Assembly (NCBI GenBank): GCA_044221905.1 | Contig: JBGAOE010000004.1 | Coordinates: 249,675 to 313,674, forward strand | Direction of reading: 5' to 3' | Source of the DNA: Bacteroidia bacterium | Lineage (GTDB): Bacteria > Bacteroidota > Bacteroidia > B-17B0 > Aurantibacillaceae | Length of the DNA stretch: 64,000 nt | In this document: positions 1 through 64,000 of the stretch, piece after piece | Numbering within the stretch: position 1 is the stretch's first letter | Layout: each line of letters opens with the position of its first letter | Notes under the pieces: generated by a model | Databases searched by the model: none | Told to the model about the DNA's origin: nothing | Seen by the model: the letters and a program-made list of their open reading frames with translations, nothing else | Program-made: the position numbers and the translations under genes

Positions 1-2
1 GA

Positions 3-257
3 GATAAGGAAAAAAAGTTTGACTGGGCGGTGGAGTTTGACGGCCTGGTGAAAAAAAGCATAGAAGATAACAACAGCGAGCCACTTATCAATTACCAAAA
101 GCTGGGGCAGATAGCTACCATGGCGCATCCTACCAATGATCACTACCTGCCTCTTATGTACAGCATTGGCCTGCGCGATAAAACCGATACATTCGAGTTC
201 TTTAACACAGAATTTGACCTCGGCTCTATCAGCATGCGCAGCGTCATATTCAGTTGA
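3..257 (+). CDS. ygiD: C-terminal part of a DODA/YgiD-type extradiol ring-cleavage dioxygenase (5' end outside window)
   Basis: Frame is open from the window edge. FDWAVEFD...AHPTNDHYLPLMY...GSISMRS matches the YgiD/LigB-family C-terminus. Confidence 0.8.
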   Translation, partial: DKEKKFDWAVEFDGLVKKSIEDNNSEPLINYQKLGQIATMAHPTNDHYLPLMYSIGLRDKTDTFEFFNTEFDLGSISMRSVIFS

Positions 258-339
258 CAAGTCACATTAACTAAAGCCACACTTCTCTCCCCCCCTCATT
301 TCAAAGCACCTGCCACATCAAACCGGCGGTGAGAAATCG

Positions 340-423
340 CTCATACTGCCTGCTCCTTTTGTCTTTCATCTTGAGTCTTTTATCTTGTGTCTTGACTCTT
401 GCTTCCCGCCTCTTACCTCCATT
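340..423. repeat. Degenerate 7-nt periodic pyrimidine-rich array (consensus nTCTTnn)
   Basis: Units from 361: gtctttc atcttga gtctttt atcttgt gtcttga ctcttgc ttcccgc ctcttac. Confidence 0.7.
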
Positions 424-586
424 TTCTTCGACAGTCAGCCACTTTAACCCGTTTAACTGCTTTTTTTCCGGGTACAAATTTCCTGAAAATCTTACATCGG
501 ACAGTAAAGGGCTGTCTTAAGCAAATACCCCCCTTCGGTTTTGCGCAACTTTGTAGTGGGAATTGATTTAATAAATTTTTGAAACC

Positions 587-2068
587 ATGAAAAAAACAGG
601 ATTAAAAGTATTGATGCTGATACTGATAAGCGTAAAAGCGCTTTCGCAAAACACAGGCATCAGCGATGTGGCTCACGCACCCGCTTCATCGGCCGTGCTC
701 GACATTTATTCAACCACAAAAGGCATGCTGGCTCCGCGGCTTACGCTGGCCCAGCGTGGCGCCATAGCCAGTCCTGCCACCGGCCTGCTTGTATATCAAA
801 CAGACGGCGTGCCCGGTTTTTATTATTACACCGGCAGCGCCTGGACCTTAATTTCTTCGGGCTCCAACCAATGGGTAAGCTCAGGCAGCAGTTTGTATTA
901 CAGCTCTGGCTTTACGGGTGTGGGCGTGTCCAACCCAAGCAGCCGCTTAACGGTGAAAGACACCATTGAAATAAGGCGCTCCGGCTCTGTATCGCAGCTG
1001 TTGTTCTCAAATACCTCTGGCTCAGGCGACTTCAGGATTGCCGGCGACGGCGGCGACCTGTTCTGGCAGGGCGGCGGTGGCCGCAACCTTCAAATGGGAT
1101 CGTACTGGGGCACCATCCTCACCGGCGACAGGCAAACCGGAACCGCACTGGCTTTTTCATCGGGCACCGGCGGCACCGGTGTGCTTGTAAAATCGGCCCG
1201 CGACCTGAGCGTGCCCCTTGGCATTCAGCAAAACTCCAGCTCGCAATCGGCCAACCTTACCGAATGGCGCAATGCAAGCGGCACGCCGCTGAGCGTTGTT
1301 ACCAGCAACGGCAGCATGGGCATTGGCACCAGCTCGTTTGATGCCACCAACCCCGAAAAACTGCTGATAGATATGGGCACGACCACATCGGTAAACGCTT
1401 TTTACGCCAAAGGAAGCATTAACAGCTATATGCAGATGAATATCCGCAACATGTCAAGCGGCAACCAGTCGAGCTCCGATATTGTGGCTACCGCCGACAA
1501 CGGCACCGAAACCACCAACTTTATTGACCTGGGCATTAACGGGTCGGGCTATGTATACCAGGCTGGAAATCCTATTGAGACGGGCGCTGCCAACGATGGC
1601 TACCTGCTTTCTTCCGGCGCTGATTTTTACCTGGTGAATAATAATCCTGTCAAAAACATGATCTTTTTGGTGGCAGGTACCTCGTCAACCAACGAAGCCA
1701 TGCGCATCACTCCCGGCGAATTAGTTGGCATTGGCACCACCACGCCACAGGCTAAATTGGATGCCAACGGCAACTTTAAGCTGGGTTCGGCCGGCTCTGT
1801 GCTGAACAGCGTGATTAAAACCAACGTAACGGTTAATGATGCTACCCTGTTTAACTATACCAGCACCCGCACTGTAACAGTAACCGTAACCGGCGCTACC
1901 GTAAACGGCACTGTGATGATGAGCCCAAGGGCTGCCCTTGGCACCGGCCTGGCCGTTGGATGGGCCCGTGTGAGCAGTGCCAATACGGTCACCATTGGGT
2001 TTATTAATACAGACGTCACGTTAAAATCCATAGGCAATGTTGTATTTGATATTACAGTTATCCAATAA
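587..2068 (+). CDS. Secreted tail-fibre-like (probably trimeric beta-fibre) protein, 493 aa, with no T9SS CTD
   Basis: Sec signal ending ...KALSQ, then AVLDIYSTTKGMLAPRLT...PATGLLVYQTDG...GFYYY motif and recurring GIGTxxPxxKL shaft motifs. Ser/Gly/Thr-rich. Confidence 0.65.
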   Translation: MKKTGLKVLMLILISVKALSQNTGISDVAHAPASSAVLDIYSTTKGMLAPRLTLAQRGAIASPATGLLVYQTDGVPGFYYYTGSAWTLISSGSNQWVSSGSSLYYSSGFTGVGVSNPSSRLTVKDTIEIRRSGSVSQLLFSNTSGSGDFRIAGDGGDLFWQGGGGRNLQMGSYWGTILTGDRQTGTALAFSSGTGGTGVLVKSARDLSVPLGIQQNSSSQSANLTEWRNASGTPLSVVTSNGSMGIGTSSFDATNPEKLLIDMGTTTSVNAFYAKGSINSYMQMNIRNMSSGNQSSSDIVATADNGTETTNFIDLGINGSGYVYQAGNPIETGAANDGYLLSSGADFYLVNNNPVKNMIFLVAGTSSTNEAMRITPGELVGIGTTTPQAKLDANGNFKLGSAGSVLNSVIKTNVTVNDATLFNYTSTRTVTVTVTGATVNGTVMMSPRAALGTGLAVGWARVSSANTVTIGFINTDVTLKSIGNVVFDITVIQ

Positions 2069-2079
2069 TCCGGGAGGTT

Positions 2080-4407
2080 ATGAAAAAATCGGCTATTATA
2101 CTTTTTACGTTCAGCAGCCTGTTGTTTTGTGGCCAGGGGCTGGTAAACAACGGCAATACTATTGTTTTGGGCTCAGGCAGCTACCTAGTTGTTAGCGGTG
2201 CAGGCATCGCAAACTCAACCCAGGGCAGCGACGGCAGCTTCGACAACAGCGGCACCATCAGCCTGCAGGGCAATTGGGTGAACAATTCGCCCAACGGGGC
2301 TTTTATCAATTCCGGCACTTCAGGAACCGTTATTTTAAACGGTTCCTCCCAGCAATCTATTGGCGGCACCGCCGGCACTGGGTTCAAAAATCTTACACTT
2401 ACAAACAGCGCGGGTGCGTTGCTTACAAGCAGCGCTACCTTAAAAGGCACCTTAAATGTGAGCAACGGTATCTTTAACACCAATGGAAATAATTTCACCC
2501 TGCTTTCAGATGCATTGAACACAGCCCGCATTGCACCCATTACGGGCGATATCAGCGGAAATATTACGATGCAGCGGTACATGACAACCAGCGTAGCGGG
2601 GTGGCGGGTAGTGGCCGCCCCTGTTACCGGTGCCACACTGGGCAGCTGGGAGGATAACTTTGTGATGACCGGCTTTACCGGCGCCACTTATCCCATGACC
2701 CCTTTTGTATCGGTTTACACATACACCGAAAGCGCTGCCGGCAATTACAGCATTGGATATTTGCCTGCCACCAACATCAGCAATCCTATTACGCCCGGTG
2801 TGGGCTATTGGTGCTATATGAGCGCCGGCCCGGTAACTGTGGATGTGACAGGACCTCCTGTAAAATTTAACCAGACCTTCACAGTTAGCTATACGCCCAG
2901 CACAGGGCCAACCGACGACGGATATTGCATGCTCGGCAACCCTTACCCCTCTTCCATCGACTGGTCATCACCATCGTGGACAAAAACAAACATCAACAAT
3001 GCTATTTATATCTGGAATTCTCAACTGCAGCAGTATTCCAGCTGGGTGGCCGGCGTGGGCACCAACGGGGGCTCCAACATTATTGCTTCTTCGCAGGCCT
3101 TTTGGGTGCAGGCCAATGCCGCTTCGCCGGTATTGCAATGCAACGAAAATGTAAAATCAGAAACCGACCAGTCTTTCATCCGGCCGGCAAACGGGGTACA
3201 ATCCCATTACATGAACCTGAAACTGTTTGGCAACGGTTATTCCGATGAAACGTATATTCGTTTTGATGCCGGTGCCACCAGCCAGTTTGATCCTGCACTC
3301 GACGCCCGAAAATTTCCGAGCGATAACGACCAGGTACCTTCCTTAAGCTCCATCGATTCCTCGCTGGCTGATATGTCCATCAACAGTTTTCCGCTGCCGG
3401 TATCAAACCTTTCCATCCCGCTGAGAACCACCGTGGGTGCTTCGGGCACTTATACCATCACCGGCGACAGCCTGCTGCACATGCCTTTTGGCTCGTGCCT
3501 GGTGCTGGAAGACCTGGTGACCGGCATTATGACAGACCTGAGAACGACCACGTCTTATACCTTCAGCATCGACGACACCACGGCTGCTCCGCGCTTCCTG
3601 CTGCACCTCGGTAAGCCTATAGACGTATCTTCCATTGCCAGCAGCTGCTACAACTTTAGCGATGGCAAAGCTATTGCCAAAGGCAATGGCAGCGGACCAT
3701 GGACCTATAACTGGTACAACAGCTCCAACACCCTCATTTCATCGTTGCCCAACTCGGTACAGCCCGACACGGTTTTAAACCTGTCCGCTGGCGTGTATTT
3801 TGTAAAAATCACAGATCCTAACAGCGTGTGTGGCGTTACTACCAACAGTGTTGAAATCGGTCAGCCGGAGCTCATACTTGCTTCCTTTAATTTTTTAAGA
3901 GACACTGTATTTCTGAACCAAAACGACAGCCTGGTGATTACCAATACCTCGTCGGGCACCGCCGTTTACAGCTGGAATTTTGGCGATGGCAGCACTCCCG
4001 AAACCGGCTTTACTCCCGGCCGCCATGGTTACAACACGCCGGGCGTTTACACGGTTGAGCTTACAGCCGGCCAGGGCAATTGTTTTTCAACCTTCAGTAA
4101 AACAGTTACCGTTATGCATCTTAACGCTGTAGGCATTAACGAAAACGAGCCTGCTCTTGTTTCCACTGCCCCGGTTATTTTTCCGAATCCCAGCAACGGG
4201 CGCTTTTACATTCAGCTTCAAAACACGTTAAGTCAGAATGTAAAACTGGAGCTTTATTCACTTTCGGGCACGTTTGTTTACAGCCAGGATGTGAACGGAG
4301 GCATTACCGAAACCGATGTAAGCCATTTGTCAAAAGGAGTTTATATTTACAGGCTGGTGCCGGGTGGCTTAGGCCGGCCCATTAACGGTAAGCTGATCAT
4401 CGAATAA
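2080..4407 (+). CDS. T9SS type-A sorted surface protein with a PKD domain, 775 aa
   Basis: Signal peptide, LGNPYPSSIDW motif, PKD signature YSWNFGDG...YNTPGVYTVEL, and C-terminal IFPNPSNG...KGVYIY...KLIIE. Confidence 0.85.
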   Translation: MKKSAIILFTFSSLLFCGQGLVNNGNTIVLGSGSYLVVSGAGIANSTQGSDGSFDNSGTISLQGNWVNNSPNGAFINSGTSGTVILNGSSQQSIGGTAGTGFKNLTLTNSAGALLTSSATLKGTLNVSNGIFNTNGNNFTLLSDALNTARIAPITGDISGNITMQRYMTTSVAGWRVVAAPVTGATLGSWEDNFVMTGFTGATYPMTPFVSVYTYTESAAGNYSIGYLPATNISNPITPGVGYWCYMSAGPVTVDVTGPPVKFNQTFTVSYTPSTGPTDDGYCMLGNPYPSSIDWSSPSWTKTNINNAIYIWNSQLQQYSSWVAGVGTNGGSNIIASSQAFWVQANAASPVLQCNENVKSETDQSFIRPANGVQSHYMNLKLFGNGYSDETYIRFDAGATSQFDPALDARKFPSDNDQVPSLSSIDSSLADMSINSFPLPVSNLSIPLRTTVGASGTYTITGDSLLHMPFGSCLVLEDLVTGIMTDLRTTTSYTFSIDDTTAAPRFLLHLGKPIDVSSIASSCYNFSDGKAIAKGNGSGPWTYNWYNSSNTLISSLPNSVQPDTVLNLSAGVYFVKITDPNSVCGVTTNSVEIGQPELILASFNFLRDTVFLNQNDSLVITNTSSGTAVYSWNFGDGSTPETGFTPGRHGYNTPGVYTVELTAGQGNCFSTFSKTVTVMHLNAVGINENEPALVSTAPVIFPNPSNGRFYIQLQNTLSQNVKLELYSLSGTFVYSQDVNGGITETDVSHLSKGVYIYRLVPGGLGRPINGKLIIE

Positions 4408-4433
4408 TACAACACGCACAACCATACAATAGC

Positions 4434-4462
4434 AAAGCCGGCAAACTTTTTTGCCGGCTTTT
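4434..4462 (+). terminator. Intrinsic terminator
   Basis: aaagccggcaaa / tttgccggcttt stem followed by T, downstream of the 4407 stop. Confidence 0.8.
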
Positions 4463-4534
4463 AAAATTTAGTGGTGAACGTTTGTTTTTAGCGTCCTATT
4501 ATAGTTAACAGTTGAATTATTAAACTAATTGCCA

Positions 4535-4684
4535 CATTAAGCGAATGTCTAAAAGTGTAGCTGATGATTTAAGGTCGCGACTCCCGGCACAAGTTCGGGA
4601 TAAGTTCCGCTCGACCTGACGTCAAAGCACCATGCAAAACTTGTTTCAACATCTCTTGACACTCTGAAACGAGTTCAGAGTGAC
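4535..4684. repeat. Composite REP-like palindromic element carrying a 24-nt hairpin insert (4582-4605)
   Basis: ggtcgcgac[tcccggcacaagttcgggataagt]tccgctcgacctgac is homologous to 36393-36416. It is followed by catgcaaaacttgtttcaacatct and ctctgaaacgagttcagagtgac hairpins. Confidence 0.75.
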
Positions 4685-4757
4685 TTCGATATTTTAATCT
4701 TCTGGCTGTCAGCCAACCTTTGACTGTAACACTCTTTTTTAGGCTATTAAACAAAAC

Positions 4758-6620
4758 CTATTTCACAACCAGTTTTTTTACTTCGGAGGCATAGGCGCTT
4801 TTTATCTTCAAAAGATAAATGCCTTTTTTAATTCCAAATGCATTCAGGTCGATGGAAATTTTTTGTTTGTCAACCAACATACTGTTTAGCGAAACCAGCT
4901 GTTTGCCGCCAAGGTCACACAGCTGCAGTTCCAATATGTTTTCCAGGCTGCCTCTATCAAGGCTCAGAGTTACCATGCCGTTTTCCTCAACCGGGTTGGG
5001 AAAAACATTGAATTCGCCGGTTTCTTCTATGTGCGCGGTGGTAATATCAACGTACCTTTCGCCGCCATCGGTATCGGTTTGTTTTAACCGGTAATAATTA
5101 ATCCCGCTAAACGGCTGCAGGTCATATGCCTTGTAAGTTTGTTTCACCAGGCTGGTGCCATTGCCTTTCACAGTGGCCAGCGCATTAAAATAAAAACCGT
5201 TATTACTTCTTTCCACCGTAAAAAAGGCATTGTTCTTTTCAGAAGACGTCACCCAGGTTAATTTAACCTTATCACTTTCAATCAAAGCGTTAAAAGAGAT
5301 CAGCTCCACCGGCAATACGCCATAAGCGCCGGAAATAATACCCGCACCGTTGGATCCGCCGCCACCCGACGCATAGCTGCCGCCGCCCGAATCGTTGGCC
5401 CCGCCGGTGCCATTGTTTACCTGTGTGGCTACATTTAAGGTAGGCTGCGCAATGGCATAAATAACCACGCCCTGCCCGCCGCCGGCACCGCCGCCGTGTG
5501 AGCCGCTGTTGGTAACGCTGCCTCCGTTTCCTCCGCTGGCGGTGATGGTAAGCGGGCACGTGGCATTGATTGAAAACGTGGAAGCCTGTACAATGATAGT
5601 TCCTGCGGCACCGCCCCCGCCGGCCCCATCGTTACCACTGTTGGCAGCGGTATTGCCGTTGGCCGAAATGCGGATGGTATTGCTGCACGTAGTATTGGTA
5701 ACCAGCGTATTGGTTTTTATTAAAATAATACCGCCGCCGGTTCCACCTGCGGTGCCAAGATTATTATTCTGCTGGCCACCACCGCCGCCGCCGCCCATAA
5801 AAATGCGATCCTTGCTTATGTATGAAGAAAGCGTAACGCCACCCAAACCGTAACCCGAGTTGCCGGTATTGCATTGCCAGCCAAGGCCGCCGTTACCGCC
5901 CGAGGTATAATTGGATCCGCCTCCACCACCCGAATTATTCTGGCTGCCGCCACCGCCGCCGCTTGCTATTTTGCCGCGGCCGTTGGTAAAATTTGTATTC
6001 GTATTCTTATAAATACCTTCACCTTTAAAGGCTTTTAAATTCGAATTAGTGATGTATACGCTGTTGTCGCAGGCTTCGTCGGCACTGGCCGATGAAGCCC
6101 CGCCTAAAAAGCCCAGGCCATCTGCCACCACGCGGTGATTAAGGGTAAGCGTGCTGTTGGTTTCAATGGCAAGCACACCGCCTACATTTCCATCCCACGC
6201 CAGCGCCGTAATGGTGTTGGTGGTGGTGTAGTTATTGCCAAGGTTTCTGAAGCTGATCACCTGGGCGGAAGAATTGGTGCCGGTATTGTAGGTTCTGGTA
6301 AGCGCCGCGGTAAGCGTCATAGAGGTGGCCGCCGTGGCCGAAATTACTGCAATTTCGTAATTACCGGCATTTGAAATACCCGCTATGTCGCCAAACGTGT
6401 TTACGTTAGTGGTATTCGTGCCTATCACATCGTCCTGCATTTGCATCACCACCACCTTTTCGCCGGCCACAAAAGAGTGGTTGGCCTGGTTTACATTGGA
6501 AAGGGTTAAAACGCTGTTTCCACTCACAGCGGTAATTTTTGCATAGGCATTTAAAATAATCTGGGAGCTTGCCCTAAAGACAAAAAGCGAAAATAACACC
6601 GCAAGATAAAAAAGCCGCAT
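4758..6620 (-). CDS. T9SS type-A sorted protein with a glycine-rich domain, 620 aa
   Basis: Signal peptide, WDGNVGGVLA motif, many GGGG runs, VLPVELISFNA linker, and CTD VFPNP...KGIYLLKI...KKLVVK. Confidence 0.85.
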   Translation of the reverse strand: MRLFYLAVLFSLFVFRASSQIILNAYAKITAVSGNSVLTLSNVNQANHSFVAGEKVVVMQMQDDVIGTNTTNVNTFGDIAGISNAGNYEIAVISATAATSMTLTAALTRTYNTGTNSSAQVISFRNLGNNYTTTNTITALAWDGNVGGVLAIETNSTLTLNHRVVADGLGFLGGASSASADEACDNSVYITNSNLKAFKGEGIYKNTNTNFTNGRGKIASGGGGGSQNNSGGGGGSNYTSGGNGGLGWQCNTGNSGYGLGGVTLSSYISKDRIFMGGGGGGGQQNNNLGTAGGTGGGIILIKTNTLVTNTTCSNTIRISANGNTAANSGNDGAGGGGAAGTIIVQASTFSINATCPLTITASGGNGGSVTNSGSHGGGAGGGQGVVIYAIAQPTLNVATQVNNGTGGANDSGGGSYASGGGGSNGAGIISGAYGVLPVELISFNALIESDKVKLTWVTSSEKNNAFFTVERSNNGFYFNALATVKGNGTSLVKQTYKAYDLQPFSGINYYRLKQTDTDGGERYVDITTAHIEETGEFNVFPNPVEENGMVTLSLDRGSLENILELQLCDLGGKQLVSLNSMLVDKQKISIDLNAFGIKKGIYLLKIKSAYASEVKKLVVK

Positions 6621-6754
6621 AACACAGTGTATTTAGAATTCACAATAAAGATACAAAAAATAGGGATTTTCGTTTTGGGCACCGGTGCATACAATTAACA
6701 AGCCCGGGTTAAGAACCCGGGCCTGCACTTTTTTAAACCTGATATCGGCTAATT

Positions 6755-8110
6755 TTATTTTCCCGATTTTATTTTTTCGTTCATCTCTTTTCCTTTTGCC
6801 TCATTGCCTGTTATTAAATACAGCTTGCGCAAGGCAATCATGGTGGGCATATCGTCGGGCTTCATGGTAAGCGCCTGCTCCAGGTAAGGAATGGCTTTTT
6901 TGTAATACTCCTGGCTCAGCGCCTCGTTTTCTTTCTGCACTTTGGCCGCTTCGGTAATTTTAGCCGGTTTGCGGTTGGCAATGGTGCCGCCGTAGTTATT
7001 ATAAAGAGCACCCAGGTTAAACACCAGGTTATAATAATACTCTTTATTTTCGGGCTTCAGCTCCACGCCTTTTAAATAGCTGGTTTCAGCATTTTTAAAC
7101 AACTCGTCAAAATTGGCCGGTTTTTCAAGGTCCTTGTTGGTGACTTTATCCTTAGGATTGGCCATGGCATCGTAAATCTGGCCCGAGATCAGGTAAAACA
7201 CCGGGTTTTTGGGATCTTTTTCGATCGAAGCCTTAATGTTATTGAGCGCCTCCTGCTGCTTGCCCTTGGCCAGGTAATAATCTGTTTCCTTGTTCATCAG
7301 GGCAATGTCTGAAGGAAAAACCTGCCGCCCCTTTTTTAAAGCATCCAGCGCCGTTGCCGAATCGCCTTTTTGCAAATTGGCAGTGTAAATCGATTCGTAA
7401 TTATACGCCATACCAAGCTTAGCGTCTATCATTTTTTTATTATAGTCCAGTACCTTATCTGTATTTTTTGCCTTGGCGGCTGCAATACAGGCATTGTAAA
7501 AATCGGCGGTGTCTTTGGTTTTATACAGCACCGTATTCATAAACGCGGTTTTATAAAAATAGTCAGCCGCCTCGTCGTATTTTTTGGCTTTATATTTTCC
7601 CGATGCAATGTTGCCCGCTTCCATTTTTATCTGCTGGGCCACCAGCGCAAATTTCAGCTCCTCTTCCTCAAGGCTCGAGGTGCCTTTAGCCAGCCCTTCC
7701 TGGATATTCTCCATGTATTTTGGATCTACGTCCTGTATTTTCACAATCGCCTCGCTGGCCGCTTCAAAATCGGTTAATTTAGTATTGCCATAAGCTACCA
7801 GCACACGCTCGTTCTTATCGGCAATGCCTTCCAGCTTCTTCAGCTCCTGGTTCAGGTCGTATTGAAACTGTGCGTAGCTGATGCGGCATTTATAGGCATG
7901 GGTTTTCCCCTTATTTTTGGTGTCTTCGTTCTGCAGGGCCAGGTCAATGGCTTCCTTGGCTTTGTTCAGGTAATTAAGGTCGGGCTTGCCTTCCGATACG
8001 GTTGTTTCATAATCGGTGAGCGAGCGCCAGGCGGCCTGCACCTTGCCTTTTTGGGCAAAGGCCGAGCCGGTTACTGCAACAAAAGCAAAAAAACAGGTTA
8101 GTTTACGCAT
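6755..8110 (-). CDS. Periplasmic tetratricopeptide-repeat protein, 451 aa
   Basis: Signal peptide ending ...SAFAQ, TPR helices (ALDALKKGRQVFPSD; FNLGALYNN; AIPYLEQALTMKPDD). Confidence 0.8.
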   Translation of the reverse strand: MRKLTCFFAFVAVTGSAFAQKGKVQAAWRSLTDYETTVSEGKPDLNYLNKAKEAIDLALQNEDTKNKGKTHAYKCRISYAQFQYDLNQELKKLEGIADKNERVLVAYGNTKLTDFEAASEAIVKIQDVDPKYMENIQEGLAKGTSSLEEEELKFALVAQQIKMEAGNIASGKYKAKKYDEAADYFYKTAFMNTVLYKTKDTADFYNACIAAAKAKNTDKVLDYNKKMIDAKLGMAYNYESIYTANLQKGDSATALDALKKGRQVFPSDIALMNKETDYYLAKGKQQEALNNIKASIEKDPKNPVFYLISGQIYDAMANPKDKVTNKDLEKPANFDELFKNAETSYLKGVELKPENKEYYYNLVFNLGALYNNYGGTIANRKPAKITEAAKVQKENEALSQEYYKKAIPYLEQALTMKPDDMPTMIALRKLYLITGNEAKGKEMNEKIKSGK

Positions 8111-8181
8111 AATGGTCTGAAATTTTTATAGTACTTAAAGATATGGGATAGAATTTTGTAAAGAGCAAAGAACAGGTTATC

Positions 8182-9321
8182 TTATTTATATTTTTCGGCT
8201 TTTTCGGTTTCGCCCAGGCGCAGGCACAGCTGTCGCAGGATCTGCTTTGTTTTTTTGTCCTTGGTGGTCTCGTACGAGGTTTCAAAATAACCCACAGCTT
8301 TTTTAAAGTAGTCGTTCGATTTGGTTTCGTACTCTTTTGTTTTAGGGTCTTTGGGTGGCAGGGCATTCAGCTTGTCGTTCCACTCTTTGCCCGAGCTATA
8401 GTACAGCACTGCCAGGTTATACACCGCAGGCTCGTAATCCGCTTTCAGCTCCACCGATTTTAAATATTCTTTTTCAGCGTCTTCAACGTGATTGGTACCG
8501 CGGTATAAATTGGCCAGCACAAAGTGCAGCACCTCGTTATCGGGCGATACGTCAATGGCCGATTTCAGCTTGTCCTTCAACACATCGGTCTTTTTGCGTG
8601 CAATGTAAATATCCAGCTCCGAAGTGATCAGGTCCATGTTATCCTCAAACATCAGCTTGCCTTTTTCGATATAGCTCAGCGCACCGGCAGTATCTTTGTC
8701 CAAAAGAGAGATTTTTACCATGTCGGTGTATATGCGCGGCTCTTTGTATTTTATCTCAATCAGCTTATTGGCATACTCCTTGGTTTTCTCCTTATTTCCC
8801 GAGTTTTTATACACTTCAAATTTGTAGTACATCAGTTTTTCTTTGGTGATGTTGTTGCGCTTAATGCCACCGTCAAAATCATAGGGCAATGACGTTTCCA
8901 GCAGGTCGTAGGCCGCAACGGCTTTGTCGTACTCCTTATTCATCTTATAGTAATTGGCAGCATTGCTTACGGCTGCGGTGGTACCCACCAGGTAGCCCTT
9001 CACCTCGTCTTTGTAAACCAGGTCTTTATCCAGCTTCAGGCAAGCCACATAAGACTCCAGCGCTTTTTCAGGAGCCTGGAGATCTGTTTTACGAACGGCC
9101 TCGGAGGTGTCTGAATAAATGGCCCTGTAAACGTTGCCACGGTACATCCACATTTTTGCCGAGCCTTTTGTGCTTTCGTGCACGGCAGCAGCATCGGCAG
9201 AAGCCTTGGCTTTTACATAATCTTTGTTACGCAGATAGTTCACCATGTTTTGCACCTGCATGTTTTGCCCGTAACCAAATGCAGCTACAAGAAGAAATAA
9301 AAAGATAACGCCTTTTTTCAT
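8182..9321 (-). CDS. Periplasmic tetratricopeptide-repeat protein, 379 aa, paralogue of 6755-8110
   Basis: Signal peptide, TPR motifs (LANLYRG...AEKEYLKSVELKADYEPAVYNLAVLYY). Confidence 0.8.
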   Translation of the reverse strand: MKKGVIFLFLLVAAFGYGQNMQVQNMVNYLRNKDYVKAKASADAAAVHESTKGSAKMWMYRGNVYRAIYSDTSEAVRKTDLQAPEKALESYVACLKLDKDLVYKDEVKGYLVGTTAAVSNAANYYKMNKEYDKAVAAYDLLETSLPYDFDGGIKRNNITKEKLMYYKFEVYKNSGNKEKTKEYANKLIEIKYKEPRIYTDMVKISLLDKDTAGALSYIEKGKLMFEDNMDLITSELDIYIARKKTDVLKDKLKSAIDVSPDNEVLHFVLANLYRGTNHVEDAEKEYLKSVELKADYEPAVYNLAVLYYSSGKEWNDKLNALPPKDPKTKEYETKSNDYFKKAVGYFETSYETTKDKKTKQILRQLCLRLGETEKAEKYK

Positions 9322-9344
9322 GTTTTAAGTTTAATTGTTCTGTT

Positions 9345-9379
9345 AAAAAAAAGCCACCAGGAATATTCCCGGTGGCTTT
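9345..9379 (-). terminator. Intrinsic terminator after the M16 peptidase gene
   Basis: On the minus strand aaagccaccggg...ctggtggc followed by T8. Confidence 0.75.
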
Positions 9380-9441
9380 GTATGTTGTTATATTATGCTT
9401 GCATTATAATGATTGACACAAAGATTGTGTTTTTACATTAT

Positions 9442-12303
9442 TTAATCAAGTGAAATCTTTTTCAATTTAACCTTATTTAATACATCCTTATTATTGGCAT
9501 CTTTCGATGCTTTGTCCAGCTGGTTTTCGATCGAATACTTATCGCCCACCACCACAGTGGTAAGCTTTTTCGAATCAAAGTATTTTTTGATCTGCTGGTT
9601 CACATCTTCCTTGCTCATGTTTTTAAGAATGGCGTTTTGTTTCACCGTGTAATCCTTATCCAGGTTAAAGCGGGCAATGGATGAAAGGAAGTTGGCTTTT
9701 TGCTCAGGGTCTTCGTAACGGATGGCCTCGGTGTTTAACAGTGAGCTTTTGGTGTATGCCAGCTCGGCATCGGTAATTCCACCGGTTTCGTATTTGTTAA
9801 ACTCCTTAATGATCTCAGCCAGCGAGTTAGCCGTTGCATTGCGTTTTACAGCCGCGCTGATGTTGAACACACCGGTGTATTTTCCGCCGTTAAAGCCCGA
9901 GCGGATACCGTAGGTATAACCTTTGTCTTCGCGCAGGTTTAAGTTCAGCCGGCTGTTAAAGGCGCCGCCAAATACAAAGTTGGCGATCCTGTTTTTGTAA
10001 TAATCGCCGGTGGCATCAAACTTAAGCGAGGGATAACCCATAATGATGATGGATGAAGGCGCCATGGTTTTGTTATAGATAAAGAAACGCGGCTCGGTGG
10101 TGGCAACCGGCTCAATGATCGGCTGGATCACCACGTCTTTTGCCTGCCATTTATTTAAGAATTCAAGCTTGCTCATCACGTCTTTTTCTTCCACGTCGCC
10201 CACAATTACCAGGTTGGTTACCGAAGGCGAATAATACGAGTTGTAGTAATCCTTTAAGTCCGACAGCTCCAGGTTATCGATGGTTTTGGTGGAAGGCGAA
10301 AGGCCCTGCACCGTATTGCCGTAAAGCGAATAGCTGAACATTTTGCCGGCCGTGGCGTTGGCATTTTTTTCCTCGTCCTTCACAGTGGCTTTATATTGTT
10401 TTTTTACCAGTTTAAAATCGTCTTCCCTGAATCCAGGATTCAGCAGCTTTTCTTCGAGCAATTTTAAAGTGGCATCCAGGTTCTTTTTCAGGCAGGTTAC
10501 GCGAATGGTGGTGCTGGATTTGCCGGCTTCAAAATCAATGGAGCTGCCCAGTATGTCCAGCTGCGAGCTGATCTGCTCGGTAGTGAAGTTTTTAGTGCCC
10601 TCGTTCAGCAATTGAGCGGTAAGCTCTGCCACCCCCAGCTTTTTTAGCTTATCGCCAGGCAGCACCAGGCTTCCGCCTTCCATCGTCATCACAATGGTGA
10701 TCTCAGGCGTTTCGGTGTTTTTGGTGCCAATCACGCCAATTCCGTTTTTTAATTTGGATGAAAAGTATTCAGGCACTTTCACCGTTTTGGCTTCGCCCGC
10801 TTTTGGACGCGCAGCCCTGTCAAACTTATCGGCAATAGGGGCGTACGATAAGCCTGTATATTCAGGATTGGGGGCAAATTTTTGCCCGGCAAAAGGGTTC
10901 ACGCTTTTCACCGAATCTTTCGGGTCCATGATCGGGTAAGTGTTTAAAATAGCAGCTCCCGAGCCTTTAATGTATTTGTTGTACACGCGGGTAATATCAT
11001 CTTTGGTAACCTTGCTGTAGCGGTCCAGCTCGTCCGATATGGTAGACGATTTGCCCAGCAAACGCTCCCATTCGGAGATCACCAGGTTTTTGCTCGATAC
11101 AGAGTTGATCTGTCCGTAAATGCTGGTTTCAATAATTCCTTTGGTGCGGGCCAGCGCCTCATCGGTAATGCCGGTTCTGCCAAATTCTTCGATGCTGGCT
11201 TTCACATTCGAGTCCAGCGAAGAGAATAAGCGCTCCAGGTTCATGTCCTCCGGCGGAAACGCATAGATATGGATCTGGAACTCGCCCGATAATTCTTCTG
11301 AGCGGTGGTACGAAAACGCCTCGGCAGCCACTTTGCTTTTTACAAAGTTTTTGTAAATAATAGAGTTATTGCCGTTACCCAGCATCAAAGCCAGGATGTC
11401 AAGCGCCGGCTCATCGCGGTTGTATTGCGGTACCGTAGGAAAAACACGCAGGTTCAAGGGCAGGTAAATATTGTCGCGGTAGGCCGTGTATTTATCGCTG
11501 GCAATGGTTACCGGCGGTAACTTCATCTTTTTTACCTCCGGGCATTGTTTCAGGTTTCCAAAGTATTTATCCACCATCTGCAGGGCCTCTGCCGGGTTAA
11601 AATCGCCCGAAATGCTTAAGATAGCATTGTTTGGACCATACCAGCGCAGGAAAAAGTTCTTTACGTCATCCAGGCTCGCACGGTTCAGGTCGTCCACATA
11701 GCCAATCACCGGCCAGCTGTACGGGTGGCCCGCAGGATAAAGGATTTTGTTGAGCTCTTCTTCAGTGGCCAGCGCATATGGCACGTTTTCCATGTTCTGT
11801 GATTTTTCGTTTTTCACAGCGTCACGCTGGTTCTCAAATTTTTTACTGGTAAGCGAGTCCAGCAAAAAGCCCATCCGGTCTGATTCCAGCCAAAGGGCCA
11901 TTTCCAGGTAATTGGAAGGCAGCGTTTCATAATACACCGTTTTATCGCGCTGCGTAAAACCGTTCATATCGCCGCCGGCGGTGGATACCATTTTAAAGTG
12001 CTCCTCATCGGCCACGTGTTTGGACCCCTGGAACATCATGTGCTCAAAAAAATGCGCAAAGCCCGACTTACCAAGACTTTCGCGGTTCGAACCAACTTTG
12101 TAGTTCACCGTAACGTTCACAACCGGGTCCGAGTGGTCTTCGTGCAATAAAATGGTTAAACCATTCGGCAATTTCCAGCGTTCGTATGGAATTACCACTT
12201 TATCGGGCTTTGCCTCTATCTTTTCGATCAGGGTTGGCTGGGCCATGGCCGCGGTTGCACCCAACAGGGCCAGGGCGCCTGTTAGCATTAACTTTTTATT
12301 CAT
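9442..12303 (-). CDS. M16 (insulinase/PqqL-like) zinc protease, 953 aa, exported
   Basis: HFFEH (HxxEH) motif, MNGFT, FNSRLNLNLREDKGYTYG in the second half, signal peptide. Confidence 0.92.
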   Translation of the reverse strand: MNKKLMLTGALALLGATAAMAQPTLIEKIEAKPDKVVIPYERWKLPNGLTILLHEDHSDPVVNVTVNYKVGSNRESLGKSGFAHFFEHMMFQGSKHVADEEHFKMVSTAGGDMNGFTQRDKTVYYETLPSNYLEMALWLESDRMGFLLDSLTSKKFENQRDAVKNEKSQNMENVPYALATEEELNKILYPAGHPYSWPVIGYVDDLNRASLDDVKNFFLRWYGPNNAILSISGDFNPAEALQMVDKYFGNLKQCPEVKKMKLPPVTIASDKYTAYRDNIYLPLNLRVFPTVPQYNRDEPALDILALMLGNGNNSIIYKNFVKSKVAAEAFSYHRSEELSGEFQIHIYAFPPEDMNLERLFSSLDSNVKASIEEFGRTGITDEALARTKGIIETSIYGQINSVSSKNLVISEWERLLGKSSTISDELDRYSKVTKDDITRVYNKYIKGSGAAILNTYPIMDPKDSVKSVNPFAGQKFAPNPEYTGLSYAPIADKFDRAARPKAGEAKTVKVPEYFSSKLKNGIGVIGTKNTETPEITIVMTMEGGSLVLPGDKLKKLGVAELTAQLLNEGTKNFTTEQISSQLDILGSSIDFEAGKSSTTIRVTCLKKNLDATLKLLEEKLLNPGFREDDFKLVKKQYKATVKDEEKNANATAGKMFSYSLYGNTVQGLSPSTKTIDNLELSDLKDYYNSYYSPSVTNLVIVGDVEEKDVMSKLEFLNKWQAKDVVIQPIIEPVATTEPRFFIYNKTMAPSSIIIMGYPSLKFDATGDYYKNRIANFVFGGAFNSRLNLNLREDKGYTYGIRSGFNGGKYTGVFNISAAVKRNATANSLAEIIKEFNKYETGGITDAELAYTKSSLLNTEAIRYEDPEQKANFLSSIARFNLDKDYTVKQNAILKNMSKEDVNQQIKKYFDSKKLTTVVVGDKYSIENQLDKASKDANNKDVLNKVKLKKISLD

Positions 12304-12360
12304 GATGTGTTTAAATTTTGGGCTAAGGTAATTTTAAAACTTGCTTGTTGTACTCCGTTA

Positions 12361-14916
12361 TTAATTATTATCGTCCGTTGGTGTAGTATTATCGTCCTGG
12401 GCCTCAGCCGTCGGTTCGTTCAACCCGGTTGTTTCGGGTTTTTCCGCCCCCTCTTCCGCTGCTTCCTCCTCTTCGTGGTCAACCCTTGTCACAGCGGCAA
12501 TGCTGTCGCTGTCCTGAATGTTGATGAGACGCACGCCTTGTGTGGCGCGGCCCATTACCCGCAGGTCGCTTACGTTCAAACGAATGGTGATGCCGTTTTT
12601 GGTGATGATCATCAGGTCGTTGGCATCGGTTACCGATTTAATGGCTACCAGGTTACCGGTTTTGTCGGTAATGTTAATGGTTTTTACGCCTTTGCCGCCG
12701 CGGTTGGTTACCCGGTATTCTTCAATATCAGAGCGTTTGCCATATCCTTTTTCCGAAACCACCAGCACATTGGCCTGCATGTCTTCAATGCAGATCATGC
12801 CCACCACTTCGTTATTGCCGCCTTCCTCGTCGTTCAGGTCAATGCCAATTACCCCACTGGCGTTGCGGCCCATTGGCCTCACTTTTTCTTCGGGGAAACG
12901 GCACACCTTGCCAAGTTTGGTAGCCAGCATAATCTCGTTACGCCCGTTGGTAAGCGCGGCTTCCAGAAGCACGTCCCCTTCGCGGATGGTGATGGCATTG
13001 ATGCCATTTGCGCGCGGGCGCGAATACGCATCCACCGATGTTTTCTTAATAATACCGTCTTTTGTGCAAAGAATGATGAAGTTGTTTTTAATATACTCCT
13101 CATCGTTCAGATCCTTGATATTGATAAAGGCTTTTACCTTATCATCCGGCGCAATGCTGATCAGGTTCTGTATGGCCCTGCCTTTGCTGGTTTTGTTTCC
13201 TTCAGGCACTTCATACGCGCGGATCCAATATACCTGGCCTTTTTCGGTGAACAGTAAAATGTAATTGTGTGTGGAGGCAATAAACATGTGCTCCACAAAA
13301 TCCTCGTCGCGGGTGGAGGTGCCTTTACTGCCGCGGCCACCGCGGTTTTGCGCGCGGTACTCGGCCAGGTTGGTACGTTTCATATAGCCCATGTGCGAAA
13401 TGGTGATCACCACATTCTCATCGGCAATAATGTCCTCTATTTTAAGGTCGTCGCCCGCATACACAATATCGGTGCGGCGCTCATCGCCATATTTTTCTTT
13501 GATCTCCACCAGCTCTTCGCGAATGATTTTATAGCGCAGATCTTCATTGTTCAGCACATCGTTTAAATAAGCAATGGTTCGCATCAGCTCGTCGTATTCG
13601 GCTTTCAGCTTGTCGCGCTCCAGTCCGGTAAGAGTGCGCAAACGCATGTCGAGAATGGCGCGGGCCTGTATTTCCGACAGGCTAAATTTACCCATGAGCT
13701 CATCCCTGGCCACATCGGGGCTTTCACTTTCGCGGATAATGCGGATCACTTCATCCAGGTGATCCAGCGCTATCAGCAAGCCCTGTAAAATGTGCGCGCG
13801 TTTTTCGGCCTGTGCCAGGTCGTATTTGGTGCGGCGCACAACTACTTCGTGACGGTGCTCTACAAAATGATAGATCATGTCCTTCAGGTTCAGCACCTCG
13901 GGCCGGCCTTTTACCAGCACTACGTTATTGATTGAAAATGAAGTTTGCAGCGCCGAAAACTTATACAGGTTGTTTAACACCACGTTCGAGATCGCATCGC
14001 GGCGCAGCTCATACACAATGCGCATGCCCTCGCGGTTACTTTCGTCGCGGATCTCGCTGATGCCTTCAATTTTCTTTTCATTGCACAATTCCCACTGGCG
14101 CTTAATCATGTCGGCCTTGTTGATCTGGTAAGGGATCTCGGTCACAACAATCCGCTCACGGTCGCCAACGGGTTCCACATTGGCTTTGCCGCGCATGATC
14201 ACGCGCCCGCGGCCGGTGCGAAATGCTTCTTTTACTCCCTCGTAGCCGTAAATGGTACCGCCGGTTGGAAAATCGGGCGCCTTGATGTGTTTCATCAGGC
14301 CGTCTACATCAATCTCTTTATTGTCAATGTATGCTAATATGGCATTAATGCTTTCTGTCAGATTGTGTGGCGCCATGTTGGTGGCCATGCCCACGGCAAT
14401 ACCCGATGCGCCGTTCATCAGCAGGTTGGGGATACGTGTTGGCAAAACCGTTGGCTCGCTCAGCGAGTCGTCAAAATTAGGACGGAAATCCACGGTATCC
14501 TTTTCAATATCGGCCAGCATTTCTTCGGCAATTTTGCGGAAGCGCACTTCGGTGTAACGCATGGCTGCAGGCATATCGCCGTCTATCGATCCAAAGTTCC
14601 CCTGCCCGTCTACCAGCATGTAACGCAGGCTCCACTCCTGCGCCATACGCACCATGGTGTCATATACGCTGGAATCGCCGTGCGGGTGATACTTACCCAA
14701 TACCTCCCCAACAATACGCGCTGATTTTTTATAAGGGCGGTTGTGCAGCACGCCCAGGTCGAGCATGCCGTAAAGCACGCGGCGGTGCACCGGCTTCAGT
14801 CCATCACGCACATCGGGCAGCGCCCGCGACACAATTACCGACATCGAATAATCGATGTAGGCGGTTTTCATTTCATCTTCAATGTTAATGGGGATAATTT
14901 TTTCTCCGTCTGCCAT
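12361..14916 (-). CDS. gyrA: DNA gyrase subunit A
   Basis: [24 protein letters not shown], catalytic AAMRY, GyrA-box QNRGGRG, beta-pinwheel repeats. Confidence 0.98.
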
Positions 14917-15145
14917 ATCTGTTTTTTACGTTTTAGTTCTTCGTTTTTGCGGCCGTTTTTAATGCAGTTTTGTCAGGTATTCCTTTTAACAATTGTACAT
15001 CAAAATACGGTCCTTTTTTTTCGCTTTGAACCTATGAAAGTACCGAAAAATAAGCAGATACAAGCAAAACTTATCAACAAATTTTTTGTTAAAAAAACCA
15101 CTTATGCGAACGATTATTCCGTTTATGAAAGACTATTTTTGGTTT

Positions 15146-15161
15146 TGGCATTATATATGTA
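15146..15161 (+). promoter_or_regulatory. Putative sigma54-like (-24/-12) promoter of clpC
   Basis: TGGCATTATATATGTA has GG-N10-GT spacing. It matches the htpG upstream 16-mer at 13 of 16 positions. Confidence 0.5.
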
Positions 15162-15189
15162 ATTTAACCCAACAAAAGGACATTAATTT

Positions 15190-17736
<2,547 letters not shown>

Positions 17737-17761
17737 CAGCAAGATCAAACTAAAACCATAT

Positions 17762-17799
17762 AAACCCCGGTCCCGTTAACACAGGATTCGGGGTTTTTT
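17762..17799 (+). terminator. Intrinsic terminator after clpC
   Basis: aaaccccg...cggggttt followed by T. Confidence 0.7.
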
Positions 17800-17801
17800 A
17801 A

Positions 17802-17809
17802 TACCTTTG
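17802..17809 (+). promoter_or_regulatory. Bacteroidota sigma-A -7 box upstream of clpS
   Basis: TACCTTTG matches TAnnTTTG, 19 nt before the ATG. Confidence 0.55.
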
Positions 17810-17827
17810 CATTAATATTCCAACGCC

Positions 17828-18118
17828 ATGATGAATTTAAACGAGCCGGATATTTTAGAAGACGAAGTGATTGAAACGCTTCTGAAAGAAGAAAATCCAA
17901 AAGCTTTGATTTTGTACAACGATGACGTGAACACTTTTGAATTTGTAACGGAATCGCTCATAAAAGTATGCAAACACGATGCCTTACAGGCTGAGCAATG
18001 TACCTACTTAGTGCATTATGCCGGCAAATGCGTGGTAAAAAACGGCTCGTTCCGCAAGCTTCGGCCTTTGTGCGAAGCCCTGCTGGAAAGAGGCCTCTCG
18101 GCCAGGATCGAGAATTGA
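17828..18118 (+). CDS. clpS: Clp protease adaptor ClpS
   Basis: LILYNDDVNTFEFV...VHYAGKCVV, the ClpS core. Confidence 0.92.
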   Translation: MMNLNEPDILEDEVIETLLKEENPKALILYNDDVNTFEFVTESLIKVCKHDALQAEQCTYLVHYAGKCVVKNGSFRKLRPLCEALLERGLSARIEN

Positions 18119-18175
18119 TGCGTTAGCCCGTTTTTAAATTCGCATTCCCCTACCCCAGGGATTTTATGCTTTAGA

Positions 18176-18216
18176 CAATAACATGTAACTTTATAACTTA
18201 CAACTTGTAACTTATG
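18176..18216. repeat. Degenerate 7-nt periodic array (AACTT core)
   Basis: AAC occurs at 18180, 18187, 18195, 18202 and 18209 (spacing 7, 8, 7, 7). Confidence 0.6.
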
Positions 18217-18244
18217 ACAGGTTGAATTTTTCTGAATTAAAATT

Positions 18245-19045
18245 ATGAAGAAAGTGATTATCTGCGCCCTGGCGCTCTCTGCAGTTTTTTTTAGCTGCCA
18301 TAAAAACGCGGTTACCGGCAAGCGGGCATTTACGCTTATGCCCGAAAGCGAAATGATGGCCATGAGCTTTACCGAATACGATAAATTTTTGGCCGAACAT
18401 CCTAAGCTGGGTGATAACGACGACCGGGTGATGCTGGTAAGGCGCTGCGGCATCCGCATTCAAAAAGCGGTGGAGCAGTTTTACAGGGATAAAAAGGCCA
18501 GCGACGACCTGAAAGGTTTTGCCTGGGAATTTAACGTGGTGGATGAGAATACGGTAAACGCCTGGTGCATGCCCGGCGGCAAGGTGGTGGTATACACCGG
18601 CCTTTTGCCCGTTACGCAAGACGAACAGAGCCTGGCGGTGGTGATGGGCCACGAGATTGCACACGCCATTGCCCGCCATGGCAACCAGCGCATGAGCCAG
18701 GGCCTTCTGGTCCAGTTTGGCGGTGCGGCGCTGTCGGTAGCTTTATCGCAAAAGCCGGCACTCACACAGCAGTTGTTTGCCCAGGCCTATGGGGTTACCA
18801 CCGGCTTAGGCACTTTAAAATACAGCCGCAGCCACGAAACCGAGGCCGATAAAATGGGTCTCGTGTTTGCCGCTATGGCAGGCTATAATCCCGAGGTGGC
18901 TGTTGGTTTTTGGGAACGCATGGCAGCCAGCAGTGGCGGACAAAAACCACCGGAGCTGCTGAGCACCCACCCCAGCGATGAAACGCGCATCCGCGATTTA
19001 AAGGCCTATATGCCTGAAGCGAAGAAGTACTACAAGCCGCAATAA
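18245..19045 (+). CDS. M48 family zinc metallopeptidase, lipoprotein
   Basis: Lipobox FFSC, VNAWCMPGG, HEIAH, SRSHETEAD, LSTHP. Confidence 0.92.
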   Translation: MKKVIICALALSAVFFSCHKNAVTGKRAFTLMPESEMMAMSFTEYDKFLAEHPKLGDNDDRVMLVRRCGIRIQKAVEQFYRDKKASDDLKGFAWEFNVVDENTVNAWCMPGGKVVVYTGLLPVTQDEQSLAVVMGHEIAHAIARHGNQRMSQGLLVQFGGAALSVALSQKPALTQQLFAQAYGVTTGLGTLKYSRSHETEADKMGLVFAAMAGYNPEVAVGFWERMAASSGGQKPPELLSTHPSDETRIRDLKAYMPEAKKYYKPQ

Positions 19046-19051
19046 GCATAA

Positions 19052-19176
19052 GTCATTTCGAACCGCTTATTAACAAATATTCCGGCGGAGGGAAATCTCT
19101 ATTGAAAAAAAACAGATTTCTCCCGTTGGTCGAAATGACAGCCAAATAGAGATTTCTCTGTACATCAAAATGAAAA
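19052..19176. repeat. REP-like inverted repeat pair between convergent genes
   Basis: gtcatttcga...ggaaatct / agatttctcc...tcgaaatgac (19052-19139), plus a degenerate third arm. Confidence 0.7.
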
Positions 19177-19209
19177 CAAAGTGATCCTAGAATAAAATAT
19201 TACCAAAAT

Positions 19210-19244
19210 AAAAAAAGCGGTTCCAACATGGGAACCGCTTTTTT
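19210..19244. terminator. Bidirectional intrinsic terminator
   Basis: A7-gcggttcc aacatg ggaaccgc-T6 between convergent genes. Confidence 0.85.
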
Positions 19245-19301
19245 ATTTAAGGATTGAAGTCTTTTATCTTAAATCTTTCATCTTTAGTCAAAGATGAAAG
19301 A

Positions 19302-20975
19302 TTATTTATTCAGAATCAGTCGTTTCATTGTTTTTTCCTCGCCGTTGCTGATGGTGATAAAATATACACCATTTGCATAGTTACCCAGGTCGAGGCTGTA
19401 ATTAGCCACATCTTTAAAGCTGGCAGAAGTTACAAACTGGCCAAGGTAGTTGTGCACGCTCACATCCAGTTTTCCGCCAACGGCAGAGCTGATATTAACC
19501 ACGCCGGTGGATGGATTGGGTGAAAGCAGGATGGCCCTGTCGAACATCGAATTTTTGCTGAGGCCGGTGGCTATTGAACAGTCGTTAACTGTAATCACAC
19601 GGGTGGTCGAATTCATGCCCGCTGTGTTGGTGGCCTGCAAGGTGATGGTGTACGTTGAAGGTGTTAAAAATTTAATATTCGGATTTACAGAAGTGCTGTT
19701 AGGCAAAAACTGGGTGCCGGGCATGGTTGGGCTCACCAACCATTGGTAGCTTGGCGTAGGCGTGCCCGTAGAAGCATTGGTAAGCGCAATCAGGGAATCG
19801 ATACAGCCAACGCTGACTGCAGAAAAATTGGCAGAAGGCATCACTGCCGGCACGCTGCTGCAAAGCGTAAGCGAGCTGGCGGTTAACTGGCTGCGGTAGG
19901 TGCCGTTGGTCATAGCGGTGGTCATACGCGAGCTTTGATCAGGCGTAAACATATAGCAGGCAGCATCGTCTACATAATCCATAAAATTCATAAACATGCA
20001 GCCGTTGGGCGAGCTTGAGCAGGAGTTAGGACCGGTGGCATATAAAGGATAAGACGGCGAACCGAAATTCTGACCGAATTGGCCGGAAGAGAAGCCGCCT
20101 TTTTGCGGAGGCGTGTCGTTGCAAAAATCAGAGGCGTTGCAATCACCGTTCACATTGTTGTTGCCATCGCCGCCAATGTGCCTTAAGCCCAGCCAGTGGC
20201 CAATTTCGTGTGTAGCGGTGCGGCCCTTGTTATAAGGTGGTAACACCGAGCCGGTGTTGCCAAAAGCTTTGGCCCATACCCACACCCCATCGGTGGTGCC
20301 GGTGCCGCTGCCATTGTTAATTCCGCCCAGGCCGGTGCCAATGGGAAACGTGGCATAACCCAGCAGATCTACGTTGGCTGCCTCATCGGAAACCCAGATG
20401 TTGAAATAACGGGTGGCATCCCAAATGGTGTTAGGCTTAATAGCGCTGTTAAAATTATTTTGAAACGATACGCTGGTGTTAAAAGAAGAAGAGGCCGGGT
20501 TGGTCCAGCCGTTGGTAACATAATTCACACGGTCTATTCCGGGCTCAACCAGCTGGTTTCCGAAAGGATCCATTTGAGCAAGGCAAAAGCTGATACTGCA
20601 ATTGGCCGCTCCCACCGCCGAAAAAGCTGTGGCGGCAAGATTGCTCACATTAAGGCCTGTACCGGCAAAATCGTTATTTAAAACCGCAATCTGCGAGTTA
20701 ACCTGCGCCTGCGAAATGTTTGGATAAGAGCCAACCGCCTGCCCGCCGTGGATCACGTGTACAATTACCGGAATGGTGAAATTGGTGCTTTGTACCCTGC
20801 CGCTGGCGCGGTTTTGTTTGTATTCGTCCACCTTTTGGTTAAACCAGTTGTCCCATTCAGCGGAAGGCACAGGAGTGGCACAGGTTCTGTGAGGAGGGGC
20901 GCCGGCCTGGTTTTGCGCCTGCAGCCCTGCCGATAAGAGTAAGGACGCTGCAGCCAGTTTTAAATTTAGCTTCAT
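19302..20975 (-). CDS. M43 (pappalysin/ulilysin-like) metalloprotease with a PKD-like domain and type-A CTD
   Basis: Propeptide Cys (HRTCAT), TIPVIVHVIH, HEIGHWLGLRH zinc motif, Met-turn MFMNFMDY, CTD LSPNPSTG...NGVYFI...KRLILNK. Confidence 0.92.
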   Translation of the reverse strand: MKLNLKLAAASLLLSAGLQAQNQAGAPPHRTCATPVPSAEWDNWFNQKVDEYKQNRASGRVQSTNFTIPVIVHVIHGGQAVGSYPNISQAQVNSQIAVLNNDFAGTGLNVSNLAATAFSAVGAANCSISFCLAQMDPFGNQLVEPGIDRVNYVTNGWTNPASSSFNTSVSFQNNFNSAIKPNTIWDATRYFNIWVSDEAANVDLLGYATFPIGTGLGGINNGSGTGTTDGVWVWAKAFGNTGSVLPPYNKGRTATHEIGHWLGLRHIGGDGNNNVNGDCNASDFCNDTPPQKGGFSSGQFGQNFGSPSYPLYATGPNSCSSSPNGCMFMNFMDYVDDAACYMFTPDQSSRMTTAMTNGTYRSQLTASSLTLCSSVPAVMPSANFSAVSVGCIDSLIALTNASTGTPTPSYQWLVSPTMPGTQFLPNSTSVNPNIKFLTPSTYTITLQATNTAGMNSTTRVITVNDCSIATGLSKNSMFDRAILLSPNPSTGVVNISSAVGGKLDVSVHNYLGQFVTSASFKDVANYSLDLGNYANGVYFITISNGEEKTMKRLILNK

Positions 20976-21015
20976 TAGATTAGATTGGTTGTGTTTAGAA
21001 TTTATGAATTTATTA

Positions 21016-21023
21016 CAAATCTA
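21016..21023 (-). promoter_or_regulatory. Putative -7 box for the M43 gene
   Basis: TAGATTTG on the minus strand matches TAnnTTTG. Confidence 0.45.
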
Positions 21024-21154
21024 AAGTTATGATTTTAATTCTACAGGCGCAAGTATTTGAGGCCAAAAGCCTGTTAATTCAGGCTTGCAGCAAGGTTGTT
21101 TCATCTAATTTAACAAACAAAACAGTATACTTTTAACACGCTTTATATTACAAC

Positions 21155-21192
21155 AAAAAGCCCCGCGCGGAGTTTCCGGGCAGGGCTTTTTT
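21155..21192. terminator. Intrinsic terminator after pruA
   Basis: aaaaagccc...gggctttttt stem flanked by A and T runs. Confidence 0.7.
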
Positions 21193-21207
21193 AAAATAAG
21201 TTAAAAG

Positions 21208-22839
21208 TTAATCGGCCTGTAAAAACGGGTACCTGTAATCGGTGGGCGGATTCAAAGTTTCTTTAATAGTGCGTGGGCTTACCCAGCGCAGCAAGTTGAT
21301 CTTGGAGCCGGCCTTATCATTGGTGCCGCTGCCTCTGGCGCCGCCAAAGGGCTGTTGGCCCACCACGGCCCCCGTGCATTTATCGTTAATGTAAAAATTA
21401 CCGGCGGCATTGCTCAGCTTTTCGGTGGCCAGCTCAATGGCGTAGCGGTCCTGCGCAATGATGGAACCGGTTAAGGCATAAATGGAGGTAGAATCCACCA
21501 GATCCAGCGTTTCTTCAAACTTAGTCTCATCGTATACATACACCGTGAGCACCGGGCCAAACAGCTCTTCGCACATGGTTACGTATTTTGGATCTTTGGT
21601 GAGAATAATGGTGGGCTCAATAAAGTAGCCTTTGCTTTTATCGTAACCCCCACCCGCAACAATTTCAACGTCCTTGTCCTTTTTAGCAGATTCAATATAA
21701 GACGCCAGCTTATCAAAGCTCTTTTCATCAATCACTGCGTTTATAAAGTTGGTAAAATCTTCGGTAGGCCCCATTTTCATAGTTTTGAGGTCGGTCACCA
21801 GGTAGCCCTTCACTTCTTTCCACAAATTGGAAGGAACGTAAGCACGCGATGCGGCAGAGCATTTCTGGCCCTGGTATTCGAAGGCGCCACGCGCAATGGC
21901 AACCGCAAGCGCTTTGGCCTCGGCCGACGCATGTGCCATAATAAAATCCTTGCCGCCGGTTTCGCCCACAATGCGCGGGTACGATTTATATTTATGAATG
22001 TTATTGCCAATGGTTTGCCAGATGTTTTGAAACACCTCGGTGCTGCCGGTAAAGTGAATGCCCGCAAAATCGCGGTGGTTAAAGATCACCTCTGCCGCAT
22101 CGGGCCCGCTTGGGTAAATAAGGTTGATCACCCCGTCAGGCACGCCTGCTTTTCTGAAAATCTCCATCAGCACGTTGGCGCTGTACACCTGCGTATTGCT
22201 GGGCTTCCAAACCACCACGTTGCCCATCAGGGCACAGCTGCTGGGCAGGTTGCCGGCAATGGCAGTAAAGTTAAACGGCGTAAGCGCATATACAAATCCT
22301 TCCAGCGGGCGCCACTCCAGGCGATTCCAAACACCGGGGCTCGAAATGGGCTGCTCGTTATAGATCTCGGTCATGTATTGCACATTGAAGCGTAAAAAAT
22401 CAATGATCTCGCAGGCGCTGTCAATTTCAGCCTGGTAGGCATTTTTGCTCTGGCCTAGCATGGTGGCCGCATTTAACTTAGCACGGTAAGGTCCGGCAAT
22501 GAGGTCGGCGGCTTTTAAGAAAATAGCCGCGCGCTGCTCCCAGCTCATGGCCACCCATTTTTCTCTGGCTGCCAGGGCGGCGTTAATAGCCTGTGTTACG
22601 TGTGTTTTATCGCTTTTATGAAAATGGCCAAGGGTGTGCTTATGATCGTGTGGTGGCGCCAGGCGCGCCCTGTTATTGCTGCGCACCTCCTGCCCGCCGA
22701 TATACATCGGGATGTCGAGCTCCTGGCTGCGCAGCTCTTTTAACATTGCCTGCAGCTCTTTGCGTTCGGCGCTGCCGGGGGCATAATTTTTTACAGGCTC
22801 GTTGGCCGCTACGGGCACTTTATAAATTCCTTTTGGCAT
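21208..22839 (-). CDS. pruA: L-glutamate gamma-semialdehyde (P5C) dehydrogenase
   Basis: Aldehyde dehydrogenase motifs PFNFTAI, FTGS, ETGGKDF, catalytic GQKCSA, EELFGP. Confidence 0.95.
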   Translation of the reverse strand: MPKGIYKVPVAANEPVKNYAPGSAERKELQAMLKELRSQELDIPMYIGGQEVRSNNRARLAPPHDHKHTLGHFHKSDKTHVTQAINAALAAREKWVAMSWEQRAAIFLKAADLIAGPYRAKLNAATMLGQSKNAYQAEIDSACEIIDFLRFNVQYMTEIYNEQPISSPGVWNRLEWRPLEGFVYALTPFNFTAIAGNLPSSCALMGNVVVWKPSNTQVYSANVLMEIFRKAGVPDGVINLIYPSGPDAAEVIFNHRDFAGIHFTGSTEVFQNIWQTIGNNIHKYKSYPRIVGETGGKDFIMAHASAEAKALAVAIARGAFEYQGQKCSAASRAYVPSNLWKEVKGYLVTDLKTMKMGPTEDFTNFINAVIDEKSFDKLASYIESAKKDKDVEIVAGGGYDKSKGYFIEPTIILTKDPKYVTMCEELFGPVLTVYVYDETKFEETLDLVDSTSIYALTGSIIAQDRYAIELATEKLSNAAGNFYINDKCTGAVVGQQPFGGARGSGTNDKAGSKINLLRWVSPRTIKETLNPPTDYRYPFLQAD

Positions 22840-22877
22840 ATCAATACGGTTTAATGATTAGTCGGATTTTTGAGGCT

Positions 22878-22885
22878 CAAAGATA
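22878..22885 (-). promoter_or_regulatory. Putative -7 box for pruA
   Basis: TATCTTTG on the minus strand, about 40 nt upstream of the start. Confidence 0.5.
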
Positions 22886-22922
22886 AGTTTTTATTTATTG
22901 AAAGTGTGTAAATTTACGCTCT

Positions 22923-25175
22923 ATTAAAGCGCAAAGAACATATAATTTAATAATAATTGTTTTCGTTCTCGCCTTCTCTGTTTTTTGCGGTTCCCGGCTG
23001 CTCAACATCAGTTTCAACTATGATTTTGAAGCTTTTTTTCCGAACGAGGACCACGAGTTGGAAGTGTACAATAATTACCGCAAAACCTTTGAATACGACA
23101 ACGAATTTGCCCTGGTGGCCGTTGAGAACAAGGCCGGTATTTTTAAAAAGGATTTTTTGCTGCGGGTTGACAGCCTGAGCCGGCGCCTGGCAGAGCTCGA
23201 TTTTGTGCAGCGCGTAAGCTCGCCCACCAGCTTAAAAACACTTTCCATCGATGGACCGGTGCCGGTTCAAAAACGGGTGATGCACATCGAGGACGAAAGC
23301 CTGTACGCAGCCGATAGCCTGGCTATTTACCGCTCCTCGTTCCTGGCAGGCTCCTTTTTTCCGCTCAACGCCAAATCGCTGAGTATATTTATTAAAACGG
23401 ATGATATCCTTTCTAAAGAAAAATCAGACCGCCTGGCCAAAAGCATTGAGCAAACCATCCGCAGCTTCAGGTTCGACGACACTCATTTTGTAGGGCGCAT
23501 TTTTGCGCAGAATGTTTACCTGGTAACGTTGCAGCGCGAGTTCATTCTCTTCATGAGCCTCTCATTTGTAGTGGTGGTTATTTTTTTGTGGTTCAGCTTT
23601 CGTAGCATCTACGGTGTTGTAGTGCCGCTTATTATTGTGATTGTGTCGGTGCTGTGGACCCTGGGCGTAATGAACCTGCTGGGAAAACCCATTGACCTGA
23701 TGACAAGCATGCTGCCCACCATGATCTTTATTGCAGGCATGAGCGATGTGGTTCATTTTTTTTCGAAATACTTTGAAGAGCTGGCAAAAGGCACGCCACG
23801 CCACAGCATTTACCCGCTTATTTTAAAGGAAGTGGGCTTTCCAACTTTTTTAACCCTGCTCACCACCGTGGTTGGTTTTCTCTCGCTCCTTTTTTCCAGC
23901 ATCCAGCCTATCCGCGAGTTCGGGATCTATACGTCGGTGGGTGTTACCATTGCTTTTTTATTAACCTATACCCTGCTGCCCGCCCTGCTCTTCTTTTTCA
24001 CGCCCAAAAAGCTGGTAGCGGTGCATGGCGCCGAAAACCGCACCTACACTACCATGCGCAGCGGCCTGTTCTGGATTTTCCGGCATCAGAAAACAATCCT
24101 GGTGATTACAGGTGTGATGCTTCTTTTTTCCATTATCGGCATCTTTAAAATAAGAGTGAATAATATATTGCTGGAGGACCTGAGCGCAAAAGTGAAAATA
24201 AAACAGGACTTTAATTTTTTTGACACTTATTACAATGGTGTGCGGCCTTTTGAGCTGCAGGTAACTGTAAAAGATAAGCACAAAACCGTGTGGGATTACG
24301 AGGTGATGAAACAGCTGGATGCCCTGGATGGTTTTGTGCGGCGCGAATACGATGCCGGCTTTTTACTTTCGCCCCCGAGCCTGGTGCGCTCTATTTACGA
24401 AAGCTCAACGGCCGACAGCTCACGGCATTTTCCCGACAGGGACGATTTTGAAGCCATTGCCGCGCAGCTGAGAAGCAATAAAAAGAATCGCGACGTAAAG
24501 CGGCTGATCGCCCCTGATGGCCGTCAAACGCGTATCAGCGCCAAAATACGCGACGTTGGAAGCATTCAGGTAAACGAGTACAATAAAAAATTAATGGCTT
24601 TTATCGACACGCACATGGATAAAAACCTGCTGGAGTTTAAGCTCACCGGTGCGGCGCATTTGATTGACCGTAATAACGAATACATGGTGAGCAACATGAC
24701 TCAGGGCTTTGTATTTTCCATTATTGTGATCGGCATCCTCACCTTCTTCCTGCACCGCAGCTGGCGCATGGTGCTGGTGTTTATCATTCCCAACATTATT
24801 CCTTTGATAATTATCGGCGGTATTATGGGCTTTGCCGGCATCGAGCTGAAGGCTGCCACCTCGCTGGTGTTCAGCATCGCCTTTGGCATTGCCACCGACG
24901 ACACCATCCATTTTATTTCACGGCTTAAAATAGAGCTGGGTTACGGCAAAAGCCTGATGTATGCCTTTAAGCGCACGTATTTTGAAACCGGCAAACCTAT
25001 TATTTTAACCACGCTTATTCTCATGGGCGGCTTTATGAGCCTTATGATCAGTGATTTTCAGAGCGTGTTTTATTTCGGCTTCCTCATTTGCATCACCATT
25101 ATTATTGCCGTGCTGGCCGATATTTTTTTACTGCCGGTGCTGTTGTTTCTTATTTACAGAAAAGCAAAAAAATAG
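22923..25175 (+). CDS. MMPL/RND-family transporter. The ORF-track start at 23058 misses TM1; probable start is ATT 22923
   Basis: Two TM bundles with GMSDVVHF and GIATDDTIHF motifs. The frame is open upstream to the TGA at 22899 and encodes TM1 plus FNYDFEAFFP, with no ATG/GTG/TTG before 23058. Confidence 0.85.
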   Translation: MKAQRTYNLIIIVFVLAFSVFCGSRLLNISFNYDFEAFFPNEDHELEVYNNYRKTFEYDNEFALVAVENKAGIFKKDFLLRVDSLSRRLAELDFVQRVSSPTSLKTLSIDGPVPVQKRVMHIEDESLYAADSLAIYRSSFLAGSFFPLNAKSLSIFIKTDDILSKEKSDRLAKSIEQTIRSFRFDDTHFVGRIFAQNVYLVTLQREFILFMSLSFVVVVIFLWFSFRSIYGVVVPLIIVIVSVLWTLGVMNLLGKPIDLMTSMLPTMIFIAGMSDVVHFFSKYFEELAKGTPRHSIYPLILKEVGFPTFLTLLTTVVGFLSLLFSSIQPIREFGIYTSVGVTIAFLLTYTLLPALLFFFTPKKLVAVHGAENRTYTTMRSGLFWIFRHQKTILVITGVMLLFSIIGIFKIRVNNILLEDLSAKVKIKQDFNFFDTYYNGVRPFELQVTVKDKHKTVWDYEVMKQLDALDGFVRREYDAGFLLSPPSLVRSIYESSTADSSRHFPDRDDFEAIAAQLRSNKKNRDVKRLIAPDGRQTRISAKIRDVGSIQVNEYNKKLMAFIDTHMDKNLLEFKLTGAAHLIDRNNEYMVSNMTQGFVFSIIVIGILTFFLHRSWRMVLVFIIPNIIPLIIIGGIMGFAGIELKAATSLVFSIAFGIATDDTIHFISRLKIELGYGKSLMYAFKRTYFETGKPIILTTLILMGGFMSLMISDFQSVFYFGFLICITIIIAVLADIFLLPVLLFLIYRKAKK

Positions 25176-25843
25176 TGGCCCTCCGGGTGCAACATACACA
25201 GGACGGATCGGTAACCCTGCTCAACACCGTGGTGAATGCCACCTATCATTCGCGCTACGGCGCCATGCAGGAGAGCAAACACATTTACATTGAGCAGGGA
25301 TTAAAACAAGTGATCAAGCTGTTTGATTCACCGCTGCAGGTGTTTGAAATGGGCTTTGGCACAGGGCTCAACGCCTGGCTCACCTGGCAGGAGGCAAAGC
25401 AGCATGCGCTTCACATAAATTATGCGGCGGTTGAAAAATACCCGGTGCCACCGGAATTGTATCCCGAATTAAATTACGCGGAAGAAGGCCCGGGTCGCGA
25501 AGCTTTTCAACGCCTGCTGCACCTCCCCTGGCAGCAGCCCGTAACCGTTGATCCGTTTTTTACATTGGCGAAATTTAAAACAGACATCAACGATTTTATT
25601 TTTCCGGAGCCACTGCACCTGGTGTATTACGATGCCTTTGACCCACAGGCTGCACCCGATTGCTGGTCCCCGGCCCTGTTCGAAAAATTATTTACAGCCA
25701 TGGCTCGCGGTGCCTGCCTGGTTACTTTTTGTGCTAAAGGCGATGTAAAGCGCCTGCTCAAACAAATTGGATTTAAGGTGGAAAACCCCGAAGGGCCTTT
25801 TGGGAAACGGGAGATAACAAGAGCTTTGAAGCCTATCAATTAA
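25175..25843 (+). CDS. mnmD: tRNA mnm5s2U34 methyltransferase MnmD (stand-alone MnmC N-terminal domain)
   Basis: DGSVTL...YHSRYGAMQES, FEMGFGTGLN, YDAFDP, GPFGKRE. The GTG start overlaps the upstream TAG (TAGTG). Confidence 0.85.
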   Translation: MALRVQHTQDGSVTLLNTVVNATYHSRYGAMQESKHIYIEQGLKQVIKLFDSPLQVFEMGFGTGLNAWLTWQEAKQHALHINYAAVEKYPVPPELYPELNYAEEGPGREAFQRLLHLPWQQPVTVDPFFTLAKFKTDINDFIFPEPLHLVYYDAFDPQAAPDCWSPALFEKLFTAMARGACLVTFCAKGDVKRLLKQIGFKVENPEGPFGKREITRALKPIN

Positions 25844-25865
25844 ACAATCATTTAATGTTCTTCCG

Positions 25866-25935
25866 CTTATTTTTTCCCCCGAAGCAAGTTCGGGGCAGGC
25901 TCTGATGAAAAAGTAACAAAAAATCAAGGCTGCAT
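25866..25935. repeat. Intergenic repeat-like element carrying a third copy of the 24-nt hairpin (25877-25900)
   Basis: ttttttc[ccccgaagcaagttcggggcaggc]tctgatgaaaaagtaacaaaaaatcaaggctg. The insert matches the reverse complement of 36342-36365 at 18 of 24 positions. Confidence 0.6.
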
Positions 25936-26024
25936 AGAATTCTATAAGGCCAGATTCAATGCCCCGGAAATAATACCTAATTTTAAGCGGTTTAAATGTA
26001 CCTGGAAATTAAACCCAAAAGAAT

Positions 26025-27254
26025 ATTACCGAGCAAAAAAAAATAATCGTCATCGGCGGCGGCGCAGCAGGGTTTTTTGCCGCTATTAACCTGGCATTAC
26101 AACAACCGGGTTACCGCATTAGCATCCTCGAAAAAACAAACAAACTTCTTTCCAAAGTAAAAATATCAGGCGGTGGCCGCTGCAATGTTACCCACCATTG
26201 TTTTGATAACCGTGAGCTGGTAAAAAATTACCCGCGGGGCAATAAAGAGCTGCTGCAGGTGTTTGCACAATTCAGCGTGCAGGATACCATTAACTGGTTC
26301 GGGCAACACGGCATTACCCTGAAGACAGAAGCCGACGGGCGCATGTTCCCCTACTCGAACGACAGCCAGACCATTATTGACTGTTTTTTGAAACTGGCCG
26401 GTAACATGGGCATTGAAATAATGCTGCAAACGGAGGTGATAAAAATCCAGAAACAGGAATTGGGATTTTCTGTAAGCACCAGCCGGGGACTGATGGAAGC
26501 CGATGCCTTGATCTGTGCACTGGGCGGGCATAACAAAACCTCGGCCTATAAAATTGTGCAGGACCTGGGGCACCGGATCGACGATCCCATTCCCAGCCTG
26601 TTTACTTTAAACCTTCCCGGCGAAGCCATCAAGCAGGAATTGCAAGGAGTGAGCGTCCCGCTGGCTGAAGTAAAAATAAAAGAAAGCAAACTGAATTATG
26701 CCGGGCCGGTGTTAATCACGCACTGGGGCCTGAGCGGACCTGCGGTACTTAAGCTTTCGGCGTTTGCGGCCAAAGAATTTTTTGACACCGGATATAAAGC
26801 TTCTGTTTTGGTAAACTGGGCTTATCCGCTGACCATTAATGAAATAACAAACGAGTTAAAATTATTTCAAAAGGAAAAAGCAAAAGCATTGCCTTACACC
26901 AATCCCCAATTTCAGCTGCCAAAACGCTTGTGGGAATTTTTGTGTTCGCAGTCTGGTATGGATAATGCAAGACCCTGGGCCGAGATTGGCAATAAACCGC
27001 TGCAGCAGCTTGCTAATAATATTGGCAACAGCAGCTTTAACATGGAGGGCAAAACCACTTTTAAAGAAGAGTTTGTAACCTGCGGTGGTGTGAACCTGAA
27101 AGAAATTGATTTTAAAACCATGCAGAGCAAGCTGATGCCAGGCCTGTTTTTTTGCGGCGAGGTGCTCAACATCGATGGTATTACCGGTGGCTTTAATTTT
27201 CAGAGCGCCTGGAGCACGGCGTGGATCTGTGCGAAGAATATTTCCAGTTTTTAG
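26025..27254 (+). CDS. HI0933/YhiN/BaiN-family NAD(P)/FAD-dependent oxidoreductase. The ORF-track start at 26259 misses the Rossmann motif; probable start is ATT 26025
   Basis: In-frame upstream sequence IIVIGGGAAGFFAA...KVKISGGGRCNVT, plus FTHWGLSGP-like motif, VTCGGV and GEVLNIDGITGGFNFQSAW. Confidence 0.9.
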   Translation: MTEQKKIIVIGGGAAGFFAAINLALQQPGYRISILEKTNKLLSKVKISGGGRCNVTHHCFDNRELVKNYPRGNKELLQVFAQFSVQDTINWFGQHGITLKTEADGRMFPYSNDSQTIIDCFLKLAGNMGIEIMLQTEVIKIQKQELGFSVSTSRGLMEADALICALGGHNKTSAYKIVQDLGHRIDDPIPSLFTLNLPGEAIKQELQGVSVPLAEVKIKESKLNYAGPVLITHWGLSGPAVLKLSAFAAKEFFDTGYKASVLVNWAYPLTINEITNELKLFQKEKAKALPYTNPQFQLPKRLWEFLCSQSGMDNARPWAEIGNKPLQQLANNIGNSSFNMEGKTTFKEEFVTCGGVNLKEIDFKTMQSKLMPGLFFCGEVLNIDGITGGFNFQSAWSTAWICAKNISSF

Positions 27255-27291
27255 TGTTTAATGCTTGGTTTTTAATAGATGGAACTGATTA

Positions 27292-27400
27292 TTCTGTAAG
27301 TCCTTAGTCCGGATTTGTATCCTGTACACTGTATTTTGTATCACAACTAAACTTACAGTCCTGGGCTTACATCTTGCTGTTTTGACTCTTGCCTCCTGCC
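27292..27400. repeat. Degenerate 7-nt periodic array (nnnTGTA, then TCTTG-type units)
   Basis: atttgta tcctgta cactgta ttttgta (27313-27340). The word gactcttgc is shared with the array at 340-423. Confidence 0.55.
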
Positions 27401-27517
27401 TTTTTCTTTTCTAACCCGGTAACTGACAAACTTCCCCACTTTTCAACTTTCTAATTTTTAACGGCATAAATTCAATCAAAACCGTATCTTCATAGCCTTA
27501 AATTATTAAACAAAAGC

Positions 27518-28165
27518 ATGAAATTTTTTATTGACACGGCCAACCTGGCCCAGATTAAAGAAGCGCAGGACTTAGGGGTATTAGACGGTGTAACCACCAA
27601 CCCTTCGCTGATGGCAAAAGAAGGCATCAAAGGCCAGGACAACATTCTGAAACACTATGTGGATATCTGCAAGATCGTAACCGGCGATGTAAGCGCCGAG
27701 GTAATTTCCACCGATTTTGAAGGCATGGTACGCGAAGGCGAGGCCCTGGCCGAGTTACACCCACAAATTGTGGTAAAAATACCGATGATAAAAGACGGTG
27801 TAAAAGCCATTAAATATTTTACCGAAAAAGGCATTAAAACCAATTGTACCCTGGTGTTCTCTGCGGGGCAGGCGCTGCTGGCTGCAAAAGCCGGGGCCAC
27901 TTATATGTCGCCTTTTATTGGACGCCTCGACGATGTGAGCACCGACGGGCTGCAACTGATTGAAGACATACGCCTTATTTATGATAACTACGGTTACGAA
28001 ACACAAATTCTTGCAGCCAGCGTGCGTCACCCCATGCACATAATCCAGTGTGCTAAAATTGGTGCCGATGTGGCTACCTGCCCGCTGAGCGCTATTACCG
28101 CATTGCTCAAACACCCGCTTACCGACAGCGGCCTGGCCCAGTTTTTGGCCGACGCTAAAAAGTAA
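27518..28165 (+). CDS. fsa: Fructose-6-phosphate aldolase / transaldolase (TalC-type)
   Basis: [17 protein letters not shown], Schiff-base [20 protein letters not shown]. Confidence 0.93.
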
Positions 28166-28190
28166 AACCAGTATATATTATCTTTTTTTG

Positions 28191-28217
28191 AGCCCCGCGA
28201 TAAAACCGCGGGGCTTT
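28191..28217 (+). terminator. Intrinsic terminator after fsa
   Basis: agccccgcg...cgcgggct followed by T. Confidence 0.6.
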
Positions 28218-28295
28218 TGTTTTATGTTAAAATCATTTTACCATGTGCTTTATTATGATATATTTATACTAACTAAACCCTTAAATCCTCAGCTT

Positions 28296-30872
28296 ATGAA
28301 AAGATCTCTACTCTTCTTTGCGGCTTTGTTTTTCACTTTCCTGGCTTTTGGCCAAACCAACCTGGTGGTGGAAGCGCCTCTCAACAATAATGCAACCAGC
28401 ATTAACCGGGGGCCAAACGGCACTTCGGCACACGCCTACCTGAGTGCCTGTTTCCTGGTGCCCCAGGCCGATTTATTTAACATGCCATCGGGGGTTAATA
28501 TTTCTTCATTTGGCTTTACTCTTAACACGGGCGTAACCAGCAGCCCTGTTTCAGGTAATTTTACGGTGTATCTTCAAAACACCAGCGACGTTAGCTATCA
28601 GAAAGGCACCGTGTTTGGCACTGCCCTTACCGGCATGACCAGCGCTTTTGCCAATGTAATGACCGTGCCGGCTGTTGGCGCCACATCTGTAATAGTAACC
28701 CTTTCAACACCTTTTAACTATACCGGGGGTGGGCTGTATGTGGCCTACGACTGGGTTTCCACCGGGCCTTTTGGCACTACCGGGGCGCAATACCTGTGCG
28801 AAAATGCAACGCTGCCATTGCCGGGCGGTGGGGGTGCTATCGCTTATTCCGGTGCGTCAGCTCAATCCAGCCTCACGTTAACGAACATACGTCCCGCATT
28901 TTTATTTGGCTTTACCAATCCTAATAACAACGACATACAGGTAATAGGCATTGAAGCCCCGGGCAAGGTGGCTGCCACGCTTGGGCTTTCACATACCATC
29001 AAAGCCTATGTGCACAATATCAGTAACGTGGCCAAAAGCAATATTACGGTGAGTGTGGCCGTAAGCGGGGCCAATACGTTTAACAACAGTCAAACCATCG
29101 CTTCCCTGGCGGCCGGGGCAGGCAGTCTGGTGAGCTTTTCGGCTTTTAACCCTTTAACCCTTGGCATAAATAACATTACGGTAAGCGTGTCCGGCGATCA
29201 AAACAATCTTAATAACTCTGCCACTTACCAGCAAAGCGTTACCTGCGATACCTGGGCGCAAAACCCGCCTACGAGCTATACCACCCAGTCTGTGGGCTTT
29301 GGCGCCGGCGCCGGTATTATTGCCACGGGTTTGTACAATACAAATGCAAATTCGCTGGTAGCTATTAACGGTGGCGTGAGCATTGACCCGGCCTGTGTGA
29401 ACCAGCAATTGTGCGGTGTACTCTTGAGCGCCGCTGGGGCTATTATTGCCACCACCAACACCATTACGGTAACAAATGCCATGCTTGGCACCACCCAGCC
29501 TTTTACTTTTGCCACCCCGCAGAATTTGACAGGCAGCACACAATATTACATCGGCTTTGCCCAGATAAATCCCCTTGCTGTTACTTACCGGCCGGCCGGC
29601 ACTTTTTCATCGTATTACATTCCATCGGGGCTGTACGTATATACCGGTATTACCGCCGGATCGCTGATTCCCCTGGTACAAAACTTCGGGTATTTTGACA
29701 TTGAGGCTGTATACGGCAGCGCCAATCTTGCCATAGCCGCCACGCCCACCTCGGTGTGCGCCGGATCGTGCGCCACCCTTTCTATCGGCGGGCTTACCAG
29801 CTATACCTGGAGTACGGGCGTGAGCAATCAAACCATCAGCGTGTGCCCTGCCGGACCCAACAGCTATACGGTGCTTGGCACCAACACACTCAATTGCCCC
29901 GCATCGGCCGTCATATCCCTTCCCATTAATCCGCTGCCCCTTATGAGCATTTTAAGCAACACCACCTCTGTTTGTGTGGGCGGCGCATTGTCGTTTACTG
30001 CCGGCGGCGCCGGAAGCTACACGTGGACCGGCGGACCGGCCACAGCCACTTATGCCCTGGCAGCGCCAGCCACCAGCACCACCTATGTAGCCACAGGCAC
30101 CAATTCAAACGGCTGCATAAACACGGCATCGGTGGATATATCGGTTGTTAACCTGTCGGTAACCGTTACTTCCAACACCACCATTTGCAAGGGCAAAAAT
30201 GCTTCCCTGGTGGTGAGCGCGGCCGGATCGGGCAATTACAATTACAACTGGCAGATAGGTACCGGGCTGCCTTTTCAAACGGCCGTGGTAGCTCCCACCA
30301 TCACCACCACGTATACGGTGGATGTGACCGAAACCAACAGCGGCTGCTCAAAAACCAGCACCGTGTCTGTTACCGTAAATCCCAATCCTACGGTGAGCAT
30401 CAGCTCGTCAAAAAATGTGATCTGCAAGGGCGAATCGGCAGTGTTAACCGCCAGCGGGGCCACTTCCTACTCGTGGAATAACGGCCTCAGCGTATCCAGT
30501 ATTACGGTTTCTCCATTCATCAGCACCAATTACATTGTTACCGGTACCAACACGGCCACCGGCTGCACCCACAGCATCAGCCTGGTGCAATCTGTAGCGC
30601 CCTGCACCGCGCTGCCAGAGCTGGCGGCAAACAATGCCATGATGCGGGTTTACCCAAACCCGGGCACCGGCCTGTTAAACATATCCACCGGCTCGGCAGA
30701 GCCTGACCGGGTAATAGAGGTTTATAATTTATTGGGTGCTTTCATCCGGCAAAAAGAGCTTACCACGCCGGAAACCACCCTGGACCTGGGAAGCGAGCCG
30801 GCGGGTGTTTACCTGCTGCAGCTGAGGCAGCAAAATAAGGTTCTGCAGGTGGTTCGCGTTATAAAACAATAG
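28296..30872 (+). CDS. T9SS type-A sorted protein: uncharacterised N-domain, CARDB/Ig-like domain and Cys-containing Ig-like stalk repeats
   Basis: ATG 28296 gives the signal peptide MKRSLLFF...AFGQ; the track start at 28188 overlaps a terminator. Repeats read xxCxGxxxxLTASGAxSYxW; CTD VYPNPGTG...VRVIKQ. Confidence 0.85.
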   Translation: MKRSLLFFAALFFTFLAFGQTNLVVEAPLNNNATSINRGPNGTSAHAYLSACFLVPQADLFNMPSGVNISSFGFTLNTGVTSSPVSGNFTVYLQNTSDVSYQKGTVFGTALTGMTSAFANVMTVPAVGATSVIVTLSTPFNYTGGGLYVAYDWVSTGPFGTTGAQYLCENATLPLPGGGGAIAYSGASAQSSLTLTNIRPAFLFGFTNPNNNDIQVIGIEAPGKVAATLGLSHTIKAYVHNISNVAKSNITVSVAVSGANTFNNSQTIASLAAGAGSLVSFSAFNPLTLGINNITVSVSGDQNNLNNSATYQQSVTCDTWAQNPPTSYTTQSVGFGAGAGIIATGLYNTNANSLVAINGGVSIDPACVNQQLCGVLLSAAGAIIATTNTITVTNAMLGTTQPFTFATPQNLTGSTQYYIGFAQINPLAVTYRPAGTFSSYYIPSGLYVYTGITAGSLIPLVQNFGYFDIEAVYGSANLAIAATPTSVCAGSCATLSIGGLTSYTWSTGVSNQTISVCPAGPNSYTVLGTNTLNCPASAVISLPINPLPLMSILSNTTSVCVGGALSFTAGGAGSYTWTGGPATATYALAAPATSTTYVATGTNSNGCINTASVDISVVNLSVTVTSNTTICKGKNASLVVSAAGSGNYNYNWQIGTGLPFQTAVVAPTITTTYTVDVTETNSGCSKTSTVSVTVNPNPTVSISSSKNVICKGESAVLTASGATSYSWNNGLSVSSITVSPFISTNYIVTGTNTATGCTHSISLVQSVAPCTALPELAANNAMMRVYPNPGTGLLNISTGSAEPDRVIEVYNLLGAFIRQKELTTPETTLDLGSEPAGVYLLQLRQQNKVLQVVRVIKQ

Positions 30873-30888
30873 ATTTTTGCTAAAACCT

Positions 30889-30924
30889 AAAAGTCCGCCA
30901 TTTTATAAAATGGCGGACTTTTTT
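30889..30924. terminator. Intrinsic terminator
   Basis: aaaagtccgccatttt a taaaatggcggactttt. Confidence 0.85.
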
Positions 30925-31031
30925 ATGAACCAGCCAGCCCTGGTGTTCTTAAACTGCTTCAAAATGTGTGATTTAGAGGCAAAACGCCTTTAAATTACCT
31001 GAAAAATATTTTTGTTTTAAGTAAATACTGT

Positions 31032-31039
31032 TATCTTTG
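31032..31039 (+). promoter_or_regulatory. -7 box of the rpsO-pnp promoter
   Basis: TATCTTTG, with TTTG about 20 nt upstream (the -33 element). Confidence 0.65.
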
Positions 31040-31061
31040 TGTCCTTAAAAAAACGAGAATA

Positions 31062-31331
31062 ATGTATTTATCATCACAAGTAAAGAAGGACATTTTTAAA
31101 AAACACGGTGGAAGTGAAAAAAACACTGGCAGCTCTGAATCGCAGATCGCCCTCTTCACCCTGCGCATTGATCACTTAACCAATCACTTAAAAGGTAATA
31201 AAAAAGATTTTGGCACGCAGCGCGCTTTGTTGAACTTAGTTGGTAAACGCCGCGCTTTATTAGATTATTTAAAGAAAAATGATTTAACACGTTACCGTGC
31301 GATCATTAAAACATTAGATATCCGTAAATAA
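31062..31331 (+). CDS. rpsO: 30S ribosomal protein S15
   Basis: NTGSSESQIALFT...HLKGNKKD...RRALLDYL. Confidence 0.97.
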   Translation: MYLSSQVKKDIFKKHGGSEKNTGSSESQIALFTLRIDHLTNHLKGNKKDFGTQRALLNLVGKRRALLDYLKKNDLTRYRAIIKTLDIRK

Positions 31332-31470
31332 TCCCGGTTGCAATCGGGCGGATTCACATTTATAAAAGGGGGGCATTTCGAACAACATTCGAAGTGCCTT
31401 TTTTGTTAGAAACTCAAAAAATAAAATATAAATCCGTTCCAAAAAACGTTGGAACACAAAACAAAGAACA

Positions 31471-33612
31471 ATGTCACAAATAGGAATTACACACAGCTTT
31501 AATCTGGCCGACGGCCGCACGATTACGCTGGAAACAGGGAAACTGGCCAAGCAGGCCGACGGCGCCGTAGTGGTACGCCTGGGCGATACCATGATACTGG
31601 CCACCATAGTAAGCAACAAGGACGCAAAAGAAGGTGTTGATTTTTTACCTTTAACCGTTGATTACCAGGAAAAATATGCCTCATCCGGAAGATTCCCCGG
31701 CGGTTTTTTTAAGCGCGAAGCAAAATTATCGGATTACGAAGTGCTCATCAGCCGTATTGTAGACCGCGCCCTGCGCCCGCAATTCCCGGACGATTACCAT
31801 GCCGATACTCAATTAATGCTTTCCCTTATCTCATCCGATAAGGAAAATATGCCCGATGCCCTGGTAGGCTTAGCCGCTTCGGCAGCCATCGCAGTGAGCG
31901 ACATTCCATTTAACGGCCCCATCAGCGAAGTGCGCGTTGCCAAAATCAACGGGCAGCTGGTGATTAACCCTACCAAACAACAGCTGGCAGAAAGCACCAT
32001 CGATATGATTGTGGCAGCGTCAGCCTCTGATATTGCCATGGTAGAAGGCGAAATGAAAGAAGTGAGCGAAGAGGAAATGCTGGAAGCTATTAAGTTTGCG
32101 CACGAAGCCATTAAGCTGCAGATTAAAGCCATTGGCGAGTTTGCTGCAAAAGCAGGCTTAAAGCCAAAACGCGAATACAACCACGAGGTGAACGACGCCG
32201 ACCTGAAAGCCAAGGTGATGAAAGAAACCTACGACGCTGTTTACGCCGCGGCTAAAAAACTCGATCCAAACAAAAACAACCGTAAGGTTAACTTTAAAGC
32301 GCCGCTGGAAGAGTTTAAAAAACAATACAGCCCCGAAGAATTAAAGGAAAAAGAGGCTCTGATCAATAAATATTACCACGAAGTGGAGTATGTAGCTGTA
32401 CGACGCCTGGCAATTGACGAAAAAGTACGCCTCGATGGCCGTAAAACCACCGACATCCGCCCCATTTGGGCCGAAGCAGGCTACCTGCCTACCCCACACG
32501 GTAGCGCGGTGTTTACCCGCGGCGAAACCCAATCCTTAACCACCGTTACGCTTGGTACTCCATTGGATAAATTAAAAATAGACGGGGCATTTAACCAGGG
32601 CGAAGAAACATTTTTACTGCATTACAACTTCCCAGGCTTTAGCACCGGCGAAGCCAAGCCAAACCGCGGTCCCGGCCGCCGAGAAGTAGGCCACGGCAAC
32701 CTGGCGCTGCGCGCGCTCAAAAACATGGTACCTACCGATACCGGTTATACCATTCGTATTGTGAGCGATATCCTGGAAAGCAACGGCTCATCGAGCATGG
32801 CCACTGTGTGCGCAGGCACGCTGGCACTGATGGATGCCGGTGTGAAGATCAAAAAACCGGTGGCAGGTATTGCCATGGGTTTGATCACCGACGAGAAAAA
32901 CAATTACGCGATCCTTTCAGATATTCTTGGTGACGAAGATCACCTGGGAGATATGGACTTTAAAGTGTGCGGTACCCGCGATGGCATTACCGCCGTGCAA
33001 ATGGACCTGAAAGTAAACGGCCTGCCTTACGAGGTAATGGCTAAAGCGATGGACCAGGCAAAAGCCGGCCGTCTGCATATCATGAACGAAATGCTGAAGG
33101 CTATTTCTGAGCCACGCGAAGATTACAAACCACAGGCACCACGCTTTGAGAAGATCGTGATCCCGGGCGAATTTATTGGCGCCGTAATCGGGCCAGGTGG
33201 CAAAGTGATCCAGGAGATGCAAAAAACAACCAACACCACCATCGTTATTACCGAGGTAGACAAAAATGGCATTGTTGAGATTTTTGGCACCAACCTGAAC
33301 GATGTTTCTGCTGCCCTTTCGAAAATTAAAGGCATTGTGGCCGTACCTGAAATTGGCGACATTTACAAAGCCAAAGTAAAAACCATTATGCCATACGGCG
33401 CTTTTGTAGAGATCATGCCTGGTAAAGACGGATTACTGCACATCAGCGAATACGACTGGAAACGCATTGATACCCTTGAAGGCGTGCTGAAAGAAGGTGA
33501 TATGGTGGAAGTAAAATACGTGGGCGACGATCCGAAAACCAAAAAAATAAAGCTGAGCCGCAAAGCGCTTCTGCCAAAGCCTGAGGGCGTAGCAGAAAAA
33601 AAAGAAGCGTAA
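31471..33612 (+). CDS. pnp: Polyribonucleotide nucleotidyltransferase
   Basis: Two RNase PH domains ([22 protein letters not shown]), KH motif IGPGGK, S1 domain. Confidence 0.98.
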
Positions 33613-33633
33613 CAGCATAAATATATCTTCATT

Positions 33634-33661
33634 AAAAGGAGCTCCGGGTGGGCTCCTTTTT
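33634..33661 (+). terminator. Intrinsic terminator after pnp
   Basis: aaaaggagc...gctcctttt. Confidence 0.8.
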
Positions 33662-33947
33662 GTTTTCTAATATGTTTCCAAAAAGAATCGGTACAAACCT
33701 TCAAGGTTTCGTACTGCTGCTTAAAAAAACCTTGAAGGTTTATTTCTCAATTAAAACGTTGATTAAAAAGCTATCCAGATATTAATTCTTAATCATAACC
33801 CACACTTGTTTAACCGCCAGATATAAGTTTGAGTGAGTATAACCATACATTTGATGCGGGAAACAATTTTTTTGAATTGATTTTATAATTAGCTTAGCTT
33901 ACACCTCATATTGATTTTTCTTAAACTTAAATACTAAGCCTGCTATT

Positions 33948-36272
33948 ATGAAAAAAAATAAATTCAATTTTTTGATTGCCGCTGCATGTTTCTCTGCTAC
34001 AGCATTTGCACAAAATTTCACCTGGATGAAAGGCAGCACCAGCAGCAGTGTGGCCGGAACCTACGGCACACAAGGCACAGCAGCTGCAGCCAATAACCCG
34101 GGCGGGCGCCACGGCTGCGCCACCTGGACAGACGCTCAGGGCAGCCTGTGGCTGTTTGGCGGGGAAGGCTACACCACGAACACCAACATTTGCTGGCTCA
34201 ACGATTTATGGAAATACAATCCCAGTACCAATGATTGGACCTGGATCCGCGGGTCCAACACACCCAATGCCACCGCCATGTATGGCACACAAGGCGTGGC
34301 AGCTCCCACCAACGAGCCCGGCGCCAGGGAGTTTAGCGTTACCTGGACCGATGCCAGCGGCAATTTCTGGCTGTTTGGCGGCGATGGCATCTCCTCTACC
34401 CCATCGGCATCGGCTAACCGGCTGGCCGATCTTTGGAAATACAATCCCACCACCAACGAGTGGACCTGGATGAGCGGCTCTAACGGTATTAATGCTAACG
34501 GTGTGTATGGCACACAAAACGTGGCCGCACCTTCCAATATGCCGGGTGCGCGATATGGCTCGGCCACCTGGGTGGATAACACCGGCAAGCTGTGGCTGTT
34601 TGGCGGCAGGGGCTTTGCAATCAGCGGTGGCAGCACCTTTTTAAATGATCTCTGGAACTTTAATCCTGCAACGAATCAATGGACCTGGGTGAGCGGCAGC
34701 AGCGCCGGCGGTATCATCCCAGGTGTTTACGGCACACTTCAAACCCCGGCAGCTGGCAATTTACCCGGCTCACGCGAGTTTCCCTGCTTTTGGACCAACA
34801 GCGCAGGCGATCTTGTGTTGTTTGGCGGAAGGGGTTATGCCTCTACCACTTCGCCCGGCTACCTGAACGATATGTGGCTTTACAATGCCAGCACCGGCAA
34901 CTGGACCTGGATGAACGGATCAAACACCGTAAACCAGGCGGGCCTGTATGGCACCCTGGGTGTGCCATCAAACACCAATGTGCCAGGCGGAAGGCTTAGC
35001 AGCGCCAGTTGGAAAGATGGTATGGGCAAATACTGGGTATTTGGCGGCCTGGGATGGAGCGCCACCAATGTGAACGCCCTTAACGATATATGGAGATACG
35101 ACCCTGTTACTAACGAATGGACCTGGATGAAAGGTGCGCAAACTATAAATCAAAATGGCACATATGGCACACAAGGTGTAACAAGCCCAGCCAGTGTGCC
35201 CGGTGCGCGTGAGTACAATACCTGGTGGAAAGCCCCGCTGAACGGTGAACTATGGCTGTTTGGCGGCCTTGGTATGGATGCCAGCTCTGTTTCATCCGAC
35301 CAGATGAATGATCTCTGGAAATTCAAGCCTCCCTGTAACCCGGATAGTGTGACAGTTTCATCAACAAGCGTATGCAGCGGCGGTGCCATCAGCTTTACCG
35401 CCTTTACAACATACCCGGCCACTATCAGCTGGTACAATCAAACTTCGCCCAACGCCATTGGCACAGGTTCTGTGTACTCTGGCTTTGCACCCATAGCGCA
35501 AACCTCCACCGTCTATCCTTATTTTGCACAAGCCAATTCCTGCACCGCCACTCCCATGGTTATGATTCCGCTCGCGATTGAGCCATTGCCGCTAATAAGC
35601 GTTATTGGCACTACCGCTGTATGCCTGGGACAAAGCACTACGCTTACCGCCACAGGGGCAAACACGTTTTTGTGGAGTACCGGTACGCAGGGCAGCAGCA
35701 TAACTGCCACGCCCGGTGCACAAAACTTTACCTGCACAGTAACGGGCACCAGCTCTGCCAACTGCCAAAGTACGGCCGGCTTTACCGTGGCTGCCCTGCC
35801 CCTGCCCAACGTAGGCGCCACCTCTTCAAAAACAATGATGTGCCGCTTTGAAACAGCAGTGCTTACTGCTACCGGCGCCAGCACTTACAGCTGGAGCACC
35901 AGCCAAACCACTGCTACGATTAACGTAAACCCACTGATAACCACAGGTTACACCGTAACCGGCACCGATGCCAATGGCTGCAGCAGCTCGTATACCATTA
36001 TGCAGTTTGTATCGATCTGTACAGGCATGGATAAAAACAATAACACACTGACCACCGGTGTTTATCCTAACCCCAATCAAAACCGGTTTAATATTATGGT
36101 TGAACAGGAAGCTATTTTAATGATTATAAACCAGCTGGGCCAGAAAGTATTTGAACAAAAACTGGCGCCCGGCCATACGAACGTAACCACGGAACTTAAA
36201 CCAGGAGTTTACCTGTACCAGGTAGCCGGCCCTGAAAATAAAACAGTTAGCGGAAAGCTGCTGATAGAGTAA
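33948..36272 (+). CDS. T9SS type-A sorted Kelch-type six-bladed beta-propeller protein
   Basis: Six repeats of about 65 aa (YGTxG...PGxR...W...LWLFGG...NDLWKYNP...WTW), Ig-like stalks, CTD VYPNPNQN...PGVYLY...KLLIE. Confidence 0.88.
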   Translation: MKKNKFNFLIAAACFSATAFAQNFTWMKGSTSSSVAGTYGTQGTAAAANNPGGRHGCATWTDAQGSLWLFGGEGYTTNTNICWLNDLWKYNPSTNDWTWIRGSNTPNATAMYGTQGVAAPTNEPGAREFSVTWTDASGNFWLFGGDGISSTPSASANRLADLWKYNPTTNEWTWMSGSNGINANGVYGTQNVAAPSNMPGARYGSATWVDNTGKLWLFGGRGFAISGGSTFLNDLWNFNPATNQWTWVSGSSAGGIIPGVYGTLQTPAAGNLPGSREFPCFWTNSAGDLVLFGGRGYASTTSPGYLNDMWLYNASTGNWTWMNGSNTVNQAGLYGTLGVPSNTNVPGGRLSSASWKDGMGKYWVFGGLGWSATNVNALNDIWRYDPVTNEWTWMKGAQTINQNGTYGTQGVTSPASVPGAREYNTWWKAPLNGELWLFGGLGMDASSVSSDQMNDLWKFKPPCNPDSVTVSSTSVCSGGAISFTAFTTYPATISWYNQTSPNAIGTGSVYSGFAPIAQTSTVYPYFAQANSCTATPMVMIPLAIEPLPLISVIGTTAVCLGQSTTLTATGANTFLWSTGTQGSSITATPGAQNFTCTVTGTSSANCQSTAGFTVAALPLPNVGATSSKTMMCRFETAVLTATGASTYSWSTSQTTATINVNPLITTGYTVTGTDANGCSSSYTIMQFVSICTGMDKNNNTLTTGVYPNPNQNRFNIMVEQEAILMIINQLGQKVFEQKLAPGHTNVTTELKPGVYLYQVAGPENKTVSGKLLIE

Positions 36273-36326
36273 TATTATTCTATGACAGTTCTGTTACAGT
36301 TAAAAATTGAATTACTAAAATAAATT

Positions 36327-36416
36327 GACACTTCGAGCGAAACTTGTCCCGAGCTTGCCTCGGGAGTCGAGAAATGTAGCCCAATAGTCAAGGGTCTCGA
36401 CTCCGCTCGACCTGAC
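36327..36416. repeat. REP-like inverted pair with the 24-nt hairpin insert in the left arm (36342-36365)
   Basis: gacacttcgagcgaa[acttgtcccgagcttgcctcggga]gtcgagaaat ... ggtctcgactccgctcgacctgac. Confidence 0.8.
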
Positions 36417-36467
36417 AGTAGATTATCCGTCAACACGGTAAATTGCCGGGTTAATCGTTAAAATGAG

Positions 36468-36495
36468 CCCACTAACGTTTATTTGTTGTTAGGGG
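36468..36495 (-). other. Truncated attC-like junction (only 11 nt between AAC and GTT)
   Basis: Minus strand reads CCCCTAAC-aacaaataaac-GTTAGTGGG. Confidence 0.6.
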
Positions 36496-36525
36496 TTGTG
36501 CGTCACACACAGGTATTGTTCCTGT

Positions 36526-37035
36526 TTAGTGGTCCTTATATGCTTCCAAATAAATATTCTCTGTAATTTCTTTGTCGACGCGAGTCTTTTTTGCCTCTGC
36601 GATTGCTATTTTACCAATTGTAAATATATAAGCGTGTTTAAGGCCTGTCAGTTTGTTTATTTTGTATACTATTCTTATGGTATAATGTTCTAAGTCAGGC
36701 CAAGTCGTGGATGCAATTTCCAATGCGCCATTTGTCTGCAATAATTTAAAAAGTCTTTGGTAGGTTTTATTACTGACTGTGGAATAGCAAGGATTTGTAG
36801 TGTCGCCACATCGACATTGGATTTTCTTATTATTCTCCGTCACATAATAGTAGCAGTTATTTTGATTATAATAAGTCTGTACCGTAAACCAACCAGAAAT
36901 GTGCACAATTGAGTCGTACAGATTTACCGCTGGTCTTAGCTGCTCTATTCTGTATTGATGTTTTTTCGATTTGTCGACCTGTGCCATTGAGTCAAACGTC
37001 ATTAAAAAAAGGAAGAAATATAAAAAAGTCCGCAT
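36526..37035 (-). CDS. Cassette C: hypothetical secreted protein, 169 aa
   Basis: Signal peptide MRTFLYFFLFLMTFDSMAQ. No family recognised. Confidence 0.75.
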   Translation of the reverse strand: MRTFLYFFLFLMTFDSMAQVDKSKKHQYRIEQLRPAVNLYDSIVHISGWFTVQTYYNQNNCYYYVTENNKKIQCRCGDTTNPCYSTVSNKTYQRLFKLLQTNGALEIASTTWPDLEHYTIRIVYKINKLTGLKHAYIFTIGKIAIAEAKKTRVDKEITENIYLEAYKDH

Positions 37036-37068
37036 GTTTTTTGTCTTACGATATGTCGTGACGCATTA

Positions 37069-37165
37069 CCTCTAACGGAAGGCAACAGGCGTTCGCTTTT
37101 TGTAATGTCAAGTTACACATTTAGGCGCAACCCACAAAAAGTGCTCGCTTGCTTGCTGTTAGCAC
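37069..37165 (-). other. attC-like recombination site
   Basis: Minus strand GTGCTAAC-agcaagcaagcgagcactttttgt...acaaaaagcgaacgcctgttgccttcc-GTTAGAGG forms an imperfect hairpin. Confidence 0.7.
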
Positions 37166-37208
37166 TTCGTAAGGCGCACACAGTTTATTATAAATTCTCG
37201 AGTAATTT

Positions 37209-37597
37209 TCATTTATCATCTTTTTTATAACGCAAAATTCCTGCATCAGTAACGATGGCCAAGGTGTCAAGTCGAATGGAAAATTTGTTGCTACCGATGA
37301 ATGTAGAGTCACTTTTGCCTAAAGAGTTTATTTGAATACCTGTGCGGTATATGGAGTCCATAATAATTTTGTAGGAGTAAAAACCAATCCCAGCTCGTCC
37401 GCCGTTAACGAGATGTTTCATTTCACCGTTGGCTAAAAATTCAAGTTGTATTCGATCATCATCATTTTTTCTTAGTTCTTGTCCGTCTTTTATTTTACTT
37501 ACAAGTGTCCAATTGCCAACAATATTTTTTGGTCGCCTGTCTGGCAGGAGAAAACCGAAAAAAAAGTTAGAATTGTCAGTACGAAATGTTTTGTCAT
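37209..37597 (-). pseudogene. Cassette B: lipocalin-like lipoprotein gene with a 1-nt frameshift
   Basis: ATG 37597 gives MTKHFVLTILTFFSVFSC (lipobox) and stops at 37499. One extra A in the A6 run (plus-strand T 37525-37530) joins it to KNIVGNWTLVSK...; repaired length is 129 aa. Confidence 0.65.
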
Positions 37598-37618
37598 GAT
37601 TTTTTGTCCGCCCTATGA

Positions 37619-37754
37619 GTGCTAACGGTTTCAGGCTTTGCGTTCGGGCGGGTTTCGGAGCACAAAGCTTCAATTTATTACTAAAGTATATTAGAAGTAA
37701 CTAAGCTCTAAGTGTGCACATCAGCCCGCCTGACGCAAAACCCGTGTTATAAGC
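37619..37754 (-). other. attC-like recombination site
   Basis: Minus strand GCTTATAAC-acgggttttgcgtcaggcggg...cccgcccgaacgcaaagcctgaaacc-GTTAGCAC; a long stem with a single bulged base. Confidence 0.75.
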
Positions 37755-37756
37755 TG

Positions 37757-38140
37757 TTAATTCTCTCCATTAAATTCATCGATAAATAATTGATCGCCAT
37801 TAGTTGTCTGGTGCTCTAAAATGATATTGTTCTCGAGAAGCAAAGTCAGCGAACCATCATAATATTCTTCGAAATCCCTTTGAATCACCTTAGTTATTCT
37901 TTTTCCAATAACGTTGAAGTCATTTTGAACTGCCCAAGCAGATTTCTCAAAAGGAATCAAATTATCATCCCTTGTCCAGTTTGAAATTTCATGAGCACCA
38001 AATTCGTAGAGGTCCGACCCATCGAGTTCGATAACAATGTAAAAATATGATGCAGGGCCTGGGATACCTTCTTGTACGATTGAAGGCTTGGTCTCGAAAA
38101 TATTCGTAATAGTCCGTCCTACTACTTCTTCTGGATTCAT
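37757..38140 (-). CDS. Cassette A: hypothetical acidic cytoplasmic protein, 127 aa
   Basis: Clean ORF, ATG 18 nt after the GTT crossover word, stop directly before the attC-like site. Internal similarity VVGRTITNI / VIGKRITKV. Confidence 0.8.
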   Translation of the reverse strand: MNPEEVVGRTITNIFETKPSIVQEGIPGPASYFYIVIELDGSDLYEFGAHEISNWTRDDNLIPFEKSAWAVQNDFNVIGKRITKVIQRDFEEYYDGSLTLLLENNIILEHQTTNGDQLFIDEFNGEN

Positions 38141-38149
38141 TTTTTAATT

Positions 38150-38243
38150 GCTTATAACTACCCTATAAGAGCCATAAATATGCTTCAATCTTGCTAAATT
38201 TGCAAGATTGGAGTAATTATATTTGGAAAAATACAGTTAAGAT
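38150..38243 (-). other. Upstream attC-like or entry site of the array
   Basis: Minus strand ATCTTAAC...aaatat...caatcttgc aaattta gcaagattg...atattt...cttatagggta-GTTATAAGC. Confidence 0.5.
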
Positions 38244-38391
38244 AAACCGTTAAAAACAGGAAATTAGCCGTCAATATGACGGCTATGGGTCAAAATATAG
38301 CTTTTAGCCGTGCCATTTTTAACATATCTTTATACAAGCGACTTCGACATTTTGACCCTCTGCCTGCCAGTTAATTTTTAATGTAACAGCT

Positions 38392-39840
38392 CTAATTATA
38401 CTCATTAACACCCTGGTAATACCGCAAATAATTGCTGCGCCATTTTTTGTTGGCCAAGGCGTTATATTTTTCAAGTCTCGGAAAATCATCGCTGTTTATA
38501 ACGGTGCTCCGCTCGGGCAATTGATTTAACTGAAAAGGCAATAATGGCAAGGGTTTTAAGCCGGCCACAAAAATAATGTTGCGATGATCCTCGTTATTGG
38601 AAGTGGAGCATAATTTCACATAAAAGCCTGCCGCAGCAAGCGTATTATAAAGCACGGCCGTGCCTGCACCATAAGGGCCGCTTACATATCCATGCCAGTT
38701 AACCAGCAGCAGGGCCGAGTCGTTCAGGTTTTGTTTCAATCGTTCAAGACTTTGAATGGTGAGCACGTGCGAGGGCTGCTCTTCGGCCTTAAACACATCA
38801 ATTAAAACCACCTGGTATTTTTTGGTGCAATGGTTCATAAAATACCGGGCATCTTCGCAATAGGCGGTTACGCTTTTGTGCATAAAAAAATAATCGGAGG
38901 CCGCTTTGATGATCCTGCTATCCAGCTCCACCCCATCCGTATGGTAATGTTTGGTTGCCAGCACATTAGCCGCCAGGCCTCCGCCAAGCCCCAGCACCAG
39001 CGCGGGCTGACTACCCGATGCAAAAGGCACCAGGCTGTCGATGAGGCGTATGTATTCTGAAACCGAATGTTTAGTGCTAACATTCATTTCGGTCTGTATG
39101 ATGTTATTTACTTTCAAGATCCTGATGCGGGCTTTCTTTTCGTTTACATACTCCTCCACTTCGAGGTGGCCCAGCAGGCTATCGGAAACAAACAGGCGCT
39201 GATCTTTTTTAACGCTGAACTGGAGATTGAGATATACGGCGCCGGCCAGCAACAGCAGCTGAAATGGCTTAAACAGTTTAAACACAAGCAAATTGGCTAC
39301 AAATAAAAGGCCGCCAAAACATACCAGGCATACCGTAAGGCCAAACTCGGGAATAAAATAAAAGCCGCATAAAAACGTAGCGCAAATGCCACCCAACGTA
39401 GAGATGGCATACACCATGCCGCTTACTTTGCCGCTGTTGCCGGCATTGGCCTGCAGGGCAATAAACAAGGGCGAGGTAGCCCCCAGGCAAAATACAGGCG
39501 GAAATAAAAGACCAATTGTACTAACAACCACGCCAGGTAAAAAAGGCAGATACGAAATACGGGGCACGGCATAATAAGCCAGCACCGGCATGCACACCAC
39601 AAACAAAGCCGCCGCATTGAACACCCAGAACAAGGCATAGGAAACATTTTTTGTTTTTTGGCTGAGCCAGCCGCCGAAAAAATAACCAAAGGCCAGGGCA
39701 GCAAGGGTAATGCCCATTACCGAGGCCCATACATACAGGCTGCCTCCAAAAATGGGGGCCAGCTGCCTGGCGCCGCAAAGCTCGGCGGCCATTACCACAG
39801 CCCCCTCAATAAAACTCAACACCAGCAGTTTTTTAAGCAT
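38392..39840 (-). CDS. Fused membrane domain / spermidine-synthase-like SAM-dependent methyltransferase
   Basis: About seven N-terminal TM helices (EGAVVMAAEL...GGSLYVW), then LVLGLGGG, VELD, EDARYF, DVFK. Confidence 0.85.
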   Translation of the reverse strand: MLKKLLVLSFIEGAVVMAAELCGARQLAPIFGGSLYVWASVMGITLAALAFGYFFGGWLSQKTKNVSYALFWVFNAAALFVVCMPVLAYYAVPRISYLPFLPGVVVSTIGLLFPPVFCLGATSPLFIALQANAGNSGKVSGMVYAISTLGGICATFLCGFYFIPEFGLTVCLVCFGGLLFVANLLVFKLFKPFQLLLLAGAVYLNLQFSVKKDQRLFVSDSLLGHLEVEEYVNEKKARIRILKVNNIIQTEMNVSTKHSVSEYIRLIDSLVPFASGSQPALVLGLGGGLAANVLATKHYHTDGVELDSRIIKAASDYFFMHKSVTAYCEDARYFMNHCTKKYQVVLIDVFKAEEQPSHVLTIQSLERLKQNLNDSALLLVNWHGYVSGPYGAGTAVLYNTLAAAGFYVKLCSTSNNEDHRNIIFVAGLKPLPLLPFQLNQLPERSTVINSDDFPRLEKYNALANKKWRSNYLRYYQGVNEYN

Positions 39841-39846
39841 GCGTTC

Positions 39847-40695
39847 TTATTGCGAATGGTATTGGATGAGGCCTTCCATGGGCGATTGAAGCACCGTGCC
39901 AATCCTGTACCCGTGCCGTTTGGCCGCCTGTTCTATCAGCCCGCGGTAATGGTAACCGATAGAGCCAACGGTATGCACCAGGTAATTTTTTGATTGTGTG
40001 TACTTATTAATTTGCTGCACAAAAAAAGAATCAAAACACTCGTTCAGTATTTTTACAGCGTATGGATGCTGTAAATGCTTGCTGATGAAGTGGCTTACCG
40101 ATGCCAGGTATTTGCCGGGCACCCCGTTTTTGTACACATTGTTAAGAATCACCTCCAGGTTGTAACCCGCTGCTTCAAAGGCCTGCCGGAGGTCGGGCGG
40201 AAGCGTTTCCTCAAAATACTCCTTTATAAAATACTTTCCAATTTGCGAGCCGCCGCCGTAATCGCTCCATAAATAGCCGGTAGAAGGCACATTTTCCAGT
40301 ATCACCTCGCCATTATACAGGCAACTGTTGCTGCCGGTGCCCAGTATGCCGGCTATGCCCCACTCTTTTTTGCACAGCGCCCTTGCGGCGCCCAGCAGGT
40401 CGTGCGACACATTAATGGTATGCACATTTAAAGTAAGCTCCAGGCTGTCTTTTATGAGCAGGCAGTTATCGCTGGTGGAACAGCCGGTGCCATAATAATA
40501 AATGGCCGAAATATCGTTCAGCTCATAAGCAATGTGCGGCTTTAGATTGTTCAGTATCTCAAGGCTGATCTGGTCGCGGGTTTGAAAGTAAGGATTAAAG
40601 CCAATAGTTTTAAGGCGCTTCACCATGCGTGAGCCCTGCAACAATACCCAATCGGTTTTGGTTGATCCGCTATCGGCAATTAAAATATACATCAT
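39847..40695 (-). CDS. BadF/BadG/BcrA/BcrD-family N-acetylglucosamine kinase-like ATPase
   Basis: LIADSGSTKTDW, GFNP, YYGTGC, DLLGAARA, GTGSNSC. Confidence 0.88.
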   Translation of the reverse strand: MMYILIADSGSTKTDWVLLQGSRMVKRLKTIGFNPYFQTRDQISLEILNNLKPHIAYELNDISAIYYYGTGCSTSDNCLLIKDSLELTLNVHTINVSHDLLGAARALCKKEWGIAGILGTGSNSCLYNGEVILENVPSTGYLWSDYGGGSQIGKYFIKEYFEETLPPDLRQAFEAAGYNLEVILNNVYKNGVPGKYLASVSHFISKHLQHPYAVKILNECFDSFFVQQINKYTQSKNYLVHTVGSIGYHYRGLIEQAAKRHGYRIGTVLQSPMEGLIQYHSQ

Positions 40696-40706
40696 ACAAA
40701 TGAAAT

Positions 40707-40736
40707 AAAAAAAACCGTTCCGGAAAGGAACGGTTT
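40707..40736 (-). terminator. Intrinsic terminator after rpsP
   Basis: aaaccgttcc ggaaa ggaacggttt, giving a T8 tail on the minus strand. Confidence 0.75.
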
Positions 40737-40759
40737 ATAAAAATTGAAATGATCCGGTT

Positions 40760-41284
40760 TTAGCCTTGTGTTTCTTCTGCAGCCGGTGCATCGGTGGCAG
40801 GCGCTTCGGTTTCAGCAGCCGGTGCCGGAGTGTTTTTAGCGGCCACTTTAGCGGCTTTTGCTTCCTTGGCAGCGGTTTCGGCTTTTAAGCGATCGGCGGT
40901 TTGTTTGGTAGACTCCGAGCTTAAGCGCTCTTTTTTACCCACAATTTTGCCTTCTTTCTCCTGAAGCCATTTGTTGAATTTTTGTTCTACCTGCGCGTCG
41001 GTTAAAGCGCCTTTTTTAACGCCTTCCAACAGGTGTTTTTTCATTAACACACCTTTGTACGATAAGATCGCACGGCAGGTGTCGGTAGGCTGAGCGCCTT
41101 TCATCAACCAGCTCAGGGTTGAATCGAAGTTAATATCGATTGTTGCAGGATTTGAATTAGGATTGTAAGTTCCTAATTTTTCAATGAATTTTCCATCGCG
41201 TGGTGCACGACCATCCGCAACTACCACGTGGTAAAAAGCTGAGTCTTTTTTACCATGCCTTTGTAGTCTAATCTTTACTGCCAT
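40760..41284 (-). CDS. rpsP: 30S ribosomal protein S16 with the Bacteroidota C-terminal extension
   Basis: [13 protein letters not shown]...[20 protein letters not shown]; Ala/Glu-rich tail. Confidence 0.97.
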
Positions 41285-41411
41285 TGTTTTTTAGTTTTTG
41301 ATTTTAAGGGTGCAAATATCGTAAATTAATCGGTTTAAGCAAAATTAATGGTAACAAAACGCTGTTTTCTGCAATAAAAACCTATTTTTGTGTGAACTAA
41401 ACCTGATTTGT

Positions 41412-42242
41412 ATGCAAATTAAAGAAAGAGGCGTCATCCTGATCCCCATTGACTTTACAAAACAATCGCTCCTGGCCATCAAACAATCATACAATTTAGC
41501 TAAATATACCCACTCACGGCTCATTTTACTGCATACTTTTGATAAAAACAGCGACGAGGACAGCAACGAAGCCCTGGCCAAGCTGGCCAAGCAAACCGAG
41601 CAGGAAAGCGGTGTGCCCACCGAGTACATGAATGTGAAAGGCGATATTTATGTGCAAACCCACAAAATTGCCGAAGAAATAAACGCCACCCTCATCATTG
41701 TTGGCCTCGAAAGCCAGATGAAATTCCGTAACATTATTGGCTCCAGTGCCAGCAAGCTGGTGCGCAAGGCCCCTTGCCCTGTAATTACCATTCGCGGCAT
41801 GGAGCACCGCGATGGCTGCGAAAATATACTGCTGCCGCTCGACCTTTCGAGCGAAACCCGCGAAAAGGTAGACTCTGCCATTCAGTTTGCCCACTATTTT
41901 GGTGCCAGTATCCGTATTTTAGGCGTATTTAACCCCAACGACGGTGCTTACGAAAATAAACTGCTGGCTTATACCCACCAGGTAAAACAGTTTATTAAAA
42001 GCAAAGGCATTTCCTGCACCAACAAATCCATTCCTACCGTAGATGTGGCTGAAACCATTGTACAATACGCCGAAAAAATAGAGGCCGACCTGATCATGAT
42101 CATGAACAAACCAGATCTGAACATTGGCGAGTTTTTTGGAGGCACCGTGGTGCAACGTATTGTAGATGTTAGCAACGTGCCGGTAATGACCATACAGCCG
42201 ATGAAACGCGAAAGCCTGACGCATTTCGGCACAGGCTTTTAG
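41412..42242 (+). CDS. Two-domain universal stress protein (UspA family); likely start ATG 41412
   Basis: ILIPIDF...LILLH and ILLPLDL...IRIL domains, GSSASKLVRKAPCPVITI. Confidence 0.88.
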   Translation: MQIKERGVILIPIDFTKQSLLAIKQSYNLAKYTHSRLILLHTFDKNSDEDSNEALAKLAKQTEQESGVPTEYMNVKGDIYVQTHKIAEEINATLIIVGLESQMKFRNIIGSSASKLVRKAPCPVITIRGMEHRDGCENILLPLDLSSETREKVDSAIQFAHYFGASIRILGVFNPNDGAYENKLLAYTHQVKQFIKSKGISCTNKSIPTVDVAETIVQYAEKIEADLIMIMNKPDLNIGEFFGGTVVQRIVDVSNVPVMTIQPMKRESLTHFGTGF

Positions 42243-42286
42243 CCTGAGTGGTTTTCAAAGCAATAAATTAATCCGTAAAATTTGGC

Positions 42287-43189
42287 TTAACCCTGAATTT
42301 TCAGGTACTTGGTGGTATTGGCCGGATCCACGATCATGAGCGTTTCCTGCACTTTTGTTTTTTCGTCGGGCTGCGCGCCTTTAAAGATGTTGATCACCTC
42401 GTCGGCCTTGGCATTAAAAAACAGCTGCATGGGGTAAGAGGCCGGGTTCAGCTTGGCTACGGGCACCAGCAGATCGAGGGCTTTCTGCACATTGGCACGG
42501 CCCTCATCCACCTTTTCGTACATCATATCCAGCCCATTGCGGCAATAGGCGTACATACAGTCTCGAATGCCCTTGTAGCGCGGCTGCAACGTGTTTTCAA
42601 CCAGCCAGTAGCGGTTTTTTTGACCCTGCTGATTACTTTGCCAGCCCGTTTCGGAGGCGCTCTGCGCATTGTTCACAATGATCTGGGCCTTTTGCCAGTA
42701 TTCGGTACCGCCCAGCGGCGCAAAAGAGTCGGCATCCACTGCCAAAATCACATAAGCATAATAGGCCAGCACCGAAGTGAGGTTGTTATCAAATTTATTC
42801 AGGTTAAATTCGAGCTGCGAAAACTGCTGGAATTTGAACTGGAAATACTCGTCCTGCACGTTCAGAATCTTGGTTTTGTAAGAGCTTTTATATACGGGGC
42901 GCTGCGCCTGCACCTGTATGCTGCCCGAATATTCATCGGTTCCCAGCTGCTGGTTAATGGTGATAAAAATAGAACACTCGATGCGCTCCTGCGTGGTGTA
43001 AATATTATTGGTCCATTTATTGGTATTATTCATAAACTCAAAAATGGATTTTTCGAGCTGGTCAAAAATCTGCTTGTTGGTGGAACCCTGTATTTGCGAG
43101 TAATTGATGTTTACCTGGCAATTGAGCTCCTGCGCCCAAACCCGGCATTGCAACAGTAAAAGGCTTATAATAACGAATGCGTGTTTCAT
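42287..43189 (-). CDS. porD: DUF4835-family protein (annotated PorD in T9SS-bearing genomes)
   Basis: Signal peptide plus QELNCQVNIN, FMNNTNKWT, YYAYVILAVDADSF. Located downstream of coaBC, as is typical for this family. Confidence 0.8.
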   Translation of the reverse strand: MKHAFVIISLLLLQCRVWAQELNCQVNINYSQIQGSTNKQIFDQLEKSIFEFMNNTNKWTNNIYTTQERIECSIFITINQQLGTDEYSGSIQVQAQRPVYKSSYKTKILNVQDEYFQFKFQQFSQLEFNLNKFDNNLTSVLAYYAYVILAVDADSFAPLGGTEYWQKAQIIVNNAQSASETGWQSNQQGQKNRYWLVENTLQPRYKGIRDCMYAYCRNGLDMMYEKVDEGRANVQKALDLLVPVAKLNPASYPMQLFFNAKADEVINIFKGAQPDEKTKVQETLMIVDPANTTKYLKIQG

Positions 43190-44382
43190 GTGTTCAGCAA
43201 GGTACTAATATAATCGGCAATATCTTTGGCCACCAGGGCCTTTGGTTTTAACTCAAATTGAGTGCTTTTATTGTGTTTATCCAGTATGGTTATGCGGTTG
43301 GTATCCACCCCAAAGCCGCTGCCCGGCTCTGCTGCAGAGTTGGCCACAATCATATCCAGGTTTTTGTTTTTAAGCTTTTGCTGCGCATAGTCGAGCAACT
43401 GGTCTGTTTCGAGCGCAAAGCCTACCAGCAGCTGGGTTGATTTTAAACGGCCCAGCTCGCTTAAAATATCTTTTGTTTTAGCAAGCTCCAGGTTAAGGCT
43501 GCTTTCCTTCTTTTTTATTTTGCTGCTGCTTACGCTGGCCGGCTTATAATCAGCTACGGCAGCGCTGCACACCACTATATCCTTATCCTGGTAGCGGGCG
43601 GTCATGGCGTCAAACATCTGGTCGCTCGATTCCACGCGGATCACCTCGGCCAGGCCATGCTCAACAGGTTCGTGGCTGGGGCCCAGCACCAGCGTTACCT
43701 CCGCCCCGCAGGCCGCCAGCTCCTGCGCAATGGCAATGCCCATTTTGCCGCTGCTGCGGTTGCCTATAAAACGCACCGGGTCAATGGCCTCGTAGGTGGG
43801 CCCTGCGTTTACCAAGGCACGCTTACCCGCAAGAGGCAGGTTTTCAGAAAAAAAATGTTTGAGGTAATCTATAATATGCTCTGGCTCGGCCATGCGCCCT
43901 TCGCCACTCAACCCGCTAGCCAGCTCACCCGTTTCGGCAGGTATTACCAGGTTGCCCGCTGCCTGCAGCGTTTGCAGGTTGCGCTTTACGGTTGGATGCT
44001 GATACATATCAAGGTCCATGGCCGGTGCCACAATGGTTTTAGAGCGGGCCGAGAGGTACGTTGCCAGCAACAGGTTGTCGCATTGCCCATGCGCCATTTT
44101 TGCAAGGGTATTGGCCGTAAGGGGAGCTACCAGCAGCACATCGGCCCACTGGGCCAGGTGCACGTGGTTATTCCAGTTGTACCCGGCATCAAAAAAATCG
44201 GTGAGCACCTCATTTTTACTAAGTACCGACAGGGTTTGTGGGGTAATGAAATCGGCTCCGGCCCTGGTTAAAATCACTTTTACCTGGGCTCCCTCCTTTA
44301 CCAGCAATCTTACCAGCCCGGCACATTTATAAGCGGCTATACCGCCCGTAACTCCCAAAATTATGTGTTTGCCTGTAAGCAT
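43186..44382 (-). CDS. coaBC: Bifunctional phosphopantothenoylcysteine decarboxylase / phosphopantothenate-cysteine ligase
   Basis: LGVTGGIAAY, APAMDLDM, GPTYEAIDPVRFIGNRSSGKMG, AAVADY, VGFALET. Confidence 0.97.
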   Translation of the reverse strand: MLTGKHIILGVTGGIAAYKCAGLVRLLVKEGAQVKVILTRAGADFITPQTLSVLSKNEVLTDFFDAGYNWNNHVHLAQWADVLLVAPLTANTLAKMAHGQCDNLLLATYLSARSKTIVAPAMDLDMYQHPTVKRNLQTLQAAGNLVIPAETGELASGLSGEGRMAEPEHIIDYLKHFFSENLPLAGKRALVNAGPTYEAIDPVRFIGNRSSGKMGIAIAQELAACGAEVTLVLGPSHEPVEHGLAEVIRVESSDQMFDAMTARYQDKDIVVCSAAVADYKPASVSSSKIKKKESSLNLELAKTKDILSELGRLKSTQLLVGFALETDQLLDYAQQKLKNKNLDMIVANSAAEPGSGFGVDTNRITILDKHNKSTQFELKPKALVAKDIADYISTLLNT

Positions 44383-44444
44383 TGCTTTAAAATAAAAAGG
44401 CAGTAGAGCTTTTGCTTACTGCCTTATCACATCGTTTGTTTTAC

Positions 44445-44771
44445 TTATTCAGCCGATTTGTTCGGGTTACGGTAATATACTTTTTCTTCCAAAAACTCCT
44501 GGATAGAGATCAGCGTAGGTTTTGGCAGCTTTTCGTAATGCTTTGAGATCTCGATCTGCTCCCTGTTCTCAAACACTTCCTCCAGGTTATCGGTATGGCT
44601 GCTGAATTCCTGCAGCTTGCCTGATAATTCCTCTTTTATTTCGGAACTGATCTGGTTGGCGCGTTTGCTCATGATCGAAACCGCCTCATAAATATTGCCG
44701 GTTGGCCCATCAAATTTACGGATATCACGTGTTACGATACTTTGCTCAGCGTTTGTTTTTTTAAAATCCAT
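44445..44771 (-). CDS. rpoZ: RNA polymerase omega subunit (Bacteroidota type)
   Basis: NIYEAVSIMSKRANQI...YEKLPKPTL, located between bamD and coaBC. Confidence 0.85.
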   Translation of the reverse strand: MDFKKTNAEQSIVTRDIRKFDGPTGNIYEAVSIMSKRANQISSEIKEELSGKLQEFSSHTDNLEEVFENREQIEISKHYEKLPKPTLISIQEFLEEKVYYRNPNKSAE

Positions 44772-45576
44772 GTTTGTTCAAATTTTCTTTTAGGCGTTTA
44801 CAACTGGTATATATATTTTCTGCGCGGCTAAGATACGAACTATTAGGGTATAAATCCAATAATTTCACATAATTTTCGATGGCCCCGTCCAAACGCTCCT
44901 CTTTTTTGGAGCTGATGCTGTTAAGCGCCAGCACATAATAAGAATCTATCATCAGGTAATACATTTCCTCGTTATACCGGCTCGAGGGGTATTCCTTAAT
45001 AAAAATTTTGGTGGCCACAATGGATGCCTTCCAGTCGCTGATTTTATAATATTGCTTGATGATCTCGTAATCTTTCTTCTCCAGCTTATCGCGCAGCTTG
45101 TCTATCATGGTGTTGCAGCTGTCAATGCGGTTGCTTTCAGGGTATTGGTCAACAAAGCCCTGAAACTCCTTAATGGCGTTTTTGGTGCTGGTTTGGTCGA
45201 GCTTATAATTGGCCGAAGTGAGAAAAAAGCAGTACGCATTCATAAAGTAACACTCTTCGGCATGCTTGCTGGCCGGGAACTGCCGTGTATAGTTTTTAAA
45301 ATGGTACTGGCTCAATATAAAGTCGCCCAGGTTGTATTCGCTCCAGGTATAATAGTAATACACCTCTTCGGCCTTATCGGTGCCTTTTACAACGGGAATG
45401 AGCTCTTCGTACAGCTGCGAGGATTTGGAGTAGTCGCCCTTATCGTAATAATGCTTGGCTTTGGTAAGCTTAAAATCGTAATCCGTGCTTTTGAGAATCC
45501 GGTTAAAATGATCGCAGGAACCAAATACAAGTACGAGCAGCAGAAGGGATATTGATCTAATTTTCAAGGCGAGCAA
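44761..45576 (-). CDS. bamD: Outer membrane protein assembly factor BamD (lipoprotein)
   Basis: Lipobox VFGSC, TPR helices, LDQTSTKNAIKEFQGFVDQYPES. The start may be the in-frame TTG three codons downstream. Confidence 0.9.
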   Translation of the reverse strand: MLALKIRSISLLLLVLVFGSCDHFNRILKSTDYDFKLTKAKHYYDKGDYSKSSQLYEELIPVVKGTDKAEEVYYYYTWSEYNLGDFILSQYHFKNYTRQFPASKHAEECYFMNAYCFFLTSANYKLDQTSTKNAIKEFQGFVDQYPESNRIDSCNTMIDKLRDKLEKKDYEIIKQYYKISDWKASIVATKIFIKEYPSSRYNEEMYYLMIDSYYVLALNSISSKKEERLDGAIENYVKLLDLYPNSSYLSRAENIYTSCKRLKENLNKHGF

Positions 45577-45594
45577 AAATACTCTTTTTAAAAT

Positions 45595-45620
45595 AAAAAA
45601 GGCCCCTTTTCAGGGGCCTT
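45595..45620 (-). terminator. Intrinsic terminator (family shared with 47716 and 49274)
   Basis: aaaaaaggccccttttcaggggcctt. Confidence 0.75.
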
Positions 45621-45642
45621 CTTCATTAAAAAATGCTATGCA

Positions 45643-47565
45643 TTAGTTCTGATTAACAATTTTTACAGTTTTAGAGCTGTTGTTGCCATCTACGATCTTA
45701 ACCAGGTAAGTGCCTTTTGGCTGCCCTGCCAGGTCAATGGTAGCGCTTTCTTCGTTTGTGCGCAATGTGCTCACCATTTGTCCAAGAACGTTGTAAACAG
45801 TGATGGTGTTTTCACCGTCAAGGCCCATAACAGTAGATTTGCCGCTTACAGTAGGATTAGGGAACATACGGATCTCAGAGCCGTTTGTGCCATTTACCAG
45901 TAATCCGGTGCAAAGGCTTACGGTTTGAGTAATGCTGGCCACAGCTGTTTTACAGCCGCTGGCTGTGTTGGTGCCAACTACGGTGTAAGTGGTGGTAACG
46001 GTTGGAGAAACCAGGGCGCTGGCCGTGTTAACACCACCTGCAGCAGTGCTCCAGGTATAAGTGTTGGCGCCCCCCGAAGCGGTAAGTGTTACCTGCTCAC
46101 CTTTGCAAATAACCGATTTTGAGGTTACGGCAGAAAGCATGGTTTCTGTAAAGCTGTAAACCGGCTCAATGCCAAAGTAACCCAAATCAGCATTCAGGGC
46201 ATTTAAAGCCCCTGCAGCCAAAGGCGACGTGTAATAAAGGCCAGAAGGCAGGTAGTTGGCAACCTGCGACCCCATCGGGAAATATCCGGTGGTAGAAGCT
46301 GGCTGAGCCAGACCCGCATAGTAAAGGTTACCGGCAATAAGCGATTGCGGAGTTGTTAAGGTCAGGTTTTGGAAATTGCCAAACATGCCTGAAGCAATGG
46401 TGATGGTATTGGTAGCAGCCAGAATGGTACCGGTGTTATCCATTAACACGCCATACACCTGCTGGTTTACAGCAGCGGCATCGTTTGAAATGGCAATGCG
46501 GATACCAGACACGGTAGCATTTGGTGCCGCAGGGAACTCCCAGCTAATAATACCTGAACCGGTGTTGAAACCTACACCCGCTGTATAAGAGCCAGATGCA
46601 GGGTTTTTACCGGCAACGTCGCAGGTAACACTTTGTGTCCAGGTAGACAGGTTGTTGTTGTTGTTTTGGTCGCTGCCCACAGTTACCGAAACGTTGTTGG
46701 CACCCTGTGTTTGCGGGTTGTAAGAGATAAAAGTTACGGTTGTTACAGCGCCCGGAGCCAGGGTGGCAATGGTTTGCACATCGGTAAGCGCGTTTGCACC
46801 GGTTACGTTTAAGTTAACGTTGATGTTGTTAATAGCCACGTTACTGGCATTTTTCACGTCGGCTGTAATGTTATGCGACTGGTTAAGCAGCTTGGCCACT
46901 TTGCCGGGAGCGTTAACACCTACGATCTGAACATCGTTGGTAACGGTATTGGCGCCGCTAAAGATAAAGCAAGGCCTAAAGGCTGTAGTGGTTAAGGTGG
47001 TAGGCGCAGGCATTACTGTAGCGTCGGCTGTAGCACCGCCCGGCGATAAAGAGTTGTTGGCAGCGTAAATTGCTCCACCCGCATCAAACGGACCAGCGGC
47101 GGTCCAGTCATAAGCTACATACAAACCGGCACCGGTGTAGGTGAACGGTGATGAAAGCGTCATGTTAATGGTGGTTGGAGTATTGCCAACCGGAACAGTG
47201 AATGTACCGGTAAAGGCAGTGGCCATAGGAGCTATTGCTGTTGTCCAGTTGGTACCTTTTTGGTAAGTGGTATTGGCAGTATTTTCGAGATACAGTGTAA
47301 AATTACCTGTAACCGGCACTGCAACCGTTCCTTCTGTTAAAGAGAAGCTGAAAGAGGAGATTTGGTTAACAGTGAGGCCTGTTAATTCAGATGGCATTAC
47401 AAGGAAGCAACCCCTCATCGCTGCGTGGCCCGAAGTGCCGTTTGGAGCCCTTACCTGGGTGGTGGCACCATTGTCTGGAGGCGCTGCCAGCGAAATGTTC
47501 ACCTGGCTATACCCGTATCCAACGGAAAGAACAGCCGCAAATAAGCTTAAAGTAATTTTTTTCAT
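45643..47565 (-). CDS. T9SS type-A sorted protein, 640 aa, paralogue of 28296-30872
   Basis: Signal peptide, shared N-domain (APxxNxAT...PNGTSxHA...CFLV), CARDB-like domain, stalk, CTD MFPNPTV...VKIVNQN. Confidence 0.88.
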   Translation of the reverse strand: MKKITLSLFAAVLSVGYGYSQVNISLAAPPDNGATTQVRAPNGTSGHAAMRGCFLVMPSELTGLTVNQISSFSFSLTEGTVAVPVTGNFTLYLENTANTTYQKGTNWTTAIAPMATAFTGTFTVPVGNTPTTINMTLSSPFTYTGAGLYVAYDWTAAGPFDAGGAIYAANNSLSPGGATADATVMPAPTTLTTTAFRPCFIFSGANTVTNDVQIVGVNAPGKVAKLLNQSHNITADVKNASNVAINNINVNLNVTGANALTDVQTIATLAPGAVTTVTFISYNPQTQGANNVSVTVGSDQNNNNNLSTWTQSVTCDVAGKNPASGSYTAGVGFNTGSGIISWEFPAAPNATVSGIRIAISNDAAAVNQQVYGVLMDNTGTILAATNTITIASGMFGNFQNLTLTTPQSLIAGNLYYAGLAQPASTTGYFPMGSQVANYLPSGLYYTSPLAAGALNALNADLGYFGIEPVYSFTETMLSAVTSKSVICKGEQVTLTASGGANTYTWSTAAGGVNTASALVSPTVTTTYTVVGTNTASGCKTAVASITQTVSLCTGLLVNGTNGSEIRMFPNPTVSGKSTVMGLDGENTITVYNVLGQMVSTLRTNEESATIDLAGQPKGTYLVKIVDGNNSSKTVKIVNQN

Positions 47566-47715
47566 TTTTTCCGGATTAATAGTTTATAATGAACCAAATT
47601 TAAGAAAAAAAACATTGACGTAACGCTCCGTTAAAATTTAATTCCTAAATGGTGCGCCTAAAATAAGGGATCGGGAGAGAATGCTTTTAAGCGGTAATCC
47701 ACATTTATCAAAACT

Positions 47716-47742
47716 AAAAAAGTCCCCTTTGTGGGGACTTTT
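47716..47742 (-). terminator. Intrinsic terminator
   Basis: aaaaaagtcccctttgtggggactttt. Confidence 0.8.
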
Positions 47743-47767
47743 AAAATTATTGAAGTAAACGCAAGTT

Positions 47768-49132
47768 TTATTCCCGCATGATTTTAATCATCCTGGCGTG
47801 ATTTGCTGTATCGCTGATGCGCAGAATATAAGTGCCGCGCGGCTGCTTTAACAGATCTACCACATACGTTTCCTTATCGGTAATTTGGGTAGATACCAGC
47901 TGACCCATCAGATCGTACACCAAAATACTGCTCTTTCCTTTTAAGCCTGAGATGATGGTTTTATCTGCCGTTGGATTTGGGTAAATTTTTACGGCATTTA
48001 GCCATCCCATTTCGCGAATGCCGGTTCCATCGGTGTCACCGCCGCAATATACTGCATAAGAGGTAAAGGTTAAAGCTGTAGAATATGAGGCGCTGAGGGA
48101 TGTTGTGGCCATGCACCGGTATTTGGCAACCATTGAGCCCGTGTATTGCTGGTTGCATTTAAATACAAATGAAAGGTGCACGGTGTTGGAGCCAACGGCA
48201 CTGTAATATTTAGGAGATCCGCCGTCGCCCAGGTTCCAGGTAAAGGTTGAATCGGTTGTAAAAGGGCCGGGAAAAGAACCGGAATTTAATGGCCTCCATT
48301 TCCTGTAAAATTCATTAAAGTTAAATTGATGGCTTTGTACGCCGCAAACAGATGTGTTTGTATTGGTAAACACTTCCCAGCAGCAGGCACCGGCCTGTGT
48401 TTGTGATTCAATCTGGCTGGCTTCCATGTCAAACTGAACAATAGGCGCTACGCAAAACTCATAATCGGTGCCCTGACCAAAGGCCGGGTGGTTATAGTTG
48501 GTGGTGCTGTTAAATACGCCGTTAAAGCGTATCACGCCCAGGCCTTCGCCAAATTTATTGGCCGGGGCGGGTGCATTGGTGGCTGAAGAGGTATAACCAG
48601 CTGTTCTGAATATTTTTATGGTGTCGCCGTCCTGGCCCGATACGTTGCGCACAAGCACCGCAAAATCGCCGGTAACAACGCGGTTCGCTGTAAATGTTCC
48701 TCTTACCAGCTGGCCGAATTGAGCCTGGTTATTGGACAGGGTATTTACATTTACAGAGTCGATGGGAGGAAACACCGGTACGCCACCTGAAACGTTGCAC
48801 AAATACAGGCGGGTAGCCACGCCAAACTGTGAAAAAGTAAGCGGGGTTCTTTGCACGCGGGCTTCAAGCCCTTTTACTGTAACAGAGCAGGTGTTTTTAA
48901 AAATAGAGCCCACGTGGGTAATTTGGGTATTGGTAACCACTGCGGCAGTCAGTTTAAGCGACGGATGCACAGAGTTGGTTGGCAAAATGTACAGCTGTTT
49001 GTTACTAAAATACCTCAATGTATCGTTGATGGTAACAAAAGTTGCAGTTTGGGCTGTTTTTGAAGTTTGGGCTTTTGCAGCCATACTCACAACTAAAACA
49101 GCCGAAAATACCAGGAATAATTTTTTCATCAT
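47768..49132 (-). CDS. T9SS type-A sorted protein, 454 aa, paralogue of 49328-50776
   Basis: Signal peptide, DTLRYFSNKQ, FGEGLG, QFNFNEF motifs, CTD IYPNPTA...IKIMRE. Confidence 0.88.
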   Translation of the reverse strand: MMKKLFLVFSAVLVVSMAAKAQTSKTAQTATFVTINDTLRYFSNKQLYILPTNSVHPSLKLTAAVVTNTQITHVGSIFKNTCSVTVKGLEARVQRTPLTFSQFGVATRLYLCNVSGGVPVFPPIDSVNVNTLSNNQAQFGQLVRGTFTANRVVTGDFAVLVRNVSGQDGDTIKIFRTAGYTSSATNAPAPANKFGEGLGVIRFNGVFNSTTNYNHPAFGQGTDYEFCVAPIVQFDMEASQIESQTQAGACCWEVFTNTNTSVCGVQSHQFNFNEFYRKWRPLNSGSFPGPFTTDSTFTWNLGDGGSPKYYSAVGSNTVHLSFVFKCNQQYTGSMVAKYRCMATTSLSASYSTALTFTSYAVYCGGDTDGTGIREMGWLNAVKIYPNPTADKTIISGLKGKSSILVYDLMGQLVSTQITDKETYVVDLLKQPRGTYILRISDTANHARMIKIMRE

Positions 49133-49273
49133 GGGGGTGGTTTAGAATTTGGTTAGTTATTACTCAAAATTATTAAAAAAATCCATACGATTTACAAGGC
49201 AGGGCTTATTTTTGAACGGGCTGTTGTTAGCACCGCTTCAAAAAACAGTCGCGCATGTATCGCAGGCATCAAT

Positions 49274-49300
49274 AAAAAAGCCCCTTTGCAGGGGCCTTTT
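49274..49300 (-). terminator. Intrinsic terminator
   Basis: aaaaaagcccctttgcaggggcctttt. Confidence 0.8.
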
Positions 49301-49327
49301 AAAATTATAATCGGTAGAGAAGAGAAA

Positions 49328-50776
49328 TTAGTTTTGGTTAATGATCTTAACCACTTTTACGCTGCTGTTAGAGTTAACGATTTTAACAATGTAGTTACCG
49401 TTAGCTTTGTTCGACAGGTCAACTGCCACAACTTCTTTGTCGCTTACCAGGGTGCTTACCAGCTGGCCCAGCATATCGTACACAGCAATGGTGTTGCTGC
49501 CGGTTAAACCAGAAATAGTGGTTTTGCCGCTGTTGGTTGGGTTAGGATACACGCTCAGGTTTTCGAAACCGGCTACCTGGTTAATACCAGTAGCAGTACC
49601 AGTAGTGCAGGCAACAACGTTGTAAGTTGCGGTTTTCACGTCAGAGATAGAAGGCACCTGAGTAGAAGGCAGGAACGGGCTAGGACGGTATTTAATAGTT
49701 AAAGAAGTGGTTAATACGCCCGGAGCCGATGGCGTGTTGCTGGCGTTGGTAGTGGTATAAGTGGTGCCGGTGTTGCTGAACGCCCAGTTGTCAATAGGGT
49801 CGGCAGCGTTTGGAGCCACAGAGAAGCTGAAGCCAGTAAGTGGCTGCCAGTAGGTGATGAACTTGTTGAAGTTGAACTGCCTGTTGTACACCAGGGAAGT
49901 AGGTGTAGTGGCATTGGTAAAGTTGATCGCCTGGTTAGTGCAATACGAACCTGGAGTTGCAGTTGAGTTAGGAGCAGAAGCCGTAAAGTTAGATGCAATA
50001 GAGTAAGTAACCATAGGAACCACTACAGCTTCAAGATCCAGACCATTGGCTGCACCGTAGAAGTTAGTGTTTGAGAAGAATGCGTCGATGGCAGGAGTGC
50101 CGGCAGCTACCGCACGAGTGAAAGAAAGACCTTCGCCGAACCTTTCGCTGGCAGGAGCACCTGATGTAGGAGTAGAGGCAGAAGTTACCCAGGCCCTTAA
50201 AGTATCAGTATTGGCAGTAGGCTCCAGTCTGTATGAAATAAAGAAAGAGCCGGTTACTGTTTTAGGAGTGGTGAAGCTGGCTAACCAAAAGTTAGGGTTA
50301 GTGCCTGTAACAGCAGCCATTGCCGAATCCACTTTGGTAGTTGGGATACCGGCAGGAGTAGCGTTGTAAACATATACTTTAACCGGGATTACAGTGCTGG
50401 TAGAATTTGCCTGGCGTGAAGCAAGAAAAGCCACGTCAGAAATAGTAACAGATGCACCTGGAGTCGGATTCAGGAATGCGCTTCCGAACTCAACCAGATC
50501 ACCATTGGTAGAGGTGCCAATAGAACCCTGGATAGTGTAAAAGCCCTGGTTGGCTACGGTATTAATGAACCTTTGTTTGTTATAGAAATACCAAAGCGTA
50601 TCAGGTACAGTAAGCGAAGCCGTTGAAGCAGTTCTTTCGCCGTTTACATTTTTAACCGCTTTGGAAACATTGAATGTGTTAACATCCGCATTTTCGCGGG
50701 TAACTTTAAAACCTTGTGCATTTGCCGCAGAGAAAGAAGCTACCAGAGCTGCGGTCATTAGTAAATTTTTCATCAT
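49328..50776 (-). CDS. T9SS type-A sorted protein (likely start ATG 50776 or 50773; the track gives 50833)
   Basis: MMKNLLMTAALVASFSAANAQ signal peptide, DTLWYFYNKQ, FGEGLS, QFNFNKF, CTD VYPNPTN...VKIINQN. Confidence 0.88.
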   Translation of the reverse strand: MMKNLLMTAALVASFSAANAQGFKVTRENADVNTFNVSKAVKNVNGERTASTASLTVPDTLWYFYNKQRFINTVANQGFYTIQGSIGTSTNGDLVEFGSAFLNPTPGASVTISDVAFLASRQANSTSTVIPVKVYVYNATPAGIPTTKVDSAMAAVTGTNPNFWLASFTTPKTVTGSFFISYRLEPTANTDTLRAWVTSASTPTSGAPASERFGEGLSFTRAVAAGTPAIDAFFSNTNFYGAANGLDLEAVVVPMVTYSIASNFTASAPNSTATPGSYCTNQAINFTNATTPTSLVYNRQFNFNKFITYWQPLTGFSFSVAPNAADPIDNWAFSNTGTTYTTTNASNTPSAPGVLTTSLTIKYRPSPFLPSTQVPSISDVKTATYNVVACTTGTATGINQVAGFENLSVYPNPTNSGKTTISGLTGSNTIAVYDMLGQLVSTLVSDKEVVAVDLSNKANGNYIVKIVNSNSSVKVVKIINQN

Positions 50777-50868
50777 TGTTTTGTTTTTAGAAATTTGTGT
50801 TATTAATTTTCGTAAATATATTTCTTTTTTCATTCACTTCCACATCCACCACAATAAAAATTAACAAC

Positions 50869-50902
50869 TGGTGTGGATTTTCAATCAAGTGGTGTGGATT
50901 TT
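50869..50902. promoter_or_regulatory. 13-bp direct repeat with a 21-bp period in a divergent promoter region
   Basis: TGGTGTGGATTTT at 50869-50881 and 50890-50902. Confidence 0.6.
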
Positions 50903-50957
50903 TGGCCCCTATAACATCTAACTAATAAATATTATTAATTTTACGCCAACTGTATAT

Positions 50958-53900
50958 ATGAAATTAAGGTTTAATACCTTATTGGCCATTTTATTATCCC
51001 CACTCAAAATTGTTAAAAAAGCTCTTGTTTTTTTAATGATGCTTATTTCTTGCCCGGTTTTTACCCAAAATTTGCCGGTGGAAGAGATAAAAAAAGAAGC
51101 AAATAAGCTGTTTGATGAGGAGGAATACGCCAAAGCCTATAAGCCTTACTCGCAGTTGGTGGCCAACTATCCCAAAGACCCTGAATACAATTTTAAGCTG
51201 GGTGTGTGCATGATTTATGCCGAGCCCGACAAAAAGAAATGCCTGCCCTACCTGCAGTTTGCCGCAAAAAACAAAACCGATAACATCAAAGACGTGCATT
51301 TTTACCTCGGCAAAGCCTGCCACATCAATTACCTGTTTGACGAGGCCATTAAAAACTACAGCGAATTTAAAAAAACTGCCTCCGGCGCGCGCCAAAAAAA
51401 ACTGCAGGTAGACCGCGAAATAGCGGCCTGCGACTTTGGCAAAAAGCTGCTCACCAATCTTACCGACCTGGTGGTGCTCTCCAAAAAACAGCTCAGCGAA
51501 GCCGATTATTTCAGGAGCTACGATTTAAAAGACATTGGCGGCAAGCTGCTGGCCAAACCCGATGAATTTAAAAGCGCCGCCGATAAAAAAAAGAAGGATA
51601 AATCGATTGTGTTTTTGCCCAAAACCGGCGACAGGGTGTATTACAGCAGCTATGGCGAAAATGCCGATAACGGACGCGACATTTATTACTCTACCCGCCT
51701 GCCGGGGGGCACTTACAGCAAGCCTGAAAAAGTAAACGGCATTAATACCGAATTTGACGAGGATTACCCTTTTCTGCACCCCAACGGGCAAACACTTTAC
51801 TTTGCCAGCAAAGGCCACAACAGCATGGGAGGGTACGATATTTTTAAATCCAACTACATAGAAGCTTCCAATGCGTGGAGCACGCCGGTAAATCTCGAGT
51901 TTCCAATCAACTCGCCCGACGACGATTATTTGTTTGTAACCGACTCGCTCGAAAAGCTGGCCTACTTTAGCACCGGCCGGCAAAGCCCGCCGGGCAAAAC
52001 CGATGTTTTAAAAATAAACACCGAGCGCAAGCCGATCGATATTCTTGCTATAAGAGGTTCGGTAGAAAAAGAAAATGCCGACCAAAGTGTAAAAAGCAAA
52101 ATCAGCATTAAAAATGCCGACACCAAAGATGATATTGGCATTTATTATGCTGAGGACAATGGCGAATACACCTTGGAGCTGCCAAACGGCGCCAAACTCC
52201 TGTTCACAGTTGAAACGCCGGGCTTAAACACCCAATCGCAGGAAGTGGCCCTTCCCTTCTCCACTGTGTCAAAGCCTTACAAGCAAACCATTTCCTATGC
52301 AGCCGGCATTTTAAAAATAACCAACAATTTTGACGAGTCGCCGGCTGAAAACAATTACCTGCAATACTTAAAGGTGATCGAAAAAAAGGCGAAGCTGGAG
52401 GTTAACGAAGGTCAGAATACGTTGGTAGCGCCTGATGCAACTGCTGCTGCCAAAAAGCAAAAAGATCAAACCGGCCCCCAGGTTATCGAAGATGCAAGCG
52501 CTAACACCGGCAGCGTGGCAGCCAAAGATCCCAAACAGGGACTTGACAATAAGCAGCTGGCGGATATTGCCAAGCAGGATGCCCGCGAATCAGCCGAAGA
52601 AGCCACGCGCCTGAAACAGGACTCGAACGATGCGTTTGAAGTCGGCAACCAGCAAAAAGAAGAAGCCGGCAAAAAATTGATTGCTGCCGATGAAGCCCTC
52701 AAGAATGCAGAAGGCATAAGCAATGAAGACGAGAAAAAACAGGCGCTTGAAAAAGCCGCTGTTTTAAAGCAGGAAGCCGAAAATGCCGATGCGGTAGCCA
52801 ATAAGATACTGGCTTTTGCAAAGTCGCTCGATGCCGATGCTATTGCCAAACAAAAAGAGGCCGACCTGAACGGGCAGTATGCCACCGAGCTTGAAAAAGC
52901 AATCAGCTCTAAAAACGGCAATGCACAGTCGATGGCGAAGCTGGATGAGCTGCAACAGCAGATCAACACGCTGAGTGCTCAAAAAAACGAATCGGATGAC
53001 CTGTTTAATTCCATTAAAAGCGAGATCGGAGAAAAGGAAAAACAGATTGCCGCACTCGAAAAAACCAATGGCAGCGTAAAAGCCAACCTGGATGAGATCA
53101 AGACCGAGATCACGGCTTCGGAGGAAGAGCTGGCACGAACAAAGAAAAAGAAAGACAAGGAAGCGATTATTGTAAAAACCAATGAGCTCAAAACCGAACA
53201 GGGCGATAAGGAAAACCAGATAGCTGCCAATAACGCCGAAATAAAAAAACTGAGCGATGAGCTGGCCGGCCTTAAAAACGAAATGGACCTGGCCAACCGT
53301 ATTAAAACAGAAACCATTGCCGCCAGCACTGCTCCCTCCGCTTCGGTGACCACCTCCACCCCCACTCCTGCCGCCGTAAAAGAGCAAACCGTTAGCATTG
53401 CCAAAACAACTCCAAAAGAAAACAAGGCTCCCGAAGTAAAAAACACGGCGCCGGATAACACTCCCGATTATTCGCCCTTAACTGCAGCCACGGGTGCAGA
53501 GGCCATTGCCCGGCTGGATGAGCTGACCAGCCGGCTAAACAATAATGATAACGAGCTCTTTGATTTTAATGCCTACCAGAATAACCAGGCCCAGAATTTG
53601 AAAGTGGAGGCCGACGCCGGAATAAACGATGCATCGGCCCAGGTAAAAAAACTCAGGGAAGCCATTGTAGCCTCGAAGGAAGAACTTGCGAAGGAGCCTG
53701 CAGCCAGCGGAAGCAGCACTCCTCAGCAGCTTAATAAGGAGGGCGATGAGCTGGCCACAAAAGCCCAGGGGCTAAGAACCGATGCCGACACTAAAACCGG
53801 CGATGAAAAAGACGGACTGATTACCGAAGCAAAAAACCTGGAGGCCAAAGCGGACGAAAAATACATACAGGCATCCGAAGTGACGGGCAGCGACAATACT

Positions 53901-56900
53901 GCCATTTTTGACACCAACCAGGATAATATTAAAGGGCTTCTTGCCGCCAACACATCAGAACAAGCCGATGCTGCGGAGGCCAAGCGCCTGTCGGATGAAG
54001 CCGACATTGCCTTTAAACAATCGAAAGCCATCCGCGAAGAGGCAAAATCACTGCCTAACGCCGGCGCCAAGCTTGGCAACCTGAGCAATGCCGAAGAAAT
54101 AGAATCGGGTGCCATTGCCCGGCAGCAGCAGGCTTTATCGTTGCTAAAAAAATCCAATCCGGGCTTTGCGCTTAAATCTGCCATCACTTCCAGCACTCCT
54201 GGCGCACCCCAGGTTTCGCAGGCCGACCTGGATGCAAAGCTAAAAGCCGTGAACGATGGCATTAATGAGCTGGCCAACACAAAATTAAATTCGTACCAGA
54301 AATTATACGACGCCAATAACTCAGAAATTGAAGCCGTAATGGCCAGTTTGGCCAAAAACCAGGCAGCCATTGATAATACGCCGCGCTTTAAAAGCGAATA
54401 CGTTGCAGGCACCGGTAAGCTCGAAACTGCAAAAGGTTTTAAACAAAGCGCTGATGAGGCTGCCAATATAAGCAGCAAGCTGGCCAGCCTGAACAGTGCT
54501 ATAAAAAAACAACTGGAAGCACTTAAGCAGCTGAACGAACTGAATGCTGAAATCAACAAGGCTCAGCCAACTGTTGATGTGGCTGCTGCCGGAAACACCA
54601 TTACCGAAACTCCGGCAGCTGCCAATCCTGAGCCAACAGTTGCGGCAACAACTCAGCCTGCCGTTGAAAATAAAACCGCCAATACCGTTATTGACACCGT
54701 AAAAACCACTGCAGAGGTACCTGTTGCTGCCACTACTATTGATATGGCCACCCTGGCGCAAAAAGACTCCACCGCCGGGCAGCTGGCTGGTTATTTTGAT
54801 AATGCCAAGGTAAGCCTCAAAAACCCACAGGCTAACTCTTCGCTTCAGAAATCACTTTCAGAATTAAAGTCAACCGACTCTGAAATTAATTCGCTTGAAA
54901 GCCGGATAAACAACTACCAGCCGCCGGCCACTACCGCACCCATCAGCCCCATAGAGCTCTTTAAAAAGGCCGATGAGCTGCTGGTGGAATCGGAGCAGAT
55001 CAGTTCAAAAGCCGGCACCCTAAGAGCAGAGGCCAGCAATAAATCGGGAGAAGAGCAGGACAGCCTGCTCACACAGGCCAAAGAACTGGACAGGCAGGCG
55101 CAGGATAAAAAAATAGAGGCCTCTTCGCTTTACCAGCAGGCCAACGCTTCGGATTATGCCACCAACAACAATGCCATTAATGAGCTGCTGGGCAAAGCCA
55201 AAAACGACAATCCGGACCTTGCTTCAGAATCGGACACAAAAAACAATGAGCTGATAACGCTGTACGAGCAAACAAAAAAACTGAGACAGGAAGCCGAAGC
55301 GCTTGATAATCCCGCCGCCAAACTAGGCGCCATCAGCAACGTGGAAGAAAAAGAAGCGGAGCTGATCCAGAAACAGAATCAGCTTATTAATGAGCTGAAA
55401 AAACAATACCCGGATTATGTTGTGAAACCGCTGAACTCAGAGAACAACGAAACCAGGGAAGAGCTTGTGCAAAAGAAAACCATCTTAAAAGAAAAACAAC
55501 ATGCACAGCTTACCGCTTTAACCAATGCATTCAGCCTTGAGTATGAAGCCAGCAAAAATGCGGTGCCTGCTAATTTAAGCCCTGAGCAAAAAGCCATCCG
55601 GAAAAATGCGGGAGAGCTGAACACCGAATCGAAGCGCCTGCTGATAAGCGCCGCGCAGCAAAAAGATGAAGCTGAAAAAACCAAGCTGCTGACTCTTTCT
55701 GTAAAGGCGGGCAATGCCGCGGTGGAGCAGCTCAACAAGATCATTCCTGAAAAAGGCACCCTGGCCAAAACAAATCCAAACAGCAACAATGGGGATGCCG
55801 CGCTGGATAAGATAGGCAAAGACCTGGCCAATAACACCAAAACTCCTGCAACTAAACCTACTAAAAAAACACCGGCGGTTGCCGCTGTTAAAACACCTAA
55901 AGCCACTACCCCAAAAACAAAAGGCATTGTAAAGGTGGAAGGGCTTGAGGTTACAAAAGGCAATGCTTACAACGACGCCAACCCTATTCCTATAGACGGA
56001 GCCATGGAAAACGGTCTGACATTCAGGGTACAGATCGGGGCATTTAAAACCCGCCTTCCCAACAACGCCTTTAAGGGCTTAAGCCCGCTGAATGGCGAAA
56101 CCACACCCACAGGCTATATTCGCTACACGGCCGGTAATTTTAATAAGCTTGAAAATGCCAATGCCGTGAAAAATGATTTGCGCCGCCTGGGATACAGCGA
56201 TGCATTTGTGGTGGTGTATTACAACGGCAAGCGCATTACACTGGGCGAGGCCCTGGCCATTATGGACAAAGAGGGTAAAACCATTGACCCTAACGCCCCG
56301 CAAACTGCCGGAATTACCGCCAGCGACAATGTGCCCAAAGCCGCTGTGGTGGCACCTGTTGCCGCTGCCAGCCAGGAAACCGTGGTGGTGACAAAAGAGC
56401 TGGAAGAGATCAACGGCCTGCTTTACACGGTGCAAATTGGTGTTTACACCCGGCAGGTTACAAAACGCCAGCTGCTGAATCTGAAGCCTATCTTTACCGA
56501 GAAGCTCAACAACGGCCTGTTCAGGTACACGGCCGGTATTTACAGTAATGCTGACAGGCTGATTGGAGACAAACGAAAAGTGGTGGAGCTGGGCGTAAAA
56601 GACGCGTTTGTATCGGCTTACCTGAATGGAAAAAGAATTCCTTTTACCGAAGGCAAACAAAAACAGGCCGAAGATTCCACGGTGAGAATGGAAGCCGAAA
56701 ATCCGATCGTATTTCCAGAAGCCGGTGTTGTTGAAACGCCTGCCGTGCAGGCTCCGGCCATATTACCCGCAGCTGGCAGTGCTGCAGTGCAACCATTTAA
56801 AAACAATGTAAACAGCTACCCTGCAGCTACCGAAGAAAACGGCGTAAAAACAAACGAAGAGGGCCTTAGCTTTAAAGTGCAGATTGGCGCGTACACCAAA

Positions 56901-57134
56901 CAGGTGCCAAACGATGTGGCAGCCAGGTTTATGAGCATTACCTCGTGGCCGGTTGAGAATAAGCAGATCAATGGCCTGTTTATTTACAACATTGGCAACT
57001 TTAGCGAAGCCCGCTATGCCAAAACCTTAAAAGAGGAAGCGCTTAAGCTTGGCATCAGCGATGCCTTTATAACCGTGTATAAAAACGGGGTGAAACTGTA
57101 TGGCAGCGAGGCCGCTGAAGCCCTGGCAAAATAA
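50958..57134 (+). CDS. 2058-aa periplasmic protein: TPR, PD40 beta-propeller, Ig/CRD-like domain, long coiled-coil region, three SPOR-like domains
   Basis: TPR helices, EDYPFLHPNGQTLYFASKGHNSMGGYDIF and INSPDDD (PD40), and three VQIGA/VY...YTAG...G(Y/V/I)xDAF repeats at the C-terminus. Confidence 0.85.
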   Translation: MKLRFNTLLAILLSPLKIVKKALVFLMMLISCPVFTQNLPVEEIKKEANKLFDEEEYAKAYKPYSQLVANYPKDPEYNFKLGVCMIYAEPDKKKCLPYLQFAAKNKTDNIKDVHFYLGKACHINYLFDEAIKNYSEFKKTASGARQKKLQVDREIAACDFGKKLLTNLTDLVVLSKKQLSEADYFRSYDLKDIGGKLLAKPDEFKSAADKKKKDKSIVFLPKTGDRVYYSSYGENADNGRDIYYSTRLPGGTYSKPEKVNGINTEFDEDYPFLHPNGQTLYFASKGHNSMGGYDIFKSNYIEASNAWSTPVNLEFPINSPDDDYLFVTDSLEKLAYFSTGRQSPPGKTDVLKINTERKPIDILAIRGSVEKENADQSVKSKISIKNADTKDDIGIYYAEDNGEYTLELPNGAKLLFTVETPGLNTQSQEVALPFSTVSKPYKQTISYAAGILKITNNFDESPAENNYLQYLKVIEKKAKLEVNEGQNTLVAPDATAAAKKQKDQTGPQVIEDASANTGSVAAKDPKQGLDNKQLADIAKQDARESAEEATRLKQDSNDAFEVGNQQKEEAGKKLIAADEALKNAEGISNEDEKKQALEKAAVLKQEAENADAVANKILAFAKSLDADAIAKQKEADLNGQYATELEKAISSKNGNAQSMAKLDELQQQINTLSAQKNESDDLFNSIKSEIGEKEKQIAALEKTNGSVKANLDEIKTEITASEEELARTKKKKDKEAIIVKTNELKTEQGDKENQIAANNAEIKKLSDELAGLKNEMDLANRIKTETIAASTAPSASVTTSTPTPAAVKEQTVSIAKTTPKENKAPEVKNTAPDNTPDYSPLTAATGAEAIARLDELTSRLNNNDNELFDFNAYQNNQAQNLKVEADAGINDASAQVKKLREAIVASKEELAKEPAASGSSTPQQLNKEGDELATKAQGLRTDADTKTGDEKDGLITEAKNLEAKADEKYIQASEVTGSDNTAIFDTNQDNIKGLLAANTSEQADAAEAKRLSDEADIAFKQSKAIREEAKSLPNAGAKLGNLSNAEEIESGAIARQQQALSLLKKSNPGFALKSAITSSTPGAPQVSQADLDAKLKAVNDGINELANTKLNSYQKLYDANNSEIEAVMASLAKNQAAIDNTPRFKSEYVAGTGKLETAKGFKQSADEAANISSKLASLNSAIKKQLEALKQLNELNAEINKAQPTVDVAAAGNTITETPAAANPEPTVAATTQPAVENKTANTVIDTVKTTAEVPVAATTIDMATLAQKDSTAGQLAGYFDNAKVSLKNPQANSSLQKSLSELKSTDSEINSLESRINNYQPPATTAPISPIELFKKADELLVESEQISSKAGTLRAEASNKSGEEQDSLLTQAKELDRQAQDKKIEASSLYQQANASDYATNNNAINELLGKAKNDNPDLASESDTKNNELITLYEQTKKLRQEAEALDNPAAKLGAISNVEEKEAELIQKQNQLINELKKQYPDYVVKPLNSENNETREELVQKKTILKEKQHAQLTALTNAFSLEYEASKNAVPANLSPEQKAIRKNAGELNTESKRLLISAAQQKDEAEKTKLLTLSVKAGNAAVEQLNKIIPEKGTLAKTNPNSNNGDAALDKIGKDLANNTKTPATKPTKKTPAVAAVKTPKATTPKTKGIVKVEGLEVTKGNAYNDANPIPIDGAMENGLTFRVQIGAFKTRLPNNAFKGLSPLNGETTPTGYIRYTAGNFNKLENANAVKNDLRRLGYSDAFVVVYYNGKRITLGEALAIMDKEGKTIDPNAPQTAGITASDNVPKAAVVAPVAAASQETVVVTKELEEINGLLYTVQIGVYTRQVTKRQLLNLKPIFTEKLNNGLFRYTAGIYSNADRLIGDKRKVVELGVKDAFVSAYLNGKRIPFTEGKQKQAEDSTVRMEAENPIVFPEAGVVETPAVQAPAILPAAGSAAVQPFKNNVNSYPAATEENGVKTNEEGLSFKVQIGAYTKQVPNDVAARFMSITSWPVENKQINGLFIYNIGNFSEARYAKTLKEEALKLGISDAFITVYKNGVKLYGSEAAEALAK

Positions 57135-57172
57135 TGCAATAAACAATGATGTGGCGTATCGGTAAAAAAAGC

Positions 57173-60100
57173 TTACCTGATCAGTGTTACCATTCCCTTA
57201 TATTCTTTTTTCTGCCCATCGGCCGTTTGCATCGTGATCAGGTAAACATACTCCTCATTTTTGCAGGGCTGGTTTAAGAAGCTTCCATCCCATCCGCTGT
57301 TTATATCGCTGGTATGATAAATCATAGCTCCCCAGCGGTCAAAAATATGCATGCTGTAATAGCCCCGCCCGCGGGTTACGGGTTTAAAGGTATCATTCAT
57401 CCCGTCGTTGTTGGGCGTAAACGTATTGGGAATATAAATGCCAAAATCGGGTGCAACGGTAATGGGCTTTACAATTGTATCTGCGCATTGGTTGATGTCG
57501 CTCACCACAAGCGCCACAGCATAAACACCCGTATTTTCAAAATACAGGTCGGGGTTTTCGTGCGATGAAACAGGCCCGCTGTTATTTACAAAATACCAGC
57601 TCCACCGCTGCTGACCCATACCCTTGCTGGCGTTGATAAAATGCACGTCCTCGTCCTCCTTTGGCTGCAAAGGCTCCCATATAAAATTAGCCTGCGGCGG
57701 AGCCAGCACACTTACGGCAAAACTTTGTGTATTGGCACAGCCGGTAAAGCTGTCTTTAAATCCACAGGTAACTATATGATTGCCGGGCTGCTGCAAACAG
57801 GTAGTGAAATTAACGCCGGTGGTTTGTGTTTGAACCCCAGTTTGCCAGCTTGTGATAATCAGCGAGGATCCCGGAAATGCACGCTCAAATTTAATATCAG
57901 GGCAAAACGGGGCGCAGCCGGCCATTGCACCCTGCAATCTTATTTGCGGTATTTCGTAAACCGTTATAGGCACCACTGCCTTGCCGGTGCAGCCGTTGTC
58001 GTCGGTTACTGTTAATGTATAATTTCCGCTTTGAGCCAGGTTGCCTATCACAAAGCTGGTATTTTTACCGTACATATTAAAATCGTATGGCCCGGTCCAA
58101 TGATACTGTTTGCCGCCGCTGCCCTTAAAAACAACCGTATCGTAAATACAGGCCGACGACCGGGAAGCGTTGATATTGGCCGAAGGAAGGCCTAACACCT
58201 TAACGTATACAACTGCCGAGTTGCTGCAATTATTTGCGGTACCTATTACTGTGTATTGCTGGCTTGCGAATAAGGAGGCAGTTACCATACTGCCGGTGGC
58301 CGCGCTAAGTCCCGTGCCGGGGCTCCAACTGTAGCCGGTGGCCGATCCCCCGGCCGTTAGACTGATGGAAGAGCCCGAACATATTTTTGCGGTGTCGACC
58401 GTGAGCGATACGGTGGGAAGGGCATTTACCATTACCGTAACACTTTGCGTGGGGCTGCTGCAGCCAAAGCTGCTGCCAAACACGGTATACACGCTTGAGC
58501 TGGTGGGGCTGGCCACTGCCATGCTTCCCATGTTGTAGGTTACCAACGATGCTGTTGCAGGCCCCCAGGTATAAGCCGATGCCCCCTGCATCGTATGCGT
58601 AAAGCTTTGACCGGCACATATAACAGTGGCAGGCACAGTGGCCGAAATGGTTGGATTGGCTATTATGGTGAGCGGAACAAACTTAACAACGGTGCACACG
58701 TTGTTGCTGCCGCTTACGGTAATTGTAATAACACCGGCATTATTATAAGGAGGCAATGGTGAAAAATAAGTGGAAGGACCCGAGGGATTATAGTTAAAAA
58801 CCGAGCCCGGGGCTGCTATCCCATAGTTAAGCGCTCCGGAAGCCGATAAGGTGATGATATTAGGCGATCCGTTAAATGCCTGGGCGCAAAAATTGGTACC
58901 GCTTAAGGTAAGTGTGAGCACCGGCGGATCAACAATGAGTTGCTGCACAACTGCCATATTGGTACAGCCCGCAACGCTGGTAACCGTTACGGTATAGTTT
59001 CCCGAAGCATTGGGAACGGGGTTAGTGAGCGTAGGACTTTGTGCATTGGAGGTGAAGCTCAGCGGCCCCTGCCATAAATAACTGGCACTGGTGAAAGAGC
59101 TGGCGGAAAGCGTCGTATTGGCCTGCCCCGTACACACGGTGCTGCCCAAGGCTGTGAGCGGAGGCACCGGGTTTACAATTACCATGGTGCTGGCTGCTGC
59201 CGTGCAGCCGTTCACTGCGGTTAAAGTAAGACTATAAACGCCGGCCCGCGCCATACTTATAGGATTAATACCTGGATTTTGAACCGAGGCAGTGAAGCTG
59301 CTGGGCCCCGTCCAGGAGTATGAAACTGCGCCACTGTTGGCGGTTAACTGCAGCGCATCATTGTCGCACAATGGGCTGTTTGAACCTGGCGATGCCATAA
59401 CCGGCAATACCACCATACTGGCCGTGGCAGCCGTAGAGCAGCCAAACGCCGATGCCACAACGATGTATGGCGTGGTTGACAATGGATTGTCGGATAAAAC
59501 AGCGCCTATAGTGCCGGTATTCCATAGATAGGTGCTGCCGGCAGATCCGCTAACAGTAAGCTGGCCCGTACTGCCCGGGCAAATGGAAACATTGCTCACA
59601 CTCAATGTTGGGTTATTGGTAACAGTAATGCCAATCGTATCACTTATCGGGCAGCCGTTAAAATCAGTTGCATTCAATGTATAAACATACGATCCGCCAA
59701 AAGCGGGAACGGCCGCATAACTGGCAGTGGTTGGACCTCCTATCCAGTTAAACTGGTAAGGCTGCACTCCGCCCGATAAGGTGGACGTAAGCGCCACGCT
59801 GGTGCTGGCACAGGTGGTTGCCGAGCCCGAAGCCAGGTTAAGCGTGAGTGCCGGCGGCTGTGTAATCACAAACGTATTGCTGAACGAGCAGCCGGTTAAA
59901 GCATCGGTCACCGTTACGCTCCAGTTGCCGGCACTAAGCGTGGCAGGATTCGGCAATGAGGAAAACACGGCGCCATCGGTCCAAAAAAAACTGGGGTTGG
60001 GCGAACCGCCGGTAATATTGGTGACATTTGCCGTGCCGTTATTTACCCCGTTGCAGGTAAGGCTGGCCGTATTATTAAGAGTGCCGGTAAATGGCTGCGC

Positions 60101-61816
60101 CGAACTAAATGAAACGGTGGCATTTGAAATACAGCTTTGTGCCACGTTAAATATGGTAATGGAACAGGTGCCAGGCGCCAGGCCGGTGGCCATCGGCCCT
60201 ATTTGACCCGATGGCAGCCAGGTATACGTATAGGGGCCTGCCCCCGAAGCGCTTACCGTAGCAGAGCCCAAACTGGCGCAGCTAATAGAGTTAACCGTGA
60301 ATGTAAGAGGAGGTGCGGGTGGATTAAAAACCACCAGCGATCCCGTAGCACTGGCTGTGCAGCCAAGCGCCGATGTGCCGGTAACCGTGTAGGTGGTTGA
60401 CGTATTGGCCACACCCGTTACAGCACCCGGCAAATTGCCCGGCTGCCAGGTATAACTCATAGCCCCTCCGGCAGTCATGGCAAAATTAGAGCCCTGGCAA
60501 ACAGTGGGAGAACTGGCCGTAACAGTGGGTGTAGGAAACACATATTGCATCAGCGTAGCTGTGTTGGTGCAGCCAAGGGCATCGGTTCCCGTTACGGTAT
60601 AAACTGTTTGCGCCGAAGGATTGGCAATGGCCGGCGTACCCAGAAGATTGCCGGGCTGCCAGGTGTATGTAACAGCTCCACCGGCCGAAAGATTTACGGG
60701 AGCTAAAGGACATACTGTGCCTGCCGTGGTGGCCGTTACCGTGGGCGGTGTAAAAACAGTGACCGTTATGGCGGCAACAAGCGCCGTACAGCCTTGCGGC
60801 GGAATAATATAAGCCTGGTAGGTGGTGGTAATGGTTGGGCTCACCACCATAGAATTGCTGGTGGAGCCATTGGCCACCCAGGTATTGGATAAGGGCCCCG
60901 ATATGTTTAACGTGGTGCTGCTGCCGGCACAAACAAACTGAGGAGAGGCTGTGAGCATAATGGTGGAGCCGTAGCTGAATGTAACCCGCCCGTTGCCCGC
61001 ATGTACAGCCGGAACGTTGAACTGGTTGGACCCAGAATTAAAGGAGCCTCCTCCCCCTCCGGCACCGTTGCAATTACCTACCCCCGAGCTTCCTCCTCCG
61101 CCGCCGCCGGAGTAACCGCCGCCGCCGCTTCCGCCATTAGGACTTAACCCGCAGGTGGTGTTAAATACATTAGATCCGCCACCGCCGCCATATCCGCCGG
61201 TGCTTGAGCCCCCGGCACCGCCTAAAGTATAGGCGCTGCCGCCGTTGGCCCCTACGCCGCTGCTGCCGCTGCCTGTTAACCCGCCGCCGCCGGCCGCGTT
61301 GCTTTGCGGAATAAACGCCGCACCACCACCGCTGCCGCCACTGCCGCCCGCTCCGCCGGTGTATTGCCCGGCCTCACCGGTTTGCAGCGTAGTGCCACCT
61401 ATGGCCGTGTAATTGCTATTGCTCCCAAACTGGCCGGTGCCACCGCCACCCCCCGCCACTACATATGGATTATTCAGAAGATCGGTAACAAAAGAGCCGC
61501 CGCCCCCACCGGCGCCTGATATCGGAGAACCTACGCCACCAGCCTGCCCCACAAGAATCCGAAAAACCTGGCCGGGAGTTACGGTAAACACCCCAATCAT
61601 CAGGGCACCTTTTCCGCCATCGTTCCCGCCCTGTGCACCGCGCACATCAATGGTCATTATAGACACGCAGCCTGGCACTGTAAACGTTTGCAGGGCACCC
61701 GAATAATTAAATACCTGCGTAGTGATCTGTGCTTTTACACCGTTCAGGAAAAAAAACAAAAGCAGAACTTGAAAGAAAACTCTTTGAGTGATCAGTTTAT
61801 TTACAGAAAATTTCAA
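57173..61816 (-). CDS. T9SS type-B (gliding-motility-associated CTD) adhesin-like protein, 1547 aa, with an N-terminal glycine-rich domain, Ig/SprB-like repeats and PKD
   Basis: FNYSGALQTFTVP...GAQGG...GGGGG domain, many CxGxxxxLxAxGxxxYxW repeats, IPNTFTPNNDGMNDTFKP...IFDRWG...GWDG CTD. Confidence 0.9.
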   Translation of the reverse strand: MKFSVNKLITQRVFFQVLLLFFFLNGVKAQITTQVFNYSGALQTFTVPGCVSIMTIDVRGAQGGNDGGKGALMIGVFTVTPGQVFRILVGQAGGVGSPISGAGGGGGSFVTDLLNNPYVVAGGGGGTGQFGSNSNYTAIGGTTLQTGEAGQYTGGAGGSGGSGGGAAFIPQSNAAGGGGLTGSGSSGVGANGGSAYTLGGAGGSSTGGYGGGGGSNVFNTTCGLSPNGGSGGGGYSGGGGGGSSGVGNCNGAGGGGGSFNSGSNQFNVPAVHAGNGRVTFSYGSTIMLTASPQFVCAGSSTTLNISGPLSNTWVANGSTSNSMVVSPTITTTYQAYIIPPQGCTALVAAITVTVFTPPTVTATTAGTVCPLAPVNLSAGGAVTYTWQPGNLLGTPAIANPSAQTVYTVTGTDALGCTNTATLMQYVFPTPTVTASSPTVCQGSNFAMTAGGAMSYTWQPGNLPGAVTGVANTSTTYTVTGTSALGCTASATGSLVVFNPPAPPLTFTVNSISCASLGSATVSASGAGPYTYTWLPSGQIGPMATGLAPGTCSITIFNVAQSCISNATVSFSSAQPFTGTLNNTASLTCNGVNNGTANVTNITGGSPNPSFFWTDGAVFSSLPNPATLSAGNWSVTVTDALTGCSFSNTFVITQPPALTLNLASGSATTCASTSVALTSTLSGGVQPYQFNWIGGPTTASYAAVPAFGGSYVYTLNATDFNGCPISDTIGITVTNNPTLSVSNVSICPGSTGQLTVSGSAGSTYLWNTGTIGAVLSDNPLSTTPYIVVASAFGCSTAATASMVVLPVMASPGSNSPLCDNDALQLTANSGAVSYSWTGPSSFTASVQNPGINPISMARAGVYSLTLTAVNGCTAAASTMVIVNPVPPLTALGSTVCTGQANTTLSASSFTSASYLWQGPLSFTSNAQSPTLTNPVPNASGNYTVTVTSVAGCTNMAVVQQLIVDPPVLTLTLSGTNFCAQAFNGSPNIITLSASGALNYGIAAPGSVFNYNPSGPSTYFSPLPPYNNAGVITITVSGSNNVCTVVKFVPLTIIANPTISATVPATVICAGQSFTHTMQGASAYTWGPATASLVTYNMGSMAVASPTSSSVYTVFGSSFGCSSPTQSVTVMVNALPTVSLTVDTAKICSGSSISLTAGGSATGYSWSPGTGLSAATGSMVTASLFASQQYTVIGTANNCSNSAVVYVKVLGLPSANINASRSSACIYDTVVFKGSGGKQYHWTGPYDFNMYGKNTSFVIGNLAQSGNYTLTVTDDNGCTGKAVVPITVYEIPQIRLQGAMAGCAPFCPDIKFERAFPGSSLIITSWQTGVQTQTTGVNFTTCLQQPGNHIVTCGFKDSFTGCANTQSFAVSVLAPPQANFIWEPLQPKEDEDVHFINASKGMGQQRWSWYFVNNSGPVSSHENPDLYFENTGVYAVALVVSDINQCADTIVKPITVAPDFGIYIPNTFTPNNDGMNDTFKPVTRGRGYYSMHIFDRWGAMIYHTSDINSGWDGSFLNQPCKNEEYVYLITMQTADGQKKEYKGMVTLIR

Positions 61817-61915
61817 AAGGGTGCTTATACTAGTTAAATAAAGATATAAAATTAGTTGACTTCAGCACGGTTCGGTTTTGTTAAAACTATAATAATTGAT
61901 TAACAACGGCACAAT

Positions 61916-61951
61916 AAAAAAGCCGGCAATGGGTATCCAGGCCGGCTTTTT
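61916..61951 (-). terminator. Intrinsic terminator after htpG
   Basis: aaaaagccggc...gccggcttttt. Confidence 0.8.
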
Positions 61952-61968
61952 AATACAGTTCTGAAAAC

Positions 61969-63867
61969 TTAAATAAGCTCCACGCTGCGTTTGATAAACT
62001 TGGTAAGACTTTCTCCTTTTAAAAGGCCTTGTGACAGCAATGCCAGGTCGGAAGCTTGCTTGGCCAGCTCCTTTTGTTTTTCGGCATCGTGTTCGGCCAG
62101 TATTTTTGAAATGAGGGGGTGATTTGAATTAACAACCAGGTTATACATATCGGGCATATTGCCATAAAACCCCATCGATCCGCCTCCCAATTGATTCATA
62201 TCTTTCATACGGCGCATAAACTCGGGGCGGGTAATCAGCATGGGCGAATCTTTTTCGCTCAGGTTTTCAAACACTACCTGGAATTGCTCTTTATTTACAG
62301 CACTTTCAAGAATTGCCTGTAGTTTCTTTTGCTCCTCTTCGGTAATTTTACTCACCGTATTCTCGTCTTTTTTTATCAGCTTATCAATGGTATCAGCATC
62401 CACACGCACAAAAGAAGTGTCTTTCATCTTGCCTTCCATAAAGTTGATAAAATGCGGATCGAGCATGGTTTCCATCAGCAGCACCTCATAACCCCTGTCT
62501 TTGGCGGCATCAATATAGGCATGCTGCTCCTGCACATTGGTGGCATATAAATAGATAAGCTTTTTATCCTTATCTGTCTGGGCCGGTTTTACGTGGTTCT
62601 CAAACTCCTCGAAAGTAAAAAATTTGTTATCCGCGGTTTTAAGCAGGGCAAACTTAGTAGCCTTTTCATAAAACTTCTCATCGCTGATCATGCCATATTG
62701 AACAAATATTTTAATATCGTCCCATTTTTTCTCAAAATCGGCGCGTTCTTTTTTAAAGAGCTCTTCCAGCTTATCGGCCACTTTTTTGGTGATGTGACCT
62801 GATATTTTTTTCACATTGCCATCGGCCTGTAGATAGCTGCGGCTTACGTTCAGCGGGATATCAGGACTGTCTATCACCCCGCGCAGCAGGGTTAAAAAAT
62901 CAGGCACAATATTCTCAACATTATCGGTAACGTAAACCTGGTTTGAATAAAGCTGGATCCGGTCTTTAGGCATTTCGAGCTTATTGCTCAGGCGCGGAAA
63001 ATATAAAATGCCGGTAAGGCTAAAGGGGTAATCCACATTTAAGTGAATGTGAAACAAAGGCTCCTCAAACTGCATGGGATACAGCTCGCGGTAAAAACTT
63101 TTGTAATCCTCGTCTTTCAGCTCCGAAGGTTTTTTGGTCCAGGCCGGGTTGGGGTTATTGATGATGTTATCTACCTCCACTTCAACCTCCTTCACATCTT
63201 CGGCTTTTTCACCCTCCTTCAGTTCGGGCTTTACCCATTGTTTTTTAGTGCCGAATTTTATTTCAACCGGCAAAAACTTACAGTATTTTTTAAGCAGTTC
63301 TTCAATTTTAAAGCTTTCGAGGTATTCCTCGCAATCTTCGGCAATATGCAGCACAATGTTAGTGCCGCGCTGTGCCTTGTTGGAGATCTCCTCTATTTTA
63401 TACTCGGGGCTGCCATCGCACTCCCAATGCACCGCCTTTGCGCCTTCCTTGTACGATAAGGAAAAGATCTCTACCTTTTTAGCCACCATAAACGCCGAGT
63501 AAAAACCCAGGCCAAAATGGCCTATCACAACGTTTTTATCCACTTTATCCTTATACTTGTTTACAAACTCCTCTGCCCCGCTGAAAGCGATCTGCGCAAT
63601 GTATTTCTCCACCTCGTCCTTGGTCATGCCAATGCCCTTGTCTTTAATGGTAAGGGTTTTGGAGGCCTTGTCCACTTCCACCTCTATCCGGGTGTCGCCC
63701 AGGTTTCCTTTTGCTTCGCCAAGGTTGGTAAGCGCTTTCAGCTTTTGAGTGGCGTCTACCGCATTGCTCACCAGCTCCCGCAAAAATATTTCATTATCGC
63801 TGTAAAGAAATTTTTTAATGATCGGGAAGATGTTCTCGGTTTGTACGTTTATTTTTCCTGTGCTCAT
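61969..63867 (-). CDS. htpG: Molecular chaperone HtpG (Hsp90)
   Basis: LYSDNEIFLRELVSNAVDA, DKGIGM, GHFGLGFYSAF, LNVSRSYLQ. Confidence 0.98.
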   Translation of the reverse strand: MSTGKINVQTENIFPIIKKFLYSDNEIFLRELVSNAVDATQKLKALTNLGEAKGNLGDTRIEVEVDKASKTLTIKDKGIGMTKDEVEKYIAQIAFSGAEEFVNKYKDKVDKNVVIGHFGLGFYSAFMVAKKVEIFSLSYKEGAKAVHWECDGSPEYKIEEISNKAQRGTNIVLHIAEDCEEYLESFKIEELLKKYCKFLPVEIKFGTKKQWVKPELKEGEKAEDVKEVEVEVDNIINNPNPAWTKKPSELKDEDYKSFYRELYPMQFEEPLFHIHLNVDYPFSLTGILYFPRLSNKLEMPKDRIQLYSNQVYVTDNVENIVPDFLTLLRGVIDSPDIPLNVSRSYLQADGNVKKISGHITKKVADKLEELFKKERADFEKKWDDIKIFVQYGMISDEKFYEKATKFALLKTADNKFFTFEEFENHVKPAQTDKDKKLIYLYATNVQEQHAYIDAAKDRGYEVLLMETMLDPHFINFMEGKMKDTSFVRVDADTIDKLIKKDENTVSKITEEEQKKLQAILESAVNKEQFQVVFENLSEKDSPMLITRPEFMRRMKDMNQLGGGSMGFYGNMPDMYNLVVNSNHPLISKILAEHDAEKQKELAKQASDLALLSQGLLKGESLTKFIKRSVELI

Positions 63868-63899
63868 GTCTTTATCTTTTGTAATTGTCGTTTTTGGAC

Positions 63900-63915
63900 T
63901 ACAAAAATAATACCA
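63900..63915 (-). promoter_or_regulatory. Putative sigma54-like promoter of htpG
   Basis: TGGTATTATTTTTGTA on the minus strand, GG-N10-GT, 33 nt before the ATG. Confidence 0.5.
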
Positions 63916-63928
63916 CCGGCGCTAATAA

Positions 63929-63941
63929 TGACAAAATGTCA
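63929..63941. promoter_or_regulatory. Perfect palindrome TGACA-N3-TGTCA upstream of the htpG promoter
   Basis: TGACAAAATGTCA read directly from the sequence. Confidence 0.55.
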
Positions 63942-64000
63942 AAAGACCCTGCGGTTTATTTTTTACAGCCATCATTTCTTAGCCAAAAAGTACTACATTT

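Follow-up and report, generated by a model that had tools for sequence, protein, structure and literature searches.

The window, i.e. the whole stretch of 64 kb that was analysed, carries on its minus strand an AT-rich block of 1,952 bp (36411–38362; GC 0.374) made of a leader, three cassettes and a trailer, which is likely an orphan, partly decayed three-cassette array from an integron-like gene-capture system of Bacteroidota. The system is a real, non-canonical integron variant, of which no published description was found in the literature. The genome itself belongs to the Bacteroidota, and ten type IX secretion (T9SS) cargo genes were identified. The GC content of the array (0.376) lies below that of both flanks (0.53 and 0.48 for the flanking genes; 0.479 for the whole window), as the initial annotation of this DNA had proposed. 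No tyrosine recombinase was found in the 64 kb, either by tblastn, for which IntI1, XerD and the recombinases linked to arrays (described below) served as queries, or by Pfam scans of ORFs of at least 215 aa, which agrees with the annotated lack of an integrase; Rfam and tRNA scans of the window gave no matches.

Four G|TT junctions (38158, 37626, 37076 and 36476, minus strand) bound the three cassettes. Their coordinates and end words, re-checked on the minus strand, are as first annotated, and so is the spacing of 18, 29 and 41 nt between the G of GTT and the start codons (38140, 37597 and 37035). The accompanying claim of one ORF per cassette is right for cassettes A and C but not for cassette B, where the long frame is frameshifted as assembled. 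Cassette A (532 bp, 37626–38157) begins at junction J0 (38150–38158) with G|TTATAAGC, a start word shared with some of its homologues, and its terminal R'' is GCTTATAAC (37754–37746), the two ends being complementary over 9 of 9 bases. Its ORF (37757–38140) encodes a 127-aa protein with 32 homologues (47–100% identity), no Pfam family and no exact sequence on record; the structural model is confident (pLDDT 90) and all-beta, with no match in the PDB (best E = 0.23). The intact hairpin site of this cassette, attC_A (37618–37754, ~136 nt), extends from R'' to R' (GTTAGCA, 37626–37620) and is recognized by R1, the model of the site family presented below, with 130 bits (E = 4e-35).

Cassette B (550 bp, 37076–37625), the only one lying between two intact sites, starts with GTTAGCAC and ends with GTGCTAAC (37165–37158); nine contiguous bases pair, and the similarity of the ends spans ~22 nt with one indel. 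The ATG at 37597 opens a frame of merely 32 codons. A long, lipoprotein-like frame, ending at 37209, can be reached only across an A6 run (37530–37525), hence ORF B (37209–37597) is frameshifted as assembled; read through the frameshift, its protein has no Pfam family. The associated site, attC_B (37070–37165, 96 nt, from R'' GTGCTAAC to R' GTTAGAG), is of a second type that is also present after a homologue of cassette C (locus L028) and in another array (L081); model R1 does not detect it. Cassette C (600 bp, 36476–37075) starts with GTTAGAGG and ends with CCCCTAAC (36495–36488), the complementarity being 7/8, or 16/24 without gaps. It holds a 169-aa ORF (36526–37035) with a signal peptide-like start, no Pfam family and two homologues only (78–83% identity). 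Its site, attC_C (36468–36496), is a 29-nt remnant comprising R'' CCCCTAAC, 11 nt and R' GTTAGTGGG; the L028 homologue has an 81-nt interior at the place where attC_C has lost its own. Model R1 matches just the two ends of this remnant (8.7 bits) and thus detects one of the three window sites, attC_A.

The way in which cassette ends match each other argues for integron-type recombination. In a complementarity matrix of the three ends against the four starts, the own pairs share 9, 9 and 5 contiguous bases (local scores 11, 14 and 14), ahead of all nine other pairings (4–5 contiguous bases, scores 4–8). The observation that each cassette's ends match each other and not those of its neighbours is therefore borne out. 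Likewise, significant folding is confined to the circular junctions rebuilt from the cassettes, with z-scores of −3.1 to −5.6 (−4.2 and −4.4 for cassette A, −3.1 and −3.7 for cassette B), equalled by 0–1 of 200 shuffles, compared with −0.5 to −2.5 for the chromosomal, linear junctions. These features can be accommodated by the following scheme. A cassette would consist of one gene and a long imperfect hairpin site, analogous to attC and bounded by ...TAAC and GTT.... The circular cassette would open at the G|TT of its own site and join a recipient GTT, which could be that of an attI-like site next to a recombinase gene, of another attC or, perhaps, of a secondary site. Opening of the circle at G|TT would explain why the bases at a cassette start complement those preceding AAC at its own end. 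For cassette B the predicted circle junction is ...GCCTGTTGCCTTCCG|TTAGCACTCATAGGG.... Cassette A, having no site on its left, would not be expected to excise.

The surroundings of the cassettes are less typical of an integron. The leader (38159–38362) does not look like the attI of recombinase-linked platforms. It shows no similarity to attI repeats, and the left side of J0 has neither attI nor attC. Tried as a fourth attC, it gave no more than a hairpin of 9 bp and, on the opposite strand, a match that is weak and collapsed (E = 0.15). It contains, after the upstream gene, a terminator-like hairpin (38285–38265), and bases 38300–38371 recur in further contigs of the same metagenome. The TAnnTTTG box was used for the promoter search, a sigma-70 scan being uninformative for Bacteroidota; none was found on the minus strand between 36476 and 38392, leader included. 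At the other end, the trailer (36411–36475) starts with TTAGTGGG, which resembles a cassette start and is comparable to GTTAGTGGCAAGG, the cassette-start word in two other loci (L154 and L155); from this likeness, it may represent what is left of another cassette. Overall, the array is probably silent cargo, since there is a frameshift in ORF B, the interior of the third site is gone, no promoter motif lies upstream and only cassette B stands between intact sites.

It appears that a variant devoid of the whole 1,952-bp block co-occurs in the same metagenome, where a 56-nt unitig connects 38363 to 36410 at a CAGG microhomology (depth 8.9 versus 20.4 for the array-bearing path); the locus of this variant is not proven because its right side enters a multi-copy repeat. 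Its breakpoints are located 204 bp and 65 bp beyond the cassette junctions and not at G|TT. The block may thus have arrived or been lost by a route other than cassette recombination, and its insertion site is not reconstructable from a variant that breaks outside the junctions. In the neighbouring protein, identity to the closest relatives among GTDB representative genomes is no more than 62%, and these relatives retain usp-rpsP-nagK-spm482 but not the downstream side, which makes an empty-site comparison impossible there.

Could cassettes nevertheless be excised, inserted and reshuffled at this very locus at present? Both attC_A and attC_B have remained intact and their circular forms fold well, the array-less variant coexists with the array, the system is active elsewhere (see below), and attC_A has a depth of 227–291x in the metagenome versus ~21x for the genome, i.e. 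in this community sites of its type outnumber the genome ~10-fold. However, the array-less variant does not break at G|TT, attC_C has collapsed, the frame of ORF B is broken and neither attI nor attC lies to the left of J0. In addition, neither circle junctions nor an altered cassette order were seen in the Logan contigs of three runs, from which rare variants drop out. Current activity at this locus is therefore unlikely in our opinion, and a partly decayed orphan array, with two intact sites and one remnant within 1.3 kb and no recombinase in 64 kb, is the reading that we retain.

Evidence that the sites belong to a widespread family came from metagenomes. A 19-base pattern derived from attC_A has matches in more than 120 metagenome contigs among the matches listed, and the alignment of 44 sites revealed 17 consensus pairs, 7 of which display compensatory changes, each of them in as many as 10 sequences. 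The covariance modelling called for in the initial annotation thus disclosed a covarying family, R1, well beyond the window. The length of the sites (96–136 nt) and the covariation of their 17 pairs imply that the hairpin reflects real base pairing and not two protein-binding half-sites. Neither AAC nor GTT varies among 86 sites. The arrays are strictly polar: within a locus, sites never occupy both strands, and in 55 of 60 cassettes the longest ORF runs in the direction of the site. In 52 cassettes from metagenome arrays, the 6 nt before AAC were compared with the 6 nt after the previous GTT: the mean complementarity is 4.67/6, and it is perfect in 28 cassettes, against 2.73/6 for the same site's own GTT and 2.57/6 for random sites (Wilcoxon P = 2e-7). 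The cargo of these cassettes includes restriction-modification, defence-like and toxin-antitoxin genes as well as one gene of the beta-lactamase family. It may be that R1 sites score as ordinary attC and are already catalogued as CALINs.

The homologues of cassette A are instructive in this respect. The start word TTATAAGC also precedes those found in loci L016, L018 and L021, and the homologues in L019 and L020 begin with GTTTTAAGC, one base off; the L018 homologue starts with GTTATAAGC, and like those of L019 and L020 it ends with GCTTATAAC followed by the hairpin. The genomic settings are diverse: a single insert between M16 peptidase and fatty-acid desaturase genes (L018), single inserts between dapB and a cupin gene (L019 and L020), and a place within an array that has 15 sites or more (L021). 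The preservation of the ends across unrelated Bacteroidota loci demonstrates, at the sequence level, that the cassettes are real and mobile between genomes. Together with the own-end rule in the 52 other cassettes, this occurrence of the same cassette in unrelated loci upholds the initial proposal of attC-type recombination at G|TT.

The asymmetry of the sites is unusual. It is the R'-L' arm that carries the unpaired extra bases: CGAACGC has an A bulge, the spacer measures 6 nt on the R' side but 2 nt on the R'' side, and the R' arm is 5 nt longer in the family consensus; the 3 extra bases of attC_B are also on the R'-L' arm. In canonical attC sites, the extra-helical bases belong by definition to the R''-L'' arm and direct the choice of the bottom strand (PMC2727003). 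This difference suggested the possibility that crossover takes place at R'' (AA|C), the site preceding its gene. This was rejected because no site lies upstream of the first cassette that follows a recombinase gene, and the single cassettes of L018 and L019 carry theirs downstream. Use of the site in a folded, single-stranded form, like the identity of the strand that is cut, is inferred.

Tyrosine recombinase genes are linked to such arrays elsewhere, as gene order in the contigs establishes. A recombinase gene located directly upstream of an array and co-oriented with it was encountered in four loci reached from the attC side (L079, L074, L055 and L121) and in three independent platforms reached from the protein side (L149, L152 and L153–L158). 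The arrays begin 90–230 bp past the gene, which is often linked to ssb. A gene for a group II intron reverse transcriptase is found directly after an R1 site in L149; in classical integrons, the group IIC-attC intron lineage is described as targeting attC sites (PMC3001079). The linked recombinases are 28–37% identical to IntI1, with which they share an SPLD C-terminus; they keep the catalytic residues and possess an extra N-terminal domain, and a 31-aa gap replaces the IntI-specific insertion. They score 191–211 bits, in two stretches, with TIGR02249 (cut-off 265; IntI1 control 509), and their best NCBIfam model is XerA_Arch (206–225 bits). At E ≤ 1e-30 the family numbers over 7,500 proteins, with named members in Saprospiraceae, Microscillaceae, Cyclobacteriaceae and Cytophagales. 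A search for recombinases next to arrays, with attention to the IntI insertion, had been advocated in the initial annotation; such enzymes do exist, and the insertion is absent from all of them.

The first cassette of these platforms follows an attI-like site, in which repeats such as CGCATTTTGTATTGTC come after the stop codon of the recombinase (or ssb) gene and precede a GTT; in 8 of 8 cases, the word after this GTT is complementary over 9/9 bases to the R'' of the first attC. Loci L153–L160 have identical recombinase and ssb genes and differ by 3–11 mismatches in the 9,650 nt upstream, but precisely at the end of GTT they part into three alternative first cassettes, two contigs stopping at GTT. 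This demonstrates cassette turnover at the attI-like GTT among near-identical strains of one wild population. The description of the system as working or recently working is thus justified for the system, but not for the window locus. As complete platforms exist elsewhere and no recombinase was found in the 64 kb, the orphan nature of the array, proposed from the start, is also supported by the data. The likely recombinase would be encoded outside the window and would probably belong to the large Bacteroidota family resembling IntI and XerA. Adjacency plus junction logic suggest that this family catalyses the reaction, and since no member of the linked family was seen in the window, the array would be served in trans by an unlinked enzyme.

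The resemblance to classical integrons is extensive. Cassettes are made of one promoterless ORF and, after it, an imperfect hairpin that runs from ...AAC to GTT..., the crossover is at G|TT and the cassette start complements its own R''. The cargo (toxin-antitoxin, restriction-modification and defence genes) is similar, as are the attI-like site with recombinase-proximal repeats, the variation of the first cassette between strains and the existence of orphan arrays and single cassettes remote from a platform. Polar arrays with a family-specific site of ~136 nt are reminiscent of Vibrio repeats. On the other hand, the linked recombinase, unlike classical IntI, lacks the additional domain and has an extra N-terminal one, the gene encoding it points the same way as the array and is often ssb-linked, the unpaired bases are on the R'-L' arm instead of the R''-L'' arm, and the hosts are Bacteroidota. 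Treponema denticola-group integrases are, as far as is known, true IntI with the additional domain, which is absent from the array-linked recombinases here. The two do share the same orientation of recombinase gene and cassettes, a feature of the 'inverted'-integrase integrons of that group (Cury 2016). Insertion of cassettes at non-att genomic sites (attG) has been shown for classical IntI (bioRxiv 10.1101/2022.09.11.507474); a similar process would account for the single cassettes between housekeeping genes (L018 and L019) and for attI-less arrays like that of the window.

Given these resemblances, the block could be the relic of an ordinary integron, a CALIN of canonical attC cassettes moved by a standard IntI present elsewhere in the genome or community. 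The R'' and R' words (xxxTAAC and GTTRxxx), the G|TT crossover and the ORF-then-site polarity are those of classical cassettes. Published attC sites are 57–142 nt long with an extended R pairing of 9–11 nt (Bouvier 2009, PMC2727003), a length range that includes the hairpins of attC_A (135 nt) and attC_B (96 nt) but not attC_C (29 nt). Reviews also count Bacteroidota among the phyla in which integrons were detected. Nonetheless, recent literature treats the phylum as almost devoid of integrons, IntegronFinder 2.0 reporting a complete integron in Bacteroidetes for Salinibacter ruber only. Moreover, every array-adjoining recombinase is without the IntI insertion and under the TIGR02249 cut-off, no insertion-bearing IntI was found by tblastn in the first 148 of 160 loci (~1 Mb) and the extra unpaired bases are on the arm opposite to the canonical one. 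We consequently regard an ordinary relic as improbable. 'Integron-like' is retained from the initial label and plain 'integron' is not, because two defining features of classical integrons fail, namely the IntI insertion in the linked recombinase and the arm carrying the extra-helical bases.

An Xer/dif type of mobility, in which short double-stranded recombinase sites would bound the genes and the hairpins would be incidental, seems very remote. The pdif modules of Acinetobacter plasmids are Xer-dependent, and the two ends of a module are inverted repeats; the small gene modules, inverted-repeat ends and Xer-like recombinase (XerA_Arch being the best model) of the present system are indeed comparable. 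However, pdif modules have 28-bp XerC/XerD duplexes in alternating orientation, while the sites here are long covarying hairpins that all point in one direction, with a single and fixed cassette polarity. Finally, the absence of any mobile element, with terminators or REP-like repeats between ordinary genes and chance complementarity, would fit hairpins located just past stop codons and linear junctions of B and C that fold no better than shuffles, but is incompatible with the matrix, the 52-cassette statistics, the same cassette in unrelated loci and three cassettes at one GTT.

There is also a broader proposal, towards which we lean by a modest margin: Saprospiraceae, Cytophagales and relatives would possess a phylum-wide, currently active capture system, analogous to integrons but mechanistically distinct, of which the window array would be a stray product. 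In this system, an ssb-linked, IntI/XerA-like recombinase devoid of the additional domain would insert cassettes at the GTT beside its own repeats. Integrons serve as the model system for the way in which folded single-stranded DNA recombines, they are a major means by which genes are captured, and their distribution is read as patchy. If the proposal is correct, a major environmental phylum owns a very abundant cassette pool together with its own site family and linked recombinase family, which would account for integron surveys finding this phylum nearly empty; surveys demanding a classical IntI presumably overlook such platforms and their cargo, with consequences for annotation. It would also follow from ~136-nt hairpins of reversed asymmetry that folded-site recognition and strand choice must differ from those of IntI. 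It would then become possible to test how a tyrosine recombinase without the IntI insertion reads a hairpin, how the strand is chosen when the extra-helical bases are on the other arm, and whether Xer-like ancestors gave rise to integron-type capture on more than one occasion.

Four G|TTA junctions on the minus strand (38158, 37626, 37076 and 36476) and three words ending in TAAC (37754-37746, 37165-37158 and 36495-36488) were verified in the sequence and delimit three units of 532, 550 and 600 bp, namely cassettes A (38157-37626), B (37625-37076) and C (37075-36476). Complementarity was scored for every pairing of the three unit ends with the four starts. Each end matched its own start over 9, 9 and 5 contiguous bases for A, B and C, respectively (local scores 11, 14 and 14), versus a maximum of 5 bases and a score of 8 for the other pairings. 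In their chromosomal arrangement, the junctions fold weakly in the case of B and C (z = −0.5 to −1.1) and moderately in that of A (z = −2.4 and −2.5); rebuilt junctions of the circular units reach z = −3.1 to −5.6 on both strands. The pairing matrix and the folding of circular junctions confirm the three cassettes with self-complementary own ends of the initial annotation, and the block is indeed more AT-rich (GC content 0.376 versus 0.479 for the window). The ATG positions also stood. The claim of one ORF per cassette needs correction for B: its ATG opens only 32 codons and the long frame is reached only across an A6 run (37530-37525), so that ORF B is frameshifted as assembled.

Homologues of these cassettes were found in unrelated surroundings. 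Protein A has 32 homologues (47–100% identity). As a lone insert, its cassette separates M16 peptidase genes from a fatty-acid desaturase gene in L018 and dapB from a cupin gene in L019/L020; in Flavobacterium dankookense (L016/L017) it lies in a series of small ORFs on one strand, and in L021/L022 it is part of a long small-gene array including ParD/ParE. Its first word is identical or almost identical in the copies compared (GTTATAAGC in L018, GTTTTAAGC in L019 and GTTATAAGA in L021), and all three end with GCTTATAAC. Downstream of the L018 and L019 copies lie a hairpin of the window type, GTT and then unrelated sequence; the L019 hairpin differs from that of the window by compensatory changes. 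A homologue of cassette C starts with G|TTAGGGGTAATG immediately 3′ of a hairpin site in L027, and another, in L028, has a complete site of the type found in cassette B (attC_B) downstream. The third window site, attC_C, consists of its end word R″, 11 nt and the GTT word R′; by comparison with L028, it has lost its interior. Taken together, the sequence comparisons identify the window units as mobile cassettes. In L021 (8388-8523) the ends of the cassette A homologue (GTTATAAG...GCTTATAAC) are kept and the site body is that of the host array, not of the window type, so site bodies may be exchanged between cassettes. The small ORFs around the homologue differ between the two F. dankookense strains (L016:5900-6600 and L017), where it is flanked by an inverted motif (CCGATAGCG..TATATAC and TTATATAA..CGCTATCGG) without the hairpin; the motif possibly marks another type of site.

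The hairpin belongs to a large family: searching with a 19-base pattern taken from the 3′ arm of the cassette A site (attC_A) gave >120 metagenome contigs among the matches listed. The sites are ~136 nt long with strongly conserved arms (...TAAC ACGGGTTTTGCGTCAGGCGGG ... CCCGCCCGAACGCAAAGCCCGAAACC GTT...), and vary in the centre and in the 6 nt outside AAC and GTT. For 7 of the 17 pairs that RNAalifold predicted from 44 sites, up to 10 sequences per pair show compensatory changes (e.g. GGCGGG/CCCGCC, TTGGGG/CCCCAA and GCAGGG/CCCTGC). A covariance model of these sites, R1, scores attC_A at 130 bits; it detects at least 15 sites in L021, all co-oriented, and arrays of 2–7 sites in many metagenome contigs. 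An nhmmer sequence profile from the same alignment showed strict polarity: sites never occurred on both strands of one locus, and in 55 of 60 cassettes the longest ORF ran in the same direction as its site. The pairing of a cassette's two ends was assessed in 52 cassettes by comparing the 6 nt preceding AAC with the 6 nt that follow the previous GTT. The mean match was 4.67 out of 6 (perfect in 28 cassettes) versus 2.73 for the same site's own GTT and 2.57 for random sites (Wilcoxon P = 2e-7). Complementarity of a cassette's end to its own start is thus general in the family, and it is the signature that crossover at the conserved GTT leaves in integrons too, in line with the attC-type recombination at G^TT proposed initially. 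The depth of the attC_A stretch in the source metagenome is 227-291x versus ~21x for the genome, and foreign sequence takes over exactly after GTT on one side and within R″ on the other.

As initially stated, there is no integrase by the array: tblastn with IntI1, XerD and array-linked proteins, and Pfam scans of large ORFs, revealed no tyrosine recombinase in the 64-kb window, a housekeeping region (gyrA, clpB, pnp, rpsP, htpG) with ten type IX secretion (T9SS) cargo genes. These ten genes (2080-63867) carry Por_Secre_tail or CHU_C domains, one product being 1,547 aa long; a separate 2,058-aa ORF (50958-57134) is almost without recognisable domains. Elsewhere, a tyrosine recombinase gene lies directly upstream of the array and co-oriented with it in four contigs found by the site pattern (L079, L074, L055 and L121). 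The proteins share 40–60% identity with one another and 28–37% with IntI1, its SPLD C-terminus and the catalytic residues, and have an N-terminal extension of 70–170 residues. Tyrosine recombinases were found where the initial annotation suggested looking for them, beside such arrays, but the IntI-specific insertion is replaced by a 31-aa gap. Their best NCBIfam match is XerA_Arch/'integron integrase' (206–225 bits, cut-off 220); on TIGR02249 they score 191–211 bits in two stretches (cut-off 265). The family comprises >7,500 proteins at E ≤ 1e-30, from Saprospiraceae, Microscillaceae, Cyclobacteriaceae, Cytophagales and Thermoflexibacter among named organisms, and is annotated, where the protein has a name, only as 'site-specific integrase', 'tyrosine-type recombinase/integrase', 'integrase' or 'XerD'.

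The reverse search, from recombinase homologues to their contigs, led back to the sites. Downstream of its recombinase gene, L152 carries four R1 sites, all co-oriented, with cassettes (12310-19946) encoding a restriction-modification pair, an AAA_21 ATPase, a beta-lactamase-family protein (PF00144) and an SMC_N/AAA_15 protein, a cargo rich in defence-like genes like that of Vibrio superintegrons. In L149 (Saprospiraceae), a restriction-modification cassette precedes an R1 site, and two more contigs stop just past the recombinase gene. The adjacency of recombinase genes and arrays suggests that the recombinase acts on these sites. In four independent arrangements (L079, L149, L150/L151 and L153-L160), the recombinase gene has an ssb gene as its neighbour. 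Directly 3′ of an R1-type site in L149 lies a gene for a group II intron reverse transcriptase (RVT_1 and GIIM; L149:13748-15654), reminiscent of the group IIC-attC introns that classical integrons harbour. In L040 (5470-7355) and L082 (6219-8158), a tyrosine recombinase gene is paired with what is probably an IS91-family transposase gene, judging by its cysteine-rich N-terminal motif, beside or inside R1 arrays; these elements may target the hairpin sites.

Downstream of the recombinase (or ssb) stop codon there are 2–3 copies of a 14–18-nt repeat (e.g. CGCATTTTGTATTGTC), followed by a GTT 90–230 bp past the stop. In 8 out of 8 loci (L079, L074, L055, L121, L149, L153, L154 and L155), the nine bases beginning with this attI-like GTT are a perfect complement of the first site's R″. 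Eight contigs from eight samples (L153-L160) have identical recombinase, ssb gene and repeats and the same uvrB neighbourhood, with 3–11 mismatches in 9,650 nt. Their sequences agree up to ...ATTTATGTGTT and from there diverge into three alternative first cassettes (crossover GTT at ~L153:9649), encoding a 187-aa ORF, a 1,203-aa MmeI-type enzyme and a 1,050-aa Type ISP enzyme, the latter two being large restriction-modification enzymes; two contigs end exactly at the crossover GTT. This is population-level evidence for recent cassette insertion at a defined site beside the recombinase gene.

In classical attC sites, the extra-helical bases, those of the R″-L″ arm without a partner on the R′-L′ arm, direct strand choice (Bouvier et al. 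2009, PMC2727003). In R1-type sites, by contrast, it is the R′-L′ arm that is longer: its CGAACGC contains a bulged A, and its 6-nt spacer lies opposite one of 2 nt. attC_B shows the same bias. Crossover nevertheless takes place at R′, since first cassettes have no upstream site and single cassettes carry their site downstream. The array-linked recombinases lack the IntI-specific insertion, which IntI reportedly needs for its activity (Messier and Roy 2001). Arm asymmetry and the missing insertion together argue for a system that is integron-like in logic and not a member of the IntI integrons.

The window array itself is an orphan. No attC or attI repeats were found left of the start of cassette A (38158). 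A weak match to the two ends of R1 with the interior missing (38233-38257, plus strand, 8.9 bits, E = 0.15), opposite in orientation to the array, could be either a relic or a chance hit. Behind the upstream gene lies a terminator-like hairpin (38285-38265), and the Bacteroidota −7 box TAnnTTTG, present at promoters of neighbouring genes, is absent from the minus strand between 36476 and 38392. Only cassette B has intact sites on both sides; attC_C has collapsed and ORF B is the frameshifted one. A 56-nt unitig of the source metagenome (depth 8.9) joins 38363 to 36410 at a CAGG microhomology inside ACTGGCAGG/ACTGTCAGG, omitting the entire 1,952-bp block; the array-bearing path has a depth of 20.4. 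The block therefore appears polymorphic among co-occurring strains, the unitig's assignment to this locus being likely only, as its right side is a multi-copy repeat. The breakpoints of this apparent variant, however, lie 204 bp and 65 bp outside the G|TT junctions, so gain or loss of the block here is not explained by cassette recombination. The sequence following cassette C starts like a cassette (TTAGTGGG...), and the block may thus be a fragment of a longer array. The multi-copy repeat is a structured ~125-nt element (36292-36418, TCGAGCGGAGTCGAGACCC..., depth in the source metagenome 80-180x versus 24x) with a partial copy at 4575-4614, and the array-skipping variant joins directly to its first base. 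A 72-nt stretch just past the stop of the upstream gene (38300-38371) recurs with 7–11 mismatches in two other metagenome contigs with different flanks on both sides, and L008 has a 53-nt match to it.

IntegronFinder 2.0 reported a complete integron in Bacteroidetes only for Salinibacter ruber, and a 2024 preprint lists Bacteroidota among clades 'previously found without any integrons'; we found no description of such a system in the literature searched. The array as originally observed is confirmed and its integron-like interpretation supported. The finding is larger than the single array initially proposed: Bacteroidota carry an abundant, non-canonical integron-like system with recent cassette turnover, of which the window array is a decayed stray.
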